Positions 1 to 64,000 of a stretch of DNA of 64,000 nucleotides are shown here, in pieces. Both the position numbers and the translations under genes were made by a program. Within the stretch, counting starts at the first letter, position 1, and the number at the start of each line of letters is the position of its first letter. The notes below the pieces were generated by a model. It made no database searches, had not been told where the DNA came from, and saw nothing but the letters and a program-made list of their open reading frames with translations. The stretch lies in assembly GCF_002435145.1 (NCBI RefSeq), contig NZ_DJLT01000115.1. One strand, given 5' to 3'. Source of the DNA: Neptuniibacter sp. UBA6509. Its GTDB lineage: Bacteria; Pseudomonadota; Gammaproteobacteria; Pseudomonadales; Balneatricaceae.

Positions 1-1
1 T

Positions 2-400
2 CAAGACGAAGCCCTTAAGTATGTAGGTGGTTATACACTGGTTCATGACTTCTCTTTACCAGAACTGACTTACTACCGTCCAGACATCAAAGGTAAGTGC
101 CTTGATGGTAGTGCCCCGATCGGCTCTGTTGTTATTCCTGCGTCTGATATTTCTGATCCGCAGGCGTTAACAGTAACGACTCAAGTTAATGGTGAAACGG
201 TGCATGAAATGCCGGTTTCTCAGATGGTACGCAGTGTTGCAGAACTGATTAGCACAATCTCATACATTATGACGTTGCAGCCAGGCGATGTAATCGCAAT
301 TGGTTTCCCAGGTCAGCGTGCACCAGTGAAGCAGGGTGACAAAGTAAGTTCTGCTATTGCAGGTGTGATTGAACTGAATAACGTTGTTGGCCGAGCTTAA
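2..400 (+). CDS. hpaG: HpaG N-terminal-type subunit, fumarylacetoacetate hydrolase family (5' partial)
   Basis: Frame open from base 2: QDEALKYVGGYTLVHDFSLPELTYYRPDIKGK...SYIMTLQPGDVIAIG, FAH-family motifs; directly upstream of a second FAH gene and hpaE. Confidence 0.8.
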   Translation, partial: QDEALKYVGGYTLVHDFSLPELTYYRPDIKGKCLDGSAPIGSVVIPASDISDPQALTVTTQVNGETVHEMPVSQMVRSVAELISTISYIMTLQPGDVIAIGFPGQRAPVKQGDKVSSAIAGVIELNNVVGRA

Positions 401-411
401 GGGGATAAACG

Positions 412-1215
412 ATGAAACATGCACGCGTACTATTTACTGGTTCTGGACAGCTTAACGGCGCTGAACTTGACGTTACTGTAGAAGATTCTTTTGCAACAAC
501 GGGTCAGCTTAAATCTAAAACTGATGGTCAATTGATAAATGAATCCGATGTTACTTGGTTAAGTCCTATTAAAGAACCGGGCACTATTTTTGCGCTGGGT
601 TTGAACTATGCCGATCATGCTCGTGAACTAGCGTTTGAACCACCAAAAGAGCCGCTTGTTTTCCTTAAAGGTGCAAATACGCTTACGGGTCATAAGCAGA
701 ACGCTTACCGTCCAGATAACATCGATTTTCAGCATTACGAATGTGAGCTGGTGGCGGTTATCGGTAAAGAGGGTAAAAACATCTCTCGTGAAGATGCGAT
801 GGATTACGTAGCGGGTTATACCGTATGTAATGACTTTGCGATCCGTGATTACCTAGAAAATTACTACCGTCCAAATCTTCGTGTTAAGAGTCGCGACTCT
901 TTGCTGCCGATCGGCCCTTGGTTGATCGATAAAGAAGATGTAGGTGATATCACTAATCTGCGTGTGACTACGCATGTGAATGGTGAGCTAACACAAGACG
1001 GTTCTACAGCTGACATCATTTTTGATGTTCCATTCTTGGTCGAATATCTAAGTAAAATCATGACGCTTAAGCCGGGCGATATGATTGCGACAGGCACACC
1101 AGAAGGTCTTAAAGATATGCAGCCTGGTGATAAGGTTGTGTGTGAAATTGAAAAAATTGGTGCTCTAGAAACGTATATTGTTTCTGAACAAGAATTTTAC
1201 GGCGACAAATACTAA
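412..1215 (+). CDS. hpaG: HpaG C-terminal-type isomerase/decarboxylase subunit (FAH family)
   Basis: ALGLNYADH, YECEL, NDFAIRDYLENYYRPNLRVK, TLKPGDMIATGTPEG motifs; hpa context. Confidence 0.85.
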   Translation: MKHARVLFTGSGQLNGAELDVTVEDSFATTGQLKSKTDGQLINESDVTWLSPIKEPGTIFALGLNYADHARELAFEPPKEPLVFLKGANTLTGHKQNAYRPDNIDFQHYECELVAVIGKEGKNISREDAMDYVAGYTVCNDFAIRDYLENYYRPNLRVKSRDSLLPIGPWLIDKEDVGDITNLRVTTHVNGELTQDGSTADIIFDVPFLVEYLSKIMTLKPGDMIATGTPEGLKDMQPGDKVVCEIEKIGALETYIVSEQEFYGDKY

Positions 1216-1235
1216 GACGAGTTAGGAGATAACAG

Positions 1236-2759
1236 ATGAGTGAACAACTTCAACAGAATGTCGCTAAAGCCGAAGGCTACTTAGCTCGTTTTAAAGAGAA
1301 TACTTTAGGTCACTACATTAATGGTGAATGGACGCTAGGTAGTGAAGGCACGACGTTTGATAACACAACACCAACTGATCAGAGCTTTCTAGGCAAAGTC
1401 GTTCAGGGTAGTGAAGCTGATGTAAACGCTGCCTGTGATGCTGCTGCTGCGGCAGCTGCGGATTGGGCCGCAATGCCAGGTGCTGCACGTAAGAAAATCC
1501 TACACAAGTTGGGTGATGAGCTAGAAAAGCGTGCAGAAGAGATCGCAATGGTTGAGTCTATGGATTGCGGTCAGCCAATTCGCTTTATGCGTCAAGCGGC
1601 TATCCGTGGTGCTGCTAACTTCCGCTTCTTCGCAGATAAAGCGCCTGAAGCACGTAATGGTCTATCTTTACATCAAGATCAGCACACTAACTATACTGTT
1701 CGTAACCCGATTGGTCCGGTGGCGGTTATCACGCCTTGGAATACTCCTTTCATGTTATCCACATGGAAAATAGCGCCAGCATTGGCAGCGGGCTGTACAG
1801 TTGTTCATAAACCAGCAGAACTAAGCCCTCTGACAGCGGCAATTTTGGCTGAATGTGCGGAAGCCGCAGGTTTGCCAAAAGGTGTTTGGAACATGGTTAA
1901 TGGTTTCGGCACAGTTGTAGGTAAAGCGCTTACAGAGAACCCAGAAATTAAAGCAGTAGCTTTAGTGGGCGATTCTGCAACAGGTAAAAAGATTCAAGCC
2001 CAAACTGCTAATACGTTGAAGCGTTTGCACCTTGAATTGGGTGGTAAAAACCCAGTGATCGTGTTTGATGATGCTGATTTCGACCGTGCTTTAGATGCGG
2101 TCGTTTTCATGATCTATAGTTTAAATGGCCAGCGCTGCACAAGCTCAAGCCGTTTGTTGGTTCAGAGCGGTATTAAGGATAAGTTCTTAGCGGCATTGAA
2201 AGAACGTGTTGCTAATTTGACGGTAGGCCACTCTCTTGATCCAGCGACAGAAGTGGGTCCGTTAGTGCATACAGGGCATTATGACAAAGTAACAAGTTAC
2301 TTTGATATTGCCAAAGAAGATGGTGCGACTGTCGCTGTTGGCGGTAAGTCACTACGTGATGAGATGGGTCCAGGTAACTATGTGACACCGACTCTGTTTG
2401 TTGAAGCAGCAAACAACATGCGTATTGCGCAAGAAGAGATTTTTGGTCCTGTGCTAACTGCGATTGAGTTTGAGACTGAAGAGCAGGCGATTGCTCTGGC
2501 TAATGACACTATTTACGGTCTTGCCGGTTATATTTGGACAAGTAATACAGGCTGTGCAATGCGTATGGCTGACAAAGTTGAAGCGGGTATGTTGTGGGTT
2601 AACTCCGAAAATAACCGTAACCTACCTTCACCGTTTGGTGGTGTGAAAATGTCGGGCATTGGTCGCGATGGTGGTGACTGGAGTTTTGATTTCTATATGG
2701 AAACTAAAAACGTCTGCATCGCACACGATCTTCACTCCGTACCGGTATTAGGCCGTTAA
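1236..2759 (+). CDS. hpaE: 5-carboxymethyl-2-hydroxymuconate semialdehyde dehydrogenase
   Basis: ALDH motifs ITPWNTPFMLSTWKIAPALAAG, LELGGKNP, FSLNGQRCT-like catalytic Cys segment (YSLNGQRCTSSSR), EEIFGPV; between hpaG and hpaF. Confidence 0.9.
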   Translation: MSEQLQQNVAKAEGYLARFKENTLGHYINGEWTLGSEGTTFDNTTPTDQSFLGKVVQGSEADVNAACDAAAAAAADWAAMPGAARKKILHKLGDELEKRAEEIAMVESMDCGQPIRFMRQAAIRGAANFRFFADKAPEARNGLSLHQDQHTNYTVRNPIGPVAVITPWNTPFMLSTWKIAPALAAGCTVVHKPAELSPLTAAILAECAEAAGLPKGVWNMVNGFGTVVGKALTENPEIKAVALVGDSATGKKIQAQTANTLKRLHLELGGKNPVIVFDDADFDRALDAVVFMIYSLNGQRCTSSSRLLVQSGIKDKFLAALKERVANLTVGHSLDPATEVGPLVHTGHYDKVTSYFDIAKEDGATVAVGGKSLRDEMGPGNYVTPTLFVEAANNMRIAQEEIFGPVLTAIEFETEEQAIALANDTIYGLAGYIWTSNTGCAMRMADKVEAGMLWVNSENNRNLPSPFGGVKMSGIGRDGGDWSFDFYMETKNVCIAHDLHSVPVLGR

Positions 2760-2794
2760 GGTTTAAGTAACAGTTTATTGTTCGATAGTGCGTT

Positions 2795-2826
2795 CCGTGG
2801 TCTGGTAAACCGGACCACGGCTTTTT
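2795..2826 (+). terminator. Intrinsic terminator between hpaE and hpaF
   Basis: CCGTGGTCTGGT/ACCGGACCACGG stem (one G-U) followed by CTTTTT. Confidence 0.65.
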
Positions 2827-2861
2827 AACTATCGTGACATCTATCTATAAAGGAGACGTAA

Positions 2862-3254
2862 ATGCCGCATTTTATAATGGAGTATTCTGCGAACCTTGAT
2901 GACGATCTGGATATTCCAGCGCTTTTTGAAAAACTCAATGCTGCGGCGATAGCAACGGGAGTATTTCCTATCGGTGGGATTCGTACACGTGCAGTACGCT
3001 GTGAGCATTTTCGTGTTGCTGAAGGCGACCCTGAGAATACGTTCGTGCATCTGACCGCTAAAGTAGGTGCAGGGCGAGAGGCGGAAGTTTTAAAGGAAGC
3101 GTCGGATAAAGTGTTCGATGTTTTTACTGAAGTGTTACAGCCTGTATTTGATCGACGCTATATGAGTATCGGATTTGAGATGGTTGAGCTGCACCCTGAG
3201 CGTAACTATCGTAAAAACAACATTCATGAGAAATTAGCAAAAAAAGATAAGTGA
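2862..3254 (+). CDS. hpaF: 5-carboxymethyl-2-hydroxymuconate delta-isomerase
   Basis: N-terminal MPHFIMEYSANL (catalytic Pro-1, tautomerase fold), FPIGGIRTRA, KNNIH C-terminus. Confidence 0.9.
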   Translation: MPHFIMEYSANLDDDLDIPALFEKLNAAAIATGVFPIGGIRTRAVRCEHFRVAEGDPENTFVHLTAKVGAGREAEVLKEASDKVFDVFTEVLQPVFDRRYMSIGFEMVELHPERNYRKNNIHEKLAKKDK

Positions 3255-3515
3255 TACATAAATAGTATTATTGTGTATCGTTAAAGTATCAGGATATAAT
3301 GATTTAAATCAGTTATTCTTTAAATACTGATCCTATTTTCAACAGTAGATAGTTAATTTAGATAGCCGTAAGCCATGTTAAGTAAGATGAGACGGCTAGC
3401 ATGGTTTAAGGGTATTAGTCTAAAGATTAAGAGATGCCGAGAGGTGTTTATTGCTTTTTAGATAGTTAACATATTTAGCACTTAATAATAAAAAATGATA
3501 AATAGAGGAAATAAT

Positions 3516-4526
3516 ATGAATTTTAAGAAAGCGCTTGCGATCGGTTTGTTCATGGGTGTTGCAGGTCAGGCTGCAGCAGAGACTACATTACGTGTCGCTA
3601 GCTGGTTACCACCTACACATCCACAGAACGCGGTTGTTTGGCCAACATGGTCTAAATGGGTTGAAGAAGCGACTGAAGGTCGCGTAAAAGTTGCCATTGA
3701 GTACGGCATGGGACACCCAAAAACAATGTTTGAATTAGTAGAAGATGGCGTAGTTGACGCATCGTTCTCCTACCACGGCTATGTGCCGGGTCGTTTTAAA
3801 CTGACTCAAGCAGTTGAACAGCCTCTTCTAGGTACAAGCGCTGAAGCGGCATCTGTTGCTCACTGGAAGATTCATAACAAATACTTCGCAAAAGCGAATG
3901 AGCATGATGGCCTAGAAGTTATCGGTTTGTTCACACATGGACCAGGCCAGATTCAAATGGCTAAGCCTGTTACATCCCTTGCTGATCTTAAAGGTAAGAA
4001 GATCCGTTTAGGCGGTGGTGTTCAGGGTGAAATCGGTCACCGTATGGGCGTTACTGCAGTAGGTGCACCTGCACCGAAAGTATACGAAATGATGCAGCAA
4101 GGTGTTATCGACGGTGTCTTCATCCCAATGGGTGAGCAGAAGTCTCTACGTCTTAAAGAAGTTGCAACTAACGTTGTTGCACTACCAGGTGGCATGTACT
4201 TAGGTAGTTTCGGTATCTTCATGAATCCAGATTTCCTAGCTGACCTTGATGCTAAAGATCGTGACGCGATCATGAGTGTTTCTGGCGAGAAACTATCTGC
4301 GATGGCTGGTAAAGCTTGGGATGCAGGTGATGCAGCAGGTCTGGAAGCTTCTAAAGACGCAGGCGTAAACATCACTATGGTTAAAGAAGGCGATGCACTT
4401 GCAAATGAATTTGTCGCTTTAACTAAAGGTATGGATGAAGCGTTCCTGAAATCTGTAGCTGATCGTGGTGTTGATGCAAAAGCTGCATTGACTGAACTGC
4501 GTGAAGTTGCGCGCAGCTACAAGTAA
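3516..4526 (+). CDS. dctP: TRAP transporter substrate-binding protein
   Basis: Signal peptide, LRVASWLPPTH, DLKGKKIR, YEMMQQGVIDG; start placed at ATG 3516 after AGAGGA. Confidence 0.9.
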   Translation: MNFKKALAIGLFMGVAGQAAAETTLRVASWLPPTHPQNAVVWPTWSKWVEEATEGRVKVAIEYGMGHPKTMFELVEDGVVDASFSYHGYVPGRFKLTQAVEQPLLGTSAEAASVAHWKIHNKYFAKANEHDGLEVIGLFTHGPGQIQMAKPVTSLADLKGKKIRLGGGVQGEIGHRMGVTAVGAPAPKVYEMMQQGVIDGVFIPMGEQKSLRLKEVATNVVALPGGMYLGSFGIFMNPDFLADLDAKDRDAIMSVSGEKLSAMAGKAWDAGDAAGLEASKDAGVNITMVKEGDALANEFVALTKGMDEAFLKSVADRGVDAKAALTELREVARSYK

Positions 4527-4563
4527 GTCATACTCGCTTTTAGTAAATAAGTAGGAGTCTTTT

Positions 4564-5079
4564 ATGGCTTTTAGTGCCTGGGTTACAGCGCACTACGAAG
4601 AAAAAGGGCCAGTCGTATGGCTGGCCTTTTTTCTAGAGTTGATTGCGGCCTTAACACTGTTTTTCTTAATGATGCTGACCTGTGCTGATGTATTCGGTCG
4701 GTATTTCATGGGTAACGCTGTTGACGGTACTACCGAATTGACAGAGATGGGGATCGCCATCATCGTATTCGCTGAGATGCCGATTGTCACTTGGCGTGGT
4801 GGGCATGTCATTGTTGATATTCTTGATAAAGCTTTAGGTAGTAAGTTGATAAAGGCATTGGCGCTATTTTCTGCGTTTGTTATGTCAACTTCACTCTATT
4901 TCTTAGCTGTTCGTATTTTCGAACTTGCTGAACGTTCACTTCGTCGTGGTGAAGTGTCAGAGTACCTTCAGTTTCCGGTAGCTTATATTGTTCAGTATAT
5001 TGCCATAATGAGTTGGGTAACGGCTGGCGCCATGATTACCTACGGCGTATACCGAATCCTGTTCTTAGATAAGAAGTGA
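4564..5079 (+). CDS. dctQ: TRAP small permease
   Basis: About 4 TM segments, ADVFGRY and GGHVIVD motifs, between dctP and dctM. Confidence 0.88.
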   Translation: MAFSAWVTAHYEEKGPVVWLAFFLELIAALTLFFLMMLTCADVFGRYFMGNAVDGTTELTEMGIAIIVFAEMPIVTWRGGHVIVDILDKALGSKLIKALALFSAFVMSTSLYFLAVRIFELAERSLRRGEVSEYLQFPVAYIVQYIAIMSWVTAGAMITYGVYRILFLDKK

Positions 5080-5161
5080 TTTGAATTTACTTCAAATACT
5101 TAACTTGTTAAGTACAGTTTAATGTTTATTATGCGTTGTTAACGCAACAGGTATTTTCAGT

Positions 5162-6493
5162 ATGATTACTGCATTAACCGGCTTTGCTATATTACTGCTG
5201 ATTATCGTAGTTGTACGTGTACCAATCGCTTTTGCGATGGGCCTTGTGGGCTTTTTTGGTTTCGCGTACATGCAGGGATTGTCTTTCGATAATATTATGG
5301 AATTCCGCTGGAATGGTGCGCTTTCGATGGCATCTAAGCGTGTTATCGATACAGCACAAGAATACAGCCTTTCTGTCATCCCACTCTTCATTCTGATGGG
5401 TAACTTTGTTACTAAGTCAGGTTTGTCTCAGGAGCTTTATCGCGCGTCTTATGCGTTCTTGGGGCATCGTAAGGGTGGTCTTTCCATGGCGACAGTTGTG
5501 GCTTGTGGTGGTTTCTCTGCTATTTGTGGATCTAGCCTAGCAACATCGGCAACGATGGCTAAAGTGGCTATGCCTCCAATGCGTAAATATGGCTATGCAG
5601 ATTCACTTGCAACGGCTTCTATCGCAGCGGGCGGAACCTTAGGTATCTTAATTCCACCAAGTGTAATTTTGGTTATCTATGGTTTGTTAACCGAAACGAG
5701 TATTCGTGAACTGTTTGCAGCGGGTTTCATCCCTGGCTTCTTAGGTATTCTTCTGTACTTGGTTGCTGTGCGTTATGTTGTATGGCGTGATCCCTCTGCA
5801 GGACCTTGTGGCGAGAAAATGACATGGCCTGAGCGCTTTCAAGCACTGAATGGTGTGTGGGGTGTTCTAGCTCTGTTTACGATTGTTATGGGTGGTATCT
5901 ACTTAGGTGTATTCACGCCGACCGAAGCTGCAGGTATTGGCGCAGGTGGTGCTTTCTTTATCGCATTGCTGCGTAGGAGCCTAACATGGGGAGCGATGTT
6001 CGATATCCTTTCAGACACAGCGCGGACAACGACTATGTTGTTCGGTGTAGTGATTGGTGCACTGATCTTCTCTAACTTTATTAACCGTGCAGGTTTGCCT
6101 GCTGAGCTACTTGAGTTTGTTACAAACCTCGATGTATCTCCAATGATGGTTATTTTAGTTATTCTAGGCATCTACATTGTACTTGGTATGGTGTTCGAGA
6201 GTTTATCGATGCTGCTGTTAACAGTGCCAATCTTCTTCCCGCTTGTTCAGAGTCTCGGCTTTGATCTGGTGTGGTTTGGTATTGTAGTTGTTGTCGTGAC
6301 AGAAATTAGTTTGATAACACCTCCCGTGGGGATGAATGTGTTCGTGCTCAGTGCGGTACTGCGTGATGTTAAAGCCAGTACTATCTTCAAAGGAGTGACT
6401 CCTTTCTGGTGTGCGGATATCTTCCGTCTAGCGCTGATTGTTGCTTTCTCATCAATCTCCTTGTTCTTACCAGAACTACTCTATCGTTCTTAG
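5162..6493 (+). CDS. dctM: TRAP large permease
   Basis: IPLFILMG, GGFSAICGSS, GTLGILIPPS, TPTEAAGIG, LITPPVGMN motifs. Confidence 0.92.
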   Translation: MITALTGFAILLLIIVVVRVPIAFAMGLVGFFGFAYMQGLSFDNIMEFRWNGALSMASKRVIDTAQEYSLSVIPLFILMGNFVTKSGLSQELYRASYAFLGHRKGGLSMATVVACGGFSAICGSSLATSATMAKVAMPPMRKYGYADSLATASIAAGGTLGILIPPSVILVIYGLLTETSIRELFAAGFIPGFLGILLYLVAVRYVVWRDPSAGPCGEKMTWPERFQALNGVWGVLALFTIVMGGIYLGVFTPTEAAGIGAGGAFFIALLRRSLTWGAMFDILSDTARTTTMLFGVVIGALIFSNFINRAGLPAELLEFVTNLDVSPMMVILVILGIYIVLGMVFESLSMLLLTVPIFFPLVQSLGFDLVWFGIVVVVVTEISLITPPVGMNVFVLSAVLRDVKASTIFKGVTPFWCADIFRLALIVAFSSISLFLPELLYRS

Positions 6494-6569
6494 ATCATCA
6501 AAAGGCCAAGTAGGTTATGCGCCTGCTTGGTCTGATTAAATAACCATTCGAGATCGAATGAGGTTAAAC

Positions 6570-7055
6570 ATGATTCCTGACGTTAAAAAAATTCTTTACG
6601 CATCCGATATTGAAAAAGGCTCTCGTCCAGCGTTTCGTGCTGCAGTGAGTTTGTGTGGGCAATACAATGCTCAAATCACTTACCTGCACGTACTTGAAAG
6701 TGAGCATCAACAAAATATGGCGCTGCAATCTTTATTAAAAGAAGAGGGTATGCGTGAGATGTATGAAAGTAGCTTGGTAGACCTTAAAGCTAAGTTAGAG
6801 ACACGTATTAATAAGTTCTGCACAGATGAGCTGGAAGAAAATGAGATGCTATCTGATGCTCAAGTGAATTCTATTATTCGTGAAGGCAAGCCTTGGGAAA
6901 CTATTGTTGAAGTTGCTAACGAGATTGATGCAGATGTTATTGTGATGGGTACACGCCCACACTCTGGAATAGGTCATGCACTGATGGGTTCTACAGCGAC
7001 TAAGGTTATGAATAACGCTAAGCGACCTGTGCTTATCGTACCGTTGAAGAAATAA
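6570..7055 (+). CDS. Universal stress protein (UspA family), TRAP-associated
   Basis: KKILYASD, LHVLE, IREGKP, ADVIVMGT...GSTATKV USP motifs; ATG 6570 follows GAGG (alternative start 6558). Confidence 0.85.
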   Translation: MIPDVKKILYASDIEKGSRPAFRAAVSLCGQYNAQITYLHVLESEHQQNMALQSLLKEEGMREMYESSLVDLKAKLETRINKFCTDELEENEMLSDAQVNSIIREGKPWETIVEVANEIDADVIVMGTRPHSGIGHALMGSTATKVMNNAKRPVLIVPLKK

Positions 7056-7074
7056 ATAGCAGTCTAGATTTTTT

Positions 7075-7110
7075 AAAGGGCTGATAGAGAGATCTATCAG
7101 CCCTTTTTTA
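7075..7110 (+). terminator. Intrinsic terminator after the TRAP/USP operon
   Basis: Perfect 14-bp stem AAAGGGCTGATAGA/TCTATCAGCCCTTT, GAGA loop, T run. Confidence 0.8.
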
Positions 7111-7240
7111 TTTAAGCGGTGTACGTACTTATAAAAAGGGTAATTGTTTAGGTTTTGATTTTTTGTTTTTGTTTTTACACGTAAACTACTCACATTCGTA
7201 GAGCCTTTTTCTTAATCGATTTATAAAAAGAGATTCCCTT

Positions 7241-8077
7241 TTGTTAAGTTATAGACACTCATTTCATGCAGGAAACTTTGCCGACATCCTTAAGCATATT
7301 GTTGCGGTAGAGATACTCGAACACCTGACTAAGAAAGATAAACCGTTCGAGTATATAGATACGCATTCAGGCACGGGGCTTTATAACTTTAAGTCTGCGC
7401 AGGCGCGTAAACTTGAGGAGCATGCAGGTGGAATTGGTAAGTTACAACAAAAGGAATACCCTGAGTTAACTCGCTATTTTGATGTGGTTAATTCTTATAA
7501 TGATAAGGGGCAGGGAAACTTTTATCCCGGTTCACCTTTGTTTGCTAAGTATTTTTTGCGCCCTCAAGATCGCGCTTGGTTGTTTGAACTGCATCCTGAA
7601 GATTTTAAAACGCTTTGTATGAACACGAGCCGGCAGCGAAAAATAAAAGTAGCTTGCAGTGATGGTTTAAAAGGGTTGGATGGTTTGATGCCTCCTGCAA
7701 GCCGTCGTGCGCTGGTTTTGATAGATCCCTCGTATGAGATTAAAACCGAATACAACCAAGTTTTTTCGGCCATTGAAAAGGCGCATAAAAAGTTTGCGAC
7801 AGGTACTTATGCCCTTTGGTATCCAGTGGTGGATCGGCCAACGATTAATAAATTAAAGAATAAGTTTATCCGCAGCGGTATTAAGAATATCCAATGTTTT
7901 GAACTAGGTGTACGCCCTGATTCGGATGAACATGGAATGACCTCATCAGGCATGATTGTAGTGAATCCGCCTTGGGGGCTGTTCGACAAAATGTCAAAAC
8001 TGCTGCCAAAATTAGCCAAGACCTTAGGCGAATCGGATGAGTTGATCTATAAATGCGACCAGCTTGTTGATGAATAG
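7241..8077 (+). CDS. rlmJ: 23S rRNA m6A2030 methyltransferase
   Basis: MLSYRHSFHAGNFADILKH, DTHSGTG, YPGSP, LIDPSYE, WYPVV, GMIVVNPPW. Confidence 0.93.
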   Translation: MLSYRHSFHAGNFADILKHIVAVEILEHLTKKDKPFEYIDTHSGTGLYNFKSAQARKLEEHAGGIGKLQQKEYPELTRYFDVVNSYNDKGQGNFYPGSPLFAKYFLRPQDRAWLFELHPEDFKTLCMNTSRQRKIKVACSDGLKGLDGLMPPASRRALVLIDPSYEIKTEYNQVFSAIEKAHKKFATGTYALWYPVVDRPTINKLKNKFIRSGIKNIQCFELGVRPDSDEHGMTSSGMIVVNPPWGLFDKMSKLLPKLAKTLGESDELIYKCDQLVDE

Positions 8078-8083
8078 AAAGCC

Positions 8084-8124
8084 GAGGAATAAAGGTAGAG
8101 GAATAAAGGTAGAGGGATAAACAG
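8084..8124. repeat. 14-bp tandem repeat GAGGAATAAAGGTA x2 plus a degenerate third copy
   Basis: Read directly from the sequence. Confidence 0.8.
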
Positions 8125-8250
8125 TTGTTGAATTAAAGACTGCCGGATAAAAGCTAATGAACAAGAATAGCAACAGAAGCGCTTTCTAAGTGACTGTTAT
8201 ACGGCAGTTATGCGACAGTCAGCCTTCTGAAATTTGCGGGAGTGGTATTT

Positions 8251-8721
8251 ATGTCCGAGCATTTAGCTGAAATAGTCTGGCAGCGTGGTCGTAATGAAAC
8301 TTATATAGATAATCGTTACAGTCGTGCGCATGAATGGCGCTTTGATGGGGGTTTTACGGTGCCTGCATCGTCTTCCCCTCACGTAGTACCTCTGCCTTAT
8401 TCAGTAGCCGAGAACGTAGATCCAGAAGAGGCGTTTATCGCCTCGTTGTCTAGTTGCCATATGCTGTTTTTTCTTTCAATTGCCGCAGCGGCTAAGTTTG
8501 TTATTGATCAATACTCTGATAGGGCTGTCGGCGTGATGGGAAAGGGTGCCGACGGAAAAATAGCGATAACTAAGGTGACGCTGCGGCCTGAGGTTATTTT
8601 AAGTGGTGAACTTCAACCGAGTCTTGAACAGCTAGAGGAGATGCATCATCAGGCCCATGAGCAGTGCTTCCTTGCAAATTCAGTAAAGACTGAAGTAGTT
8701 ATAGAGATAATGACTCATTAA
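8251..8721 (+). CDS. OsmC/Ohr family protein
   Basis: YSRAHEWRFDGG, DPEEAFIASLSSCHML, AHEQCFLANSVK (two conserved Cys). Confidence 0.85.
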   Translation: MSEHLAEIVWQRGRNETYIDNRYSRAHEWRFDGGFTVPASSSPHVVPLPYSVAENVDPEEAFIASLSSCHMLFFLSIAAAAKFVIDQYSDRAVGVMGKGADGKIAITKVTLRPEVILSGELQPSLEQLEEMHHQAHEQCFLANSVKTEVVIEIMTH

Positions 8722-8798
8722 GTTGTACGGTTTATAAAAGGGAAGGGCGATTATTGTATTGATTGGATGTGAAATAGATTCACATTGTCCTGAATGAA

Positions 8799-8820
8799 GC
8801 ATGGCTCCGAAGAGCCATGC
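8799..8820. terminator. Hairpin between convergent osmC-like and MCP genes
   Basis: GCATGGCTC-CGAA-GAGCCATGC perfect 9-bp stem; no clear U tract. Confidence 0.45.
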
Positions 8821-8870
8821 AAGTGTGTACAGTTAAATGTAAAAATCAAAATTAGCTTTCAGTTACTTTT

Positions 8871-10919
8871 TTAAGTTCTGAACAGCCCAATAACACGTTG
8901 TAGTTCTTTTCCTGCATTATCAAGTTCAGAAATCGCCTGTGCCATATTGTTACTGGAGCTCGATGTTTCGATAGCAATTGTGCTTATGTTTTCAATATTT
9001 CGACTGACGTCTTCACTTACTGATGTCTGCTCTTCCGCTGCTGAGGCAATCTGCACGCTTGCATCAGATATGCTGGAAACAGAGTTAGTGATTGCACTCA
9101 ATGCTTCACCTGCCTGAGACGTCATCTCAACACTGCTTTTCACTTTGTCATTACTTAGCTCCATGCGTTGGACTGCGCTACGAGTATTACCCTGTAGGCG
9201 CTCAATCATTTCACGTATCTCAGTGGTTGATTTGGCCGTTTGTTGGGCAAGGTTACGCACTTCGTCAGCAACAACTGAGAATCCTCTACCCGCTTCGCCA
9301 GCACGTGCGGCTTCAATCGCAGCATTAAGAGCGAGCAAGTTGGTTTGCTCGGCAATATTTTGAATAACATCCATAACAGTACCAATAGAGTTACTGTTTT
9401 GTTCAACCTGTTCGATCATGTTGGTGAGTTCGTTAACTTCACTAGATATGCTCTGGATTGAGTTAACAACTTCTTGAACAAGTTGGTCTCCATTATTAGC
9501 TTCGGCACTGGCGAGTTGAGTCTGTTGAGCTGCTGACGCTGCATTGCTTGCAACTTCTTCAGAGGTTGAAGTCATCTCGGAAATGGCTGAGGCGACCATC
9601 TCTGTTTCTTGCTGCTGTCTATTTAAGTCTGAATTTAAACGATCAACTCCACCTGACACAGTATGTAGATGTGTATTGATTGTGTTCATTGTATTGTTGA
9701 GTTGTTTAGTTACTTTACGTAAACCACCCACGGTTGCTTTAGCGCTTCGGCTTAGTTGATGAATCTCATTATTGGTATCAGCAGAATCACCCATATCTGT
9801 GTTAATTCGCGTTGTTAAATCACCGTCACCTATTGCCTGCATATAACCGCAGATAGTGCTGATAGGTTTTAACTTTATACGTAGTGTAATGAATAGCAGA
9901 CCTATGATGATAATTGCACAAACAATCGACAATATGATCATCTGTAGATGCAATTTATCAGCGGCCTTCGTAAATTCCTCTTCGTAACTGCCGACAACAA
10001 CACCCCAATTCCACTCTGTTGCTTGTGAGAAAGCGAGTAGACGATTTCTTGTGTCACCATTGGCTGATGTGGTTGGAATGTTAATCGTTCCCTTTTGTGC
10101 GGATGTGATCGCATTTAGAATTTGGTCACCATTTTGAATAGCGGTGGTTATATTTTTGCCTTCTTCGCTTGGATGAAGAATTAGGGTGCCTTGGTTTTTA
10201 CCGGGTTTTAGGTCAACAATAAAAGCAAATCCTGTTTCACCGATTGTTAACTCGGAGATGCTTTTCTTTAGTTCGGCCAAACTTGCTGTGTAGTCAAAGC
10301 CAACGTAAAGAATGCCAGCAACTTCGCCTTTAGTATCTTTAAATGGGACGTACTTGGTCATATAGTTGCGGCCAAAAAGCGCAGCGGGTCCACGATACTC
10401 TTCACCATTTATTAATTTTTTGTAACCTGGATGGGATTTACCTAACATCGTACCAAATGCACGTGTTCCGTCAGCTTTACGCAAAGAAGTGCTAATACGC
10501 AAAAAATCATCATCTACACGCATGAAGACAGTCGCCGATCCGCCGGTCATCGCGGTAAACCTGTCCGGTTTTTCAAAATTATTAGTGATCACCTCCCCAT
10601 CATTCATGAGAACAGGCACTTGGAATTTACCAACGGTTACTTCTTCATAGAGTGACGTGGTCATCTCTTCAGTGAACATCTGAACAAAGACATCAGCAAT
10701 TCGGTCTGTTTGTTGCTGCAATGTTGCGTTATAAAAATCAACATTTTTTGATAGTTGTTCTGCATGTTCTACAATGGAATGCTCAACTGTTTCGATAACG
10801 CCATGATTAACTTCATGGTTTACGAAAAGAGCTAATGCTGTGAATACAAACAGTACGATTGTTAATTGTATTGTGACAAGCTGATTGACGATTGATGAAT
10901 TACGAAGAAATGAAGGCAT
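8871..10919 (-). CDS. Methyl-accepting chemotaxis protein with Cache-type periplasmic sensor, HAMP and MCP signal domain
   Basis: Two TM segments, [37 protein letters not shown]; start 10919 or 10928. Confidence 0.92.
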
Positions 10920-11303
10920 GCACAACATCCTTAATGAGAATATGGAAACAACAGTAGTTTAGATACACATAACTATAGAAGTAATTTATCTAAATTGACT
11001 AGTCATACATTAATTAAACAATTAACTTATTGTTTTTACAAAGAGTTGCGAGTGTTTTAGGTATAAAGTAGCTATAAACCCCACCTAAAATATGTCTTTT
11101 GAGGTCGTGCTCGATGGAAGTTGCGCCAATTTTTGCCCACCCGTTAAAGAGTTCCTTTATAATCTTTCTAAGCTTTATCCCCGTATGATTGTTGTATAAA
11201 GATAATCTGTACGAATAATAGACAGAGTTGTTGCGTAAATGAGAATAAAGTCTCAGCTACTATGTTCATACAGTTATTCGGTTTTATGGTTGCTGGAGGC
11301 TTA

Positions 11304-11337
11304 TTGCTGTTTGAGGTTAATTGTTGTTTGAGGTTAA
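11304..11337. repeat. 17-bp tandem duplication (one mismatch)
   Basis: TTGCTGTTTGAGGTTAA / TTGTTGTTTGAGGTTAA. Confidence 0.8.
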
Positions 11338-11875
11338 TTTGAGTCCACCTACAAGAGATCGTTTTGGCCTGTTAGAAAATGAGATTGATTGTCATCGATC
11401 TCATGGTGCCAAAATAGTAAATTGTCCTTCATGTGGTTATGAAGCGGCTGTGGAAGAGCCCGGTTTCTCACCAATCTATTTTAGTCACTGTCTATTATGC
11501 AAAACTAAGACTCGGTATGTTCGGATAGAGTGTTCTTGTGGTGCAAAGGGAATCTATGATGGTGCCCGTCATCAAAAATGTACAAGCTGTAAGGAGCCTT
11601 TTTCGTATTCACTCGTTGTAAGTCAAAACGAACCCAAAGTATGTGGAGAGGAACCCCCGGATACTTATGACGAGGCTCAAGCCCACTGCCATATCTGCCG
11701 TAAAGAGCAACATACGGTGTTCGAATTTGATCATCAGTGGCTTTGTTTAAACTGTTTAGAGGAACACCGCTCACCGGGCTGTTGCGAAGAGTGTGAAACC
11801 ATACAGACAGGTGATATCGAAGATTCATTTGAGAGTGGCTGTATGGATTGCTCTGGTCGTATTAGTTGGGACTGA
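11321..11875 (+). pseudogene. Cys-rich multi zinc-ribbon ORF, probably a 5'-truncated remnant
   Basis: Seven CxxC pairs; weak TTG start without RBS that sits inside a frame-shifting 17-bp duplication. Confidence 0.45.
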
Positions 11876-12110
11876 AGCGATAAAGGAATTTCTACGTGCT
11901 CTTTTTGGCTACATTTAAGTAGCTCTTTTTAATACCAAATCGCGTTTTTTTATTACATAAATAGCAGAGCACCTAATTAAACGGAATTTGTTTGTTTTTT
12001 GTACAGTTCTTTCTCGACATTTTGGCTTCAACTCTTTATAGTTCGCGTCCCTTATGTAGGCCGTTTTTTACTTGGTTTATCCTCTCAATTTAGCGCTCAG
12101 GTACACTTCT

Positions 12111-13715
12111 TTGATTTCTACCGCAAACATCACCATGCAATTTGGCTCTACGCCCCTGTTTGAAAACATCTCAGCCAAATTTGGCAACGGTAACCGCTAC
12201 GGTTTAATCGGTGCAAATGGTTGTGGCAAATCGACGTTTATGAAAATTCTAAGCGGTGAATTGGCAGCGACCTCAGGTAATGTATCTATCACACCAGGAT
12301 ATACTGTAGGTACCTTGAGTCAGGATCAGTTTGCATTTGAAGAGTACAGCGTAATTGATGCGGTAATCATGGGAGACACGCGCCTTTGGGAAGTTAAACA
12401 AGAGCGTGATCGTATCTATTCTTTACCTGAAATGTCTGAAGAAGATGGTATGAAGGTTGCTCACCTAGAGGGTGAGTTTGCAGAGATGGATGGATATACC
12501 GCAGAAAGCCGTGCAGGCGAGATTCTGCTATCTGCTGGTATTGCTGAAGAGCTTCATTTTGGTTTAATGAGCCAAGTGGCACCGGGTTGGAAGTTGCGTG
12601 TGCTTCTGGCGCAGGCTTTGTTTGCTAATCCTGATATTTTGCTTTTGGATGAGCCTACCAACAACTTGGACATTCATACCATTACGTGGCTGGAAGATGT
12701 ACTTAACCAGCGTAAATGCACAATGATCATCATCTCTCATGACCGTCATTTCTTAAACTCTGTTTGTACGCACATGGCAGACATCGATTACGGTGAACTG
12801 CGTATCTTCCCCGGTAACTATGAAGACTTTGTTGCCGCATCCACGCTTATTCGTGATCAGTTACATGCTGATAATGCTAAAAAAGCAGCGGAGATAGAAG
12901 ACCTTCAGCAGTTTGTTAACCGTTTCTCAGCAAATGCATCGAAAGCGAAACAAGCGACATCACGTGCTAAGCGCATGGATAAAATCAAACTTGATGAAGT
13001 GAAGCCTTCAAGCCGTGTAGCACCTTATATCGCTCTTAAGCAGCATCAGAAGCTTCACCGTCAGGCGCTAGTGATCGAAGATGTATCTCATGGCTTTGAT
13101 GGCGAAACGCTTTTCAGCGGCGGTAATATGATTTTAGAAGCGGGCGCTAAGCTGGCTGTTATCGGTGAAAACGGTGTCGGTAAAACAACGTTCTTACGCT
13201 GCCTTTTGAACGAACTTAATGTAAATCAAGGTGATGTTAAGTGGGCGGAAAATGCAGAGATTGGTTATTGCCCACAGGACAGTTCTGATGATTTTGATTC
13301 TGATCTTACCTTGTTTGAGTGGATGTCCCAGTGGCGTACACCTAAACATGATGATTTGGCTGTTCGTGGCATGTTGGGCCGTCTTTTATTTACAGCGGAT
13401 GATGCGAATAAGAAAGCCAAGGTTTGTTCAGGTGGTGAGAAGAACCGCTTGTTGTTTGGCAAGTTAATGATGTCTGAAACCAACGTGTTGATTTTGGACG
13501 AGCCAACCAACCATTTGGATATGGAATGTATCGAAGCGTTAAATAATGCTTTGGCTGGCTATGATGGCACCATCATCTTTGTAAGTCATGACCGTGAGTT
13601 TGTGTCCTCTCTTGCTACTCGTATTGTGGAAATTAAAGATGAAAAAGTCATCGATTTCCAAGGCACTTATGATGAGTATATTGCCGACCAAGAGAGGGCT
13701 GCACAGGTTGCTTAA
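12111..13715 (+). CDS. ybiT: ABC-F family ATPase (YbiT-like)
   Basis: [36 protein letters not shown]; [15 protein letters not shown]; second cassette [15 protein letters not shown]; TTG start 12111. Confidence 0.9.
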
Positions 13716-13747
13716 TTGAATTGCATAATTTTGCTGTGTTTTCATAA

Positions 13748-13790
13748 GCCGTAACTTAGCCATAACTTCAGTCATAACTTCAGCCATAAC
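13748..13790. repeat. Approx. 12-bp imperfect tandem repeat (GCCATAACTTCA-like x3.5)
   Basis: GCCGTAACTTA GCCATAACTTCA GTCATAACTTCA GCCATAAC. Confidence 0.7.
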
Positions 13791-13791
13791 G

Positions 13792-13820
13792 AAAGGCCCG
13801 ATATTTATATCGGGCTTTTT
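13792..13820 (+). terminator. Intrinsic terminator after ybiT
   Basis: GCCCGATA-TTTA-TATCGGGC followed by TTTTT. Confidence 0.75.
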
Positions 13821-14152
13821 TGTTATTTTTGCTGTGTCATTTTCAAATCTACTAAGGAATTTATTCCTCTTTAAAAGAGAACTGCTTATTTGTGCCATAG
13901 TTAGTATGTCTAAAGCCTAGGGCTATGTGAGCTGAGAGCTGTATTAAGAGCTGGACTAAGAAAGGCTAAGAATAGGGTCATGAGACAAGGGCCATCAACG
14001 TTATTGAGCCGGTCATGAACGGACCCTTTTTCTAACCTTGTAGCCTAAGAGCGTCATAAGTTAGTTAAGTCGCTGTAGTTAGATTCTCTAGTAATGTGGC
14101 TTAATAGCTAAGACGGGTAAAGCTTACATACGCCTTTAATTTGGAGAGTAAT

Positions 14153-14635
14153 ATGATTAAAAGTATTAATTCACCCCCTAAATTAAATGTTCAAACATGG
14201 ATAAACACTGAAGAAGAGCTTTCACTAGAGAAGCTTAAAGGGAAAGTGGTGGTTATCTATGTATTTCAGATGTTATGCCCGAGTTGTATTTTAAACTCCA
14301 TTCCTCAGGCACGGCGAGTCTCTGCTTTATTTCCAAAGGATGATTTAGCGGTAATTGGGTTGCACAGTGTGTTTGAGCATCATGATGCGATGACAGAGGT
14401 TTCATTAAAAGCATTTTTACATGAGTTCAAAGTTAGCTTTCCCGTCGCTATTGATATGCCGAGTAAGAATAAAGGCGGGCGAATTCCTCAGACTTTAGAT
14501 GCTTATCAATTAGAAGGCACGCCATCTATCATTGTGATAGATCGTCAGGGCAGTTTACGCAAAGTTAAGCTGGGCCATCTAGACGATTTAACGTTAGGTG
14601 CTGAACTCATGTCTCTGATTAGGGAAGAGATATAG
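14153..14635 (+). CDS. TlpA/peroxiredoxin-like redoxin
   Basis: FQMLCPSC CxxC motif, GLHSVFEHH, GTPSIIVIDRQG thioredoxin fold. Confidence 0.8.
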   Translation: MIKSINSPPKLNVQTWINTEEELSLEKLKGKVVVIYVFQMLCPSCILNSIPQARRVSALFPKDDLAVIGLHSVFEHHDAMTEVSLKAFLHEFKVSFPVAIDMPSKNKGGRIPQTLDAYQLEGTPSIIVIDRQGSLRKVKLGHLDDLTLGAELMSLIREEI

Positions 14636-14664
14636 TATACGAGCCCCTTTTACGTTTTGAGTGA

Positions 14665-15012
14665 TCAGTTTAATAATTGATCTTTCATTACGTTGAATTT
14701 TTCAGGCGTCATATCAAGGTCTATAACTGGAAGCGTGTCTGTTACCCGACGCCCTTCTGGTTTAAGTCGTCTGGAATAAACTAGATCTAATTCTGGTGTG
14801 TTTTTTTGAACAGTATTCCTACGGCGGTCTTTCATCACTTTGCGGCGTTCGCGATGTTTATATTGCGCTGTTTGATATTCACAAATCCATTCACCAGCAT
14901 GTAGCAATGTCGGCAAATCTGGGCTGACTTTACCGCTCTCGGGGCAAGCCCAATAATAGATGAATTTATAGTTATCTAAGTCTTTTATTAATTTAAGTGA
15001 ATTTGCAGACAT
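14665..15012 (-). CDS. Hypothetical protein with ERR/DRR and GRRxxD motifs
   Basis: 115-aa ORF with ATG preceded by AGGAATG on the minus strand; no family recognised. Confidence 0.6.
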   Translation of the reverse strand: MSANSLKLIKDLDNYKFIYYWACPESGKVSPDLPTLLHAGEWICEYQTAQYKHRERRKVMKDRRRNTVQKNTPELDLVYSRRLKPEGRRVTDTLPVIDLDMTPEKFNVMKDQLLN

Positions 15013-15306
15013 GATTCACTACATTCCTTGTAGGGCGAATTTATCAATAACAGCTAATATATTGAGTGGGCGTGTGTATTAGACGCAAATGGTACGCTTT
15101 ATTTTACAGTTGAAATATAAGAAATTTTCTTAATTTAGGGGAATTGCATAAGAAGAGTTTTTTATCTAATTGTTGAGCTGAGTGAGGGGTGGGGAATCGC
15201 TAGACTAATAGCATAAAGTAGCGGGTATGTTCACATACAATAATGATGATGCCATCTATAATTAGGTATCTGCACTTAGATTCAATAACAGTAAAAGGCA
15301 ATTGCT

Positions 15307-16140
15307 GTGAAGCTTTTTAATTTGATCTGGTTGGTCGCGATCCTTATTTTTCCGTTGAGTGTAACGGGGAATGAAAAGGTTATTGTGATGGGCTATAAAG
15401 CGATTGCTAAGCCTCCATTAATTGGTGATGCGAGAGATAATTCAGGTTTATATGTTGATCTATTTTCAAAAGCCGCTGAGAAAATAGGTTACCGATTGCA
15501 GACCGTCAGAATTCCTAAAAAAAGGCTTCATAAGGAACTAGCTTTAGGTAATATTGATTTCTACCCGGGCTCCTCCTTTTCCACAGATCGCGCAAAATAT
15601 CTCTATTATTTGCCTAATGGACTGCTAACAAAGGAGGTACTTGTTTCTCTGGACTCAATACCTGAAATCAGTGATATGGAAGAGGCTGAAGGCACGCTCA
15701 TTATCGAGTTAGGAAGTAGTAAATCTGAATGGGATGATATTTACCCTAAAATTTCGCTTACACAAATGAGCAAGTTGTCCATGGAGTCCGTTATAAGGGC
15801 TCTAAAGGTAGGCCGGGGGGATTTCTACATCGCTGATATTGAAATTGTAGATGATTATAAAAGGCGAAACGGTATAAATCGTTTTGCAGATATAGGTATT
15901 CGAATTCATCACAATGCAATTAATCGTGAGTCTATTCCTATGTACATGGGATTTGCGCGTAATTCTTTACTGTTTTCTGAAAGGCCAAATTTAGAATATG
16001 ATCCAGGTGTCCGGGTCAGCATCAGTAATTTTACCTCGATCGTTAATAAGGAAAGTGTCGCTTACCGCTTTTCTGAGGCCTTGTTACAGTTACAAAAACA
16101 GGGTGATACCCAGCGTTTATACGATCTTTATTTCAAGTAA
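15307..16140 (+). CDS. Periplasmic substrate-binding protein (family 3-like)
   Basis: Signal peptide; NSGLYVDLFSKAAEKIGY, IPKKRLHKELALGNID, LKVGRGDFYI typical of amino-acid-type SBPs. Confidence 0.7.
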   Translation: MKLFNLIWLVAILIFPLSVTGNEKVIVMGYKAIAKPPLIGDARDNSGLYVDLFSKAAEKIGYRLQTVRIPKKRLHKELALGNIDFYPGSSFSTDRAKYLYYLPNGLLTKEVLVSLDSIPEISDMEEAEGTLIIELGSSKSEWDDIYPKISLTQMSKLSMESVIRALKVGRGDFYIADIEIVDDYKRRNGINRFADIGIRIHHNAINRESIPMYMGFARNSLLFSERPNLEYDPGVRVSISNFTSIVNKESVAYRFSEALLQLQKQGDTQRLYDLYFK

Positions 16141-16168
16141 GCGGCCTCAAACTGTTATCTTATAATCA

Positions 16169-16288
16169 CTGTCCCATAACGGCTGCCCCATAACTGCTGT
16201 CTCATAATCAGAGCTTTTGATTCTATTCTTTAAATTTAGTGTTTAGATATACGTGTTTAGGTAGAAGTGCCTAGATTTAAGTGTGGAG
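16169..16288. repeat. Two degenerate 14-bp-period intergenic arrays
   Basis: CTGTCCCATAAC/CTGCCCCATAAC/CTGTCTCATAAT at 16169, 16183, 16197; GTGTTTAG/GTGTTTAG/GTGCCTAG/GTGTGGAG at 16239, 16253, 16267, 16281. Confidence 0.6.
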
Positions 16289-16343
16289 CATATTCTTCGG
16301 GTCGATACTCATGTGATAATAGGTCAATTAATTAGGAGTACAC

Positions 16344-16679
16344 ATGGCGAAGAAGCAAAAAGTGTCTGATGAAGTAGTTGCTGAGGCAATGCACGTTGCT
16401 AAAGCTACGCAGCGTCCGGGGCAAACAAAAGAACAAACAAAGTTAATTGCCCAAGGTATTCAAAAAGGGATTGAAGAGTATAAAAAGCGCAATAAAGAGA
16501 AATCCCGCGCATTAGATAAACAGAAGCGTAAGTTACAGCAAGCGCAACGCTCTATTACTGAGACTGATGAGGTAGAAACTGAATCTACTGTCATCTATCG
16601 GCAAAGCAAATTGAGCTGGGGCCTTCTACTGGTCAGTTGGCTGGGTTTTGCCGCGTATGTTGTGACCTTTAATTCTTGA
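16344..16679 (+). CDS. DUF2956-like protein with C-terminal membrane anchor
   Basis: ATQRPGQTKEQTKLIAQGIQKGIEEYKK motif; C-terminal LSWGLLLVSWLGF helix. Confidence 0.75.
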   Translation: MAKKQKVSDEVVAEAMHVAKATQRPGQTKEQTKLIAQGIQKGIEEYKKRNKEKSRALDKQKRKLQQAQRSITETDEVETESTVIYRQSKLSWGLLLVSWLGFAAYVVTFNS

Positions 16680-16772
16680 TCCTGACTTATAGTTGGATTT
16701 AAGGTTTCTGAGAGTTGAGGCCTGCTTAAGCAGGCTTTCTATTTATTTAAAAGCTAGATTTTAACGCTATCC

Positions 16773-17375
16773 TTAAAAACTGTTTTCCTTTAATACTTCC
16801 TCAAGCGGGAGCTGCCCTGCACGTTTATTGGCTGATTTTGCCGCCCGGCCTAAGGTGACTATCATACTGATAACATGGTGTTCAGGTAACTTAATGATCT
16901 TCGCCACCTGCTCATTGTCAAAGCCGATCATCGGGCACGTATCATAGCCAAGTGCTTTGGCGGATAGCATCAGTGTTTGAGCCGCCATGCCGCATGAGCG
17001 CATCGCTTCATCACGCTGTAACTGCTCTTTGCCGTTATAAAAAGATTCCAACATAGGCAGCATCATGGCTTGAACATCTTCTGGGGTATTCGCCCAATAT
17101 CTCTGCGGGTTATCACTCCATGCTTGGGTATCGGCACATAAGATGATTAGTTCAGCGGCCTCGGTAATTTGTGTTTGTCCCCAAGCCGCCTCTTGGATCT
17201 GATCGCGTAGTAGGGGATCGGTTACGCGGACAAAGCGCCAATGCTGAATATTGTATGAGGTCGGAGAAAGTAGAACGGCACTCATAATCTGCTTGAAATC
17301 CGTTTCGCTAACAGGGGATTCTTTATCGTAGTGTTTAACGGCACGACGTTCTTTAATGGCATTAAAAAGTTCCAT
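16773..17375 (-). CDS. Nitroreductase family protein
   Basis: IKERRAVKHY, SPTSYNIQHWRF, AAQTLMLSAKALGYDTCPMIGF. Confidence 0.9.
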   Translation of the reverse strand: MELFNAIKERRAVKHYDKESPVSETDFKQIMSAVLLSPTSYNIQHWRFVRVTDPLLRDQIQEAAWGQTQITEAAELIILCADTQAWSDNPQRYWANTPEDVQAMMLPMLESFYNGKEQLQRDEAMRSCGMAAQTLMLSAKALGYDTCPMIGFDNEQVAKIIKLPEHHVISMIVTLGRAAKSANKRAGQLPLEEVLKENSF

Positions 17376-17502
17376 AACAATCCTTTAAGCTTTATTAGGT
17401 TTGGCGGGCTCATCAAGTAGCCGGCTGAATTGATGCAAGTTGATGAGTCAAAGCTTAATTGGTTTTGAAATGGATGATAATTAGGGTAAATAGAAAGACT
17501 AA

Positions 17503-17519
17503 GTTGAGAAAAAGTAAAC
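17503..17519. promoter_or_regulatory. Putative LysR binding site upstream of the nitroreductase
   Basis: GTTGAGAAAAAGTAAAC (T-N11-A), 15/17 identical to the inverted site at 18455. Confidence 0.55.
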
Positions 17520-17538
17520 AGTAATGTCCAACTGATAT

Positions 17539-18453
17539 TTATTTATCCCAATAGGGTATCTCGGTACCGAAATACTCAATTGCAAAATCTAGAAACGCTC
17601 GGACTTTCGCGGGCATAAATTGGCGTTCAATCAGTACGGCGTTAATCTCCTGACTGGGCATCTCATAATCGCAAAACAACTGGACCATCCGGCCCGCTTT
17701 TATATCAGCGCCAGCGACGAAGGTTGGTAGCCGTGCAATCCCTAATCCTTGTAGTACCGCATCCCTAAGGGCTTCACTGTTATTAACTTGGTAGTTACCT
17801 GTCACAACAACGTTATGAGAGTGGTTCTCTTTAATAAATGTCCACTCCTTAAGGTCATTTGAGTAGCTAAAGGGTAAACAGTTGTGCTGTAGAAGGTCGT
17901 CTAGATGCTCTGGATGACCATTATTCTTTAAATATTCAGGCGAAGCGCATAGAACACTGTTTAAAGGGGCTAAACGGCGAGCAATTAAACTTGAATCAGC
18001 CAGTGTTCCAGAGCGAATTGCAATATCAAAACCACCTTTTACCAGATCTACGACTTTGTCATCCATAACCAAGTCTATGCTGATCTTAGGATAGCGCTTT
18101 AGAAATTCCGGAATCATCGGGGCCATATGCAAACGTCCAAATGACATGGGCGTATTAATACGCAGGCGTCCTTGTGGTTCGCCTTGTAGTTGAGCGACCG
18201 CATCTTCCGCATCTCTTGCTGCGTTATTGGCTCTAGATGCGTGTTCAAAATAATGCTCACCCGCTTCTGTTAAGCTGAGCTTACGGGTGGTTCTATGCAG
18301 TAGCTTTACGCCCAGCTGTTCTTCCAATTGAGTGATCCGTTTACTCACCGCTGATTTAGAAATACCCAAAAATCGAGCAGCGGGCGAAAAGCCTCCACAC
18401 TCAATGACCGCGACAAAAACTGGAATAGCGCCAATGTTATCCATGAGATTCAC
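17539..18453 (-). CDS. LysR family regulator (CrgA/DmlR-like)
   Basis: FSPAARFLGISKSAVSKRITQLEEQLGVKLLHRTTR HTH; PQGRLRINTPMSFG. Confidence 0.92.
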   Translation of the reverse strand: MNLMDNIGAIPVFVAVIECGGFSPAARFLGISKSAVSKRITQLEEQLGVKLLHRTTRKLSLTEAGEHYFEHASRANNAARDAEDAVAQLQGEPQGRLRINTPMSFGRLHMAPMIPEFLKRYPKISIDLVMDDKVVDLVKGGFDIAIRSGTLADSSLIARRLAPLNSVLCASPEYLKNNGHPEHLDDLLQHNCLPFSYSNDLKEWTFIKENHSHNVVVTGNYQVNNSEALRDAVLQGLGIARLPTFVAGADIKAGRMVQLFCDYEMPSQEINAVLIERQFMPAKVRAFLDFAIEYFGTEIPYWDK

Positions 18454-18454
18454 C

Positions 18455-18471
18455 GTTTACTTATACTCAAC
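18455..18471. promoter_or_regulatory. Putative LysR binding site in the lysR/eamA divergent region
   Basis: GTTTACTTATACTCAAC, overlapping the lysR 5' region. Confidence 0.55.
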
Positions 18472-18595
18472 AGTTATTCTCCAAAATAGCGGATTATCGG
18501 TCAACTAGAAACAGGTTAGTCTTCTCACTTAATTTAAGCACTTTTGCTTCCAGGCAAAACTGAGGTTAAAGCACTTAAGCAGAAACCAAAAGTGA

Positions 18596-19501
18596 GTGAG
18601 AGCTATGAAAGTATTAACTAAAACCTATCCTTCGTACCTCGTTCACGGGTTGATGCTGCTGATGGTGACATTCGTGGCAAGTTCTTTTCCTGTGGGGGCA
18701 CTAATAACAACAGCCATGCCGCCTGAGGTAATGATGTTTATACGTTTTTTCATGGCGGCTAGCCTGTTTGCACCTTATGTATTTCTTAAGCATGGGCTAC
18801 ATCTGCCGAGTATCAGTCAGTCAAAAAACTATACGATTCTAAGCATCCCGCTGGTGGTATTTTTCTGGTGTATGTTTGAAGGGTTGCGCTATACCAGTGC
18901 ATTGAATACGGGGGCAATCTATACGGTCATACCGGCTATTACGGCGGTTTATGTGTTTTTTATTAATCGGGAGAAAACCAGTAAACGTCGATCTATTGGA
19001 TTGTTAATCGGCACTTTAGGTGCTGTTTGGATTGTTTTTCGTGGAGATCTGGCGGATCTGTTAACGTTACAGTTTAACTATGGCGATTCACTGTTTTTCC
19101 TCGGTTGTCTGTTTTTAGCGGCTTACAATCCGCTGATTAAGAAGTTCTATGTCGGGGAAGCGATGGAAGTGATGACATTTTGGGTCATCGCAATCGGAAG
19201 TGTTTGGTTACTGCTGTTATCTATACCTTCTTTTAAGTTGGTTACTTGGCAAGAAGTGAGCATTGGTGTGTATTTAAGTGTGCTGTATTTAGCCATATTC
19301 ACTACCGTTGTGACTTTTTTTCTGCTGCAATTCGGGACGTTATCAATCGGTGCTACAAGGGTGGCTGCTTATAGTTTTTTGACTCCGGTATTGGTCGCTA
19401 TTTTGAATATATTTTTAGGTGCTGAGGTTTTTGATTTCAAACTTCTACCCGGTATTTTTCTGATTTTGCTAGCAATGAACCTAGTACAAAAAGAGGGGTA
19501 A
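18596..19501 (+). CDS. DMT/EamA family transporter
   Basis: About 10 TM segments, two EamA repeats, GLRYTSALNTGAI. Confidence 0.85.
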   Translation: MRAMKVLTKTYPSYLVHGLMLLMVTFVASSFPVGALITTAMPPEVMMFIRFFMAASLFAPYVFLKHGLHLPSISQSKNYTILSIPLVVFFWCMFEGLRYTSALNTGAIYTVIPAITAVYVFFINREKTSKRRSIGLLIGTLGAVWIVFRGDLADLLTLQFNYGDSLFFLGCLFLAAYNPLIKKFYVGEAMEVMTFWVIAIGSVWLLLLSIPSFKLVTWQEVSIGVYLSVLYLAIFTTVVTFFLLQFGTLSIGATRVAAYSFLTPVLVAILNIFLGAEVFDFKLLPGIFLILLAMNLVQKEG

Positions 19502-19505
19502 GTGT

Positions 19506-21191
19506 TTAACGCTTACTGGCTTTTCTGCATGAAAGGACCATCGCCCAAAATTCTGAAAAGTCATTTACAACAACATCCGGTTTGTAGGGGTAACGTGCAT
19601 TCCCCGGAAAAATCTTGTTTAACCAAGGTTGGTCCCACTGAGCTCCATTAAAAAAGACACTCGTGATTTTGGCTGATTTGGCTGCGATCACATCGGTTGT
19701 ACTGTCGCCTACATACCAGATGTCTGCGCCTAAGGGCATGTTTAGATTTTCTGCTGCTTTTAATATTTGGTCAGTGTGAGGCTTACGTTGTTCAGTATCA
19801 TCACCGCAGATCTCAGTATCAAATAGATGCGCCCAGCCGCCGTCAACAGTATTTAATTCGTGGACAAAAAACTCACGATCACGGTTAGTAATAACACCTA
19901 CAGTGAGACCTAGCTTGCGTAACCCTTCGAGCATATCTTTAACTTTGACTTCAAAAGGGAGTGCGTTTCCATAATATTTACGATAATGATCAGTAAAGCC
20001 TTTATGCGCGAGAGTCTTCGCCACATGGTTGTCAGCAAATAGAATCTCAAAGATATCCGTGCGTGATATTTTGCGGTCCATTTTTATCTTGGGGTGCAAG
20101 CTTAGGTTATCCCTTACATATTCAACTAAGCGTTGGTCATCGGGAGATTTGCATTGGGCAGAGTCTACTAGCTGTTCTAAAAGGCCCAGCTCTTTTAACT
20201 CTTTTAACATATCATCGACTGCGTGATACATCGCATCAAGTGTATCAACCAGCGTGGCATGCCAATCGAACAGGATCACTTTAGGGTAAGTTAGTTTGGC
20301 AAGAGCAGGGTGCCAGTCGGGCTCTTGGCGCTTAGGTTGAAGTTGACGAGCCGGTAATCGTGCAGGTCGTTGTTTTTTTAAGGTTTGAGCGATTGATGAG
20401 CCTTCACTTTCAAGCACCAGATCAAGTAGCTCATCAAAGTCGTCGACGATAATATCTGGATCGTAGTGGTGATGTGCATTGGCAGCAAAAACCTGTTCAA
20501 ACCAATGGGGGGACCAGAGCGCGCCATTGTAAAAGACACGGGTAACACCTGCTTTAGTCGCCGTCATCATATCGGTGACACTGTCACCTACATACCATAA
20601 ATGTTGATCTGCAAGTTCATTGATATGCTTAGCTGCTTGTATCATAGAGTCTGCAGCAGGCTTATAGCGTAGCATCTCGTCGCCGCACAGGGTGACATCG
20701 AAAAGCTCTTTCCAGCGTCCTCCTTCAACACAGGCGAGTTCAGGGTCTAAAAACTCGCGGCTGCGGTTAGTGACTACACCTATTTTGATCCCTAGTTTTT
20801 TTAGGTAAGTGAGATACTCATACATACCATCTTGGAAAGGTTTAACACTTCCGTAATGGTTTCGGTAGCAATCATTATAGGCTTTATGCGCAATCTGATT
20901 GGCTTCATCATTGTCACCAAAGATCGCGTCAAAAACATCTGTTCTGGAGATACGTTGCTCGGCTAAAACCCGCGGATGAAGGTGGCGATAGATTCGAATG
21001 TAGCGGATAAGCTTTTCATCATCTTCTGTTTTGGCGTCTTCTTCTGGAAGTAAGTGTCTTACGAGATCAAGCTCATCAAGTTGAGCCAGCATCTCTTCAA
21101 TCGCTTGGTACATAGCGCCATGCGTATCAACCAGCGTGCCGTGCCAATCAAACAACATTATCTTAGGAAGGGGGAGTACTGCGCTGCCCAT
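19506..21191 (-). CDS. Tandem two-domain HAD-family hydrolase (Gph-like) with DWH motif I
   Basis: FDWHGTLVDT and FDWHATLVDT; TNR, KP and YVGDSxTD motifs each present twice. Confidence 0.8.
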   Translation of the reverse strand: MGSAVLPLPKIMLFDWHGTLVDTHGAMYQAIEEMLAQLDELDLVRHLLPEEDAKTEDDEKLIRYIRIYRHLHPRVLAEQRISRTDVFDAIFGDNDEANQIAHKAYNDCYRNHYGSVKPFQDGMYEYLTYLKKLGIKIGVVTNRSREFLDPELACVEGGRWKELFDVTLCGDEMLRYKPAADSMIQAAKHINELADQHLWYVGDSVTDMMTATKAGVTRVFYNGALWSPHWFEQVFAANAHHHYDPDIIVDDFDELLDLVLESEGSSIAQTLKKQRPARLPARQLQPKRQEPDWHPALAKLTYPKVILFDWHATLVDTLDAMYHAVDDMLKELKELGLLEQLVDSAQCKSPDDQRLVEYVRDNLSLHPKIKMDRKISRTDIFEILFADNHVAKTLAHKGFTDHYRKYYGNALPFEVKVKDMLEGLRKLGLTVGVITNRDREFFVHELNTVDGGWAHLFDTEICGDDTEQRKPHTDQILKAAENLNMPLGADIWYVGDSTTDVIAAKSAKITSVFFNGAQWDQPWLNKIFPGNARYPYKPDVVVNDFSEFWAMVLSCRKASKR

Positions 21192-21399
21192 CTGATATCT
21201 CCACGGTCAAAATTGATGACATAGAGATTAGTATAGTCAGGATCTTGATTAATAAAGGAAAAGGTAGGTAACGGAAGGTGATTTTTTTGAAATTATTTTG
21301 AATGAGAACACTGTGTTCAATTGATTAGGGTAATCCGTTGAACACAGTGTTAATGTCTTAGGTGGCCATCCAAGCTGGCGTGTCTAAGCCGCCTAAAAT

Positions 21400-22350
21400 T
21401 TAGATTTCAGCGAGTAGTTTTTCTAACTTAACTTGGTCAGCAGCAAAACTACGAATACCTTGGGCAAGTTTCTCTGTCGCCATAGGGTCTTCGTTCATCA
21501 TCCAACGGAACTCTGCTTCGTTAAGGGAAAGTTTACCTTGAGACGATGTAGCGTTGTCGGCAGACAGTTTTGTCTCTAGTGGAGCATCTGTATCTTCAAG
21601 CTCTTGCATTAATGCAGGTGCGATTGTTAAACGATCGCAACCGGCTAACTCTTGAATCTCATTAATGTTCCGGAAGCTTGCGCCCATCACAATGGTGTTG
21701 TATCCGTTCGCTTTGTAATAATTGTAGATACCGGTAACTGACTGTACACCTGGGTCATTAGCACCGGTGAAATCACCCTCTTCATTAGCTTTAAACCAAT
21801 CAAGAATACGACCCACAAAAGGAGAGATAAGGAAAACACCCGCATCAGCACAAGCCGCAGCCTGAGCAAAACTAAACAGTAGAGTTAGGTTACAGTTGAT
21901 ACCCTCTTTCTCTAACTGACGCGCCGCTTGGATACCTTCCCAAGTTGAAGCAATCTTAATAAGGATACGCTCTTTACCGATGCCTGCTTCCGCATAAAGG
22001 CCGATCAATTTACGTGCACGCTCAAGGGTTGCTTCAGTATCAAAAGAGAGACGAGCATCAACTTCAGTAGAGATTCGGCCAGGGACAATGTTAAGAATCT
22101 CACGGCCAATCTCTACAGCTAAGCGATCAGTCATATTATCTAACTGAACTTGTTCATCACCGCCTTTGGATTCGGCCCAGTTTTTAGCGGTAACCAGCAG
22201 ATCTTTGTATTGCGGTAATGCTGCGGCTTTTAATAACAAGGAAGGGTTTGTCGTAGCATCAACGGGTGTAAAACGAGCGATTGCTTCAATATCGCCCGTA
22301 TCGGCTACAACGGTAGTAATCTGTTTCAACTGCTCTAACTGGGTAGTCAT
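21400..22350 (-). CDS. tal: Transaldolase
   Basis: [50 protein letters not shown]; start at 22350 (MTTQLEQLK). Confidence 0.95.
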
Positions 22351-22369
22351 ATGTTTATTTATTCCGTTT

Positions 22370-23353
22370 CTAATCGGGTACACGTTCCAATGCGTTTAAG
22401 AGTACCTCAATTGAGGCGCCAGGTTTATGCGCATTTTCGCTAATAAAACGACGAAACTGTTTTCCGCCGCGCTGAGCATGAAAAATACCCAACATATGGC
22501 GCACGATGTGATTTAACGAAGCGCCTTGGGCTAACTGTTGCTCTATGTAAGGGATCATATCCAGTACAGCTTGTTTGCGTCCAATGATAGGGTCATCACT
22601 GCCATAAAACTGCTGATCCACTTCTGCGAGAATGTAAGGGTTTTGGTAAGCTTCACGCCCTAACATTACACCATCTATATGTTGCAGATGTGTGTGGCAT
22701 TCCTCTATTGATTTAATGCCACCATTAATATGTATCTCTAGCTCTGGAAATTCTTGTTTAATCTGATAAACCCACTCATATTTGAGGGGCGGAACATCAC
22801 GGTTCTCTTTCGGGCTTAAACCTTGAAGAATCGCTTTGCGCGCATGGATGATAAATACGTTACAACCCGATTGACGTACCGTTTCGACGAACTGTTTTAG
22901 CTCGTCATAGCTGTCCATATCGTCAATACCTAAACGGTGTTTGACGGTCACAGGAATACTTACCGCAGCTTGCATCTGTTCTAAACAATCCGCCACTAAC
23001 TGCGGATGGGCCATTAAACAGGCACCAATCATATTGTTTTGAACGCGATCACTTGGGCACCCGACATTGAGGTTAACTTCATCGTAACCATAATCTTCAG
23101 CCATTTTAGTGCATTGCGCTAAGTCAGCAGCATTACTGCCTCCTAACTGCAGTGCAACCGGCTTTTCTTCTGCGTTGTAGCGAAGAAAACGATCTGCTTC
23201 CGCATGGATCAGCGCGCCTGTTGTTACCATCTCAGTATAAAGAACCGCTTGCTTACTGAGGAGACGATGGAAATAACGGCAATGCCTATCAGTCCAATCC
23301 ATCATAGGGGCAACGGTGAAGCGTCTGTTAAGTGTGTCTTTGAAATCGGTCAT
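22370..23353 (-). CDS. dusA: tRNA dihydrouridine(20/20a) synthase
   Basis: [53 protein letters not shown]. Confidence 0.93.
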
Positions 23354-23615
23354 TAATATGCGGAGCTTATAATGTTGAATTTAATGTGGAGTAGGGATAT
23401 CAAACAGGTGACATTACTAACTTAAACGCGATTATATACTGTCTCAGTTTTTTGCGCTGCACATAGTGCAATTTTCTTAGCTTATCGCGGGTTCTTAACT
23501 AGTTGGGGGTTAGATTTAAAAGTGTTAGCCTATGCGCAGATGCATGATCTAGACCTATTTGGCTTAAGTAAGCATCTATCTAATTTTGAGTGAATTAAAG
23601 GAATCTAGAAGAGTC

Positions 23616-24005
23616 ATGAGTGAGTCAGAAAAGGGTTTTACGGCTAAAAATACCGGATTTAAACGCTTTTATTACGCGTCAAAATACTCGTGGCAGGGGA
23701 TTAAAGCAGCCTATGCGCAGGAGCCTGCTTTTCGTTATGAAATTTGGGCTAGCGCTGTGCTTATACCGTTATCTTTTGTCGTGGCTCAGAGTCCAATGCA
23801 GCTGGCTGCGCTTATCTGTACATGCCTGCTAGTGCTTGCCTTTGAATTAGTTAACAGCGCAATTGAGGCGGTGGTTGATCGTGCAGGGACTGAATTTCAT
23901 GAACTGGCAGGCTTAGCTAAGGATTTAGGTTCTGCGGTAGTGATGGTTGCTCTAATCATGGGGGCTCTTATCTGGGGGGCGGTCATTTGGGAAAATTATC
24001 TATAG
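23616..24005 (+). CDS. dgkA: Diacylglycerol kinase
   Basis: YSWQGIKAAYAQEPAFRYE, ELVNSAIEAVVDR, LAGLAKDLGSAVV. Confidence 0.92.
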   Translation: MSESEKGFTAKNTGFKRFYYASKYSWQGIKAAYAQEPAFRYEIWASAVLIPLSFVVAQSPMQLAALICTCLLVLAFELVNSAIEAVVDRAGTEFHELAGLAKDLGSAVVMVALIMGALIWGAVIWENYL

Positions 24006-24160
24006 AGTTTTGTGGTCTTATAAAGGTTTTCTCGGTAGATCTTACTTTTTCTGCTTAAATATAACGATCTGTTACATTTCTTAGTGGCTCGCAATGGGCT
24101 GCTAAGTATATAATTCCCTCCAATTATTTTTCTTCGAATTAAAGCACTCCAAGGACACCA

Positions 24161-25663
24161 ATGACGACTGTTCGTACTCGTGTTGCACCTTCACCAACAG
24201 GTGACCCTCATGTAGGTACTGCCTACATTGCTCTGTTTAACTTAGCATTTGCCCGCCAGCACGGCGGTCAGTTCATTCTACGTATTGAAGATACCGATCA
24301 AACACGTAGTACAGATGCGTCTGAACAGAAGATATTAGATTCCTTACGCTGGTTAGGTTTGGAATGGGATGAAGGTCCAGATGTCGGCGGTCCTCACGGT
24401 CCTTATCGACAGAGTGAGCGCAAAGAAAACTATGCTCAATATGCGATGCAACTTGTGGAAGAGGGCAAAGCTTTCCTTTGCTACCGTACAGGTGAAGAGC
24501 TAGACGAATTAAGAACGGCACGTCGTGCTGCGGGTGGCCATACAGCGCTTAAGCAAAGCGACCTTGCACTACCTGAAGAGGAAGTGGCAAAACGTAAAGC
24601 GGCGGGTGCTCCTTACGTTGTACGTATGTGTGTACCTGAAGATGATGGCGTGTGTGTTGTAGACGATATGCTACGCGGCTCCATTGAGTTGGAATGGGGC
24701 ATGGTTGATGCTCAGATTCTACTTAAATCAGATGGAATGCCAACGTATCACTTGGCGAACGTAGTGGATGACCATTTAATGGAAATCACACACGTGATTC
24801 GCGGTGAAGAGTGGATTAACTCTGCGCCTAAGCACAAGCTGTTATATCAGTATTTTGGTTGGGATATGCCGCAGCTTTGCCACATGCCATTATTGCGTAA
24901 CCCAGACAAATCAAAACTGTCTAAGCGTAAAAATCCAACGAGTATTCTTTATTATCAGCGTATGGGTTTTTTGCCGGAAGCGCTGCTTAATTACCTTGCA
25001 CGTATGGGCTGGTCTATGCCGGATGAGAGCGAGAAGTTCTCACGCCAGCAGATGTTCGATAACTTCGATATTCAGCGTGTATCTCTGGGTGGTCCAATAT
25101 TCGATCAGGAAAAACTAAGCTGGTTGAATGGGTTGTGGTTACGTGAAGATCTAGATCCTGCGCAGTTTGCAGCGAAATATCAGGAATGGGCATTAAACCC
25201 AGAATACCTGATGCAGATCGTTCCACTGATTCAGCAACGTGTAGAGAAACTTTCTGATGTTGCTCCCCTCGCAAGCTTCTTTTTGGCGGGCATGTTAGAT
25301 ATTAGCGAAGCTGATTTTGAGCATAAGTCTTTAGAGAAAGATGATATTCGTCGCATGCTGCAATACTCTGTATGGCTTCTGGATATAGAAGATGATTGGA
25401 GCAAAGATCGTTTGTTTGCTCAGCTTAAGCAGTTAGCGGAAGCGATGGGCTTTAAAATTCGTGATTTCCTATTCCCACTGTTTATTGCTGTTGCAGGTAT
25501 TAACCAGACAGTATCGGTTATGGATTCCATGGCGATTCTAGGTCCAGATATGACGCGTGCGCGTTTACGTCATGCCGTTAATGTATTAGGCGGCCCTTCT
25601 AAGAAAGAAGCTAAGCGTTGGGAAAAAGAGTATCGTAGTTTAAGTAGTCAGATACAGGGCTAG
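24161..25663 (+). CDS. gltX: Glutamate--tRNA ligase
   Basis: [13 protein letters not shown] (HIGH-like), LRIEDTD, KLSKR (KMSKS-like). Confidence 0.95.
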
Positions 25664-25703
25664 AGCTCGTTGTAATTTTATTATTTATTAATAAATTCAA
25701 TAA

Positions 25704-25731
25704 TAAAGCCGCTTTCTTGCGGTTTTTTTTT
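25704..25731 (+). terminator. Probable terminator after gltX
   Basis: AAAGCCGC-TTTCTT-GCGGTTTT followed by T run. Confidence 0.6.
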
Positions 25732-25845
25732 AACTCTGCGTTGGGATTATCTATACTGGTTTAATATCACTTAATATTTGTGAGTGAGTTATAGGTATGC
25801 GTGCATTTCTAAAGAGATGTATCTGTATTTCTACTGAGGTTTTAT

Positions 25846-28035
25846 GTGACCAATTTTCGTTTCTCTGTTTGTTGTTTGGTTTTTTTAATAATCTCCTTTA
25901 TTGGTGGCTATGGCGCTTTTCTGTATGAAAATATATGGGAGCGTGAACAGCAGTTACATCTTACAGAGATCACTAATTCTCAAGCATCCGCAATAGAGAG
26001 GCGATTAGAGCGCTCATTGTCCGCAACGCATCTACTTGCCCATCAAGTCCGTTTTAATCAAGGAGATGTTAGCGCGTTCGATGACTTCGCTAAGGAAACC
26101 ATAACGGCTATTGGTGGCATATCGAATCTTCAACTAGCCCCCGATGGAATTATTCGCCACATCTATCCGCTCCAAGGCAATGAAAAGGCACTCGGTCATA
26201 ATTTACTTGTTGATGATCGACGAAAAGCTGAAGCGCATAAAGCTATTAAAGAAAGAAGCCTCACTATGGCGGGCCCCTTTGCACTTGTTCAAGGTGGTGT
26301 TGCCGTTATCGGTCGTAATCCAATTTTTATTAAGCAGGAGGGGGGGGAGCAATTTTGGGGCTTCGCCTCTGCACTGATCTTCTTAGATACGCTACTTGAA
26401 GTGACAGATCTGAATGAGCTTGAACTTAAAGGTTATCATTACGAATTAACAAGACAACATCCTGATACTCTAAATTGGGAGCGTTTTGCTCACTCGGTCG
26501 AGCCATTAGACCGGCTTCAGGTTACGTTTCCAATACAAGTTCCAAATTCAGAATGGAAAATCACTCTCAGCCGACCATTACCTAACAGGCCTTTAACTTT
26601 GTGGCATGCGGTGGTTGTTAGTTTGATTATCGGATTTATTGTCTCCTTATTACTTTCCTATATTCTTAAAGAGCCGCAAAGGCTTCGTCAAATAGTGGCG
26701 GAGAAAACAGAGCAGCTTAATGAACTAGCCTTCTATGATGTGCTGACGGGCTTGGTTAATCGTCGCCTTTTTATGCAGCAGTTAGAATGCGAGCTTAAGC
26801 TTTTAAGTCGTTCAGGAAATAAAGCCGCATTAATGTACCTTGATATGGATGACTTCAAAAATGTTAATGATAGTTTAGGTCATAGTGCTGGGGATCAGCT
26901 CCTTATCGAAGTCGCTAACCGCATAAAAACAACCATGAGAGAAAGTGACATCATTTGTCGCTTGGGTGGTGATGAATATGCCATTTTGATGATGAACATA
27001 CAGAATTCAAACGACAGTAAAATAGTTGCGAACCAAATTATCGAAAGAGTTAGAGAGGAGATTCTTATAGAAGGTCGCAGCCTTAATATAGGTTTATCGA
27101 TAGGTATTACTATCCTACCGGACGACTCAATGGATCTAAGAGAGATTTTAAACAATGCTGATATGGCGTTGTATGAGTCTAAACGCTTAGGTAAGAATAG
27201 AGTTACTTTCTTTGATTATCAGATGCAGCAGTGTTCCATTGAGCGTATCGAAATAGAAAATGCTCTAAAGCACGCAATAAAAAATGATGAGTTTGAGTTG
27301 TACTACCAGCCCATTATCCGTTTAGATAACCGACAAATTGTTATGTTGGAGGCGCTTCTTCGCTGGAAGCATCCTGAAAAAGGTTTTATACCGCCGGATC
27401 AATTTATATCTATTGCTGAACAGTCAGGGCTGATTATCTCTATTGGTGATTGGGTATTAGAAACTGCCTGCGCTACGATCGCTAATGCGGTGCAACACCA
27501 AGAAGCCTGTGTGCCGATTGCAATTAACATTAGCGCTAAACAGCTACTGAATCAAAATTTTTCAGGCGAAGTTAAAGAACGATTAGAGCGATACTCGATC
27601 GATCCAGCCATGCTAGAAATGGAAATTACTGAATCAATCATAATGGAAAACATGGAAGATGCATTAAAGCAGCTGAATGAACTTAAAGAGGTTGGCTGTC
27701 GTTTCTCAATCGATGATTTTGGGACTGGATATTCCTCGCTTGCACAGTTAAAACAACTGCCTGTGGATTCACTAAAAATTGATCGGTCTTTCGTCCGAGA
27801 TATAGAACACGATCATCATGATCGACAGATTGTCGAAGCGATCATTGCCATGGCGCATAGCTTAGGTTTAGAGGTTATTGCTGAAGGGGTAGAAGATCAG
27901 TACCAATTGGATTTTGTCGACAAGGCGGGCTGTGATCTAGTGCAAGGCTATCTTTTTAGTAAGCCTATTCCATATGATGAGATCGATCTGCAACAATACA
28001 TCTATTTAGCCGGCGCTAATGATTATTCAATCTGA
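25846..28035 (+). CDS. CHASE-GGDEF-EAL membrane protein (diguanylate cyclase/phosphodiesterase)
   Basis: TM-CHASE (AGPFALVQGG)-TM; RESD I-site and RLGGDEY; EALLRW, IDDFGTGYSSL, EGVE. Confidence 0.9.
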   Translation: MTNFRFSVCCLVFLIISFIGGYGAFLYENIWEREQQLHLTEITNSQASAIERRLERSLSATHLLAHQVRFNQGDVSAFDDFAKETITAIGGISNLQLAPDGIIRHIYPLQGNEKALGHNLLVDDRRKAEAHKAIKERSLTMAGPFALVQGGVAVIGRNPIFIKQEGGEQFWGFASALIFLDTLLEVTDLNELELKGYHYELTRQHPDTLNWERFAHSVEPLDRLQVTFPIQVPNSEWKITLSRPLPNRPLTLWHAVVVSLIIGFIVSLLLSYILKEPQRLRQIVAEKTEQLNELAFYDVLTGLVNRRLFMQQLECELKLLSRSGNKAALMYLDMDDFKNVNDSLGHSAGDQLLIEVANRIKTTMRESDIICRLGGDEYAILMMNIQNSNDSKIVANQIIERVREEILIEGRSLNIGLSIGITILPDDSMDLREILNNADMALYESKRLGKNRVTFFDYQMQQCSIERIEIENALKHAIKNDEFELYYQPIIRLDNRQIVMLEALLRWKHPEKGFIPPDQFISIAEQSGLIISIGDWVLETACATIANAVQHQEACVPIAINISAKQLLNQNFSGEVKERLERYSIDPAMLEMEITESIIMENMEDALKQLNELKEVGCRFSIDDFGTGYSSLAQLKQLPVDSLKIDRSFVRDIEHDHHDRQIVEAIIAMAHSLGLEVIAEGVEDQYQLDFVDKAGCDLVQGYLFSKPIPYDEIDLQQYIYLAGANDYSI

Positions 28036-28081
28036 ATTTGATACTTAAGCTTTTTAAAGATTCCGCATCGTTATCAATCAG

Positions 28082-28110
28082 TTGACAGTCATATGAGTTC
28101 TAATTACTAT
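28082..28110 (+). promoter_or_regulatory. Sigma70 promoter of tRNA-Ala
   Basis: TTGACA-N17-TACTAT followed by GC-rich discriminator AGCGCC. Confidence 0.8.
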
Positions 28111-28125
28111 AGCGCCACTCTGTAT

Positions 28126-28201
28126 GGGGCCTTAGCTCAGCTGGGAGAGCGGTTCGCTGGCAGCGAACAGGTCAGCGGTTCGATCCCGCTAGGCTCCACC
28201 A
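28126..28201 (+). tRNA. tRNA-Ala (anticodon GGC)
   Basis: 76 nt; acceptor GGGGCCT/AGGCTCC with G3-U70; anticodon arm GTTCG-CTGGCAG-CGAAC (C32-G38); TTCGATC T-loop; encoded CCA. Confidence 0.97.
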
Positions 28202-28234
28202 TATGCCGTGACTTGTAGGGTTAGGAGTTACTAA

Positions 28235-28268
28235 CCGGACAAAAACCGGACAAAAAAGCGGACAAAAA
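28235..28268. repeat. Three tandem (C/G)CGGACAAAAA copies, putative integrase arm-type sites
   Basis: CCGGACAAAAA CCGGACAAAAAA GCGGACAAAAA between the tRNA and the int stop. Confidence 0.7.
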
Positions 28269-28295
28269 CTCTGTGTTAGCTTTTTTGTATAGGCA

Positions 28296-28324
28296 AAATA
28301 AAACCCGCATATAGCGGGTTTTGT
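28296..28324. terminator. Hairpin terminator between tRNA and integrase (possibly bidirectional)
   Basis: AAAACCCGC-ATATA-GCGGGTTTT flanked by A and T runs. Confidence 0.65.
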
Positions 28325-28344
28325 CGTTTCTGGGGGCTATGATT

Positions 28345-29562
28345 TTAGAAGCTTCCGCCAATTTCTTTTTCACTAAATTGCACGTTTACTTGCTCAAAGG
28401 GTAGATCGTGGCCTTCAAGATAGGCTTTTGTCATTTCTTCAGAAGAGTGAGCCATTGCGTGCTGTACTTCTTTGATGTCATATCCGGCTTCAGTTGCTAG
28501 CAGGTCTGATAGCGATCGAATGCTGTGGAATGTTGGCGCATTGCGCTGTGTAAATCCTGCGTGCTTTCTGGCTTCATCAAACATGGATATTAATCGGCGT
28601 GGTGTTACTTGTGCCATGTGCTCTTTGTGTTGACCTAGCCTTTTTTGTTTGGGCCAATGGCTTATGACGAAAGGGCAACGCCTATTTTGTAATGAGAGTT
28701 CTCGCGATTTATGTATCAGTTGCTTCAGAAGATTGTAGTTGCCCAGGTCCCATTTTAACCGTGATGCGTTAGCGGCCCCTTTTTGTTCTTCTGATTTGCC
28801 GATCGTCTTTTTTAGCAGGTCGTTTTCAATGTCTTTATCTAGCTTGAGGGTGAGAATGTCACCTTCGCGCATGAACGTTAATAGGCTGATACCCATCGCT
28901 ATCTGTAAGCCTTGGTATCCTAGTTCGCCTGCAGAGTGGTATATATTCCAAAAACCTTCTCTGGTTAAGCGGGCTGTTTTTCTTGCGGGTCGGCTTTTTT
29001 TGTATAGGCGAGGGCGATCGTCTGCAAGTGTAAATGGGTTGTAGTCTAGCCGTGGTAAAAGTTCGCGGCCCATTAGATAGTTGAAAAATTTTCTTAATTC
29101 AGCATGGCGTTGACGTTGTTGATGGCCGGTTAGTGTATCCCACCATATGTGTATATCAGCTCGCTCGATCTGCCCTAATGGGAGGGTGATTTCTCTGCAG
29201 AATTGGTGGAGTGCATAGCAGCGTTTTTGCCAGCTGGATTTTTCAAGCAGGTCTGGTGATTGGCTAGTTCTCCAATTTATATATTCTTCTACATAGTGGG
29301 CTAAGGTGCCAAACATTCGATTTTTCTTTGCTGAAATAGCGGTGTAGCTTTCGCGGCGCTCATTGTTGAATATAGCAATTTTGAGGGCGGCTTCTGGTGA
29401 GTCTGCATGAAAATGTTTAAAGGTGCCGTCCGGGCGTTTATAGCGCCAGTGGTTCTCTCTACCCTTGTTATCAGGGTAGAGATTGTCCACAAGCGTAATG
29501 CCGTTGAATGTTCTTATTTTCTTTGGGCGGGCCATATTTTTCATTTTTATAATCGATTTCAT
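28345..29562 (-). CDS. int: Tyrosine integrase (lambda Int-like)
   Basis: N-terminal arm-binding-like MARPKK...NLYPDNK; catalytic R (FMREGD), HSIR, MAH, Y (KAYLEGH); start 29562 or 29535. Confidence 0.93.
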   Translation of the reverse strand: MKSIIKMKNMARPKKIRTFNGITLVDNLYPDNKGRENHWRYKRPDGTFKHFHADSPEAALKIAIFNNERRESYTAISAKKNRMFGTLAHYVEEYINWRTSQSPDLLEKSSWQKRCYALHQFCREITLPLGQIERADIHIWWDTLTGHQQRQRHAELRKFFNYLMGRELLPRLDYNPFTLADDRPRLYKKSRPARKTARLTREGFWNIYHSAGELGYQGLQIAMGISLLTFMREGDILTLKLDKDIENDLLKKTIGKSEEQKGAANASRLKWDLGNYNLLKQLIHKSRELSLQNRRCPFVISHWPKQKRLGQHKEHMAQVTPRRLISMFDEARKHAGFTQRNAPTFHSIRSLSDLLATEAGYDIKEVQHAMAHSSEEMTKAYLEGHDLPFEQVNVQFSEKEIGGSF

Positions 29563-29568
29563 TAAAAG

Positions 29569-29778
29569 TTAGCTGAGTAAATCGGGCATGTCATCCTGTT
29601 TTTTTTCTGATAACACAGTGTTTGCAGCTAGCTGGTCAATATCAATAAATACCATATCTCCGATTATGCGGCCGTTTATGGCGCGTTCGGTTATTAGCTG
29701 CATCCATTCTTTGCGACTTGGGCCGGAGCCTGTTGCAAAGAGTCTGCGATTGACGGTTGACCATTTTTGAAGCTGCAT
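29569..29778 (-). CDS. Putative excisionase
   Basis: 69 aa immediately upstream of int; W...GPSRKEW...I.GRIIG.MVFID resembles the Xis winged-helix pattern. Confidence 0.6.
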   Translation of the reverse strand: MQLQKWSTVNRRLFATGSGPSRKEWMQLITERAINGRIIGDMVFIDIDQLAANTVLSEKKQDDMPDLLS

Positions 29779-29939
29779 TGCTTATCCTGATATTAACTTT
29801 CAGTTGTTTAATTGTTGGGTATAACACTCCGCTAATGCGGACAGCTCGTAACCTCGTAGCCGTTTAGCTACCCGTTGTCCTCTTACACCCAAAATCCCCA
29901 GTTAAGGGGCGTTTTTGGTGGTGCTTTTTTGCATGAGCT

Positions 29940-30344
29940 TTAGTGTCTGGTCTTGCTTTTGCGTGATGTTTTGTATGTATCCCGTGCTTGTTTTGCGGTT
30001 ACGCCTTTTGTGAACATTAGGCAGGCGCGGCGTGCTGATATTTCGCTTATGCCGTGTTTTAGTCGTATTGTGTTTGGGCTGGGCAGGGTGTCGACGGTGT
30101 AGTATTCGCGGAGTTCTGCAGCGGTTTCTTCTATTTGTTTTAGGTAGCGCTCCTCTCTTGTTAGGTTGCTTTTGTTTTGTTCTGCTTCGCCGTTGGCTTT
30201 TGCTTGGCGGCGGAATTCATTGGGGCTTACGTTACTACGTACCCATTCGTTGCAGGCGCTTAAGCGGAATATTGCGCGCTGGGTTTGGCGGTACGGTTGC
30301 TGATTTAGCGTGTGTGTTGCTGGGTGTGTGGTTGGTGTTGTCAT
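29940..30344 (-). CDS. Phage hypothetical protein
   Basis: ORF in the leftward operon with AAGGA-like RBS. Confidence 0.6.
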   Translation of the reverse strand: MTTPTTHPATHTLNQQPYRQTQRAIFRLSACNEWVRSNVSPNEFRRQAKANGEAEQNKSNLTREERYLKQIEETAAELREYYTVDTLPSPNTIRLKHGISEISARRACLMFTKGVTAKQARDTYKTSRKSKTRH

Positions 30345-30359
30345 TGTTTTAGTCCTTTT

Positions 30360-30698
30360 CTATTCGTAGCAGAGGGCGCAGGGGCCGCCGGTTTCTGGTT
30401 GTTTGCAGTTTTGGTGGCTGCATTTCTTGTTATCGGTTTCGTTATCTGGGTTTATTGAGTGGAGCTGTTTTATTGCTGATTCTAGGAATTTAATTGCTTC
30501 TTCTGGTTGTTCAGTTAGCAGTGGATTTGCAATGTTAAATTGCTCTATTGCTAGCAGGGCTCGTGCTTCAAAGCGGCCCAGCATTTTTGCTTGTTCTATG
30601 ATCTCAGCTTCTTGTTTTTTTATGTGGTCGTTTAGGTGTGCCTTGTCTGCTAAGAGGCAGCGGATTGTTTCGTTGTTATTTGTTTGCTTGGTGTCCAT
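30360..30698 (-). CDS. Phage hypothetical protein (coiled coil, C-terminal Cys cluster)
   Basis: Start overlaps the upstream stop; CSHQNC...CALC. Confidence 0.6.
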   Translation of the reverse strand: MDTKQTNNNETIRCLLADKAHLNDHIKKQEAEIIEQAKMLGRFEARALLAIEQFNIANPLLTEQPEEAIKFLESAIKQLHSINPDNETDNKKCSHQNCKQPETGGPCALCYE

Positions 30699-30994
30699 TA
30701 ATCGGCTTTCCTTGTGGCGTTAGAATTTAATAAATCCCGAAGTTGTGACGGGTCACGCTCGATGAGTTCGGCGGCGTTGTGGATCATGAGGGTGATGGCT
30801 TCCTGCCATTCCTCAAGCACTCCGAACTCTTGGATATTGCGCAGGGCTTCCTGTGTGCCGCTGAACATGTCTATTTTGAAAGTTTTAATACCTAGGGCTT
30901 GGTTGTGCGCTTTGTCTCGTGCTCGCTTTCTTCTTTGACGGTCACGGGCTAGGGCGCGCTTTTTGTTTTCTTTTTCTGTGCTTGTGGCTTTCAC
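30698..30994 (-). CDS. Phage hypothetical protein with basic N-terminus
   Basis: ARDRQRRKRARDK; GTG start coupled to the upstream stop (TAGTG). Confidence 0.6.
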   Translation of the reverse strand: MKATSTEKENKKRALARDRQRRKRARDKAHNQALGIKTFKIDMFSGTQEALRNIQEFGVLEEWQEAITLMIHNAAELIERDPSQLRDLLNSNATRKAD

Positions 30995-31161
30995 TAAAAC
31001 TGGTCCCGTAGTTCTTGTGTTGCGTCCTTAATGTTTTGGCCGGTAATAGCAGCGTTAATGATCACTACTGTGAGCATGAACAGATAGGTTCCACAGATGA
31101 CGCTGAGGAATATTGCCGCAGCGATGCTTAGGAAGAATGAGTCATTCATAAATACGTCCAT
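30994..31161 (-). CDS. 55-aa small membrane protein (not in the ORF track)
   Basis: Hand translation MDVFMNDSFFLSIAAAIFLSVICGTYLFMLTVVIINAAITGQNIKDATQELRDQF; fills the gap exactly and its stop overlaps the next start. Confidence 0.6.
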   Translation of the reverse strand: MDVFMNDSFFLSIAAAIFLSVICGTYLFMLTVVIINAAITGQNIKDATQELRDQF

Positions 31162-31172
31162 GTGATTTTCCC

Positions 31173-31487
31173 CTACGCTGCGTTTTTGTTGTCAGGTTTC
31201 TTTTCGCCGTGTTCTTCAACAAATTCATGAAGCCAGGTGAGGCCGTCCGGTGTTACCCATGTTTTTGAGTATTCGCGGCGTATCCCGTTTTTTTGACGAG
31301 CGCTTGTGAATTCCACTGTAAAAAAACCAGCGTCTTTAAGTGGGCGCTTGGGTGTGTTGTCGGTGTTGAATTGCCGTTTTAACCGCAGGAGCTTATAAAG
31401 AGCGTTGCGACCACCTTTGATGTTTGTGCGGCGGGCTGCTTCAAGCATGTCCATTTTGCCGTCCACTATGTGCTTTTGGTTTTTCAT
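31173..31487 (-). CDS. Phage antirepressor KilAC (ANT)-like protein
   Basis: GRNALYKLLR...NTPKRPLKDAGFF.VE...SKTWVTPDGLTWL matches the KilA-C pattern. Confidence 0.7.
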   Translation of the reverse strand: MKNQKHIVDGKMDMLEAARRTNIKGGRNALYKLLRLKRQFNTDNTPKRPLKDAGFFTVEFTSARQKNGIRREYSKTWVTPDGLTWLHEFVEEHGEKKPDNKNAA

Positions 31488-31687
31488 TGTGTTGGCTCCT
31501 GTGGTTTATCGCTTTTTATTAATCTGGCTTTTGCGCTATTGAGGTTGCCCGCCAGATGGTGTTTGTTGTTGCTGTTGGTTGCTTCGTAGCACCATGTCAA
31601 TCCGAAACGCCCATAGGTGATCAGTCCTTGGGTGTATTTGCCGGTAAATTTCCAGCGGGTTTCGGATATTTGTTGTAGGTTTTGCAT
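31484..31687 (-). CDS. Phage hypothetical protein, first gene after PL
   Basis: 67 aa, 4-nt overlap with the KilAC gene. Confidence 0.55.
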   Translation of the reverse strand: MQNLQQISETRWKFTGKYTQGLITYGRFGLTWCYEATNSNNKHHLAGNLNSAKARLIKSDKPQEPTQ

Positions 31688-31700
31688 GTTTTTTCATCAG

Positions 31701-31760
31701 AATCACATTTTGTGAATAATTTAAAACACGAATCGTGTTTAGTCAACACAAATCGTGTTT
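31701..31760 (-). promoter_or_regulatory. OL/PL: leftward promoter with 17-bp operators
   Basis: Minus-strand TTGACT(31746-41)-N17-TAAATT(31723-18); operators AAACACG-AAT-CGTGTTT (31724-40, exactly the spacer), CAACACA-AAT-CGTGTTT (31744-60), weaker AATCACA-TTT-TGTGAAT (31701-17). Confidence 0.8.
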
Positions 31761-31837
31761 TTGGTTTTTGTTTGAAGTGGTTAAGCTTTGGTTTGTGTCT
31801 GCAATGGTCGCGAATGGAGTCTTGAAACAGGGAGTGG

Positions 31838-32434
31838 TTGGTGGTTATTAGATTAGTTTTTTGGTTTTTGGTGGTAGTGCCTGTGCATAGTATCGCGGCA
31901 GGTGTTTCTAATAAGGATTTGACTGACTGTGCCGTAATTCAAAATGATGGCTCTAGGTTGCAATGCTTTGATTGGTTAGTCGATACGAGGCTAGGGTTTT
32001 CTTCTCCCTATGTGGGCTCGGGAAAGTGGATGGCGTCGAGAAGTGTTAACCCGTTAGATGATACTAATATTGTTTATTTGCGTATTAAGTCCGATCAAGG
32101 AATTGATAAGCGTGGAAGGCCTATTTCCCTTGGGCTTCGCTGTAAAAGCAATAAGACAGAAATGTTTATTTCGTGGAATGATTACTTGGGTGGTGATGTC
32201 TGGATCACTTCGCGAGTTGGTGCGGCAAAGGCAAAAAGGGAGCGGTGGAGTGTTTCCACAGACAAAACGGCTGCTTTTAAGTTGCGGCCTATACCTACGA
32301 TTAAAAGATTGATTAAGGCGGATCAGTATGTCGCTGAGGTGGTGCCTTATAATGATAACCCTCTGACTGCAATTTTTGATGTGCGTGGCTTGTCTGAAGC
32401 GATAAAGCCTCTGCGGAAAGAGTGTGGATGGTAA
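31838..32434 (+). CDS. Exported protein, T6SS-associated TagO/VasI-like family (orphan)
   Basis: Signal peptide; DCAVIQNDGSRLQCFD, GKW, LGLRCKSNKTEMFISWNDYLG, WSVSTDKTA, PYNDNP, FDVRGLSEAIKPLRKECGW. Confidence 0.6.
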   Translation: MVVIRLVFWFLVVVPVHSIAAGVSNKDLTDCAVIQNDGSRLQCFDWLVDTRLGFSSPYVGSGKWMASRSVNPLDDTNIVYLRIKSDQGIDKRGRPISLGLRCKSNKTEMFISWNDYLGGDVWITSRVGAAKAKRERWSVSTDKTAAFKLRPIPTIKRLIKADQYVAEVVPYNDNPLTAIFDVRGLSEAIKPLRKECGW

Positions 32435-32515
32435 TTTTTAAAAGTGGATGGCGCTGGGATTTTTAAATGGCGGTTGTTGCCAAGTGATTCGTGCTGTTGT
32501 TTATTCTTGAGGTAA

Positions 32516-33253
32516 ATGCTGTTGATTGAAGAAATAACCTCCATTGAAGGGCGTTTGAGTGAAGACAAGGGTATGGTTATGCCTTTTGTTTGTACGGCGG
32601 GTGGGCGCTCTTTTTATGCGAAGGGCTCGAACACATTAGCGGTAGGGCTTATTAATGAGCTGGTGTGTGCACACTTGGCGCGTGCATTTGGGCTTCCGGT
32701 ACCGGATTTCGAAGTGCTTCGAATGGATGAGTTGCTGAAGGATGTTGTTTCGCCGGATTGGGCATTTGATCTACAATATGAGTATCTATTTGGTTCTGCT
32801 TCGGTTGTGCCTTGTGAGAAGATTACGCTTTCGGATGTGGGGATTTTTGCTCCTGAGTTGCGTAGGGATTTAATTGTTTTTGATGCGTGGGTTCGGAATG
32901 AAGATCGATCGTTAACTGAGCTTGATGGTAATCCTAATTTGTTAGTTACTTTGCCTGGCAAAGAGCTTATGGTTATTGACCATAATTTGGCGTTTGATGA
33001 TGGGTTCAATGAGGTAGATTTTAGGCAGATGCATGTTTTTGCGGGGGTGCTTAAAGAGCTTCCAGTGCAATTGCCTGAGCAGGCTGATTATGCGGTTCGC
33101 TTTGATGCTGCGCTAATTATTTTGGATGAAGTGTTTGATCTAATACCGGCTGAGTGGTTAGAATCTCTACCTGATCCTGATGGGTATTTAAAGAAGATTT
33201 CTCAAAGGCTGGGGAATTATAAACAAGATTGTTTTTGGGGGTTGCTGTCATGA
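32516..33253 (+). CDS. HipA-like (HipA_2-type) kinase
   Basis: FYAKG (ATP Lys), NELVCAHLARAFGLPVP, VFDAWVRNEDR, NPNLL, VIDHNLAF. Confidence 0.8.
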   Translation: MLLIEEITSIEGRLSEDKGMVMPFVCTAGGRSFYAKGSNTLAVGLINELVCAHLARAFGLPVPDFEVLRMDELLKDVVSPDWAFDLQYEYLFGSASVVPCEKITLSDVGIFAPELRRDLIVFDAWVRNEDRSLTELDGNPNLLVTLPGKELMVIDHNLAFDDGFNEVDFRQMHVFAGVLKELPVQLPEQADYAVRFDAALIILDEVFDLIPAEWLESLPDPDGYLKKISQRLGNYKQDCFWGLLS

Positions 33254-34113
33254 GTAAATATGCATGCCAGTACAAAATAATAAGGTTTGCGCCTTACGAT
33301 GAAACGGGAGAGTTCGCCAATATTGGTGTGGCTTTGTTTTGTCCTGCGAGCCGTGATCTGAAATTTAAGCTTGCTCCGAAGCGCTTCGGTCGTATTACCA
33401 GCTTTTTTGATGCTATGGACCCTGCAGTTTATAAAGGAACAATAGATCACCTTAACGCAGAGTTGGGCCGCTTCCAGCGTTTTGTGGACGTAGATACCCC
33501 GGTGGATTTGGCTAAGCAGGTGTTTGGTGATCTTATGAGGGAGAAGGGTTCAATACTTCGTTTCTCTGATATGGCTGTATTGCTTACAGAGGACATGGAC
33601 GATGCATTGAATGGTCTTTATGATCACCATGTTCAGCGGAAGTTTATCACTCGTACTCATCGTGAACAGCATATGGTGACGCGTTTAAGAGACACTTTGC
33701 AGCGCTTTGATCTTCAGAAAGCGTTTAAGCAAAGTAAGCTGACAGATGGTTTGCATGAGGCGAATTTTCCTTTTGTTCGTGGGGAATCTGTTAATCCATT
33801 AGGGGCGATCAAGCCTTTGGCTTTTGATCAAAAAGCAAAGAAGGGTGTCGTTGAAAGTGCTGATCAGTGGTATGTGAAGCTAAGAAGTTTGGTTGATGCT
33901 AATGTTATTGACCCAGAGATGTTGCTTGTAAGTATGGCTGATCCTTGCTTGGCTGATAAAGCTGACAATGATTTGGTTGGTGGGTATTTAAAGCGGATCA
34001 GAAGTGATTTAAATAGCCTGGGTATAAATGCAGTGCGTGCTGATGATGCGGGGGCTGTTAATGCCTTTATGCAGATTCAGGCAGGCTTGGAAAGCCAAAC
34101 TCTTAGTCATTGA
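33250..34113 (+). CDS. DUF3037 domain protein
   Basis: YKIIRFAPYDETGEFANIGV N-terminal motif; ATGA-coupled to the kinase stop. Confidence 0.75.
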   Translation: MSKYACQYKIIRFAPYDETGEFANIGVALFCPASRDLKFKLAPKRFGRITSFFDAMDPAVYKGTIDHLNAELGRFQRFVDVDTPVDLAKQVFGDLMREKGSILRFSDMAVLLTEDMDDALNGLYDHHVQRKFITRTHREQHMVTRLRDTLQRFDLQKAFKQSKLTDGLHEANFPFVRGESVNPLGAIKPLAFDQKAKKGVVESADQWYVKLRSLVDANVIDPEMLLVSMADPCLADKADNDLVGGYLKRIRSDLNSLGINAVRADDAGAVNAFMQIQAGLESQTLSH

Positions 34114-34125
34114 TTACTAACATTT

Positions 34126-34157
34126 TTAAAAAGCCCGCTTTTGCGGGTTTTTTTATT
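34126..34157. terminator. Bidirectional terminator between the DUF3037 gene and the Xre gene
   Basis: AAAAAGCCCGC-TTTT-GCGGGTTTTTTT. Confidence 0.75.
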
Positions 34158-34461
34158 GGATGTTTTTTATTAGTGTGCATATGGTCTTTCTTATTGAGGA
34201 TGGCATTTTTCTTAGTTTCATTATCAGTTGATATTCTTGTTTTAGCAGCCCCTGTTTTCTCTCTCGTCCTGTCACATAATAATCAAGCGTGATGTTCAGC
34301 TCACCGCATAACTTCGCTGCAGTGTCTAATGTGCGCGGTTCTTTGTCGGCTTCCCAGCCTTTGTATGTTGAAACGGCGATATGTAATGCTTTTGCCACTT
34401 CTGACTGTGTTTTCCCTGTCGCTATTCTCGCTTGTTTGAGTCGAATGCTTTTGTTTTTCAC
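34153..34461 (-). CDS. Xre-family HTH regulator
   Basis: RLKQARIATGKTQSEVAKALHIAVSTYKGWE...PRTLDTAAKLC. Confidence 0.8.
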   Translation of the reverse strand: MKNKSIRLKQARIATGKTQSEVAKALHIAVSTYKGWEADKEPRTLDTAAKLCGELNITLDYYVTGRERKQGLLKQEYQLIMKLRKMPSSIRKTICTLIKNIQ

Positions 34462-34683
34462 TGTTTGTTTTTAATGTGTTTGTGGTGTTGCTTGCAAGAA
34501 AGGTTGTTTTAAAGCGACCTTTGTTGGCATTTGGTATCTGTAGTGCGTCTGTTGTTGGTGTTTTAATGCGGTTGTTGGGTATATTTCGGGGTTCGGTCTG
34601 AACGTGTGTTCGGGTATTAATTCTGCTTTGTATCAGACGGGTTGTGTACCTGCTTGATCTGTTAGTTAGACAGGGACAGTTGT

Positions 34684-34881
34684 ATGTTTGAGGTTGTACG
34701 GAATGAGGGTGTGGTTGATATTGGTACTGCCCATCAGAGGATGGTTGAGGCTGAGGGTTTGTTGAGGGCTAGGATTGGTCTGTCTGCTCTAACGGGTGTG
34801 CCGGATGATGAGTATGTTCGCCTAGCAATGGAGTTGCGTGCGCAGGAGAGTGCCTGGGCGAAGCGGTGGGGGGTTAAATAG
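34684..34881 (+). CDS. 65-aa small protein, divergent from Xre and convergent with cI
   Basis: ATG preceded by GGGA; 8-bp 3' overlap with the repressor gene. Confidence 0.5.
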   Translation: MFEVVRNEGVVDIGTAHQRMVEAEGLLRARIGLSALTGVPDDEYVRLAMELRAQESAWAKRWGVK

Positions 34882-35344
34882 CGGTGTATAGGGAGGCGAG
34901 TGCGGCTTCTCTTGAGTTTGATATGTCTTTGGCTGTTAGGTTTTCTGCTGTGTATGCGGCAAAGCCTGCAGCTATCATTTTTGCGCGTTGTTCTGCGTTC
35001 AGTTTTAGGCCTTCTTCTAGGCTGATCTTTTCTGTTTGTAAAATGACTTCTCGAAGCAGCTCTATCTGAGCAGCTGATAGCTTGTTGCGTGATTCGTATG
35101 AGGGTTGGCTTTCTTCGGCTGAGGCGTGTGTGAGGGCTTCTTGGCCGTAGAAGAATAGGATGTTTTTGTTTAGCGCTTTAGCGATTACTGCAATATCGGA
35201 TGCTGAGGGGCTTCTTACGTCTTTTTCGTAATTACCGATTCTGCTTTGGGGGTTGCCTGTTGTCCAGCCACACTTAATACCCAGCTGCTCCTGTGTGAGC
35301 GCTGCCTCGGTTCTCGCTGATTTAATCTTTTCGCCAAAATTCAT
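34874..35344 (-). CDS. CI-like immunity repressor without S24 peptidase domain
   Basis: KIKSARTEAALTQEQLG...PQSRIGNYEKDVRSP HTH; divergent from cro across three operators; 156 aa. Confidence 0.8.
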   Translation of the reverse strand: MNFGEKIKSARTEAALTQEQLGIKCGWTTGNPQSRIGNYEKDVRSPSASDIAVIAKALNKNILFFYGQEALTHASAEESQPSYESRNKLSAAQIELLREVILQTEKISLEEGLKLNAEQRAKMIAAGFAAYTAENLTAKDISNSREAALASLYTAI

Positions 35345-35423
35345 AAATCTAATCTTATCACGCTATGTGTTATGTTATAAAACACGAAATGTGTTGACCG
35401 TAAAACACGTTGTGTGTTTTTAT
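35345..35423. promoter_or_regulatory. OR with three 17-bp operators, PRM and PR
   Basis: TATCACG-CTA-TGTGTTA (35356-72), AAACACG-AAA-TGTGTTG (35380-96), AAACACG-TTG-TGTGTTT (35403-19); PRM extended -10 TGaTAAGAT on the minus strand; PR -35 TTGACC at 35394-99 (its -10 is weak). Confidence 0.8.
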
Positions 35424-35430
35424 ATGCCCT

Positions 35431-35652
35431 ATGAATAAAATAGCTGAGTTTAGAAAGCTAAAAAGTTTGTCTCAGGCGGAGTTGGGTCGTTCGTTTGATC
35501 CGCCGTTAAGGCAGTCGGCGGTTTCCAATCATGAGGTTGGAGTGCGGACTCCTGATGTTTATCAAGCTTTGCATTATGCAAGGGTGCTTGATGTTTCGGT
35601 CGAGAGACTTTTTCCATCAATAAGTGGCAACTCTAATGTATCGGCGGCTTAG
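35431..35652 (+). CDS. Cro-like HTH protein
   Basis: MNKIAEFRKLKSLSQAELG...QSAVSNHEVGVRTP; ATG 35431. Confidence 0.78.
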   Translation: MNKIAEFRKLKSLSQAELGRSFDPPLRQSAVSNHEVGVRTPDVYQALHYARVLDVSVERLFPSISGNSNVSAA

Positions 35653-35706
35653 TCGAAACATGCGTGTATCTAAAATTGTGCAGGGTAGGTAAAGAGGTTT
35701 TGGGAA

Positions 35707-36201
35707 ATGACAGCTAAGAAAAGACATAAGGATCATGGTGGGGTCTTGACCATACGTCAGGCTTTGTACCACGCGGTGCATGATTACCGAAACGGGGCGG
35801 GGTTGCCTTCTTTTTGTGCTGATTTGGGTGTGGGGTCGGCTGCGTATTTTGGTCAAAAGATTAATCTGCGTGATGAGACGGCTAGCCCTACGCTTCGGGA
35901 TTTTGAGTTGATTTTAGATGGTACGCAAGACCCGCGTATTTTGACTGCAGTTTGTGAGCCGGTTGGGGCTGCGTGGAACTTCCGCGATGAGTTGCCTGAG
36001 GTTCAGGGTGATTTGGGTGTGCTGGAGCGTGGATCTAGATTGATGATTTCTGCGTCTGCAGTGATTGATGAGTTGGTGAAGGGGTTGGCGGATGGTGAGC
36101 TTGATGCTGATGAGATGGCGCGGGTACGGCAAAAGATTCACGACTTGCAGCGAGATATGCAGCTTATTCGTCAAACGGCTGATCAGTTTGTTGCTGGGTA
36201 A
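35707..36201 (+). CDS. Phage regulatory protein CII-like
   Basis: ALYHAVHDY, KINLRDE, LADGELDADE...V pattern; position after cro. Confidence 0.65.
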   Translation: MTAKKRHKDHGGVLTIRQALYHAVHDYRNGAGLPSFCADLGVGSAAYFGQKINLRDETASPTLRDFELILDGTQDPRILTAVCEPVGAAWNFRDELPEVQGDLGVLERGSRLMISASAVIDELVKGLADGELDADEMARVRQKIHDLQRDMQLIRQTADQFVAG

Positions 36202-36219
36202 ATTTCATTATTTGAGGGA

Positions 36220-37016
36220 TTGAAAATGAAGGTTATAGGTCTGGTTGGAGGGCGCGGGGTGGGCAAATCTTGCGTTGCTGATGTGGTTGTTGAGGTTACT
36301 GAAAATAGCTATTGCCGTGAGTTTTATTCGCCGGTTAGGCGTTTTTTGTTGGCGGCGTTTGGTAATGCTGATTTGGTTGTGGCTACCCGTGAGTTGTTTG
36401 GTTTGACGTTTGAGCAGATTGGTGGGGCGAGGAGCGTGATGTGGTTGATCCGCTTTGGTTGGCGTCTCCTTCGCAATTATATGATCACGTTACGCGTTTG
36501 ATGTATCAGCGTTTTGGTGATGAGTTGGAGCGTTGTTTGGCTGGAGAGGTTTTGTTGAACCCGGCGTCTTTGTGTAATGACGATTTGGTTGATGATGTTA
36601 TGCCTGCTTTTGGGCTTTCTGCTTCGGATTTAATGCGAGATGTGGTGGTTAGGCTTGAGCTTTTATTTGGGCCTGATTTGTTGGTTAAGCGTGCAAGGCG
36701 TGAACTTGAGTTGGTTGTGGCTGAGTCTTTAGAAAAGGGTGAGCCGCTGCCTGAGTTGGTGGTGTTTAGTGATGCTGAACGGTTGGATTTTGCTGATTTT
36801 GTAGCTGATTTGGGTGTGCTGGTTGAGGTTATTCGACCGGGGTTTGAGCGTACAGGTGTTTCTTATGAGCGGGTGCGTGGTCGGTTGCATAACGAGGCTA
36901 ATCATTATGGGCTTGAGTGGCATTCGCGTTACAACGTTGATGATTGGTTGCGTTCGGCGTTGCCCTTTGATCCTGCTGTTTATGGTGTGGGTGAGTGTTT
37001 TGAGAGGGCTGTGTGA
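36220..37016 (+). pseudogene. Deoxynucleoside monophosphate kinase split by a single-base frameshift
   Basis: ORF1 P-loop IGLVGGRGVGKS; ORF2 GLSASDLM...GPDLLVK...VVFSD...EVIRPG; frames overlap at 36414-36501. Confidence 0.65.
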
Positions 37017-37279
37017 TGGGGAGGCAGGCAACGGATTTTCCGGTTAGTGAGTTTGTTGTTTCTTATCCGGTTGTGGGTGCTGAGAGTAAGGCGCTTACGG
37101 TTGAGGTGCCGGGTGTTGGGCAGGTTTGTGTGTTGTGCCCTGATGTTGAGGTGGCCCGAAAGGCGTTTAAGCATTTGATGCCGTCTATGCAGCGGTTGGA
37201 TGAGGCTCTGTTGCAGGATGTATTGTTGATTGATCGTGAGGCGGCTGTAAATGCTGTGCTTGTGAGAGGGGTGGGGTGA
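37013..37279 (+). CDS. Phage hypothetical protein
   Basis: 88 aa, coupled by 4-nt overlaps on both sides. Confidence 0.55.
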   Translation: MMGRQATDFPVSEFVVSYPVVGAESKALTVEVPGVGQVCVLCPDVEVARKAFKHLMPSMQRLDEALLQDVLLIDREAAVNAVLVRGVG

Positions 37280-37620
37280 TGGCTATTGAGCGAGCATTGG
37301 TCGTTCGTAAGCCGTGGATTGATTTGATTTTAAACGGCCAGAAGTCGTGGGAGATGCGCAGTCGGTCAACCAGCGTAAGGGGGCAGATTGGTTTAATTGA
37401 GCAGGGTTCGGGGTTGATTGTTGGTGAGTGCTGTTTGGATGGTGTTGGTGAGTCGATTAAGAATTTCAACATCGGGTATGGCTATCAGCTTCATAAAATT
37501 GGTGATTTGGAGTTGCTTGATAAGTGGCATGTGCCTTGGGTTTTGAGTGGTGCTAGGCGGTATGAAAAACCGGTGCCTTATAAACATCCGAAAGGGGCTG
37601 TTGTTTGGGTGCGGGTGTAG
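37276..37620 (+). CDS. ASCH domain protein
   Basis: ALVVRKPWIDLILNGQKSWEMRSR...RGQIGLI...GLIVG. Confidence 0.8.
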   Translation: MMAIERALVVRKPWIDLILNGQKSWEMRSRSTSVRGQIGLIEQGSGLIVGECCLDGVGESIKNFNIGYGYQLHKIGDLELLDKWHVPWVLSGARRYEKPVPYKHPKGAVVWVRV

Positions 37621-37622
37621 TG

Positions 37623-37784
37623 ATGGCTGAGTTTCAATGTATTCCTAAAGGCGGGATGTGTGCGGTTTGTGTGTATCGGGACCGGAATTGCTCGGATATT
37701 GATTTTAGGCGGTGCCGGGTGATTCAGGTGGATAAGGTCGAGCGGGTGAAGGTGGTTAAGTGCTCGCGGTTTGTGAGGGGTTAA
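37623..37784 (+). CDS. 53-aa Cys-rich protein (not in the ORF track)
   Basis: Hand translation MAEFQCIPKGGMCAVCVYRDRNCSDIDFRRCRVIQVDKVERVKVVKCSRFVRG. Confidence 0.6.
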   Translation: MAEFQCIPKGGMCAVCVYRDRNCSDIDFRRCRVIQVDKVERVKVVKCSRFVRG

Positions 37785-37940
37785 GTTGCCACCCCGAAGG
37801 GTGGCACAGAGCGGCCGTCCTTGGCCTGGTTGGGAATTTCATTCCCCGTTCTCTTGGTAGGGAATTTACAGGCAGTGGTTGAGTATGGATATAGGAATAA
37901 TTCTTAATTTGGTTTGTGATTATTCAGGAAAGGTGCAGAT

Positions 37941-39677
37941 ATGAATGCAATTAACGCGCATTTTTTAACGCAGTATGGTCTTCCTTTGGAAGAGTTCGAT
38001 CATGAAATTAATGTTGATATCTTCGCAGGTGGCGGTGGTGCGAGTACGGGCCTAGAGATTGGATTAGAAAGGCCTGTTCATCTTGCAATAAATCACAACC
38101 CTGCAGCTATTAGCATGCATGAGGCAAATCATCCGGGGTGCTTGCATTTGAAAACTGATGTGTGGGAGGTTGATCCTGTTACGGTGCTTAAAGGCCGCAA
38201 TATCGGGTGGTTTCATGCTTCGCCGGATTGCACTCATCATAGCCAAGCTGCAGGCGGTCAGCCGCGTAAAAAAGAAATACGCAACCTCTCATGGGTCGTT
38301 AATAAATGGGCGGGAATTGGAAGGCCTCGCGTTATCAGTCTTGAGAACGTTAAGCAGATTCGTCAATGGGGCCCGCTCATTGCTAAGCGCTGTAAAAGCA
38401 CTGGCCGAGTAGTGACGCTAGAGGTCATTGAATGTCCAAAGACAGGCAAAAAGGCAAACCGTGTGGCTGAGCCAGGTGAAAGCGTCCCACGCAATAATCA
38501 ACACCTTGTTCCCGATCCAAAGCGTAGAGGACAAACGTGGAATAAGTTTATTAGCACTCTTGAGGATCTTGGTTACACAGTAGAGCATCGTTTATTAAAA
38601 GCGTGTGACTATGGCGCGCCGACAAGTAGAGAGCGTTTGTTTCTTATTGCTCGCTGCGATGGGCAGGCTATCGAATGGCCTGCCCCAACTCACGCGGCTA
38701 AGCCATCTAAAACAAAGAAGGCATACAGGACGGCCGCTGAATGTATTGATTGGAGCATTCCGGGAAAAAGTATATTTGGTAGAAAAAAGCCTCTAGCTGA
38801 TGCAACTCTGAAGCGTTTCGCTAAAGGTATTAAGGCCGAAGTTTTGGGGAGAGGCGAGCCTTTTATTGTGCCTATAGCTAACTGGAGTCAAGAAAGTATT
38901 CACGCAATTGATCGGCCTTTAAATACTATTACCGCTTGGCCTAAAGGCGGCGCGTTCTCTATTGTTGCTCCGGTGCTCACTCCTTTTTATGGTGGTGAGA
39001 AAAAAGGCAATAGGGCGCATTCTATTGGCGATCCGCTGCGCACGCAGACAACAGAAAATAGATTTGCACTTGCGACTGCGTTTCTTGCTCAGGCTAATGG
39101 TGGATTTAATACTACTCACTCAAAATCAATGAGTGACCCAGTTACAACCATTACTAACACCGATAGTCAGCAGCAGCTGGTAACGGCTTTCTTATCTCGG
39201 CAATTTAGTTCAAACACGGGTCAGGCAGTTGATAAGCCAGCACCAACAATCATGACTCAAGGTTGCGGTAAGACGGCTTTGGTGGAATTGAAGCTTTCCC
39301 GAGAAGATGAAGATGGCGCTCTAAGATGTGCGGCTTTTCTAAGTCGCTACTATGGTAGTGGTACAAATGCAGACAGTCTTGATAAGCCTGTAAACACTAT
39401 TACAACCAAGGACCGGCTTGCTCTTGTCACTGTGTTTATCAGAGGCGCCCCTTTTGTGATTGTCGATATCCTCATGAGAATGCTACAGCCGCATGAGTTG
39501 TACGCTGCGCAAGGATTTCCACCAAACTACATCATTACACATGGTCATGACGGGCGAAAATTCACAAAGACTCAGCAGGTCTTTATGTGCGGCAACAGTG
39601 TAAGCCCTCCTCCGATGGCAGCAATAGCGAAAGCTAATAACCCATATAAGACTCAAAGAGAGGTGTTGGCTGCGTGA
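37941..39677 (+). CDS. Orphan DNA (cytosine-5) methyltransferase
   Basis: Motif I DIFAGGGGAS, IV SPDC, VI ENV, VIII RERLF, IX/X PHELYAAQGFP and GNSVSP. Confidence 0.9.
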   Translation: MNAINAHFLTQYGLPLEEFDHEINVDIFAGGGGASTGLEIGLERPVHLAINHNPAAISMHEANHPGCLHLKTDVWEVDPVTVLKGRNIGWFHASPDCTHHSQAAGGQPRKKEIRNLSWVVNKWAGIGRPRVISLENVKQIRQWGPLIAKRCKSTGRVVTLEVIECPKTGKKANRVAEPGESVPRNNQHLVPDPKRRGQTWNKFISTLEDLGYTVEHRLLKACDYGAPTSRERLFLIARCDGQAIEWPAPTHAAKPSKTKKAYRTAAECIDWSIPGKSIFGRKKPLADATLKRFAKGIKAEVLGRGEPFIVPIANWSQESIHAIDRPLNTITAWPKGGAFSIVAPVLTPFYGGEKKGNRAHSIGDPLRTQTTENRFALATAFLAQANGGFNTTHSKSMSDPVTTITNTDSQQQLVTAFLSRQFSSNTGQAVDKPAPTIMTQGCGKTALVELKLSREDEDGALRCAAFLSRYYGSGTNADSLDKPVNTITTKDRLALVTVFIRGAPFVIVDILMRMLQPHELYAAQGFPPNYIITHGHDGRKFTKTQQVFMCGNSVSPPPMAAIAKANNPYKTQREVLAA

Positions 39678-39833
39678 GCGCGCAATGCTGTGGCTTTATG
39701 TGAGGGATGGGTGCCCCTTTCTATTGGCGTAGAAAAGGGGCGTGTAGTGATAGGCCTTGCTCGGCATGGAGTGAGAGGCCTATCAAAACGGGATTGATTA
39801 TAGCGGCTATTGGGCTGCTGTACAGGAGTAGTA

Positions 39834-40592
39834 ATGCCTGGTGTTTTTCTGACAGATGAAGAGTTAGATAGTTTTGCTGACGATGAGTGTGCTTTGCCTC
39901 ATTCGGCTCAGTTGCTGTATATCCGGGTGTTGAGGCGTTGGATGGATTATTCAACGGGGATTGTTGGCCGTACTCGGCGGTTGAGCTATCAGCAAATGCA
40001 GGAGCAATTGGAGGTTATTCCTAAGCGTGGGCGTATGGATAACCGGGTTGCTTTGTCTAGAGATCAGATAAAGCGGTTGCTGAAAAGGCTTGAGGATGCG
40101 GGTTTGATTCGTGCGTTGCATGATAAAACTCAACGGGTACCTGTTGAGTATTTTTTGCCTTTGGCCGCGTGTGATTTAGTCCGTCCTTTGGAATACCGCC
40201 ACAATACCGCCACGGGTAAAGCGCCACGGGGAGGTGTAGTGGCGGCGAGGGATTCGCGGCATATATCCGCCACAATGCAGGTGCATGATAAACGCCACAC
40301 ATCCGAGTATCCGAGTAATAACTCTCTCTCTGTGGGGGCTGTGAATAAAAAGTTTCCAATGTATATGGAGTGGGGTGTGTTTGATGAGGATGAGTTCTCT
40401 GAGTCATGTGCAATGATGAATTTGTGTTGGGATAAAGTTAATCAGTTGGACAGGGAGGCGATCAGGCAAGAGTTTGTGCGTTATCAGTTAGGTGCAGAAG
40501 GGGTTGATACTCAGGAGGGGTGGGAGCATAGGTTTCTAAGATCTGTTGAATACTGGGGGCGCCAGGGGCGTGTACCGGTTGTAAATAATTAG
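39834..40592 (+). CDS. Phage replication initiator with C-terminal DnaT-like domain
   Basis: N-terminal wHTH-like region (QLLYIRVLRRWMDY...LKRLEDAGLI); C-terminal FPMYMEW...EFVRY...TQEGWEHRF; internal iterons; ATG after CAGGAG. Confidence 0.65.
   Translation: MPGVFLTDEELDSFADDECALPHSAQLLYIRVLRRWMDYSTGIVGRTRRLSYQQMQEQLEVIPKRGRMDNRVALSRDQIKRLLKRLEDAGLIRALHDKTQRVPVEYFLPLAACDLVRPLEYRHNTATGKAPRGGVVAARDSRHISATMQVHDKRHTSEYPSNNSLSVGAVNKKFPMYMEWGVFDEDEFSESCAMMNLCWDKVNQLDREAIRQEFVRYQLGAEGVDTQEGWEHRFLRSVEYWGRQGRVPVVNN
40192..40298. repeat. CGCCAC-core iteron cluster, candidate phage origin
   Basis: AATACCGCCAC x2 (40192-213), further copies ending 40227, 40273, 40298 and an inverted GTGGCGG at 40239. 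Confidence 0.65.
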
Positions 40593-40614
40593 CGTTGGTA
40601 TGGAGATATCAGGC

Positions 40615-41100
40615 ATGGAGAATGTGAGTGTGCAGGAGCAGGTTGATCGTTTGGCGGCGGTTGATTTGACTAAGCAGGATTTGAGAAAGGCTAGGCGTAA
40701 GCGTGTTAGACCTACGATGATAGCGTTGGTTGATCGTCGGTTGAGGGCGTGGGGTGAGTGGGTGTTGAGTGAGGGCCGAAGTGATGGAATGGTTTGCGGA
40801 CGGTCGCCGCTGTATTCGATTATGGAGAACATGGGGGAGAGTATTCGGGGGACTAACCCGGCGGCAGGGTCGATGCCTGATGATATTTATGATGTAGATC
40901 GGATTGTGATGGGTTTGGAAGAGGGTGAGCGGCAGGTTGTGAGTTTGCAATATCTTGAGTTGTCGCTGTCGATGGCCGAGCGTGCTGAGCGAGTTTGTGT
41001 TAAGGCGCGGGCGTTTAATGAGCGGGTTGCTAAGGTTCATCAAAAAATATTTGTGCAGTTGAAACCCAGTAAATGCACGGGATTCCGTGAATATGGGTGA
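40615..41100 (+). CDS. Q-like late antiterminator
   Basis: VDRRLRAWGEW...VDRIVMGL...VSLQYL...AERAERV C-terminal HTH; followed by promoter and terminators. Confidence 0.65.
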   Translation: MENVSVQEQVDRLAAVDLTKQDLRKARRKRVRPTMIALVDRRLRAWGEWVLSEGRSDGMVCGRSPLYSIMENMGESIRGTNPAAGSMPDDIYDVDRIVMGLEEGERQVVSLQYLELSLSMAERAERVCVKARAFNERVAKVHQKIFVQLKPSKCTGFREYG

Positions 41101-41129
41101 GTTTATTTGTCAATATGCGTGATGGGCTG

Positions 41130-41159
41130 TTGACGCATGGTGCGCTGAGGGGGTAGAGT
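41130..41159 (+). promoter_or_regulatory. Late promoter PR'-like
   Basis: TTGACG-N18-TAGAGT. Confidence 0.65.
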
Positions 41160-41190
41160 TCAGCTATCTTGCAAAATTTGTAAGTAAATC

Positions 41191-41222
41191 AAACCGGAAT
41201 CCGTATGGGCTCCGGTTTTTTT
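41191..41222 (+). terminator. Late-leader terminator 1
   Basis: AAACCGGA...TCCGGTTT followed by T run. Confidence 0.7.
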
Positions 41223-41253
41223 GTGTCTGCAATTTGTGATTAATTGAGTTTTG

Positions 41254-41280
41254 AACCCGGCCTTTGTGCCGGGTTTTTTT
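41254..41280 (+). terminator. Late-leader terminator 2
   Basis: AACCCGGC-CTTTGT-GCCGGGTT plus T run. Confidence 0.75.
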
Positions 41281-41298
41281 ATGTTTGTAATTTGAGGG

Positions 41299-41640
41299 TT
41301 GGAAGGGATGCCGAACGGTGAAAGCAGTTTGTTGGAGAGCATGGTTAATTTAATGCCAGCCGGGCTGCTGGCGGTGGTTGGCGCAACCTTTGATTATTTG
41401 TATTCGGTTAAAAAAGGTAAGCGGGTTTGGTCTTTGGTGGGCTATTTGATCCACTTAGGATTTGCGGTGTTTGTTGGGTATCTGGCTGCGTTGTTAGCTG
41501 TTGGGTTGGGTTATTCAGTTGAGGTTGCTGGGGCGGTAGCAGGTGGCGCAGGCTGGGCAAATACGAAGCTGATTGATTTATTTGTGATGTGGTGGAAAAC
41601 AAAATATGGGAATGGAAACGGTGGTAATGCCTGCAAGTGA
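41299..41640 (+). CDS. Putative holin
   Basis: About 3 TM segments, first late gene, overlaps the endolysin start; possible start 41308. Confidence 0.65.
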   Translation: MEGMPNGESSLLESMVNLMPAGLLAVVGATFDYLYSVKKGKRVWSLVGYLIHLGFAVFVGYLAALLAVGLGYSVEVAGAVAGGAGWANTKLIDLFVMWWKTKYGNGNGGNACK

Positions 41641-42103
41641 TTTGGATTTCTCCCTTGTTGATTACTTTAGTCGCGGGGAGTTTCCCGGCGATGTTCTTAA
41701 TCACGTTGAGTCTGATTTGGTTCTTGGCCTTAGCGAGTACAGGAAGCGGTTGGGTAAGCAGGTACAGCCCTCAAGCGTTGTTGCTGGCTGGTATAGGCAG
41801 GGTGGAAGGAAAGGAAGCCGACATTATGCAATTGAGCGGCTTTCTGATGCGGGTGATGTATTCCCGCAATGTGATATCCGTGATGCGTTATTGGTTGCAA
41901 TGGGTTGTGACTGGTGGGGCGGCATTGGTGTGTATCTGGATACAAATGGGAATGACGGCACGCCTCAACCCATGTTGCATTTAGATGGCCGTGAAGAGCG
42001 CGTGGTTTGGATGCGCTATAAGGGGCGATATATCTACCCTCTACGTTCTGAGTCTGAGCGAGAGGAATTCTGGAAACGATTAAGCGAGGTGAGCGATGGG
42101 TAA
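41627..42103 (+). CDS. Endolysin, peptidase M15-like zinc peptidase
   Basis: YFSRGEF, GSRHYA...AGDV, GGIGVY, MLHLDGR (His/Asp/His ligands). Confidence 0.7.
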   Translation: MPASDLDFSLVDYFSRGEFPGDVLNHVESDLVLGLSEYRKRLGKQVQPSSVVAGWYRQGGRKGSRHYAIERLSDAGDVFPQCDIRDALLVAMGCDWWGGIGVYLDTNGNDGTPQPMLHLDGREERVVWMRYKGRYIYPLRSESEREEFWKRLSEVSDG

Positions 42104-42437
42104 GTTCAAGGTCTTATTGGCTGCAGCGGCTGTTGCGGTCTGTGTTGCAATGACGGGTTGTAACAAACCTGAAGAGTTAGCTGATGGTTATCAGTTTGGT
42201 GATGGCACTCAAATTACTTTGGGTGTGATTCATCAGGTTGCTGATTATCGACATCAGTATTGTGTTGAAGGTGATCAGACAGCAAGAGTGTTGCTGTTAA
42301 CGCTGGTGCGTTCGTTGTGGCCGGACTATCCGCCGGAGGGTATTTGTTCTGAGACTGACTCATTAGCAATAGCATTGAGTGAGTATGTAGTTGATGAAGG
42401 TGGTGAGGCTGAGGCACTGAAAGTTCCTGAGACTTAG
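42096..42437 (+). CDS. Lipoprotein in the spanin position
   Basis: MGKFKVLLAAAAVAVCVAMTGC lipobox. Confidence 0.6.
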   Translation: MGKFKVLLAAAAVAVCVAMTGCNKPEELADGYQFGDGTQITLGVIHQVADYRHQYCVEGDQTARVLLLTLVRSLWPDYPPEGICSETDSLAIALSEYVVDEGGEAEALKVPET

Positions 42438-42469
42438 ATGATTTATTGGTGGGTGCTAGTGCAGAGCTT

Positions 42470-42495
42470 GGGCGGGGGAAACCTCGCCCTTTTTT
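42470..42495 (+). terminator. Terminator after the lysis cassette
   Basis: GGGCGGGG-GAAA-CCTCGCCC-TTTTTT. Confidence 0.75.
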
Positions 42496-42536
42496 GTGCT
42501 CGCGGTTCGGTGATGCGGTGGCTTTCGCAGGCTTTT

Positions 42537-42610
42537 GGGTCCTCCCTAGGGATCTGAATCATACGGGGCAGCTGCTCGCGGATTTCTCCCAGATTTGAGA
42601 ATTTCTTAGG
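42537..42610 (+). other. Lambda-like cos site (cosQ and cosN)
   Basis: GGGTCCT (identical to lambda cosQ) at 42537-43, then ...TACG|GGGCAGCTGCT|CGCGG versus lambda TACG|GGGCGGCGACCT|CGCGG; just upstream of terS. Confidence 0.75.
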
Positions 42611-42654
42611 ACTTCCTTCCTTAGTTAAATTGTTGGTTATAAAGGTTTTTTAAT

Positions 42655-43119
42655 GTGTCTCTGGTCAATAAGAAGCAGCTGGCTGAGCTTTTTCCTTGGT
42701 CAGAGAAAAGTTTTACAGCTTTTCAGAAAGATCCTTCCTTTCCTATAGAGGAGAAGGGAGGGCGTGGTCGTGAAAATATATATGACACGGAAAAGGTATT
42801 CGCTTGGTTGCTCCGTCGAGAGATGGGGAAATCCTCTGAATCACCGAAGGATCGGCTTGATCGGTTGCGAGGTGATAAGGAGGAAATAGTAATAGCGAAA
42901 GAGATTGAGCAGTTGGTTCCATCTGAAGAAACAGAAAAGTTGTTGGCAGGGATTGCGACAACGATCCGAAGCACGATGTTAAGCGGTAACCGTTCGTTAA
43001 AGGCTGATTTGGATTCGCTGTATGACGTGCAGATTGATGTGGGGGTATTGAATGAGCATTCTCGAAACATCCTCACCGCTTTATCAAAAATTAATAAGCA
43101 ATCTGAATGTAGTAGTTGA
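42655..43119 (+). CDS. Terminase small subunit (Nu1-like)
   Basis: VNKKQLAELF...GGRGRENIYDTEKVFAWL resembles the lambda Nu1 N-terminus. Confidence 0.85.
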   Translation: MSLVNKKQLAELFPWSEKSFTAFQKDPSFPIEEKGGRGRENIYDTEKVFAWLLRREMGKSSESPKDRLDRLRGDKEEIVIAKEIEQLVPSEETEKLLAGIATTIRSTMLSGNRSLKADLDSLYDVQIDVGVLNEHSRNILTALSKINKQSECSS

Positions 43120-45160
43120 TAGGGCGTTGGAGGCGTTTATTCCACCGCCTGAAATGTCGAGTACAGATTGGGCCAACGAATATCGTTGGTTAGCAAAAGG
43201 CACCTCTGCCAAGCCGGGTAAATACAGCTCTGACTTAACGCCTTGGGTTCCAGGTATGTTGGACGCGTTGGATGATCCGACTATTCGTGAAGTGGTTGGT
43301 GTTAAGTCTTCGCAGGTGGCGTGGACCGATGGTGTTTGGAATAACTATTTAGGCAAGCGGATACATTTAGATCCGTGTCCGATCCTGATGTTGATGCCTA
43401 AAGACAGTTCAATTAATAAGTATTTACGAACCAAATTTACCCCAATGATCAAGGCAACGCCTGTTCTGGCTGATCTTGTAAATCTAACATCTAGATCGTC
43501 AGAGAATACGCGTGATTATAAGGAATTTCCCGGTGATGGTTTTCTTGCATTGGTGGGTTCTAACTCCCCGGATAACGTAAAGAGTTGGTCAGTTCCGGTT
43601 GGCTGTGTCGAAGAGCCAGATGATTGTGCGGGTGATGTGCAAGGACAAGGTGATTCGGTTGAGCATTTGCGTGACCGATTAAAAACGTTTGAAGACAGTA
43701 AATTGATTTTTGGTGGAACGCCAACCATCAAAGGTTTTTCCAGAGTAGAGGAAGCCTATAAAAATAGCGATCAACGCAAGTTCTGGGTGCCGTGCCATGA
43801 GTGCGGTGATTACCATGTTTTGTCATGGGGTTGCGTTGTTATTCCTGAAGACCCTGAAGCCAACCATGAAACCTATGGTTGTTGTGTGCCGGAGCGTGCA
43901 TTTTATGCGTGTCCGCATTGTGGTGGGGAGTGGGATGATCGCCAAAAGAACATCAATGTTAAAAGTGGTGAATGGCGAGCAGAGAAAGAAACGAAAGGTG
44001 TTGCAGGGTTCTATATCAATGAGCTGTATTCACCTTTTCCCGGTTCTAAATTTGAATTATTGGCTATCAAATATCTAGTTGCTACACATCGCCTTAAGCA
44101 AGGTGATGAAGGCAAGATGATTCACTTCACCAATACAACATTAGGTGAAGCCTATGAATATAAAGACGGCTCACCTGATGCAGAAACCCTAAAGGAACGG
44201 GCTGAGCAATACCCTGTTTTACAAGTTCCTAATAGTGGCTTGGTGATGACTGCCGGTATTGATGTGCAGCCTGATCGATTGGCTGTTGTGTTGATGGCAT
44301 GGGGCCGTGGTGAAGAATCATGGATAGTTTACTGGGGTGAGATTCATGCTCAAACCAGCGTAAACGACATAAATGATCCGTGTTGGTTTGAACTGGATAG
44401 GGCTTTGAATGGTGTCTATCGCCATGAAAGCGGGGCTCCTATTCGTATTGCTGCAGCCGGTATTGACTCTGGTGACGGTAATACTCAAGACGCGGTTTAT
44501 AACTATGTCCGTACTCGTAAGGGCGGCATAGGTCCAAAGCTGATGGCTATTAAAGGCTCAAATGATATTGATGCTGAGATAGTCAAAATTCCCAAAAAGG
44601 TTGATATCAACGGAAAGACCAAGGCTGCCAAGTGGGGGTTAAGGATCTGGATGATTGGTGTAAACCGGGCAAAGGATTTGATCAGTGGGCGTATGAAGTT
44701 AACTGGCTCAGGTCCGGGGCGAATGCATTGGCCTGATGATATCCGCCCTGACTTTTATGCTCAGATTACGGGTGAAAGCAAAATTCCATCGCGTAAGCAT
44801 CAAGGCAAACTTATTTGGACCCGTAAATCAGGGGCAAACGTGGAGGCGTGGGATGGCATTGTGTATGCCACTCATGCGGGGCGAGTGCTCAGAATCCACA
44901 TACCAAGCTATGCATGGGATGACCGTGAAGCTGAGTTGCTTCAAGGTGATTTGCTAGGCGGTGCGGTGTATGACTCTGACTTTATAGAGCACATCGATGA
45001 GCATCCTGAAAATAAAGACTATGCAGGCGTCAAGCCAAGGGCTGGTGTTAAGCAGGCCAAAATCATAACGGCCAAAGAAGATCGCGAAGATAAGCCGCAA
45101 CCTGAACCGCCAGCGAGCGAAAATCAACGATTCAAAGTTAAGAAGAAAATAAGACGATGA
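43052..45160 (+). CDS. Terminase large subunit (gpA family)
   Basis: VKSSQVAWT, EEPD, GGTPTIKG, VPCHECG, CPHCG, FYINELYSPF, TAGIDVQ; start uncertain. Confidence 0.9.
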   Translation: MSILETSSPLYQKLISNLNVVVDRALEAFIPPPEMSSTDWANEYRWLAKGTSAKPGKYSSDLTPWVPGMLDALDDPTIREVVGVKSSQVAWTDGVWNNYLGKRIHLDPCPILMLMPKDSSINKYLRTKFTPMIKATPVLADLVNLTSRSSENTRDYKEFPGDGFLALVGSNSPDNVKSWSVPVGCVEEPDDCAGDVQGQGDSVEHLRDRLKTFEDSKLIFGGTPTIKGFSRVEEAYKNSDQRKFWVPCHECGDYHVLSWGCVVIPEDPEANHETYGCCVPERAFYACPHCGGEWDDRQKNINVKSGEWRAEKETKGVAGFYINELYSPFPGSKFELLAIKYLVATHRLKQGDEGKMIHFTNTTLGEAYEYKDGSPDAETLKERAEQYPVLQVPNSGLVMTAGIDVQPDRLAVVLMAWGRGEESWIVYWGEIHAQTSVNDINDPCWFELDRALNGVYRHESGAPIRIAAAGIDSGDGNTQDAVYNYVRTRKGGIGPKLMAIKGSNDIDAEIVKIPKKVDINGKTKAAKWGLRIWMIGVNRAKDLISGRMKLTGSGPGRMHWPDDIRPDFYAQITGESKIPSRKHQGKLIWTRKSGANVEAWDGIVYATHAGRVLRIHIPSYAWDDREAELLQGDLLGGAVYDSDFIEHIDEHPENKDYAGVKPRAGVKQAKIITAKEDREDKPQPEPPASENQRFKVKKKIRR

Positions 45161-45684
45161 GTGAACCTAAAACGATTCAGGCAGGTGATAGCGTTAGTTG
45201 GAGTCGCACCGCATCGGGCTATTCTTCAGCTGATGGTTGGGTGCTTGGTTATGCCCTGCGGGGTGCGTCAGAAATTGACCTTGAAGCAAGTGGTGAAGCT
45301 GAAGTTTTCACTGTATCGGTTGGTGCATCAAAGTCTGCAGCATGGACATCAGGTGAATATATTTACAGCTGCTTTGTTAAGCGAGGTGATGAACGTATCA
45401 CCCTTGCTACAGGCCGCTTGATTGTTCTGCCTGATTTGGTGCAGGGCTCACATGATTCCCAAAGCCATGCAAAGAAGATGCTTCAAGCTATTCAGGCAAC
45501 GCTTGAAAAACGGGCAACCAAAGATCAGCAAGCGTATCAAATTGACGGTATGCAGATTGAAAGAATTCCCATACCTGAACTAATTAAACTGCGCGATCGC
45601 TACCGTCGAGAATATAGACGGGAGCAAGAGCAGGCTGGAATCGTGCCCGAACGTCAACGGTTAATAAAAGTGAGAATGCGATGA
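45157..45684 (+). CDS. Head completion protein (gpW-like C-terminus with N-terminal extension)
   Basis: Between terL and portal; YQIDGMQIERIPIPELIKLRDRY. Confidence 0.55.
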   Translation: MSEPKTIQAGDSVSWSRTASGYSSADGWVLGYALRGASEIDLEASGEAEVFTVSVGASKSAAWTSGEYIYSCFVKRGDERITLATGRLIVLPDLVQGSHDSQSHAKKMLQAIQATLEKRATKDQQAYQIDGMQIERIPIPELIKLRDRYRREYRREQEQAGIVPERQRLIKVRMR

Positions 45685-47201
45685 ATAAACAGCCTAGCGT
45701 TGCTCAGCGGTTGATCAATTGGGCGTGGCATCGATATGTCGGCCCATCTGAAAAAACTGGAATGGCTAGAGCCTTTGAAGCAGCAAAAAGTGACCGCTTA
45801 AGGCTTGGATGGTCAGGCCGTGCTTCAAGCCAAAGTGCAGATCAGGATATATACCGCGATCTTGGGGCTTTGGTTCAATATGCGCGTGAGCAGTCAGTTA
45901 ACCAGCCTTATGCAAAACGTTATTACACCCTGTTGAAAAATAACGTAATTGGGCCACGGGGGATGAAGTTTCAAAGCCGAGTAAAGCTACCGGATGGGAA
46001 GCCGGACCGCCTAAGAAACAAAACCATTGAAGAAAGCTGGAAACGCTTCTGCAAAAAAGGGTCATTTGATGTTACGGGGCGTTATCACCACGTAACGTTC
46101 AAACAGCTCTGGATTGAAACGCTTGCGCGTGATGGTGAGGTCTTGGTGCGTGAGCACTTCGGCCATGATAACGAATGGGGCTACTCGGTCCAGATCCTTG
46201 AATGTGACCGGCTTGATCTTAACTACAACACAGACCTTAAAAACGGCAATCGAATCCGCATGAGTGTGGAGCTTGATCAGTGGGAAAAGCCCGTTGCTTA
46301 TCATCTTTTGGTGAATCATCCAGGGGATAGCACATACAGCTGGCAGGGCAATGAATATGAAAGGGTTCCTGCAGAAGAGATTATCCACACGTTCATACCG
46401 TGGCGGCCCCATCAAACAAGGGGCATCCCCTGGACACACGCCGGAATGGTGGAGTTGTACCACATAGGGGAATACCGAAAAGCAGAGTTAACCAGTGCAG
46501 AAGAAACCGCCAAATCAGGCGGTTTTTTTGAGCAAGATCCAGAAGCATTTGAAGACGCGCCGAAGAATGATCAAGGCGAAATTGTCCATGAAGTAGAGGC
46601 CGGAAGTTATCACCTTTTACCTTATGGCGTTCGTTTTAATGATCGTAAAGCAGACCGTGCAGGGGCTAACTTTGGGGCCTTTTTAAAGGATGCGGTTCGG
46701 GGCGTTTCCTCTGCGTGGGGTGTCTCTTATAACCGGCTTGCAAATGACTTGGAAGGTGTGAATTTCAGCTCCCTTCGATCCGGTGAGCTGGATGAAAGGG
46801 ATATGTACAAGGTTTTGCAGTTCTTTGTCATTGAAGAGTTAGAAGAGCGAATCAACAGAAATTGGATGCGAATGTCGCTGTTAACGCAGGCGCTTCCATT
46901 CTCCATGTTGGAGTTTGATCACATCTGCCAACCGTCTTTTCAACCGCGGGGCTGGGGATGGGTTGATCCTAAAAATGATTCAAAGGCTCACACCGAAGAC
47001 ATCAATAACAGAACGCGAACACGCTCATCATTTATCAGGGAGGCCGGTGAAGACCCTGAAGAAGTATTTGATGAATTTGAGTGGGAAGAGCAGCTGCTGC
47101 AAGGTCGCGGGCTGTTGAATGAAACAGAGCAGAATTCGGAGTCGGAAGGCGATGAGCAAGAAAGTGAAGACGAGCAACCTAGCGGTTCTGAGGGAGATTG
47201 A
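45681..47201 (+). CDS. Portal protein, lambda family
   Basis: LARDGEVLVR, QTRGIPW, VSYNRLANDLEGVNFSSLRSG, RGWGWVDPKND. Confidence 0.9.
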   Translation: MNKQPSVAQRLINWAWHRYVGPSEKTGMARAFEAAKSDRLRLGWSGRASSQSADQDIYRDLGALVQYAREQSVNQPYAKRYYTLLKNNVIGPRGMKFQSRVKLPDGKPDRLRNKTIEESWKRFCKKGSFDVTGRYHHVTFKQLWIETLARDGEVLVREHFGHDNEWGYSVQILECDRLDLNYNTDLKNGNRIRMSVELDQWEKPVAYHLLVNHPGDSTYSWQGNEYERVPAEEIIHTFIPWRPHQTRGIPWTHAGMVELYHIGEYRKAELTSAEETAKSGGFFEQDPEAFEDAPKNDQGEIVHEVEAGSYHLLPYGVRFNDRKADRAGANFGAFLKDAVRGVSSAWGVSYNRLANDLEGVNFSSLRSGELDERDMYKVLQFFVIEELEERINRNWMRMSLLTQALPFSMLEFDHICQPSFQPRGWGWVDPKNDSKAHTEDINNRTRTRSSFIREAGEDPEEVFDEFEWEEQLLQGRGLLNETEQNSESEGDEQESEDEQPSGSEGD

Positions 47202-49020
47202 AGGGCAAGAGCTGCAGCGTGAATTAGCTGTGGTTTCTGACTCCATCAATGAAGAAACGCGAACAGTAGAAATTGCAGCGTCTAGTGAATACCCCGTCCC
47301 TCGCTGGTTTGGTGAAGAGATTTTGGATCACTCTCCAAATGCAGTGCGCTTAGGCCGAATGAAGGCAGGGGCCCCTTTACTAGAAATGCATAGTCGCTGG
47401 GAGCAGATCGGCGTTGTTGAAGACGCCTGGTTAGAAAGCGGGCGATTGCGGGCACGGGTGCGTTTTTCCCGCAATGAAAGTGCTGAACCCGTTTGGCAAG
47501 ACGTTGTGGATGGTATTCGCCGGAATGTTTCGGTTGGGTATCAAATTTTTGAAATGGTTCTTCAGTCTCAAGATGAAAGCGGTGAGGTTTACCGCGTCAC
47601 GGACTGGGAGCCCTATGAAATCAGTTTTGTATCAGTTGCGGCAGATCCAACGGTGGGTGTTGGTCGCTCTCATGCAGTAAGCAATATCACTATCAGGAGT
47701 GAAAAAATGGCTAAGCCAGAAAAGAAGGAAGAAGTAAAAGCGCCAGCTGCTGGTGCAGAGGGTTCACAGCGTTCCGGTGCTGAGCCGCAAGGTCCAAGTG
47801 CAGAAGATATTGCTGCAGGTGAGCGTAAACGAATCATGGAGATCAATGAAATTGGTCGTCAATTCGGTCAGCGTTCCTTAGCTCAAGAATCTGTGTCCGG
47901 TGGCCATACGGTTGATCAGTTCCGTGCGCTAGTGATGGAGCGTGTTAAGCCTGTTGCACCACCTACTTATGAAAAAGAAGGTGACAAAGGCGGTCTGCAT
48001 TCAGCCCGTGAAATTGGTATTGATGAGAAAGAACTAGGTGATTACTCATTGATGCGTGCAATTAACGCTGCAGCCAATAATGATTGGTCCAAGGCTGGTT
48101 TAGAGCGTGAAGTTAGTTTGGCTATTGCTGATGCAAGTGGCAAAGAAGCGCGTGGTTTCTTCATGCCTGCAGAGGTCATGGTTCAGCGTCAGCTTGAAAA
48201 ACAAACATCAGGCAAAGGCGGTGAATTGGTAGCCACTGAGCTGATGGGCAATGAGTTTATTGATGTCCTGCGTAATAAAGCGATGGTGGCACAGCTAGGC
48301 GCTAAAATTATGAGCGGCTTGGTAGGTGATGTTGATATTCCTAAAAAGACCTCTTCAGGTAACTTCTATTGGTTGTCTGAAGATGAAGACGTGTCTGATA
48401 GTGATTTTGATTTCACCACACTACCGCTTTCGCCTAAGTGTATTGCAGGTGCAATTCCTGTGACGCGTAAGCTACGCAAGCAATCATCATTGAATGTGGA
48501 AAACTTGATCCGTGAAGACCTCATAACGGGCATCGGCGTTGCTATCGATCTGGCATTACTGCTGGGTGATGGTGTTAAAGAGCCGTTAGGTATCCTTAAT
48601 GCAGTGGGTACAAATGCGGTGACCTACCCTGCAGGGGGTATGGACTTTAATTCTGCAGTTTCCATGGAAACAAAGATTGCTACCTACAATGCAGATATTC
48701 AGAACATGGCTTATCTGACCAATGCGGTTCAGCGTGGTGCGGCTAAGACCAAACAAGTGTTTGATGGCACTGGCGAGCGCCTATGGCAGAACAATGAAGT
48801 AAACGGCTATATGGCACACGCAACAGGCCAAATGCCTGCGGATACTTGGGCGTTTGGTGATTGGAGTCAGTTGATGATCGCGCTTTGGGGTGTGTTGGAT
48901 CTTAAAGTGGATACATCTACCAAGGCCGCTTCTGATGGCTTGATCCTTCGTGTATTCCAAGATTGTGATGGAGGTGTTCGTCGTCCTGAATCCTTCACTG
49001 TTGGACGTAAAACGGTTTAA
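47152..49020 (+). CDS. Fused HK97-type prohead protease / scaffold / major capsid protein
   Basis: N-terminal PLLEMHS...RNVSVGY...WEPYEISFVSVAAD protease; C-terminal GGELVATE...IPK...YW..E...LSPK MCP; one frame. Confidence 0.85.
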   Translation: MSKKVKTSNLAVLREIEGQELQRELAVVSDSINEETRTVEIAASSEYPVPRWFGEEILDHSPNAVRLGRMKAGAPLLEMHSRWEQIGVVEDAWLESGRLRARVRFSRNESAEPVWQDVVDGIRRNVSVGYQIFEMVLQSQDESGEVYRVTDWEPYEISFVSVAADPTVGVGRSHAVSNITIRSEKMAKPEKKEEVKAPAAGAEGSQRSGAEPQGPSAEDIAAGERKRIMEINEIGRQFGQRSLAQESVSGGHTVDQFRALVMERVKPVAPPTYEKEGDKGGLHSAREIGIDEKELGDYSLMRAINAAANNDWSKAGLEREVSLAIADASGKEARGFFMPAEVMVQRQLEKQTSGKGGELVATELMGNEFIDVLRNKAMVAQLGAKIMSGLVGDVDIPKKTSSGNFYWLSEDEDVSDSDFDFTTLPLSPKCIAGAIPVTRKLRKQSSLNVENLIREDLITGIGVAIDLALLLGDGVKEPLGILNAVGTNAVTYPAGGMDFNSAVSMETKIATYNADIQNMAYLTNAVQRGAAKTKQVFDGTGERLWQNNEVNGYMAHATGQMPADTWAFGDWSQLMIALWGVLDLKVDTSTKAASDGLILRVFQDCDGGVRRPESFTVGRKTV

Positions 49021-49035
49021 ACCGGCTTTATAGAA

Positions 49036-49063
49036 AAAGGGAGGGCTTCGGCCCTCCTTTTTT
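49036..49063 (+). terminator. Terminator after the capsid gene
   Basis: GGAGGGC-TTCG-GCCCTCC-TTTTTT. Confidence 0.8.
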
Positions 49064-49098
49064 GTGCAAACAACGTAAATTTTTTAAGGGTTTTGATT

Positions 49099-49314
49099 AT
49101 GGCTAAGTTGGTTGAAGTAGTTGCAAAGTCGGACTTTTGGGCCGGTGGTGAGCTGATTGAAGAGGGTGAGTCTGTTGGATTATCGGAGTCTGATTCAAAA
49201 ACATTAGTGGGTACGGGGCAGGCAGCATATCCGGTTGAAGAAGCTTCTGATTCTGAAGACGGAGAAGGTTCTGATTCTGAAGAGGAAGAATCTGATGAGT
49301 CGGAAACTGATTAA
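49099..49314 (+). CDS. Small acidic head-associated protein
   Basis: Asp/Glu/Ser-rich tail; position after the MCP. Confidence 0.55.
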   Translation: MAKLVEVVAKSDFWAGGELIEEGESVGLSESDSKTLVGTGQAAYPVEEASDSEDGEGSDSEEEESDESETD

Positions 49315-49663
49315 AGAAGATCTGGATACCTTCTTTGACGCTGATGACTTTGGCGAGCTGGTTGGCATGAAGCCAGCCGGTGAGCTGATCGAAGTGGTGG
49401 CGTTAATCACACGTGATGTTGAGGTATTAACGCTGGGCGGTGATGTTCAGGACGTGGTGACTTATATAAAAATACCACGGGTTGAAGGTGTTGTTCCTGG
49501 TAATGAAATTTGGACTGTTGATGAGCGCTGGCGGATTGTAAAGCCCGTTTCTGATGATGGCTTATTGGTTAATTATTTGGTGACGCCGTTAGTCAGTGAA
49601 GACCACGAAATGATCGAGCAGGTTAACGATTCGTTTCATCGTGTTGTGCATGAGGATATCTGA
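49295..49663 (+). CDS. Head-tail joining protein (gpFII-like)
   Basis: DLDTFFDADDFGE N-terminus, position in the neck module. Confidence 0.55.
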   Translation: MSRKLIKEDLDTFFDADDFGELVGMKPAGELIEVVALITRDVEVLTLGGDVQDVVTYIKIPRVEGVVPGNEIWTVDERWRIVKPVSDDGLLVNYLVTPLVSEDHEMIEQVNDSFHRVVHEDI

Positions 49664-50238
49664 TGTCGGGTTTTGATAGAGAGATAGTGAGGTTGGATCT
49701 GTTAATGCGGGATATAAGCCGCAAGGTGCTCCCGCGATCGGCGGCATCTGCCCTTAACAAAACGGCTTCACTCAGTAGAACGCGCATTATTCGTGGTGTT
49801 TCTAAACAGCTATCAATTAAACAGAAGTCCATCAGAAAACGCATTTACGTCCGGCGTGCTACGCCAAGGCGGCAAGTGGCATCGATTGCTGCATATGTCA
49901 GGGGGTTATCGGCTATCCGCTTAAAGCCCCGTGATACTGGGCGTGGTGGGTGGTCAATGCGCAAAGGTAAGGGTGTCAAAGCAAGGGGTGGTCATCATTT
50001 TCCTAATGCGTTTATCGCAAAGGGTAGAAATGCTCAAGATCATGTGTTTGAGCGTACAGGCAAGGTATCAAGGCGCGATGGCAAAAATTATCACCATGTT
50101 GATGTAGTGCGTATTGCTATTGATAAAACCCTTGAGGATATTGCCCCGCGTACCGTTCGACGCTTAATGAATTCGCGCTTTGATGGCCTTCTGCAGCATG
50201 AAATTAATCATAGATTAACAAAATTAAGGGTTAAGTAA
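49663..50238 (+). CDS. Tail completion protein (gpZ-like)
   Basis: AASALNKTA...IRKRI...AFIA, highly basic. Confidence 0.7.
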   Translation: MSGFDREIVRLDLLMRDISRKVLPRSAASALNKTASLSRTRIIRGVSKQLSIKQKSIRKRIYVRRATPRRQVASIAAYVRGLSAIRLKPRDTGRGGWSMRKGKGVKARGGHHFPNAFIAKGRNAQDHVFERTGKVSRRDGKNYHHVDVVRIAIDKTLEDIAPRTVRRLMNSRFDGLLQHEINHRLTKLRVK

Positions 50239-50657
50239 TGCCACTAGAAAACACATCTGCAGCACGGCGCAAGGCTATCCGTCACAAAGTGAAAGATATT
50301 GTCTGCGGTGCGGTTAAAGAACTACCGCATCACCATGTTTTTACAGCGCGTGGAGAGGCTGAAAAAGCTGAAGACTTTATCAATATCTATTTTGAAACAG
50401 GTGAGCGGGAACACGTCAACAACGGCGCACAAGCTGATGCTCCGTTGATTATCCGCATCAATACCAAAGCGCCAGCACAAAGAGCGGATGACCGCTTAGA
50501 TAAAATTTCAAGCTGGATTGAAGCCGCTATGGAAGAGCAGCGCTTATTAGATGGTTTGGTGTACTACAGCTTCATGGAAAGCTTTGCATATTCAGATTCC
50601 CCATCGGGTACTTACTCGGCGTTAGAGCTGGCGTATCAGCTTAAATATGATGATTAA
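50238..50657 (+). CDS. Tail terminator protein (gpU-like)
   Basis: RKAIRHKV...LDKI...IE...YQLKY; position before the tube gene. Confidence 0.55.
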   Translation: MPLENTSAARRKAIRHKVKDIVCGAVKELPHHHVFTARGEAEKAEDFINIYFETGEREHVNNGAQADAPLIIRINTKAPAQRADDRLDKISSWIEAAMEEQRLLDGLVYYSFMESFAYSDSPSGTYSALELAYQLKYDD

Positions 50658-50671
50658 CTAGGAGAAAAACT

Positions 50672-51097
50672 ATGTCATTTGGTAATGGAACACGGTTTGT
50701 ACGTGGTGATGATTCTGACCCGCAAGTGATGGTTGATATCGGCGGTGCCATTGTAGAGCTTGGTTCATTCGCGCCTTCAAAAGAGGTAAGGGACGATAAC
50801 CGCTACAGCGATGATACCAACTGGAAAAAGAAAACTGGTGGTATGCGTGATGGCGGTCAATCTACATTCAAAATGGAGTTTGATCGTTCAGAAGGCTACC
50901 ACACTGATTTGCAAGCTGATTTTAATAGCGATGATCCGCGCAAGTTTGGGTTCAACTGGCCGGATGCTGCTAAAACTCAAGTGGAATCAGATGCCATTGT
51001 GTCAGGCTTTGAAATCACGCATGAGGTGGGTGAAAAGATTTATGCCAATGTCACGCTTGATTGGTCTGGCGAACCTGTTTGGGGGAATTGGACCTAA
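50672..51097 (+). CDS. Tail tube protein
   Basis: GGMRDGGQSTF, FGFNWPD, ANVTLDWSGEP. Confidence 0.75.
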   Translation: MSFGNGTRFVRGDDSDPQVMVDIGGAIVELGSFAPSKEVRDDNRYSDDTNWKKKTGGMRDGGQSTFKMEFDRSEGYHTDLQADFNSDDPRKFGFNWPDAAKTQVESDAIVSGFEITHEVGEKIYANVTLDWSGEPVWGNWT

Positions 51098-51456
51098 TGT
51101 TTCAGGGGCTAATTAAAAAAGAGACACTGAAGGTAAGAGGTCAGGAATACACGTTCCATGAGATCTCTTCCTTGGCGTGGATTGAGAAGGTGATGCGTGA
51201 TAATCCGGTTGAGAAGGATCGCAACCAAAAGGAAATCACATCATCAAATTATGATTATTTCTCGCGTGTGAGTGCTGCTTCCATTGAGCCCGGTGCTGAT
51301 CGGCCGTTTGATGAACTCTATAAGGAAATAAGAGAGCTTCCTGCGGCATTGATTGTTGAGCTGTTTGAAGCTGCAGATCAAGTAAACGGCATAGCTGAGC
51401 GCTTGGAGCTTTTGCGGGGAAAGGGCTCCCTAACAGAAGATACGTCCGCGGATTAG
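51097..51456 (+). CDS. Tail assembly chaperone G (119 aa)
   Basis: Between tube and tape-measure genes; G GGA AAG slippery site at 51417-23. Confidence 0.75.
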   Translation: MFQGLIKKETLKVRGQEYTFHEISSLAWIEKVMRDNPVEKDRNQKEITSSNYDYFSRVSAASIEPGADRPFDELYKEIRELPAALIVELFEAADQVNGIAERLELLRGKGSLTEDTSAD

Positions 51457-51662
51457 CTGATCGCTGGGGGATTCCGGTGATTCATCGCGTACTGGCTGAA
51501 ATGTCACTTTCAGAATTATTCGAGTGGTATCAGTACGATGTTGAGCGCTTGGAATCCATGCATCCAGATGGTTTGCCGGTTCAAAAATCTTCTGTGCAAG
51601 CGAAATCGGTAGAAGAGGAAATAGCCTATATCAAGGCTGTTGTGGGGGAAGGTTATGAGTAA
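51423..51662 (+). CDS. T segment of chaperone GT (-1 frameshift product, approx. 188 aa in total)
   Basis: -1 frame open from the slip site: GLPNRRYVRGLADRWGIPVIHRVLAEMSLSELFEW. Confidence 0.75.
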   Translation, partial: GLPNRRYVRGLADRWGIPVIHRVLAEMSLSELFEWYQYDVERLESMHPDGLPVQKSSVQAKSVEEEIAYIKAVVGEGYE

Positions 51663-53904
51663 GAAGCGTAAGCTTCAAACGCTGTCGGTTGATCTGGATT
51701 TAATCAGTAATAACTACGATGTTCGGATGGATAAGTCGCGAGGGAAAACGCGGCAATTTGGCAAGGAAGCTGGCAAAACTGAAAAGCACGGGACGCGGAT
51801 GACCGGAATGCTTCAGTTAATGGCTGATGGATTCGACTCTACCGATCTACCGATGACCGGGGCTGCAGGTAGGCTTACATTAGTAGCAGGTGGCATGGGT
51901 GCTGTATCGGCGGGGGCGGCTATTGCTGCTGCAGGTACGCATTTGGTTGCGGTGAATACGGCAAGGTTGGGGCGTGAGTTAGAAGCCCAAGCGGTAGCCG
52001 CTAGGCTCTCTATTCAAACCCTTCAAGAAATCGGCTATGCATCTGAGCAGGTAGGGATCGACGCTGAGAAAGCTGCAGATATATTTAAAGATTGGCAAGA
52101 CAAACTTGGTGATTTCCGCTCAACTGGGGCGGGTGAATTTGCTGATTTCTTTGAGCAAGTAGGCGACAAAGTTGGCCTAACAGCTGATGAGCTGGCAAGA
52201 ATGTCCGGCCCTGATGCTCTAATCGCAGTTAAAAAGGCAATGGACGATGCCAATGTTAGCGCCGATCGGCAGGTTTTCTATCTGGAATCTCTAGCGGATG
52301 ATGCATCAAAGCTATCACCTCTGCTTGCTAATAACGGTGAGCAGTTTCGCCAAATGGTAGAGCGCTACCGTGAAATGGACGTTGCGCTCACAGATTCACA
52401 ATTACAAAAATTTAAAGAATACGATCAAGATATTAAAGACCTGCAGGCAGTTTGGGATGACCTAACGCGCAACACTGTAATCCCTTTTGTGGGTGTGCTT
52501 GCTGATGGTGCTCAATATATGCAGTCGTTGTTGGGGACAACGCGAACAGAGCGTTTGAAAGAACTCAGGGAGGAGATGGGTGGTCTATCTGAAGAGATAG
52601 TTGATCTTGAGGAAAACGGTAAAAAGTACGGCGGCGGTTTTACGGGCATGATGGATGCCCTTATGGGTGAAACTGGCACCAAAGGTGAGCGTGTAGCGCG
52701 GCGTAAGTCCCGCATTCGTATCATCAAAGCAGAGATTGCAGAAATAGAGGAAGCCATTGCTTCAGGTACTTCCGGTGCGCTGGTGAGTGATTATGAGCCG
52801 CCAACATTGCCCAGTAGTTCCCCCCATAAAACGGCAGAGCTAGAACAGGCAAGAGAGGCCGGAGTTGTATACCTTTCGCAGTTAGATATGCAGTTTGCTT
52901 CTGAGCTGCAGAAGCTTGATCTTCAGCACGCTGCGCGTCTTCAAAAAATTGAAGCACTGCAGCTTTCCCAGGCTGAAATAGAAAGCCGAGGTTTTGAAGA
53001 TATTGAAACGCTGCGGGCTGCTTATGCTGATAAAGCAGAGCAGGATCGCCAAGCCAAACTTGAAGAGCAAAGGCTTAAGCGTGAAGAGGAAGCCCTAACA
53101 GATTATGAATTGGTCATGCAGGAATTTATGACCAAAGCACAGCTTGAAGACCAAGCATGGTTAGAGCGTCAAGAAAAACTCGATAATGCGCTGTCAGTAC
53201 GTGCCATTAGTGAGGATGCCTACCGTGCGGCCAGCCTGAAAAACTGGGAAAAATATCAAAAAGACCTTCAGCAACAAGAGCAAAAACAACAGCTAGAACG
53301 TTTGCAAAACTATGAGAATTTATTTGATGGTATTGCCGGTGTAATGAAGTCTGCAGCCGGTGAACAGTCGGGTATCTACCGGATAATGTTCGCTGCAAGT
53401 AAAGCCTTCGCAATTGCTCAATCCATTATCAAAATTCAACAAGGTATTGCAGAAGCTGCAAGCCTGCCTTTTCCCACAAATATACCGGCCATCGGCACGG
53501 TGATCAGTGCCACGGCGGGTATTGTTTCGACAATCTCAGGTACAGAAATGCCGTCCTATCACACGGGCGGTATAGCGGGTCAGCCCTCTGATAACTATGG
53601 CGATCGGCTGAAGCAAGGAGAGATGTATTCCAAGCTTATTGTAGGGGAAGAGGTTATCACTCAAAGCGACCCACGGCATCGCAACAACTTAAAAGGCGGT
53701 TCCGGTGTTGCTGCAGCTGCCCAGCCTGTCATTCATATCCACACAACTGAACAAACAGAGCAGCAAACAGATGAAAGCGGTGATCTGCATATCTACGTGG
53801 GTGCTGCAATGGATGAGCTAGAGCGGCGAGTTGTTGAAGGTGGTAATTCCACATCAGATGCAGTTGAAGGTGCCTTTGGCTTACAGCGGCAATCGCTTAG
53901 GTAA
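51655..53904 (+). CDS. Tape measure protein (749 aa)
   Basis: Long helical Ala/Glu/Gln-rich ORF; GIDAEKAADIFKD, YHTGG near the C-terminus. Confidence 0.85.
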   Translation: MSKKRKLQTLSVDLDLISNNYDVRMDKSRGKTRQFGKEAGKTEKHGTRMTGMLQLMADGFDSTDLPMTGAAGRLTLVAGGMGAVSAGAAIAAAGTHLVAVNTARLGRELEAQAVAARLSIQTLQEIGYASEQVGIDAEKAADIFKDWQDKLGDFRSTGAGEFADFFEQVGDKVGLTADELARMSGPDALIAVKKAMDDANVSADRQVFYLESLADDASKLSPLLANNGEQFRQMVERYREMDVALTDSQLQKFKEYDQDIKDLQAVWDDLTRNTVIPFVGVLADGAQYMQSLLGTTRTERLKELREEMGGLSEEIVDLEENGKKYGGGFTGMMDALMGETGTKGERVARRKSRIRIIKAEIAEIEEAIASGTSGALVSDYEPPTLPSSSPHKTAELEQAREAGVVYLSQLDMQFASELQKLDLQHAARLQKIEALQLSQAEIESRGFEDIETLRAAYADKAEQDRQAKLEEQRLKREEEALTDYELVMQEFMTKAQLEDQAWLERQEKLDNALSVRAISEDAYRAASLKNWEKYQKDLQQQEQKQQLERLQNYENLFDGIAGVMKSAAGEQSGIYRIMFAASKAFAIAQSIIKIQQGIAEAASLPFPTNIPAIGTVISATAGIVSTISGTEMPSYHTGGIAGQPSDNYGDRLKQGEMYSKLIVGEEVITQSDPRHRNNLKGGSGVAAAAQPVIHIHTTEQTEQQTDESGDLHIYVGAAMDELERRVVEGGNSTSDAVEGAFGLQRQSLR

Positions 53905-53927
53905 ATTCATATTAGATAGGTAAATTC

Positions 53928-54404
53928 ATGGCAGAAACTAATGAAGCTCTCCCGGCATGGCCGCGAGAGCATTTACCGCTGGGTTTACTGGCGAACTATC
54001 GATCTAAGCCCCGTGATTTTAGCGTGACAACCAAAATGGAAGCGGGGCTCCCCTCATCAAGAATCACAAGTTTGGATGTGCTGGTTGATCACTGGTTTAC
54101 TTTGCGTTTCTCCTTGGAGCAAGAAGGTTATTTCAGGTGGTGGGTGCATAACACCATCAACCGCGGGCATGGCTGGTTCAAGATGGAATTAAGAACCGGG
54201 GGCGGGCGTGCTGAACAACCTTGCAAGTTTGTAAAGCTGGGTGAATCACGGGTGGATGGTGCCGGGTTTCGTATTGCCGTGCAGGTGGTGACGCGGGGTA
54301 ATCCGGTGGTGAATCTTTCTGAAGAACAGATCAACGATATGTTGGAGTTTGGTGCATACGAACTTCAATACATAGATGAACAGTTAAATAAGGCGGTTGA
54401 GTAA
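53928..54404 (+). CDS. Distal tail (Dit/gpM-like) protein
   Basis: WP..LPLGL...TKMEAG...FRWW...GHGWF.MELRTG pattern after the TMP. Confidence 0.6.
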   Translation: MAETNEALPAWPREHLPLGLLANYRSKPRDFSVTTKMEAGLPSSRITSLDVLVDHWFTLRFSLEQEGYFRWWVHNTINRGHGWFKMELRTGGGRAEQPCKFVKLGESRVDGAGFRIAVQVVTRGNPVVNLSEEQINDMLEFGAYELQYIDEQLNKAVE

Positions 54405-57179
54405 ATGACTGATATTAAACAAGCGGTAGAGCGCATCGTTGCGAATGATGAAAAATGGGATACGTTCATTGCAGGTGATAAAGATGCAACCTTTGAAACT
54501 GACAACGGCCCCCGTAAATCCTTAGAGGGTGAGCTAGAAGAGCATATCCGTATACCCAATAACAATTCAGAAGCCAACATGCTCGCGGCTGAAACAGCTG
54601 AAGCCGGTGCTGTTGCTGCAGAATCAGGTGCAGCTGTATCGGCGGGTGCATCCAAAGCGGATGCTGATCGTGCAGTTGCGGCGCAAGGGGCTATTACAGA
54701 TGAGCTAAGCCAAGTGCAAGCGCTGGCAGCGCAGGTTGCCACGGATAAAGACAGCGTAACGGCAACATTAATAGGGGATGAGGATTATGTAATTCCTGCT
54801 GTTACTGCGCTGCTTGATACTTATACCGATGTTGTGGATATAGCGGTAAGTGATGATATCTGGGCTGAACATTCTTATAAGTGGGGAGCGCCTAAGCGGG
54901 TGATGGTTGTGGCGTTGGATATGAAGGTTGTGTTGCATGATCTGACTAAGCCTGGCCTGCCTATTTGGAGGGAGCATGTTAATGAAACAATAGCAGAGTG
55001 GGAGCGCAACGTGTGGCGAGGTGGTCGGACTACGGACGCTATTGCTCTAGTCGGCGGTAGTTTGTGTATCGCTGTAAGCTTGAGGGATGGGACTACTGAT
55101 GGAGCGTCAGGGTTAATTGTTTTGGATTATGCTTCTAATTCTCAGCGAAGAGTAGCGGCCAATACGGCGCATGGCGGTTACTTAGGGGAGATAGATTTTA
55201 GTAAAAGTTTATTATCGCATTCCGTGGTTATTGTAGATGAGTTTGTTAATGCTATAGCTGCTCGCATTGCCGACGATGCTCCTATGCACCCAGTATCTGG
55301 CTTGCCAATGCCGCGTATTGCTGTTGCGACTGATGGTGGTGTTTCAGAACTGGTGCCGAATAATGAGGGGGTGTGGTTGGTAAGTAATTGGCCTTCGACG
55401 GGCTTTGTATATGGGGTTGCTTACACAAAAGATGGGCGGTTACTGGCGAAGCGAGACTATGAGGGGCGGATTTACGATTTAGGTGGAATATCAGCCGGTG
55501 TGCTTTTAACTAGCTCTAATACCACTTATTCAACAGAGGTTGTTGTCAAGCCGTTAACGGGTGGAACTGTGATTTCTTCTGCTCTAGTCGCGGGGTCTAA
55601 TGGTGTTTCGGTGCTTGCGGAGAATCCTTCAGAGCTAGATGCAGGCATGATTGCTTCTGTTTCTGAAGATTACACAACCCCTTTCCTTGCAGGCGATGTT
55701 CAATCCGCAGTGATGTGTGATGCAGAAGAAGGGGTGATTGTCGGTGGTGAGCTGGTGATTGGCGGGTACGCTGCGCCAGCTTCATATGACACTGTAGTAA
55801 ACGAGGTATCTTTATCGAGTTTTACAATGGATGGTCAATTAAGTGATCAGACGCGGGCGACGGTTAATATTTCCACGATAGTTGGGCAGCGTTATTTTGT
55901 AAAAAGCACATTAGATAGTAATGACGCATCGGTAATTATGTATGCCCGTTCATTGGGTGGTGGGACTGGAAGTACCCTTGCAGCATCAGGCTCAATGGTT
56001 GTAGATGAAGAAGTTATTTTAAGTTTTGTTGCGGCCTCAGCCACGAGTAGTTTGTTGTGGGTTATGAATGCAGCAGGGGCTGACGCTGCCATTTCTAATG
56101 TGTCGGCGGGCATAGAGACGGATGATCACTCAGGTCGAAACAATCATGCCATTATTCATGGCACTCTCAACCGTTCCAAGCCTGCTGGCTCTGATATTGC
56201 GGTTTGGAGTGGGTTTGACGTTAGTAATTATTTGGTTATTCCTGATTTTAATGCCTCTCAGTCTGGGTTTTCATTAACGACAACTGTGCAATCTGGTGGT
56301 ACGGGAGACAGAGAGCTTTTCACAGTAGGTGATACATCGTCTGCGGGCGGTGCAGGTATTCTGCACGCGTGGTTGAATGGTGAAAGAGTTAAGTTGAGTC
56401 TCGATGGGGTCACGTATAACAATGACGATATAATTGGGGTTCTGCCAATTGGTGATGCGCAGGCTCTAAGTTTGGTTGTGCGGGTGGATGTGTTTGAGAT
56501 TTGGGTTGATTGTCAAAAAGTTAAAGAGATTGATATTACGGGTAAGTCTTTTTCAGCGGCAGATCTGACAATTGGTTCGGGTTTTTACACGGGTACTCAT
56601 TCTAGGGATTTGGCGATGGTGGTTGCGTCATACTCTGCCCCATCGCCCGACCAAATACGTGACATGCACCGCGATATGCTCAACAAGCTTAAAAAGCCTT
56701 CAATGCTAACTGACTCAGTTAAAGCGTTAGCGCATGATGCTGCGCGGGGTGATGATTGGGTTGCATGTGATGACGGTCAATTGCATCGTTTAACTCAGCG
56801 GGGTACTACGTTTGAAGAGTCGATCGTTGTTGATCCGGGTGTGGGTGATATCTCAAGTATAGCCGTTGATGATGGTGAGATTACCGTGGGTGGCTCTGCA
56901 GGTGTTTGGGTTAAGCAGCCTGAAAAGAACTTGCGTGCTCCGGTTGTTAAATCGGGTAAGTCAGTACAGCCTTTTGAGCTGGGTGAAGGCGATTCAGTAC
57001 AAACAGACTTCTATCTCTCATATGGGTGGAAGCCTGTGCGTGCCTACATTGGCGGCATTAAAAAACGTCAAGGTTCACAGGATGATTGGACGGCTCAATA
57101 TGACGGTTATCGTTGGTTTATCCGCTTTGCTGTTGCGCCGGGGTCTTTTGATATCGATTGTGATGCGGTGGAGGTATAG
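54405..57179 (+). CDS. Large tail fibre/appendage protein with LamG/lectin-like region
   Basis: Ala-rich coiled N-terminus, beta-rich body, LamG-like segment (LVVRVDVFEIWVD...LTIGSG); tail module. Confidence 0.55.
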   Translation: MTDIKQAVERIVANDEKWDTFIAGDKDATFETDNGPRKSLEGELEEHIRIPNNNSEANMLAAETAEAGAVAAESGAAVSAGASKADADRAVAAQGAITDELSQVQALAAQVATDKDSVTATLIGDEDYVIPAVTALLDTYTDVVDIAVSDDIWAEHSYKWGAPKRVMVVALDMKVVLHDLTKPGLPIWREHVNETIAEWERNVWRGGRTTDAIALVGGSLCIAVSLRDGTTDGASGLIVLDYASNSQRRVAANTAHGGYLGEIDFSKSLLSHSVVIVDEFVNAIAARIADDAPMHPVSGLPMPRIAVATDGGVSELVPNNEGVWLVSNWPSTGFVYGVAYTKDGRLLAKRDYEGRIYDLGGISAGVLLTSSNTTYSTEVVVKPLTGGTVISSALVAGSNGVSVLAENPSELDAGMIASVSEDYTTPFLAGDVQSAVMCDAEEGVIVGGELVIGGYAAPASYDTVVNEVSLSSFTMDGQLSDQTRATVNISTIVGQRYFVKSTLDSNDASVIMYARSLGGGTGSTLAASGSMVVDEEVILSFVAASATSSLLWVMNAAGADAAISNVSAGIETDDHSGRNNHAIIHGTLNRSKPAGSDIAVWSGFDVSNYLVIPDFNASQSGFSLTTTVQSGGTGDRELFTVGDTSSAGGAGILHAWLNGERVKLSLDGVTYNNDDIIGVLPIGDAQALSLVVRVDVFEIWVDCQKVKEIDITGKSFSAADLTIGSGFYTGTHSRDLAMVVASYSAPSPDQIRDMHRDMLNKLKKPSMLTDSVKALAHDAARGDDWVACDDGQLHRLTQRGTTFEESIVVDPGVGDISSIAVDDGEITVGGSAGVWVKQPEKNLRAPVVKSGKSVQPFELGEGDSVQTDFYLSYGWKPVRAYIGGIKKRQGSQDDWTAQYDGYRWFIRFAVAPGSFDIDCDAVEV

Positions 57180-57182
57180 CCC

Positions 57183-57863
57183 ATGATTAATTTAATAACA
57201 GATCAAAAGCCTTGGACACGTAACCAGATCAGAAAGCGTGCAGAGCTGTTTATACAGCAAGAGCAAGTGCATGGTGATGAAACCATGCTGGCGCGTGTTA
57301 ATGATGCTGAGCTGCTGGGCTTGCGTCCATTAACAGAAGGCGAGCGGACGTTTCGTAATGAGCAGTATTTACCGCGAGCAATTGCGGGTGGTGATCTTGC
57401 TGCACAAATGAAAACAGCCAATGAAAAGCTGATTGTGGCGATTGCTCATCAAGATGCGCTGCGGCTGTTTGTTAAAATGGATGGTTTGCTGAATGGTGAA
57501 AATCCATTGCCTGAGACGGTGCAGTCTTTAGATGATGAGGGGATTGAGATAACCATTCCAAGCCCTGCCTATGGTGCAGCGGTGGCGGTGCTTGATGAAA
57601 GCCTGGGTCAATTAACAGCGATGACCGCTGAAGATTGGCGTTTGCTTGCTCAACGGTCATCGGGTGCGGTGATTGAAGATGCGATTGAGCTAAGCATTGC
57701 GGTGATTCGCATATTGCCCACGGATGATTTATTGAAAGCCTATGTTGAAGGTGAGGGTTTAGGTTCAGTTGATCGCCGTAAATCATTAGAAGATGAAAAG
57801 GCTCGGTTGCTGTTAGAACTTGATCCTCCTGAAATTGAGGTGGTACTTGATGAAACCGTTTGA
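57183..57863 (+). CDS. Phage hypothetical protein (fibre-associated)
   Basis: 226 aa, coupled to neighbours. Confidence 0.55.
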   Translation: MINLITDQKPWTRNQIRKRAELFIQQEQVHGDETMLARVNDAELLGLRPLTEGERTFRNEQYLPRAIAGGDLAAQMKTANEKLIVAIAHQDALRLFVKMDGLLNGENPLPETVQSLDDEGIEITIPSPAYGAAVAVLDESLGQLTAMTAEDWRLLAQRSSGAVIEDAIELSIAVIRILPTDDLLKAYVEGEGLGSVDRRKSLEDEKARLLLELDPPEIEVVLDETV

Positions 57864-58059
57864 GATTGAGCATTTGGGCGGAGCAACAGGGTGGCTATTA
57901 GCTGCCCTTTTTTTTGCTTTGATTTTAGTGCCGATGAGTGGTTGTAGTGCTGTTGAAGAACAGCCTGCATCTTATGAACCGGTGCCCTTTAAAACAGGCG
58001 TGAAGGTTGAGCCGTTGCCGGGGTGTGTGGAGCTTAGAAAACGTGGAGGGCATTGCTAA
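57850..58059 (+). CDS. Small lipoprotein
   Basis: Hydrophobic LLAALFFALILVPMSGC lipobox; C-terminal PGCVELRKRGGHC. Confidence 0.6.
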   Translation: MKPFEIEHLGGATGWLLAALFFALILVPMSGCSAVEEQPASYEPVPFKTGVKVEPLPGCVELRKRGGHC

Positions 58060-58418
58060 TGGTTAATGTAGATCTATTAAAGCAAGTCTTTTCAGAAGCG
58101 AAAAAACGCCATGTATATGTGTCCGATGCTGAGCAGTATGGAAAAGCTGAGCATTGGGAGCCTGGGCTAATGGGTGATTGTGAAGACTTTGCACTGTGGT
58201 GTCGTGAATATTTGAACACGCAAGGCGTTAAGTCTGATCTTATCTATTGCTTTACTGAAAACCGTGTTGGTCATTTGGTGTTGTCGGTTGAAGGTTGGAT
58301 TCTTGATAACCGTTGCGCTGAAGTGGTGGCCAATACTGAGCTGATTGATTCGGGTTATCAGTTTCTGCGTTTGGGCGATGGTGATGGCAACTGGTTTGAG
58401 ATTGTCGAGGGTGAGTGA
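58059..58418 (+). CDS. Transglutaminase-like cysteine peptidase (BTLCP/C93, LapG-like)
   Basis: YVSDAEQYG..EHW, GDCEDFA, GHLVLSV, ILDNR triad; ATG 58059 overlaps the upstream TAA, RBS GGAGG. Confidence 0.8.
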   Translation: MVNVDLLKQVFSEAKKRHVYVSDAEQYGKAEHWEPGLMGDCEDFALWCREYLNTQGVKSDLIYCFTENRVGHLVLSVEGWILDNRCAEVVANTELIDSGYQFLRLGDGDGNWFEIVEGE

Positions 58419-58942
58419 TGCCAACTGCAGAAGAGTTGTTGCGTGAGATTTACGCGAGTAATCCTGAAGGCTCTATCGTTTATGAGCTGTTAGAGCTAAA
58501 GCATCCGGCCTTTCTGACTGATGACGGGGTGTATGGAAGCTGGCGTATGGTGCGTGAAAGTGTTGATTCTTTACAGGTAACGCTTGAAACGGGTGATACG
58601 GCTGTTTTTGAGCCCGGTCCTTGGTCAGTACGTTGGCCAAAGAAAGGTGTGCAGGGGCGGCGTGATGCTCGGTTGGTGATAAGTGCGGTGTCTCGCAAGG
58701 TGATTGAACAGCTTGAGCGTGTTGCTGATATGCCACCGCCGCGGGTGCCGATCCGCTGCATTCTGCGAAAGTATGCCAGCACTGATTTAAGTTACCCGGC
58801 AGAGGTTGAGGAATTGGTGATATCTAAGCCTCAAGCCAATTCGCAGGAAGTGACGGCTTCTGCCGTATTTTTAGATCCTGTAAATATGCAGTTCCCGCGC
58901 CGTTTGTATGACATATCAACGCATCCCGGTCTTATTGAATAG
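58415..58942 (+). CDS. Tail tip protein (gpL/DUF1833-like)
   Basis: IYASNP...YELLELKHP, LRKYASTDLSYP, NMQFPRRLY..HPGL. Confidence 0.7.
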   Translation: MMPTAEELLREIYASNPEGSIVYELLELKHPAFLTDDGVYGSWRMVRESVDSLQVTLETGDTAVFEPGPWSVRWPKKGVQGRRDARLVISAVSRKVIEQLERVADMPPPRVPIRCILRKYASTDLSYPAEVEELVISKPQANSQEVTASAVFLDPVNMQFPRRLYDISTHPGLIE

Positions 58943-58950
58943 GTGAAATC

Positions 58951-59367
58951 ATGGAGCCGCTAGAAGGTTTTGAATGGGTTCAGGAATACTTGTATTTACC
59001 CTGGGAGAAATACGCCACGGGGCCGCATTCTTATGATTGCTTTGGTGTTGTTTATAAGGGTTTAGGTCACTTGGGTTGCTTGCCTGATCGTCATTTGGAG
59101 GTTGATGGTGATGATTGGGCGCTTTTTCATAATACGGTGCTAGCAGAGCAGGAAAGCGGTAATTGGCGGCAGCTGCAGGGGCCGGTTCCGGGTGCTGTGG
59201 TGTTAATGAGTAAGGCGCGAATGTTTCATCATGTTGGGCTATGGGTGCCGCATAATGGTGGGTGTGTATTGCATTCGCGGCGGGGTGCTGGGGTTGTGTT
59301 GGAGAATATCCATCGACTGCAGTTGCAAGGTATGAAGAAATTTGAATATTGGTTGCCGGTGCGATGA
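58951..59367 (+). CDS. NlpC/P60 tail assembly protein (gpK-like)
   Basis: GPHSYDCFGVV, FHHVGLW, VLHS. Confidence 0.75.
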   Translation: MEPLEGFEWVQEYLYLPWEKYATGPHSYDCFGVVYKGLGHLGCLPDRHLEVDGDDWALFHNTVLAEQESGNWRQLQGPVPGAVVLMSKARMFHHVGLWVPHNGGCVLHSRRGAGVVLENIHRLQLQGMKKFEYWLPVR

Positions 59368-62300
59368 CAGTATTAGTAATGCAGAGTTCTATTTATGACC
59401 GTTCTTCAGCTGCAGAGCAGATCATTAATAGCATAACGTTTGAAGAGTATTTGGCTGAAGCGGTTCAGGGGTATTTACCTGGTGAACTTCAGCCTATTTA
59501 TGTGCTGCTTAACGGTGCTGAATTTAAGCCTGAAGCATGGGGGCGTTATCAGTTAAAAGCGGCTGATCATTTGGTTGTGGTCCCGCGTCCGTTTGGTTTT
59601 GATCCATTTACAATTGCGATCGCGGTTGTATCCATTGCTGCGGCGTCTTATATGGCGTCTATGATGCAGCCTGCGGTGCCTTCCGCGCCTAATTTCTTTG
59701 ATCTGCCTGATCAATCACCTACCTATAATGCTGAAATTCAGGGTAATACGGCACGCCTTGGGCAGCCTGTATCAGTCGGTTATGGGTTGCATCGTGTTTG
59801 GCCTAGCTTTGCCAGCCAGCCTTTTCGGCGTTATATCGGGGGTGATCAATACCTTTTCCATATTCTCTCGATAGGTGAGGGGTTGTATGAGCTGAGTGAT
59901 CCGCAAGTGGGTGATACTGGCTTTGGGAATTTTGAGGGTATAGAACATCAGCTTTATGGCCCTGGTGAGCGTGTTGATCTTTTCCCTGTTGATATTACAA
60001 CGGTTGATACGGTAGGGAATATTGAGCTGTTTGCGCCCAATGAAACAGAGTATGACGGCTGGACAGCTGCGCATGTGCTGTGTGATGCAGGTCGAACGGT
60101 TGATGGTGTTGAGTTCGATTTAGTAAGCCGTGGTGGTATGTATCATCAAAGCGAAACAACGGGGGCGCTTTCCTCTGTTTCGGTGACGGTTGAGCTGCAG
60201 TACCAAGTGATTGATGACTTGGATGCACCTGTGGGCGGTTGGGTTTCGGGTGGAACTTTTACCGTATCAGAGAAAACCGTTGATCCTGTTCGTCGTACAT
60301 ATCAGGTAGGGCTTGATGAAGATCGCTATCAAGTGCGAATGCGTAGAACTTCAGCAACTCCTTTGGCCGATTCCGTGCGTCATCAAGATCACATTGTATG
60401 GGCTGAATTGCGATCGCATATGGCAACTGATCAAACTTATGATGAATCTGTTTGGGCTGTAAAAATTAAAGTTACAGATCAGATCTCTACCCGTTCAGAA
60501 CGAAAAATTAATGTAATGCGTCAGCGATTGTTGCCAACGTGGACGGGTATAGAGTGGACCGATCCAGTGCCAACAAGAAACCCGGCTTGGGCGTTTTGCG
60601 ATGTGGTAAAGGGTGAGTGGGGCGGTGCTTATGATGATAGTCATCTAGATTTGTTTGAGCTTAAGCGCCTTGCTGATGTGTTTTATGACCGCGGTGATCA
60701 CTTTGATTATGAGTTTGATACCCGTGGCAGCTTCTGGCGAGCGCTGGAAATCATTTGTGCAGTTGGGCGGGCTAAGCCTGTGCAGTTGCCGAAGTTCGGT
60801 ATGGTGCGTGATGAGCCGCGCACGGCGCAATATCCTTTTAGTATGCGAAACATGAAGGCAGGATCGTTTAGCCTTGGTTGGACCAATGTTGAGCAAGATG
60901 ATTATGACTCTATTGAATTGGAGTATATGGATGATCTTACTTGGCAATATACAACGGTGCTTTGTGTGTTACCTGGTTGTGATTCTGTGCGCCCGAAGCG
61001 TATCAAGAAAGAAGGTATTACTAACCGCTTGCAGGCGTTCCGTGAAGGTGTCTTTATGTTGGCTGATATGGTTTATCGCAATCGTGCAGCTCGCTTTAAA
61101 ACTGAGTTGGATGGCGCGTTGCCGCTATACGGTGATGCTATTCATTTAAGTCATGGGCTTGCAGAGTGGGGCGTGGGTGGTGATCTGCTTGATGTTGTCG
61201 TGGGTGATGATTCAAATCAGTTACTGCAGTTAAGTGAGCCCCTACAAGTTTCAGAAGATGAAGATTGGCATATTGTTTTCAGAAATAAGCAGGGTAAGTC
61301 AGAAGGCCCGTTTGTTATTACTGCGGGGCCTGATGAACACCATGTTTTGATTAGCTCAACGCATAATGCTGATTTATATACGGGCTGGCGAAGAAATAAA
61401 ACCCAATATGTTGCGGGGCCTGCAAGTAAGTTTGCAAAGCAGTTTATTGTGCGTGGTGTTGAGCATAGTGGTGGCCATGATTTCCAAGTTCAGGCCGTCA
61501 TTGATAACTCTATTGTTCATACATTTGATCAGCAAATAGATTCAGGTTCATTGCCTGTGCCTGTGCCTGCAGATGTCATCAAAAAACCGTTGGGACAGGT
61601 AAGCGGTTTGCGTTGGGAGTGGGGTGGTACTGCGCAAGTTCCAGAGCTGAATTTAAGTTGGAACCCTGTTCTGAATGCAGAGCGTTACATTATCCAAATC
61701 AGCACTGATGACCGTGTGAGCTGGCGAACATTGGAAAGCACTGTTGAGGTGTGGGCGCGGCTTGATGTCCCATCGGGTGAATTTGATCTGCGTATTGCTG
61801 CAATGGCTGTTTCAGTTGGGCCTTGGTTTGAACAGGAATTCACCATTGGTTCTATCAGTCCGCGGCCTGATGATGTGGTTGATTTGGCATTGGTTGAAGC
61901 ATTTGAGGGGCCGGTGCTCAAGCTTTCTTGGTCTGCAGCTGAAGGCGCTGAGCGTTATCTTATTGAGGTTATTAAACCTGATGGGACGATTGTGCGTGCA
62001 ACTGAGGTTGATTCATTAGGGTTTGAATATACCTATTTGGATGCTCGGAATGATGGTGTTGGCCGTGTGTTTGATGTGCGGGTTTGGGGTGTGAGTGAGT
62101 TTGGTGATACCTCGTTAAATCCGGCTGAAATAAGTGTATCAAATACCCAGATGGGTGCGCTTGGTTCTGTTGTTGTGGATGTTGTGCAGCGTACTGCAAT
62201 GATTCAAGTGACGGCCCCAACTGAAACCGACTTTGCTGGTTTTAGGGTTTGGCTGGGTGATTCTGAAACCTTCACGCCTGCAGATGATTTGATTGCAGTG

Positions 62301-62834
62301 GGTGAAGCTGATGAACGCTTAATCATGATCGCGCTTCCTAATGATGATGTTGAGCGCTGGGTGCGTGTAGCTGCATTTGATCTGTGGGGTACTGATGGAA
62401 TGCAAGTGTCATCTGCGTTTTCTGTTAAGAAGTCTTTAATAACAGAAACAGAGATTGCGCCAGGGAGTATCAAAACACCTCATCTAGCTGCGGATGCTGT
62501 CACTGCTGATGTAATGAGTGTGGGAAGTCTTGCTGCAATCAGTGCAAATTTGGGCGCGGTAACCAGCGGATCTTATACAACATCAACAATTAATGGTGTG
62601 CGTGTAGAGCTGAACAGCTCAGGTACTTACCCGTTTTGGATTGGCCAAGGTAATAAAAATGCCGATAACGGTTTACTTTACCTGGATAAAGACAGCGGTG
62701 ATTTAGTCTTTAAAGGTAAGTTGGCGGTTAAGTCATCAGACACGGGGGCCCGTACTGAAATCACAGATGATGTAATTAAGGTCTTTGATGATAATGGCAA
62801 CTTGCGTGTGCAGATAGGAGATAGAGACGCGTGA
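59364..62834 (+). CDS. Central tail tip / host specificity protein (gpJ-like, with N-terminal gpI-like segment)
   Basis: NTARLGQPVSVGYGLHRVWP, RNPAWAFCD, FN3-like repeats, SLAAISANLG motif. Confidence 0.85.
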   Translation: MTVLVMQSSIYDRSSAAEQIINSITFEEYLAEAVQGYLPGELQPIYVLLNGAEFKPEAWGRYQLKAADHLVVVPRPFGFDPFTIAIAVVSIAAASYMASMMQPAVPSAPNFFDLPDQSPTYNAEIQGNTARLGQPVSVGYGLHRVWPSFASQPFRRYIGGDQYLFHILSIGEGLYELSDPQVGDTGFGNFEGIEHQLYGPGERVDLFPVDITTVDTVGNIELFAPNETEYDGWTAAHVLCDAGRTVDGVEFDLVSRGGMYHQSETTGALSSVSVTVELQYQVIDDLDAPVGGWVSGGTFTVSEKTVDPVRRTYQVGLDEDRYQVRMRRTSATPLADSVRHQDHIVWAELRSHMATDQTYDESVWAVKIKVTDQISTRSERKINVMRQRLLPTWTGIEWTDPVPTRNPAWAFCDVVKGEWGGAYDDSHLDLFELKRLADVFYDRGDHFDYEFDTRGSFWRALEIICAVGRAKPVQLPKFGMVRDEPRTAQYPFSMRNMKAGSFSLGWTNVEQDDYDSIELEYMDDLTWQYTTVLCVLPGCDSVRPKRIKKEGITNRLQAFREGVFMLADMVYRNRAARFKTELDGALPLYGDAIHLSHGLAEWGVGGDLLDVVVGDDSNQLLQLSEPLQVSEDEDWHIVFRNKQGKSEGPFVITAGPDEHHVLISSTHNADLYTGWRRNKTQYVAGPASKFAKQFIVRGVEHSGGHDFQVQAVIDNSIVHTFDQQIDSGSLPVPVPADVIKKPLGQVSGLRWEWGGTAQVPELNLSWNPVLNAERYIIQISTDDRVSWRTLESTVEVWARLDVPSGEFDLRIAAMAVSVGPWFEQEFTIGSISPRPDDVVDLALVEAFEGPVLKLSWSAAEGAERYLIEVIKPDGTIVRATEVDSLGFEYTYLDARNDGVGRVFDVRVWGVSEFGDTSLNPAEISVSNTQMGALGSVVVDVVQRTAMIQVTAPTETDFAGFRVWLGDSETFTPADDLIAVGEADERLIMIALPNDDVERWVRVAAFDLWGTDGMQVSSAFSVKKSLITETEIAPGSIKTPHLAADAVTADVMSVGSLAAISANLGAVTSGSYTTSTINGVRVELNSSGTYPFWIGQGNKNADNGLLYLDKDSGDLVFKGKLAVKSSDTGARTEITDDVIKVFDDNGNLRVQIGDRDA

Positions 62835-63196
62835 ATTATGGCTTGTCTATTTTTGATGAAGAGGGTGATGAGGTATTTGGTACAGAGGCAACTACCTCAT
62901 TTTTTTTCAAGCAAATTACACTGAGCGCGGGATCGTCTGGGGTGTTGAAATTTCCTGAGCTGGCGGGCCGGGTGATTATGCCGGTAAGTTATCCTGTTGG
63001 CGGACTCGACAATATATCGAAGCATAAGGTTTTTCACATGGTCACTGCAGAAGATCAGTTAACTGATGAGCCTAAAATTCGATACTTCTATCCTGAATAT
63101 GGTGCATACCAAGCCCCAACAGGGACATGGTTGACTGAGTCATATAATAAGGGGAAAAGCATTTTGATGATTTGGGTGAGTGGTGCGCCGTTATGA
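62831..63196 (+). CDS. Tail accessory protein after J
   Basis: MNYGLSIFDEEG N-terminus typical of post-J proteins. Confidence 0.6.
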   Translation: MNYGLSIFDEEGDEVFGTEATTSFFFKQITLSAGSSGVLKFPELAGRVIMPVSYPVGGLDNISKHKVFHMVTAEDQLTDEPKIRYFYPEYGAYQAPTGTWLTESYNKGKSILMIWVSGAPL

Positions 63197-64000
63197 GTTA
63201 TGGAATTAAAGCAGTGAATGAAAACGGCATTGCGCTAATTGATGATGAATACCCCGGTTTTGTTGCGTTGGGTAAATTTAGCGTTCAGAAAATCAACGTG
63301 CCTGGGTGTAGTGGCTGGGACTATAGAAAGATGTGGTATGTCGACATTGACGCGCCTGCGATGCCCATTGTCTTTTTAAAGATCCCAAATACATCTGATG
63401 ATAGTTTGTTGGGGCCAGCGCTTGGGATTTATTCACTGAGTGATAACGGTGACGGTTCCTATCGCGTTGTTGTTGCTGCAACGATTAACTACACGCCACC
63501 CGCTGGCTGTGTTCATGCGTTTATATCAGATAAACATGCAGGCCCAAGCAATGATAGGTTTGCTATGCGGGTATATAACGCGGCTCAAGATCTGGTGTTT
63601 GATTCAGGCCGTGAGCGGTTAAACGCACAAAAGTATGATTCATTTAATACAACGCTTTGGATTAACCAACCGCATGTGAATGCAAGCTCATACGGCACGC
63701 CAGATAATTATTATTGGTGGTATTACGATGTACCAACAGATACGCCTTCAATGCTTGATGTGGGGAGTTATACCACGGGGCAGCACGCCAATTATCAACA
63801 GGTTCCTCAGATTGGCTTGGGTGAGTTTATTATGATCCCGCTGTGGTATCGAACAGGGGCGCGTTTGAAGTTCGGTTATAAGCATGTGCTGTGTGATATT
63901 GATGATCAGGCTTCAACATATGCAAACCCACCGTACACAATTAACAAAATAAAAAATGGATTTAACTATTATTGGTTTTACGGTCATCGCACGCCGAACA
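63193..64000 (+). CDS. Tail accessory protein (3' partial; not in the ORF track)
   Basis: Hand translation MSYGIKAVNENGIALIDDEYPG...FAMRVYNAAQDLVFDSG... open to the window end. Confidence 0.7.
   Translation, partial: MSYGIKAVNENGIALIDDEYPGFVALGKFSVQKINVPGCSGWDYRKMWYVDIDAPAMPIVFLKIPNTSDDSLLGPALGIYSLSDNGDGSYRVVVAATINYTPPAGCVHAFISDKHAGPSNDRFAMRVYNAAQDLVFDSGRERLNAQKYDSFNTTLWINQPHVNASSYGTPDNYYWWYYDVPTDTPSMLDVGSYTTGQHANYQQVPQIGLGEFIMIPLWYRTGARLKFGYKHVLCDIDDQASTYANPPYTINKIKNGFNYYWFYGHRTPN

Follow-up and report, generated by a model that had tools for sequence, protein, structure and literature searches.

A conserved small gene convergent with a cI-like repressor lacking an autocleavage domain: a candidate SOS-controlled antirepressor in lambdoid prophages, with an apparently lost LexA box in one of them

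The genes and features described here (Table 1) lie within a window of 64 kb (the whole stretch of DNA that was analysed) and read as the immunity region of a lambdoid prophage, with a cI-like repressor gene, cro and cII on one side and the OL operators on the other. Between cI and OL there is a cassette of ca. 3 kb that is made up of a VasI-like gene, HipA_2 and DUF3037 genes (these three on the plus strand), an intrinsic terminator, the gene of an Xre-family regulator, a spacer and a 65-aa ORF. The terminator closes both the HipA_2/DUF3037 operon on the plus strand and the Xre gene on the minus strand, and the only matches found in Rfam fell on it, all of them below threshold and to terminator-like parts of leader and sRNA models. 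The small ORF and cI are convergent and their 3' ends overlap by 8 bp (TTAAATAG), with no intrinsic terminator between the two in a terminator scan. Weak hairpins do occur inside the window cI (5 sites), not above the background of shuffled sequences (2.4±1.7). A pattern search found no cI operators in the spacer that separates Xre from the small ORF. The first-pass annotation had given this anatomy (both genes, the spacer, the 8-bp overlap and the missing terminator) with all its coordinates correct. A blastn search of positions 32500-36300 against 50,697 phage records gave no match, and the other public copies of the same prophage are at least 99.9% identical and so uninformative on selection.

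Table 1. Features of the immunity region and of the Xre/small-gene spacer (positions in the window).
Feature	Position	Strand	Description	Basis
OL operator pair	31726-31762		type AAACACG-N3/4-GTGTT, as OR	pattern search
Bidirectional intrinsic terminator	34125-34155		A-run, CCCGC/GCGGG stem, T-run	sequence and terminator scan
Xre-family regulator gene	34153-34461	-	102 aa, GTG start, without Shine-Dalgarno	
Xre/small-ORF spacer	34462-34683		222 bp	
Inverted repeat CAAGAAAGGTTGTTTT/AAAGCGACCTTTGTTG	34495-34526		adjoins Xre start	repeat search
Putative promoter of the first-pass annotation	34592-34620	+	TTCGGT 34592-34597, 17-bp gap, TATTAA 34615-34620; weak, unsupported	
Palindrome GAACGTGTGTTC	34600-34611		inside the putative promoter	
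Position of the relatives' LexA box	34639-34658 (-45 to -26 from start codon)		reads GGGTTGTGTACCTGCTTGAT, no SOS box	MAFFT
Small gene (65-aa ORF)	34684-34881	+	candidate antirepressor of the adjacent cI	
cI-like repressor gene	34874-35344	-	156 aa	Pfam, model, homologues
OR operators	35356-35421 (about)		AAACACG-N3/4-GTGTT, between cI and cro	pattern search
cro	35431-35652	+		
cII	35707-36201	+	CP76-type	

The 65-aa ORF, on whose conservation the first-pass annotation had made its case depend, is a real gene, since 11 further prophage lineages have a homologue of 63-70 aa standing where it stands; the 12 lineages that we read are the window, L006, L008, L010, L014, L021, L022, L024, L025, L027, L050 and L051. 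A HMMER search against 1.84 billion representatives retrieved 11 matches at E≤1e-3, the query included, which outline a tight family of 63-70 aa. Besides the query there were eight proteins of 63 to 95 aa (the N-terminus of the 95-aa one is over-called), a 310-aa fusion protein (P0022) and a low-complexity repeat protein that is probably spurious. Identity to the window ORF ranges from 38 to 52%, with L006 at 21%. Seen from the repressor, each of the window-cI homologues whose context was read (53-62% identity) has a convergent ORF of 63-67 aa overlapping its 3' end, 46-52% identical to that of the window. Residues E22, R30, L33, D41, E55, W58, R61 and W62 are invariant in ten members; the C-terminal motif reads E..WAKRWGVK in the window, and its WAKRW part is common to ten members. 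AlphaFold2 models the small protein as a two-helix hairpin (pLDDT 86.8, helices 13-35 and 41-62). The Shine-Dalgarno of the window gene (AGGGA) is weaker than the AGGAGG of its relatives.

It took the full HMMER search to bring the family to light. The small ORF had no match in Pfam, PHROGs or NCBIfam, a word-indexed protein search returned the ORF itself only, and tblastn against the 50,697 phage records produced one chance-level match. Searches of 41 relatives and 400 genomes of the class, for which the ORF or its profile served as query, brought up no genome other than that of the window, and scans of genome and metagenome contigs with the small-ORF or cI profiles gave nothing that could be confirmed. 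The picture was the same with profiles and structures: the best PDB profile match had E=0.26, and a Foldseek comparison of the two-helix model with PDB and BFVD gave nothing at E below 0.4. No characterised antirepressor in Pfam, PHROG, NCBIfam, PDB or BFVD resembles the small protein in sequence or fold. Mimicry of the SinI/SinR type, in which the small protein would resemble the cI C-terminal domain or the Xre tail, was considered and discarded (hhalign probabilities of 0.7% and 0.1%, respectively).

Eight lineages have a tail-to-tail overlap with cI of 8 bp, and another three one of 20-36 bp; on the short contig of L050 the convergent 3' end of cI is visible and its stop falls outside. The overlap is therefore present (8-36 bp) in every lineage whose locus includes cI and its stop. 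The first-pass annotation had pointed to it as a possible source of antisense read-through into cI, and this arrangement turned out to be conserved across lineages; likewise, in every locus that extends to the gene downstream of the small ORF, the Xre/ORF pair is found linked to cI. One might think from an overlap without intervening terminator, kept in every lineage whose locus includes cI, that the small gene is mainly a transcription unit, and that damage-induced convergent transcription or antisense RNA lowers cI while the peptide is secondary. We find this very improbable, as the invariant residues, the strong Shine-Dalgarno of the relatives and the confident fold all indicate selection on the protein, and hairpins with T-rich tracts located 77-102 nt inside cI in four lineages may end the transcript early. 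Moreover, lowering cI synthesis alone is a slow way of acting against a stable repressor.

Pfam recognises only an HTH_3 domain in the window cI, the S24 peptidase being absent, and the same search of the cI partners (window plus six homologues) found HTH domains and no S24 domain in any of them. The AlphaFold2 model of the window cI has a five-helix HTH domain, a disordered linker at residues ca. 72-90 and a four-helix C-terminal domain that is all-helical, so that the earlier statement that this CI cannot self-cleave is well founded. At least four unrelated types of N-terminal DNA-binding domain are found among the cI partners, and all have in common a C-terminal domain with the motif QIELLREVI...QRAK.IAA.F....LTA.DL. 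The family thus consists of two-helix small proteins, previously unannotated, encoded beside repressors with an HTH and a helical C-terminal domain and without an autocleavage domain.

Between the window and L022 the N-terminal domains are 36% identical, the C-terminal domains 78% and the small ORFs 52%. Over all pairs, small-ORF identity had a Spearman correlation of 0.73 with C-terminal and 0.61 with N-terminal identity, values that are descriptive only as the pairs are non-independent. The small gene stays with the C-terminal domain of cI while the N-terminal domain changes among at least four types. Such co-inheritance could be plain linkage, since the small gene abuts the coding end of the C-terminal domain and the mosaic joints of lambdoid phages are often inside cI. 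Two further observations concern what the small protein may do. In the 310-aa protein P0022 the small-ORF domain occurs twice, behind a Phage_pRha N-terminal domain, an arrangement typical of proteins that are annotated as antirepressors. The best structural matches of the cI model were to the N-terminal part of SaPI Stl (E about 6e-4, a weak match), Stl being a repressor that is inactivated by the binding of protein partners.

A perfect TACTGT-N8-ACAGT LexA box is located 42-51 nt before the start codon in 9 of the 12 lineages (9 of the 11 relatives). These nine boxes score 21-26 bits with a PSSM built from the SOS boxes of the window's host genome only; this host has one lexA, with the same type of box (CTGT-N8-ACAG) in its promoter. 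The box upstream of the small gene is the sole strong one in those loci (6-10 kb), and a perfect 16-mer would be expected by chance within 60 nt about once per thousand loci. Judged by these promoters, the family is wired to SOS, under predicted control by LexA, and is not SOS-independent. The first-pass annotation had proposed an SOS-independent switch with Qtip as its model; as far as the family is concerned this part has to be given up, and it stays plausible for the window copy alone, which has no box. With boxes in 9 of 12 lineages a closer paradigm is the LexA-controlled antirepressor (186 Tum, Gifsy GfoA, N15 AntC), and the small-gene family most likely belongs to this type, because LexA boxes together with non-cleavable repressors match the logic of 186 Tum, N15 AntC and the Gifsy phages.

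An SOS-induced small protein could of course have a function unrelated to CI, as a DinI-like modulator of RecA or LexA or as a division inhibitor like DicB or Kil. The lack of homology to known antirepressors would agree with this, the slot between cI and PL is known for accessory genes (in the window it also carries HipA_2 and DUF3037), and in Gifsy phages a dinI homologue is under the same LexA box as the antirepressor (PMC3121763). However, such a function would leave phages with a non-cleavable cI without any visible route from SOS to derepression, the box in question being the sole LexA box in the loci read, and the small gene is fixed to the C-terminal end of cI while everything upstream varies. 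We regard it as quite unlikely, and a repressor-inactivating role of the small protein would be the most economical reading of these loci.

The window copy is an exception within the family. Aligned with its relatives, it has no SOS box at the position where theirs is found (Table 1). No CTG-N10-CAG exists in the spacer; the best LexA PSSM score there is -9.6 bits, and the host-only PSSM reaches 6.2 bits, versus 21-26 in the nine relatives, at a site that overlaps the Xre start codon and has the left half-site only. Over the whole prophage part of the window the LexA PSSM gave nothing above 8.2 bits, i.e., no credible SOS box. Three sequences of the spacer that might pass for a box were discarded: CTGT-N7-ACAG (34661-34675) and CTG-N8-CAG (34623-34636) as degenerate SOS boxes, both with wrong spacing and negative PSSM scores, and GAAC-N4-GTTC as a Gram-positive-type LexA (Cheo) box, given that the host's one LexA has CTGT-N8-ACAG at its own promoter. 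Two more lineages are box-less, L051, which keeps Xre, and L027, where an IS transposase is inserted ca. 360 nt upstream. The window copy thus seems to have lost an ancestral LexA box, and with no SOS box elsewhere in the prophage Xre is the only visible control on its small gene. The window prophage would be either SOS-uncoupled, answering to some other cue through Xre, or poorly inducible. Its small gene may even be silent, given that no promoter can be recognised and that the Shine-Dalgarno is weaker.

The regulator itself belongs to the HTH_3 family of Pfam (38.9 bits, E=9e-10, versus a gathering cut-off of 23). It also aligns with the NCBIfam model phage_RstR (NF041951) from residue 6 to 100 on model positions 5-98 of 108 (48.4 bits, E=9.5e-13), below the curated cut-off of 80 bits, so that by the NCBI criterion it is not a member. 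Orthologues divergent from the small gene are present in 8 of the 12 lineages (the window among them). Those of L006, L021, L022, L024 and L025 were aligned (32-50% identity) and share an LPxxIR...LI C-terminal tail; those of L050 and L051 were read and not aligned. The recognition helix is near-identical in the window, L006, L024 and L025 (STYKGWE or TTYKGWE). All orthologues were found within the context of the three genes (cI, small gene and Xre) and only there. When IMG/VR was scanned with the Xre profile, 20 loci were retrieved with one orthologue among them (the L021 contig); of the others, L034 and L032 were read in detail and are HTH repressors of a generic kind from unrelated surroundings, and the remaining loci had neither the small gene nor the C-terminal domain of cI nor a LexA box.

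Of the eight lineages with Xre, six also have the LexA box; the two without it are the window and L051. The three intact lineages that lack Xre all have the box, and the two intact lineages that lack the box both have Xre. With every intact lineage having the LexA box, Xre or both, and with the RstR-like similarity along its full length, Xre is more likely to repress or co-repress the small gene, as a second lock, than to be an activator or a trigger. With n=12 the presence/absence pattern is suggestive: it would be explained better by two repressors acting on one promoter than by one repressor working beside an obligatory activator. That Xre controls the small gene directly is what we infer from synteny and from presence/absence in only 12 lineages; the conserved DNA motifs that are plausibly bound by Xre lie only beside the Xre gene, 100-180 bp from the small-gene promoter region.

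The first-pass annotation had cast Xre in the opposite role, as the activating factor of a module of transcription factor and small ORF (TF-smORF), and the same pattern and similarity weigh against it. According to this explanation, Xre would activate the small gene on a non-SOS cue, as VqmA-Phi does with Qtip in VP882, and the small protein would inactivate CI. The divergent layout of factor and small ORF beside cI, kept in 8 of 12 lineages, is indeed what one would expect, as is the absence of a LexA box from the window copy and L051, and modules of this kind do exist, with XRE-type factors possible (Silpe et al., 2023, PMC10432266). Even so, a perfect LexA box in six of the eight Xre-bearing lineages means that these loci are not SOS-independent in general, an obligatory activator fits the box-or-Xre pattern less well than a pair of repressors, the protein resembles a repressor, RstR, over its full length, and the published phages have an SOS-cleavable cI (PMC10432266), which is not the case here. 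We consider it unlikely.

As for the DNA that Xre might bind, the palindrome and promoter that had been proposed in the spacer as its operator region find no support in the statistics or in the relatives. GAAC-N4-GTTC occurs once in the 64 kb, where about one occurrence is expected by chance, and some palindrome of 4+4 nt around a 4-nt gap should turn up about 0.9 times per 222 bp. The putative -35 (TTCGGT) and -10 (TATTAA) match two and four of the six positions, respectively, and the pair was not reported by the promoter scan. The GAAC palindrome is absent from the relatives that have a near-identical Xre recognition helix, and these have palindromes of other sequence at about the same place. 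In short, the anatomy described by the first-pass annotation and its view of the ORF as a gene are sound, and its palindrome and promoter are at the level of chance. The inverted repeat that adjoins the Xre start is a shortened version of an inverted repeat of ca. 66 nt in the relatives. Its arms GCAAGAAAGG...CCTTTCTGGC, beside the Xre start, are conserved in L006, L024 and L025 and shared with the window, and one clear compensatory change (A-T to T-A) is found in the repeat of L024. A TATATT(T/C)CG motif near the Xre start is also common to the spacers of these four lineages. As for the inverted repeat, it may serve as Xre operator (or operator pair) or form a 5'-UTR hairpin.

Putting these data together, our main reading is that of an SOS-induced two-helix antirepressor of a non-cleavable cI, with an RstR-like Xre as second lock and, in the window copy, loss of the SOS box; we would give it a probability of ca. 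0.55. In the ancestral arrangement the small gene would be transcribed from a LexA-repressed promoter that faces the 3' end of cI. Once DNA damage had removed LexA, the small protein would be made, which would then bind CI, probably at the conserved C-terminal domain, and strip it from OR and OL. With no terminator between the small gene and cI, the transcript would continue antisense into the latter, possibly adding some transcriptional interference. The RstR-like Xre would most likely bind in the shared spacer and repress both its own promoter and that of the small gene, which is the second lock. In the window there would be either induction by some SOS-independent signal acting via Xre or only weak inducibility. 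Of the interpretation that had been offered initially, the small effector directed at cI survives as the best reading, and the SOS-independent, Qtip-like mechanism with Xre as trigger does not survive for the family.

A variant that we find rather doubtful goes one step further and takes the locus as an antirepressor node with two inputs, in which LexA and the RstR-like Xre gate the small protein that disables CI, the window and L051 being SOS-blind, having dropped the LexA input, and induced only by inactivation of Xre. If true, this node would unite the induction logics of the Gifsy/186 type and of the TF-smORF type in a single module. To our knowledge, many prophage repressors have no self-cleavage domain, and for most of them we know of no induction route. 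The family described here is a group of small proteins tied to one type of non-cleavable repressor by position and to SOS by a LexA box; for a group of marine prophages it supplies a candidate antirepressor that can be tested directly. The variants that have no box and keep Xre are a natural comparison for the rewiring or loss of an induction signal and for Xre as a second lock.

Several known systems resemble parts of this arrangement. In the immI region of P22 a dedicated and divergently transcribed phage repressor (Mnt) silences the antirepressor gene ant in the lysogen, and by analogy Xre would be the divergent repressor of a candidate antirepressor gene. However, Mnt and Arc of P22 are ribbon-helix-helix proteins, Ant has ca. 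300 aa, LexA has no part in the control and c2 lies a long way from the locus. In CTXphi, LexA acts at a site that overlaps the rstR promoter (Lemire et al., 2011, PMC3121763). Our Xre, like RstR, is divergently transcribed, matches the RstR model full length and has a LexA box upstream of its neighbour in 6 of 8 lineages, although RstR controls the replication genes of a filamentous phage, whereas here the gene is a small one next to the cI of a lambdoid prophage.

The TF-smORF modules include VqmA-Phi/Qtip of VP882, the XRE-LuxR/smORF pairs of Aeromonas phages and others in Vibrio phages (Silpe et al., 2023, PMC10432266). As in them, a temperate phage carries a transcription factor gene and a small ORF of ca. 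50-80 aa side by side and in opposite orientation, with a short spacer between the two (222 bp in the window, with the same layout in seven other lineages), and inactivation of CI is proposed. The published modules are SOS-independent add-ons of phages with a cleavable cI and their factors are activators (PMC10432266), whereas here cI is non-cleavable, a LexA box precedes most of the small ORFs and the comparison among lineages suggests a repressing role for Xre.

The closest relatives in logic are the LexA-controlled antirepressors, namely Tum of phage 186, AntC of N15 and GfoA, GftA and GfhA of the Gifsy phages of Salmonella (Lemire et al., 2011, PMC3121763). The Gifsy antirepressor genes are outside the immunity region, behind a dinI homologue with which they share a LexA box (PMC3121763), unlike the small gene described here, which is convergent with cI and overlaps its 3' end. 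The candidate antirepressor is also different from Tum, AntC and GfoA in lacking sequence or fold similarity to them, and the window copy in lacking the LexA box. Nevertheless, as with Tum, AntC and GfoA, the repressor has no autocleavage domain and a canonical LexA box precedes the small gene in 9 of 12 lineages; the window CII is, moreover, of the CP76 type, like that of phage 186. By analogy with these phages, one would expect SOS to work by way of a repressor-inactivating protein and not by cleavage of the repressor.

The start of the gene for Xre, the RstR-like regulator, differs between the window and its relatives. In the window the start codon is GTG and there is no Shine-Dalgarno sequence; the Xre orthologues of three related prophage loci (L006, L024 and L025) carry a GGAGAA Shine-Dalgarno. 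Because the window's promoter-like hexamers TTGCAA and TTAAAA end 7 nt ahead of this codon, the sequence suggests that the Xre mRNA is leaderless there. The same three relatives share a 66-nt imperfect inverted repeat, containing an inner hairpin and located 30-100 nt 5' of the Xre start, of which the window keeps a shortened version. The L024 copy has a compensatory change (A-T to T-A), and another related locus, L050, has a hairpin at the equivalent place with a sequence unlike that of the repeat. The repeat may serve as a pair of Xre operators, or it may form a structured 5' UTR. Beyond Xre, the slot between cI and PL is occupied in the window by a HipA_2/DUF3037 gene pair.

Coordinates of the features discussed
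Feature	Location	Strand or orientation
HipA_2 kinase and DUF3037 pair	window 32516-34113	convergent with Xre
Imperfect inverted repeat, 66 nt, GCAAGAAAGGACGCG ... CGCGTCCTTTCTGGC	L006:4895-4975; L024:3265-3345; L025:3265-3345	
Inverted repeat, shortened version	window 34495-34526	
Xre start codon and upstream TTGCAA-17 bp-TTAAAA	window 34459-34497	-
Hairpin and T-rich tract inside cI	window 34983-34998	small-ORF strand
SOS-box-like site, TACTGTGAGCATGAACAGAT	window 31066-31085	
Second CTGT-N8-ACAG site, ACCTGTATAAAAAAACAGCC	L010:4638-4657; L014:4638-4657	
P0022, 310-aa phage protein	L029:259-1191	
cI-like gene, called as 249 aa	L025:3697-4446	-

Read on the strand of the small ORF (the 65-aa candidate antirepressor gene), the part of cI that encodes the conserved Q(R/K)A(K/R).IA motif corresponds to a hairpin with a T-rich tract after it. 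Hairpins inside cI lie 77-102 nt beyond the small-ORF stop in L022, L024 and L025, and the stem is 9-10 bp long in the last two and 5 bp in the window. This arrangement may represent a terminator embedded antisense within cI.

The top SOS-box-like site of the prophage (TACTGTGAGCATGAACAGAT, 8.2 bits) is probably due to chance. It falls within a hydrophobic ORF of 55 aa in the early-left operon, immediately downstream of the gene for a 104-aa protein that weakly matches an ANT domain. Two related lineages, L010 and L014, have a second site of the CTGT-N8-ACAG type, located between cro and a DNMK-like gene.

P0022, a phage protein, combines an N-terminal Phage_pRha domain with two small-ORF domains in tandem, and its gene adjoins head genes that encode an S49 protease, a decoration protein and the major capsid protein. 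The cI-like protein of L025, as called, has 96 extra N-terminal residues, similar to the N-terminal domain of its L006 counterpart. Either this repressor carries two DNA-binding domains, or its start was called too far upstream.

L006 and L025 both come from assembly GCA_025800245.1, an Amphritea sp. MAG that hosts two different prophages, each with a cI/small-ORF/Xre module. Their small ORFs are strongly divergent from each other, and the L006 one shares just 19-22% identity with that of the window. This pair of prophages could provide a natural case in which to test cross-talk or specificity.
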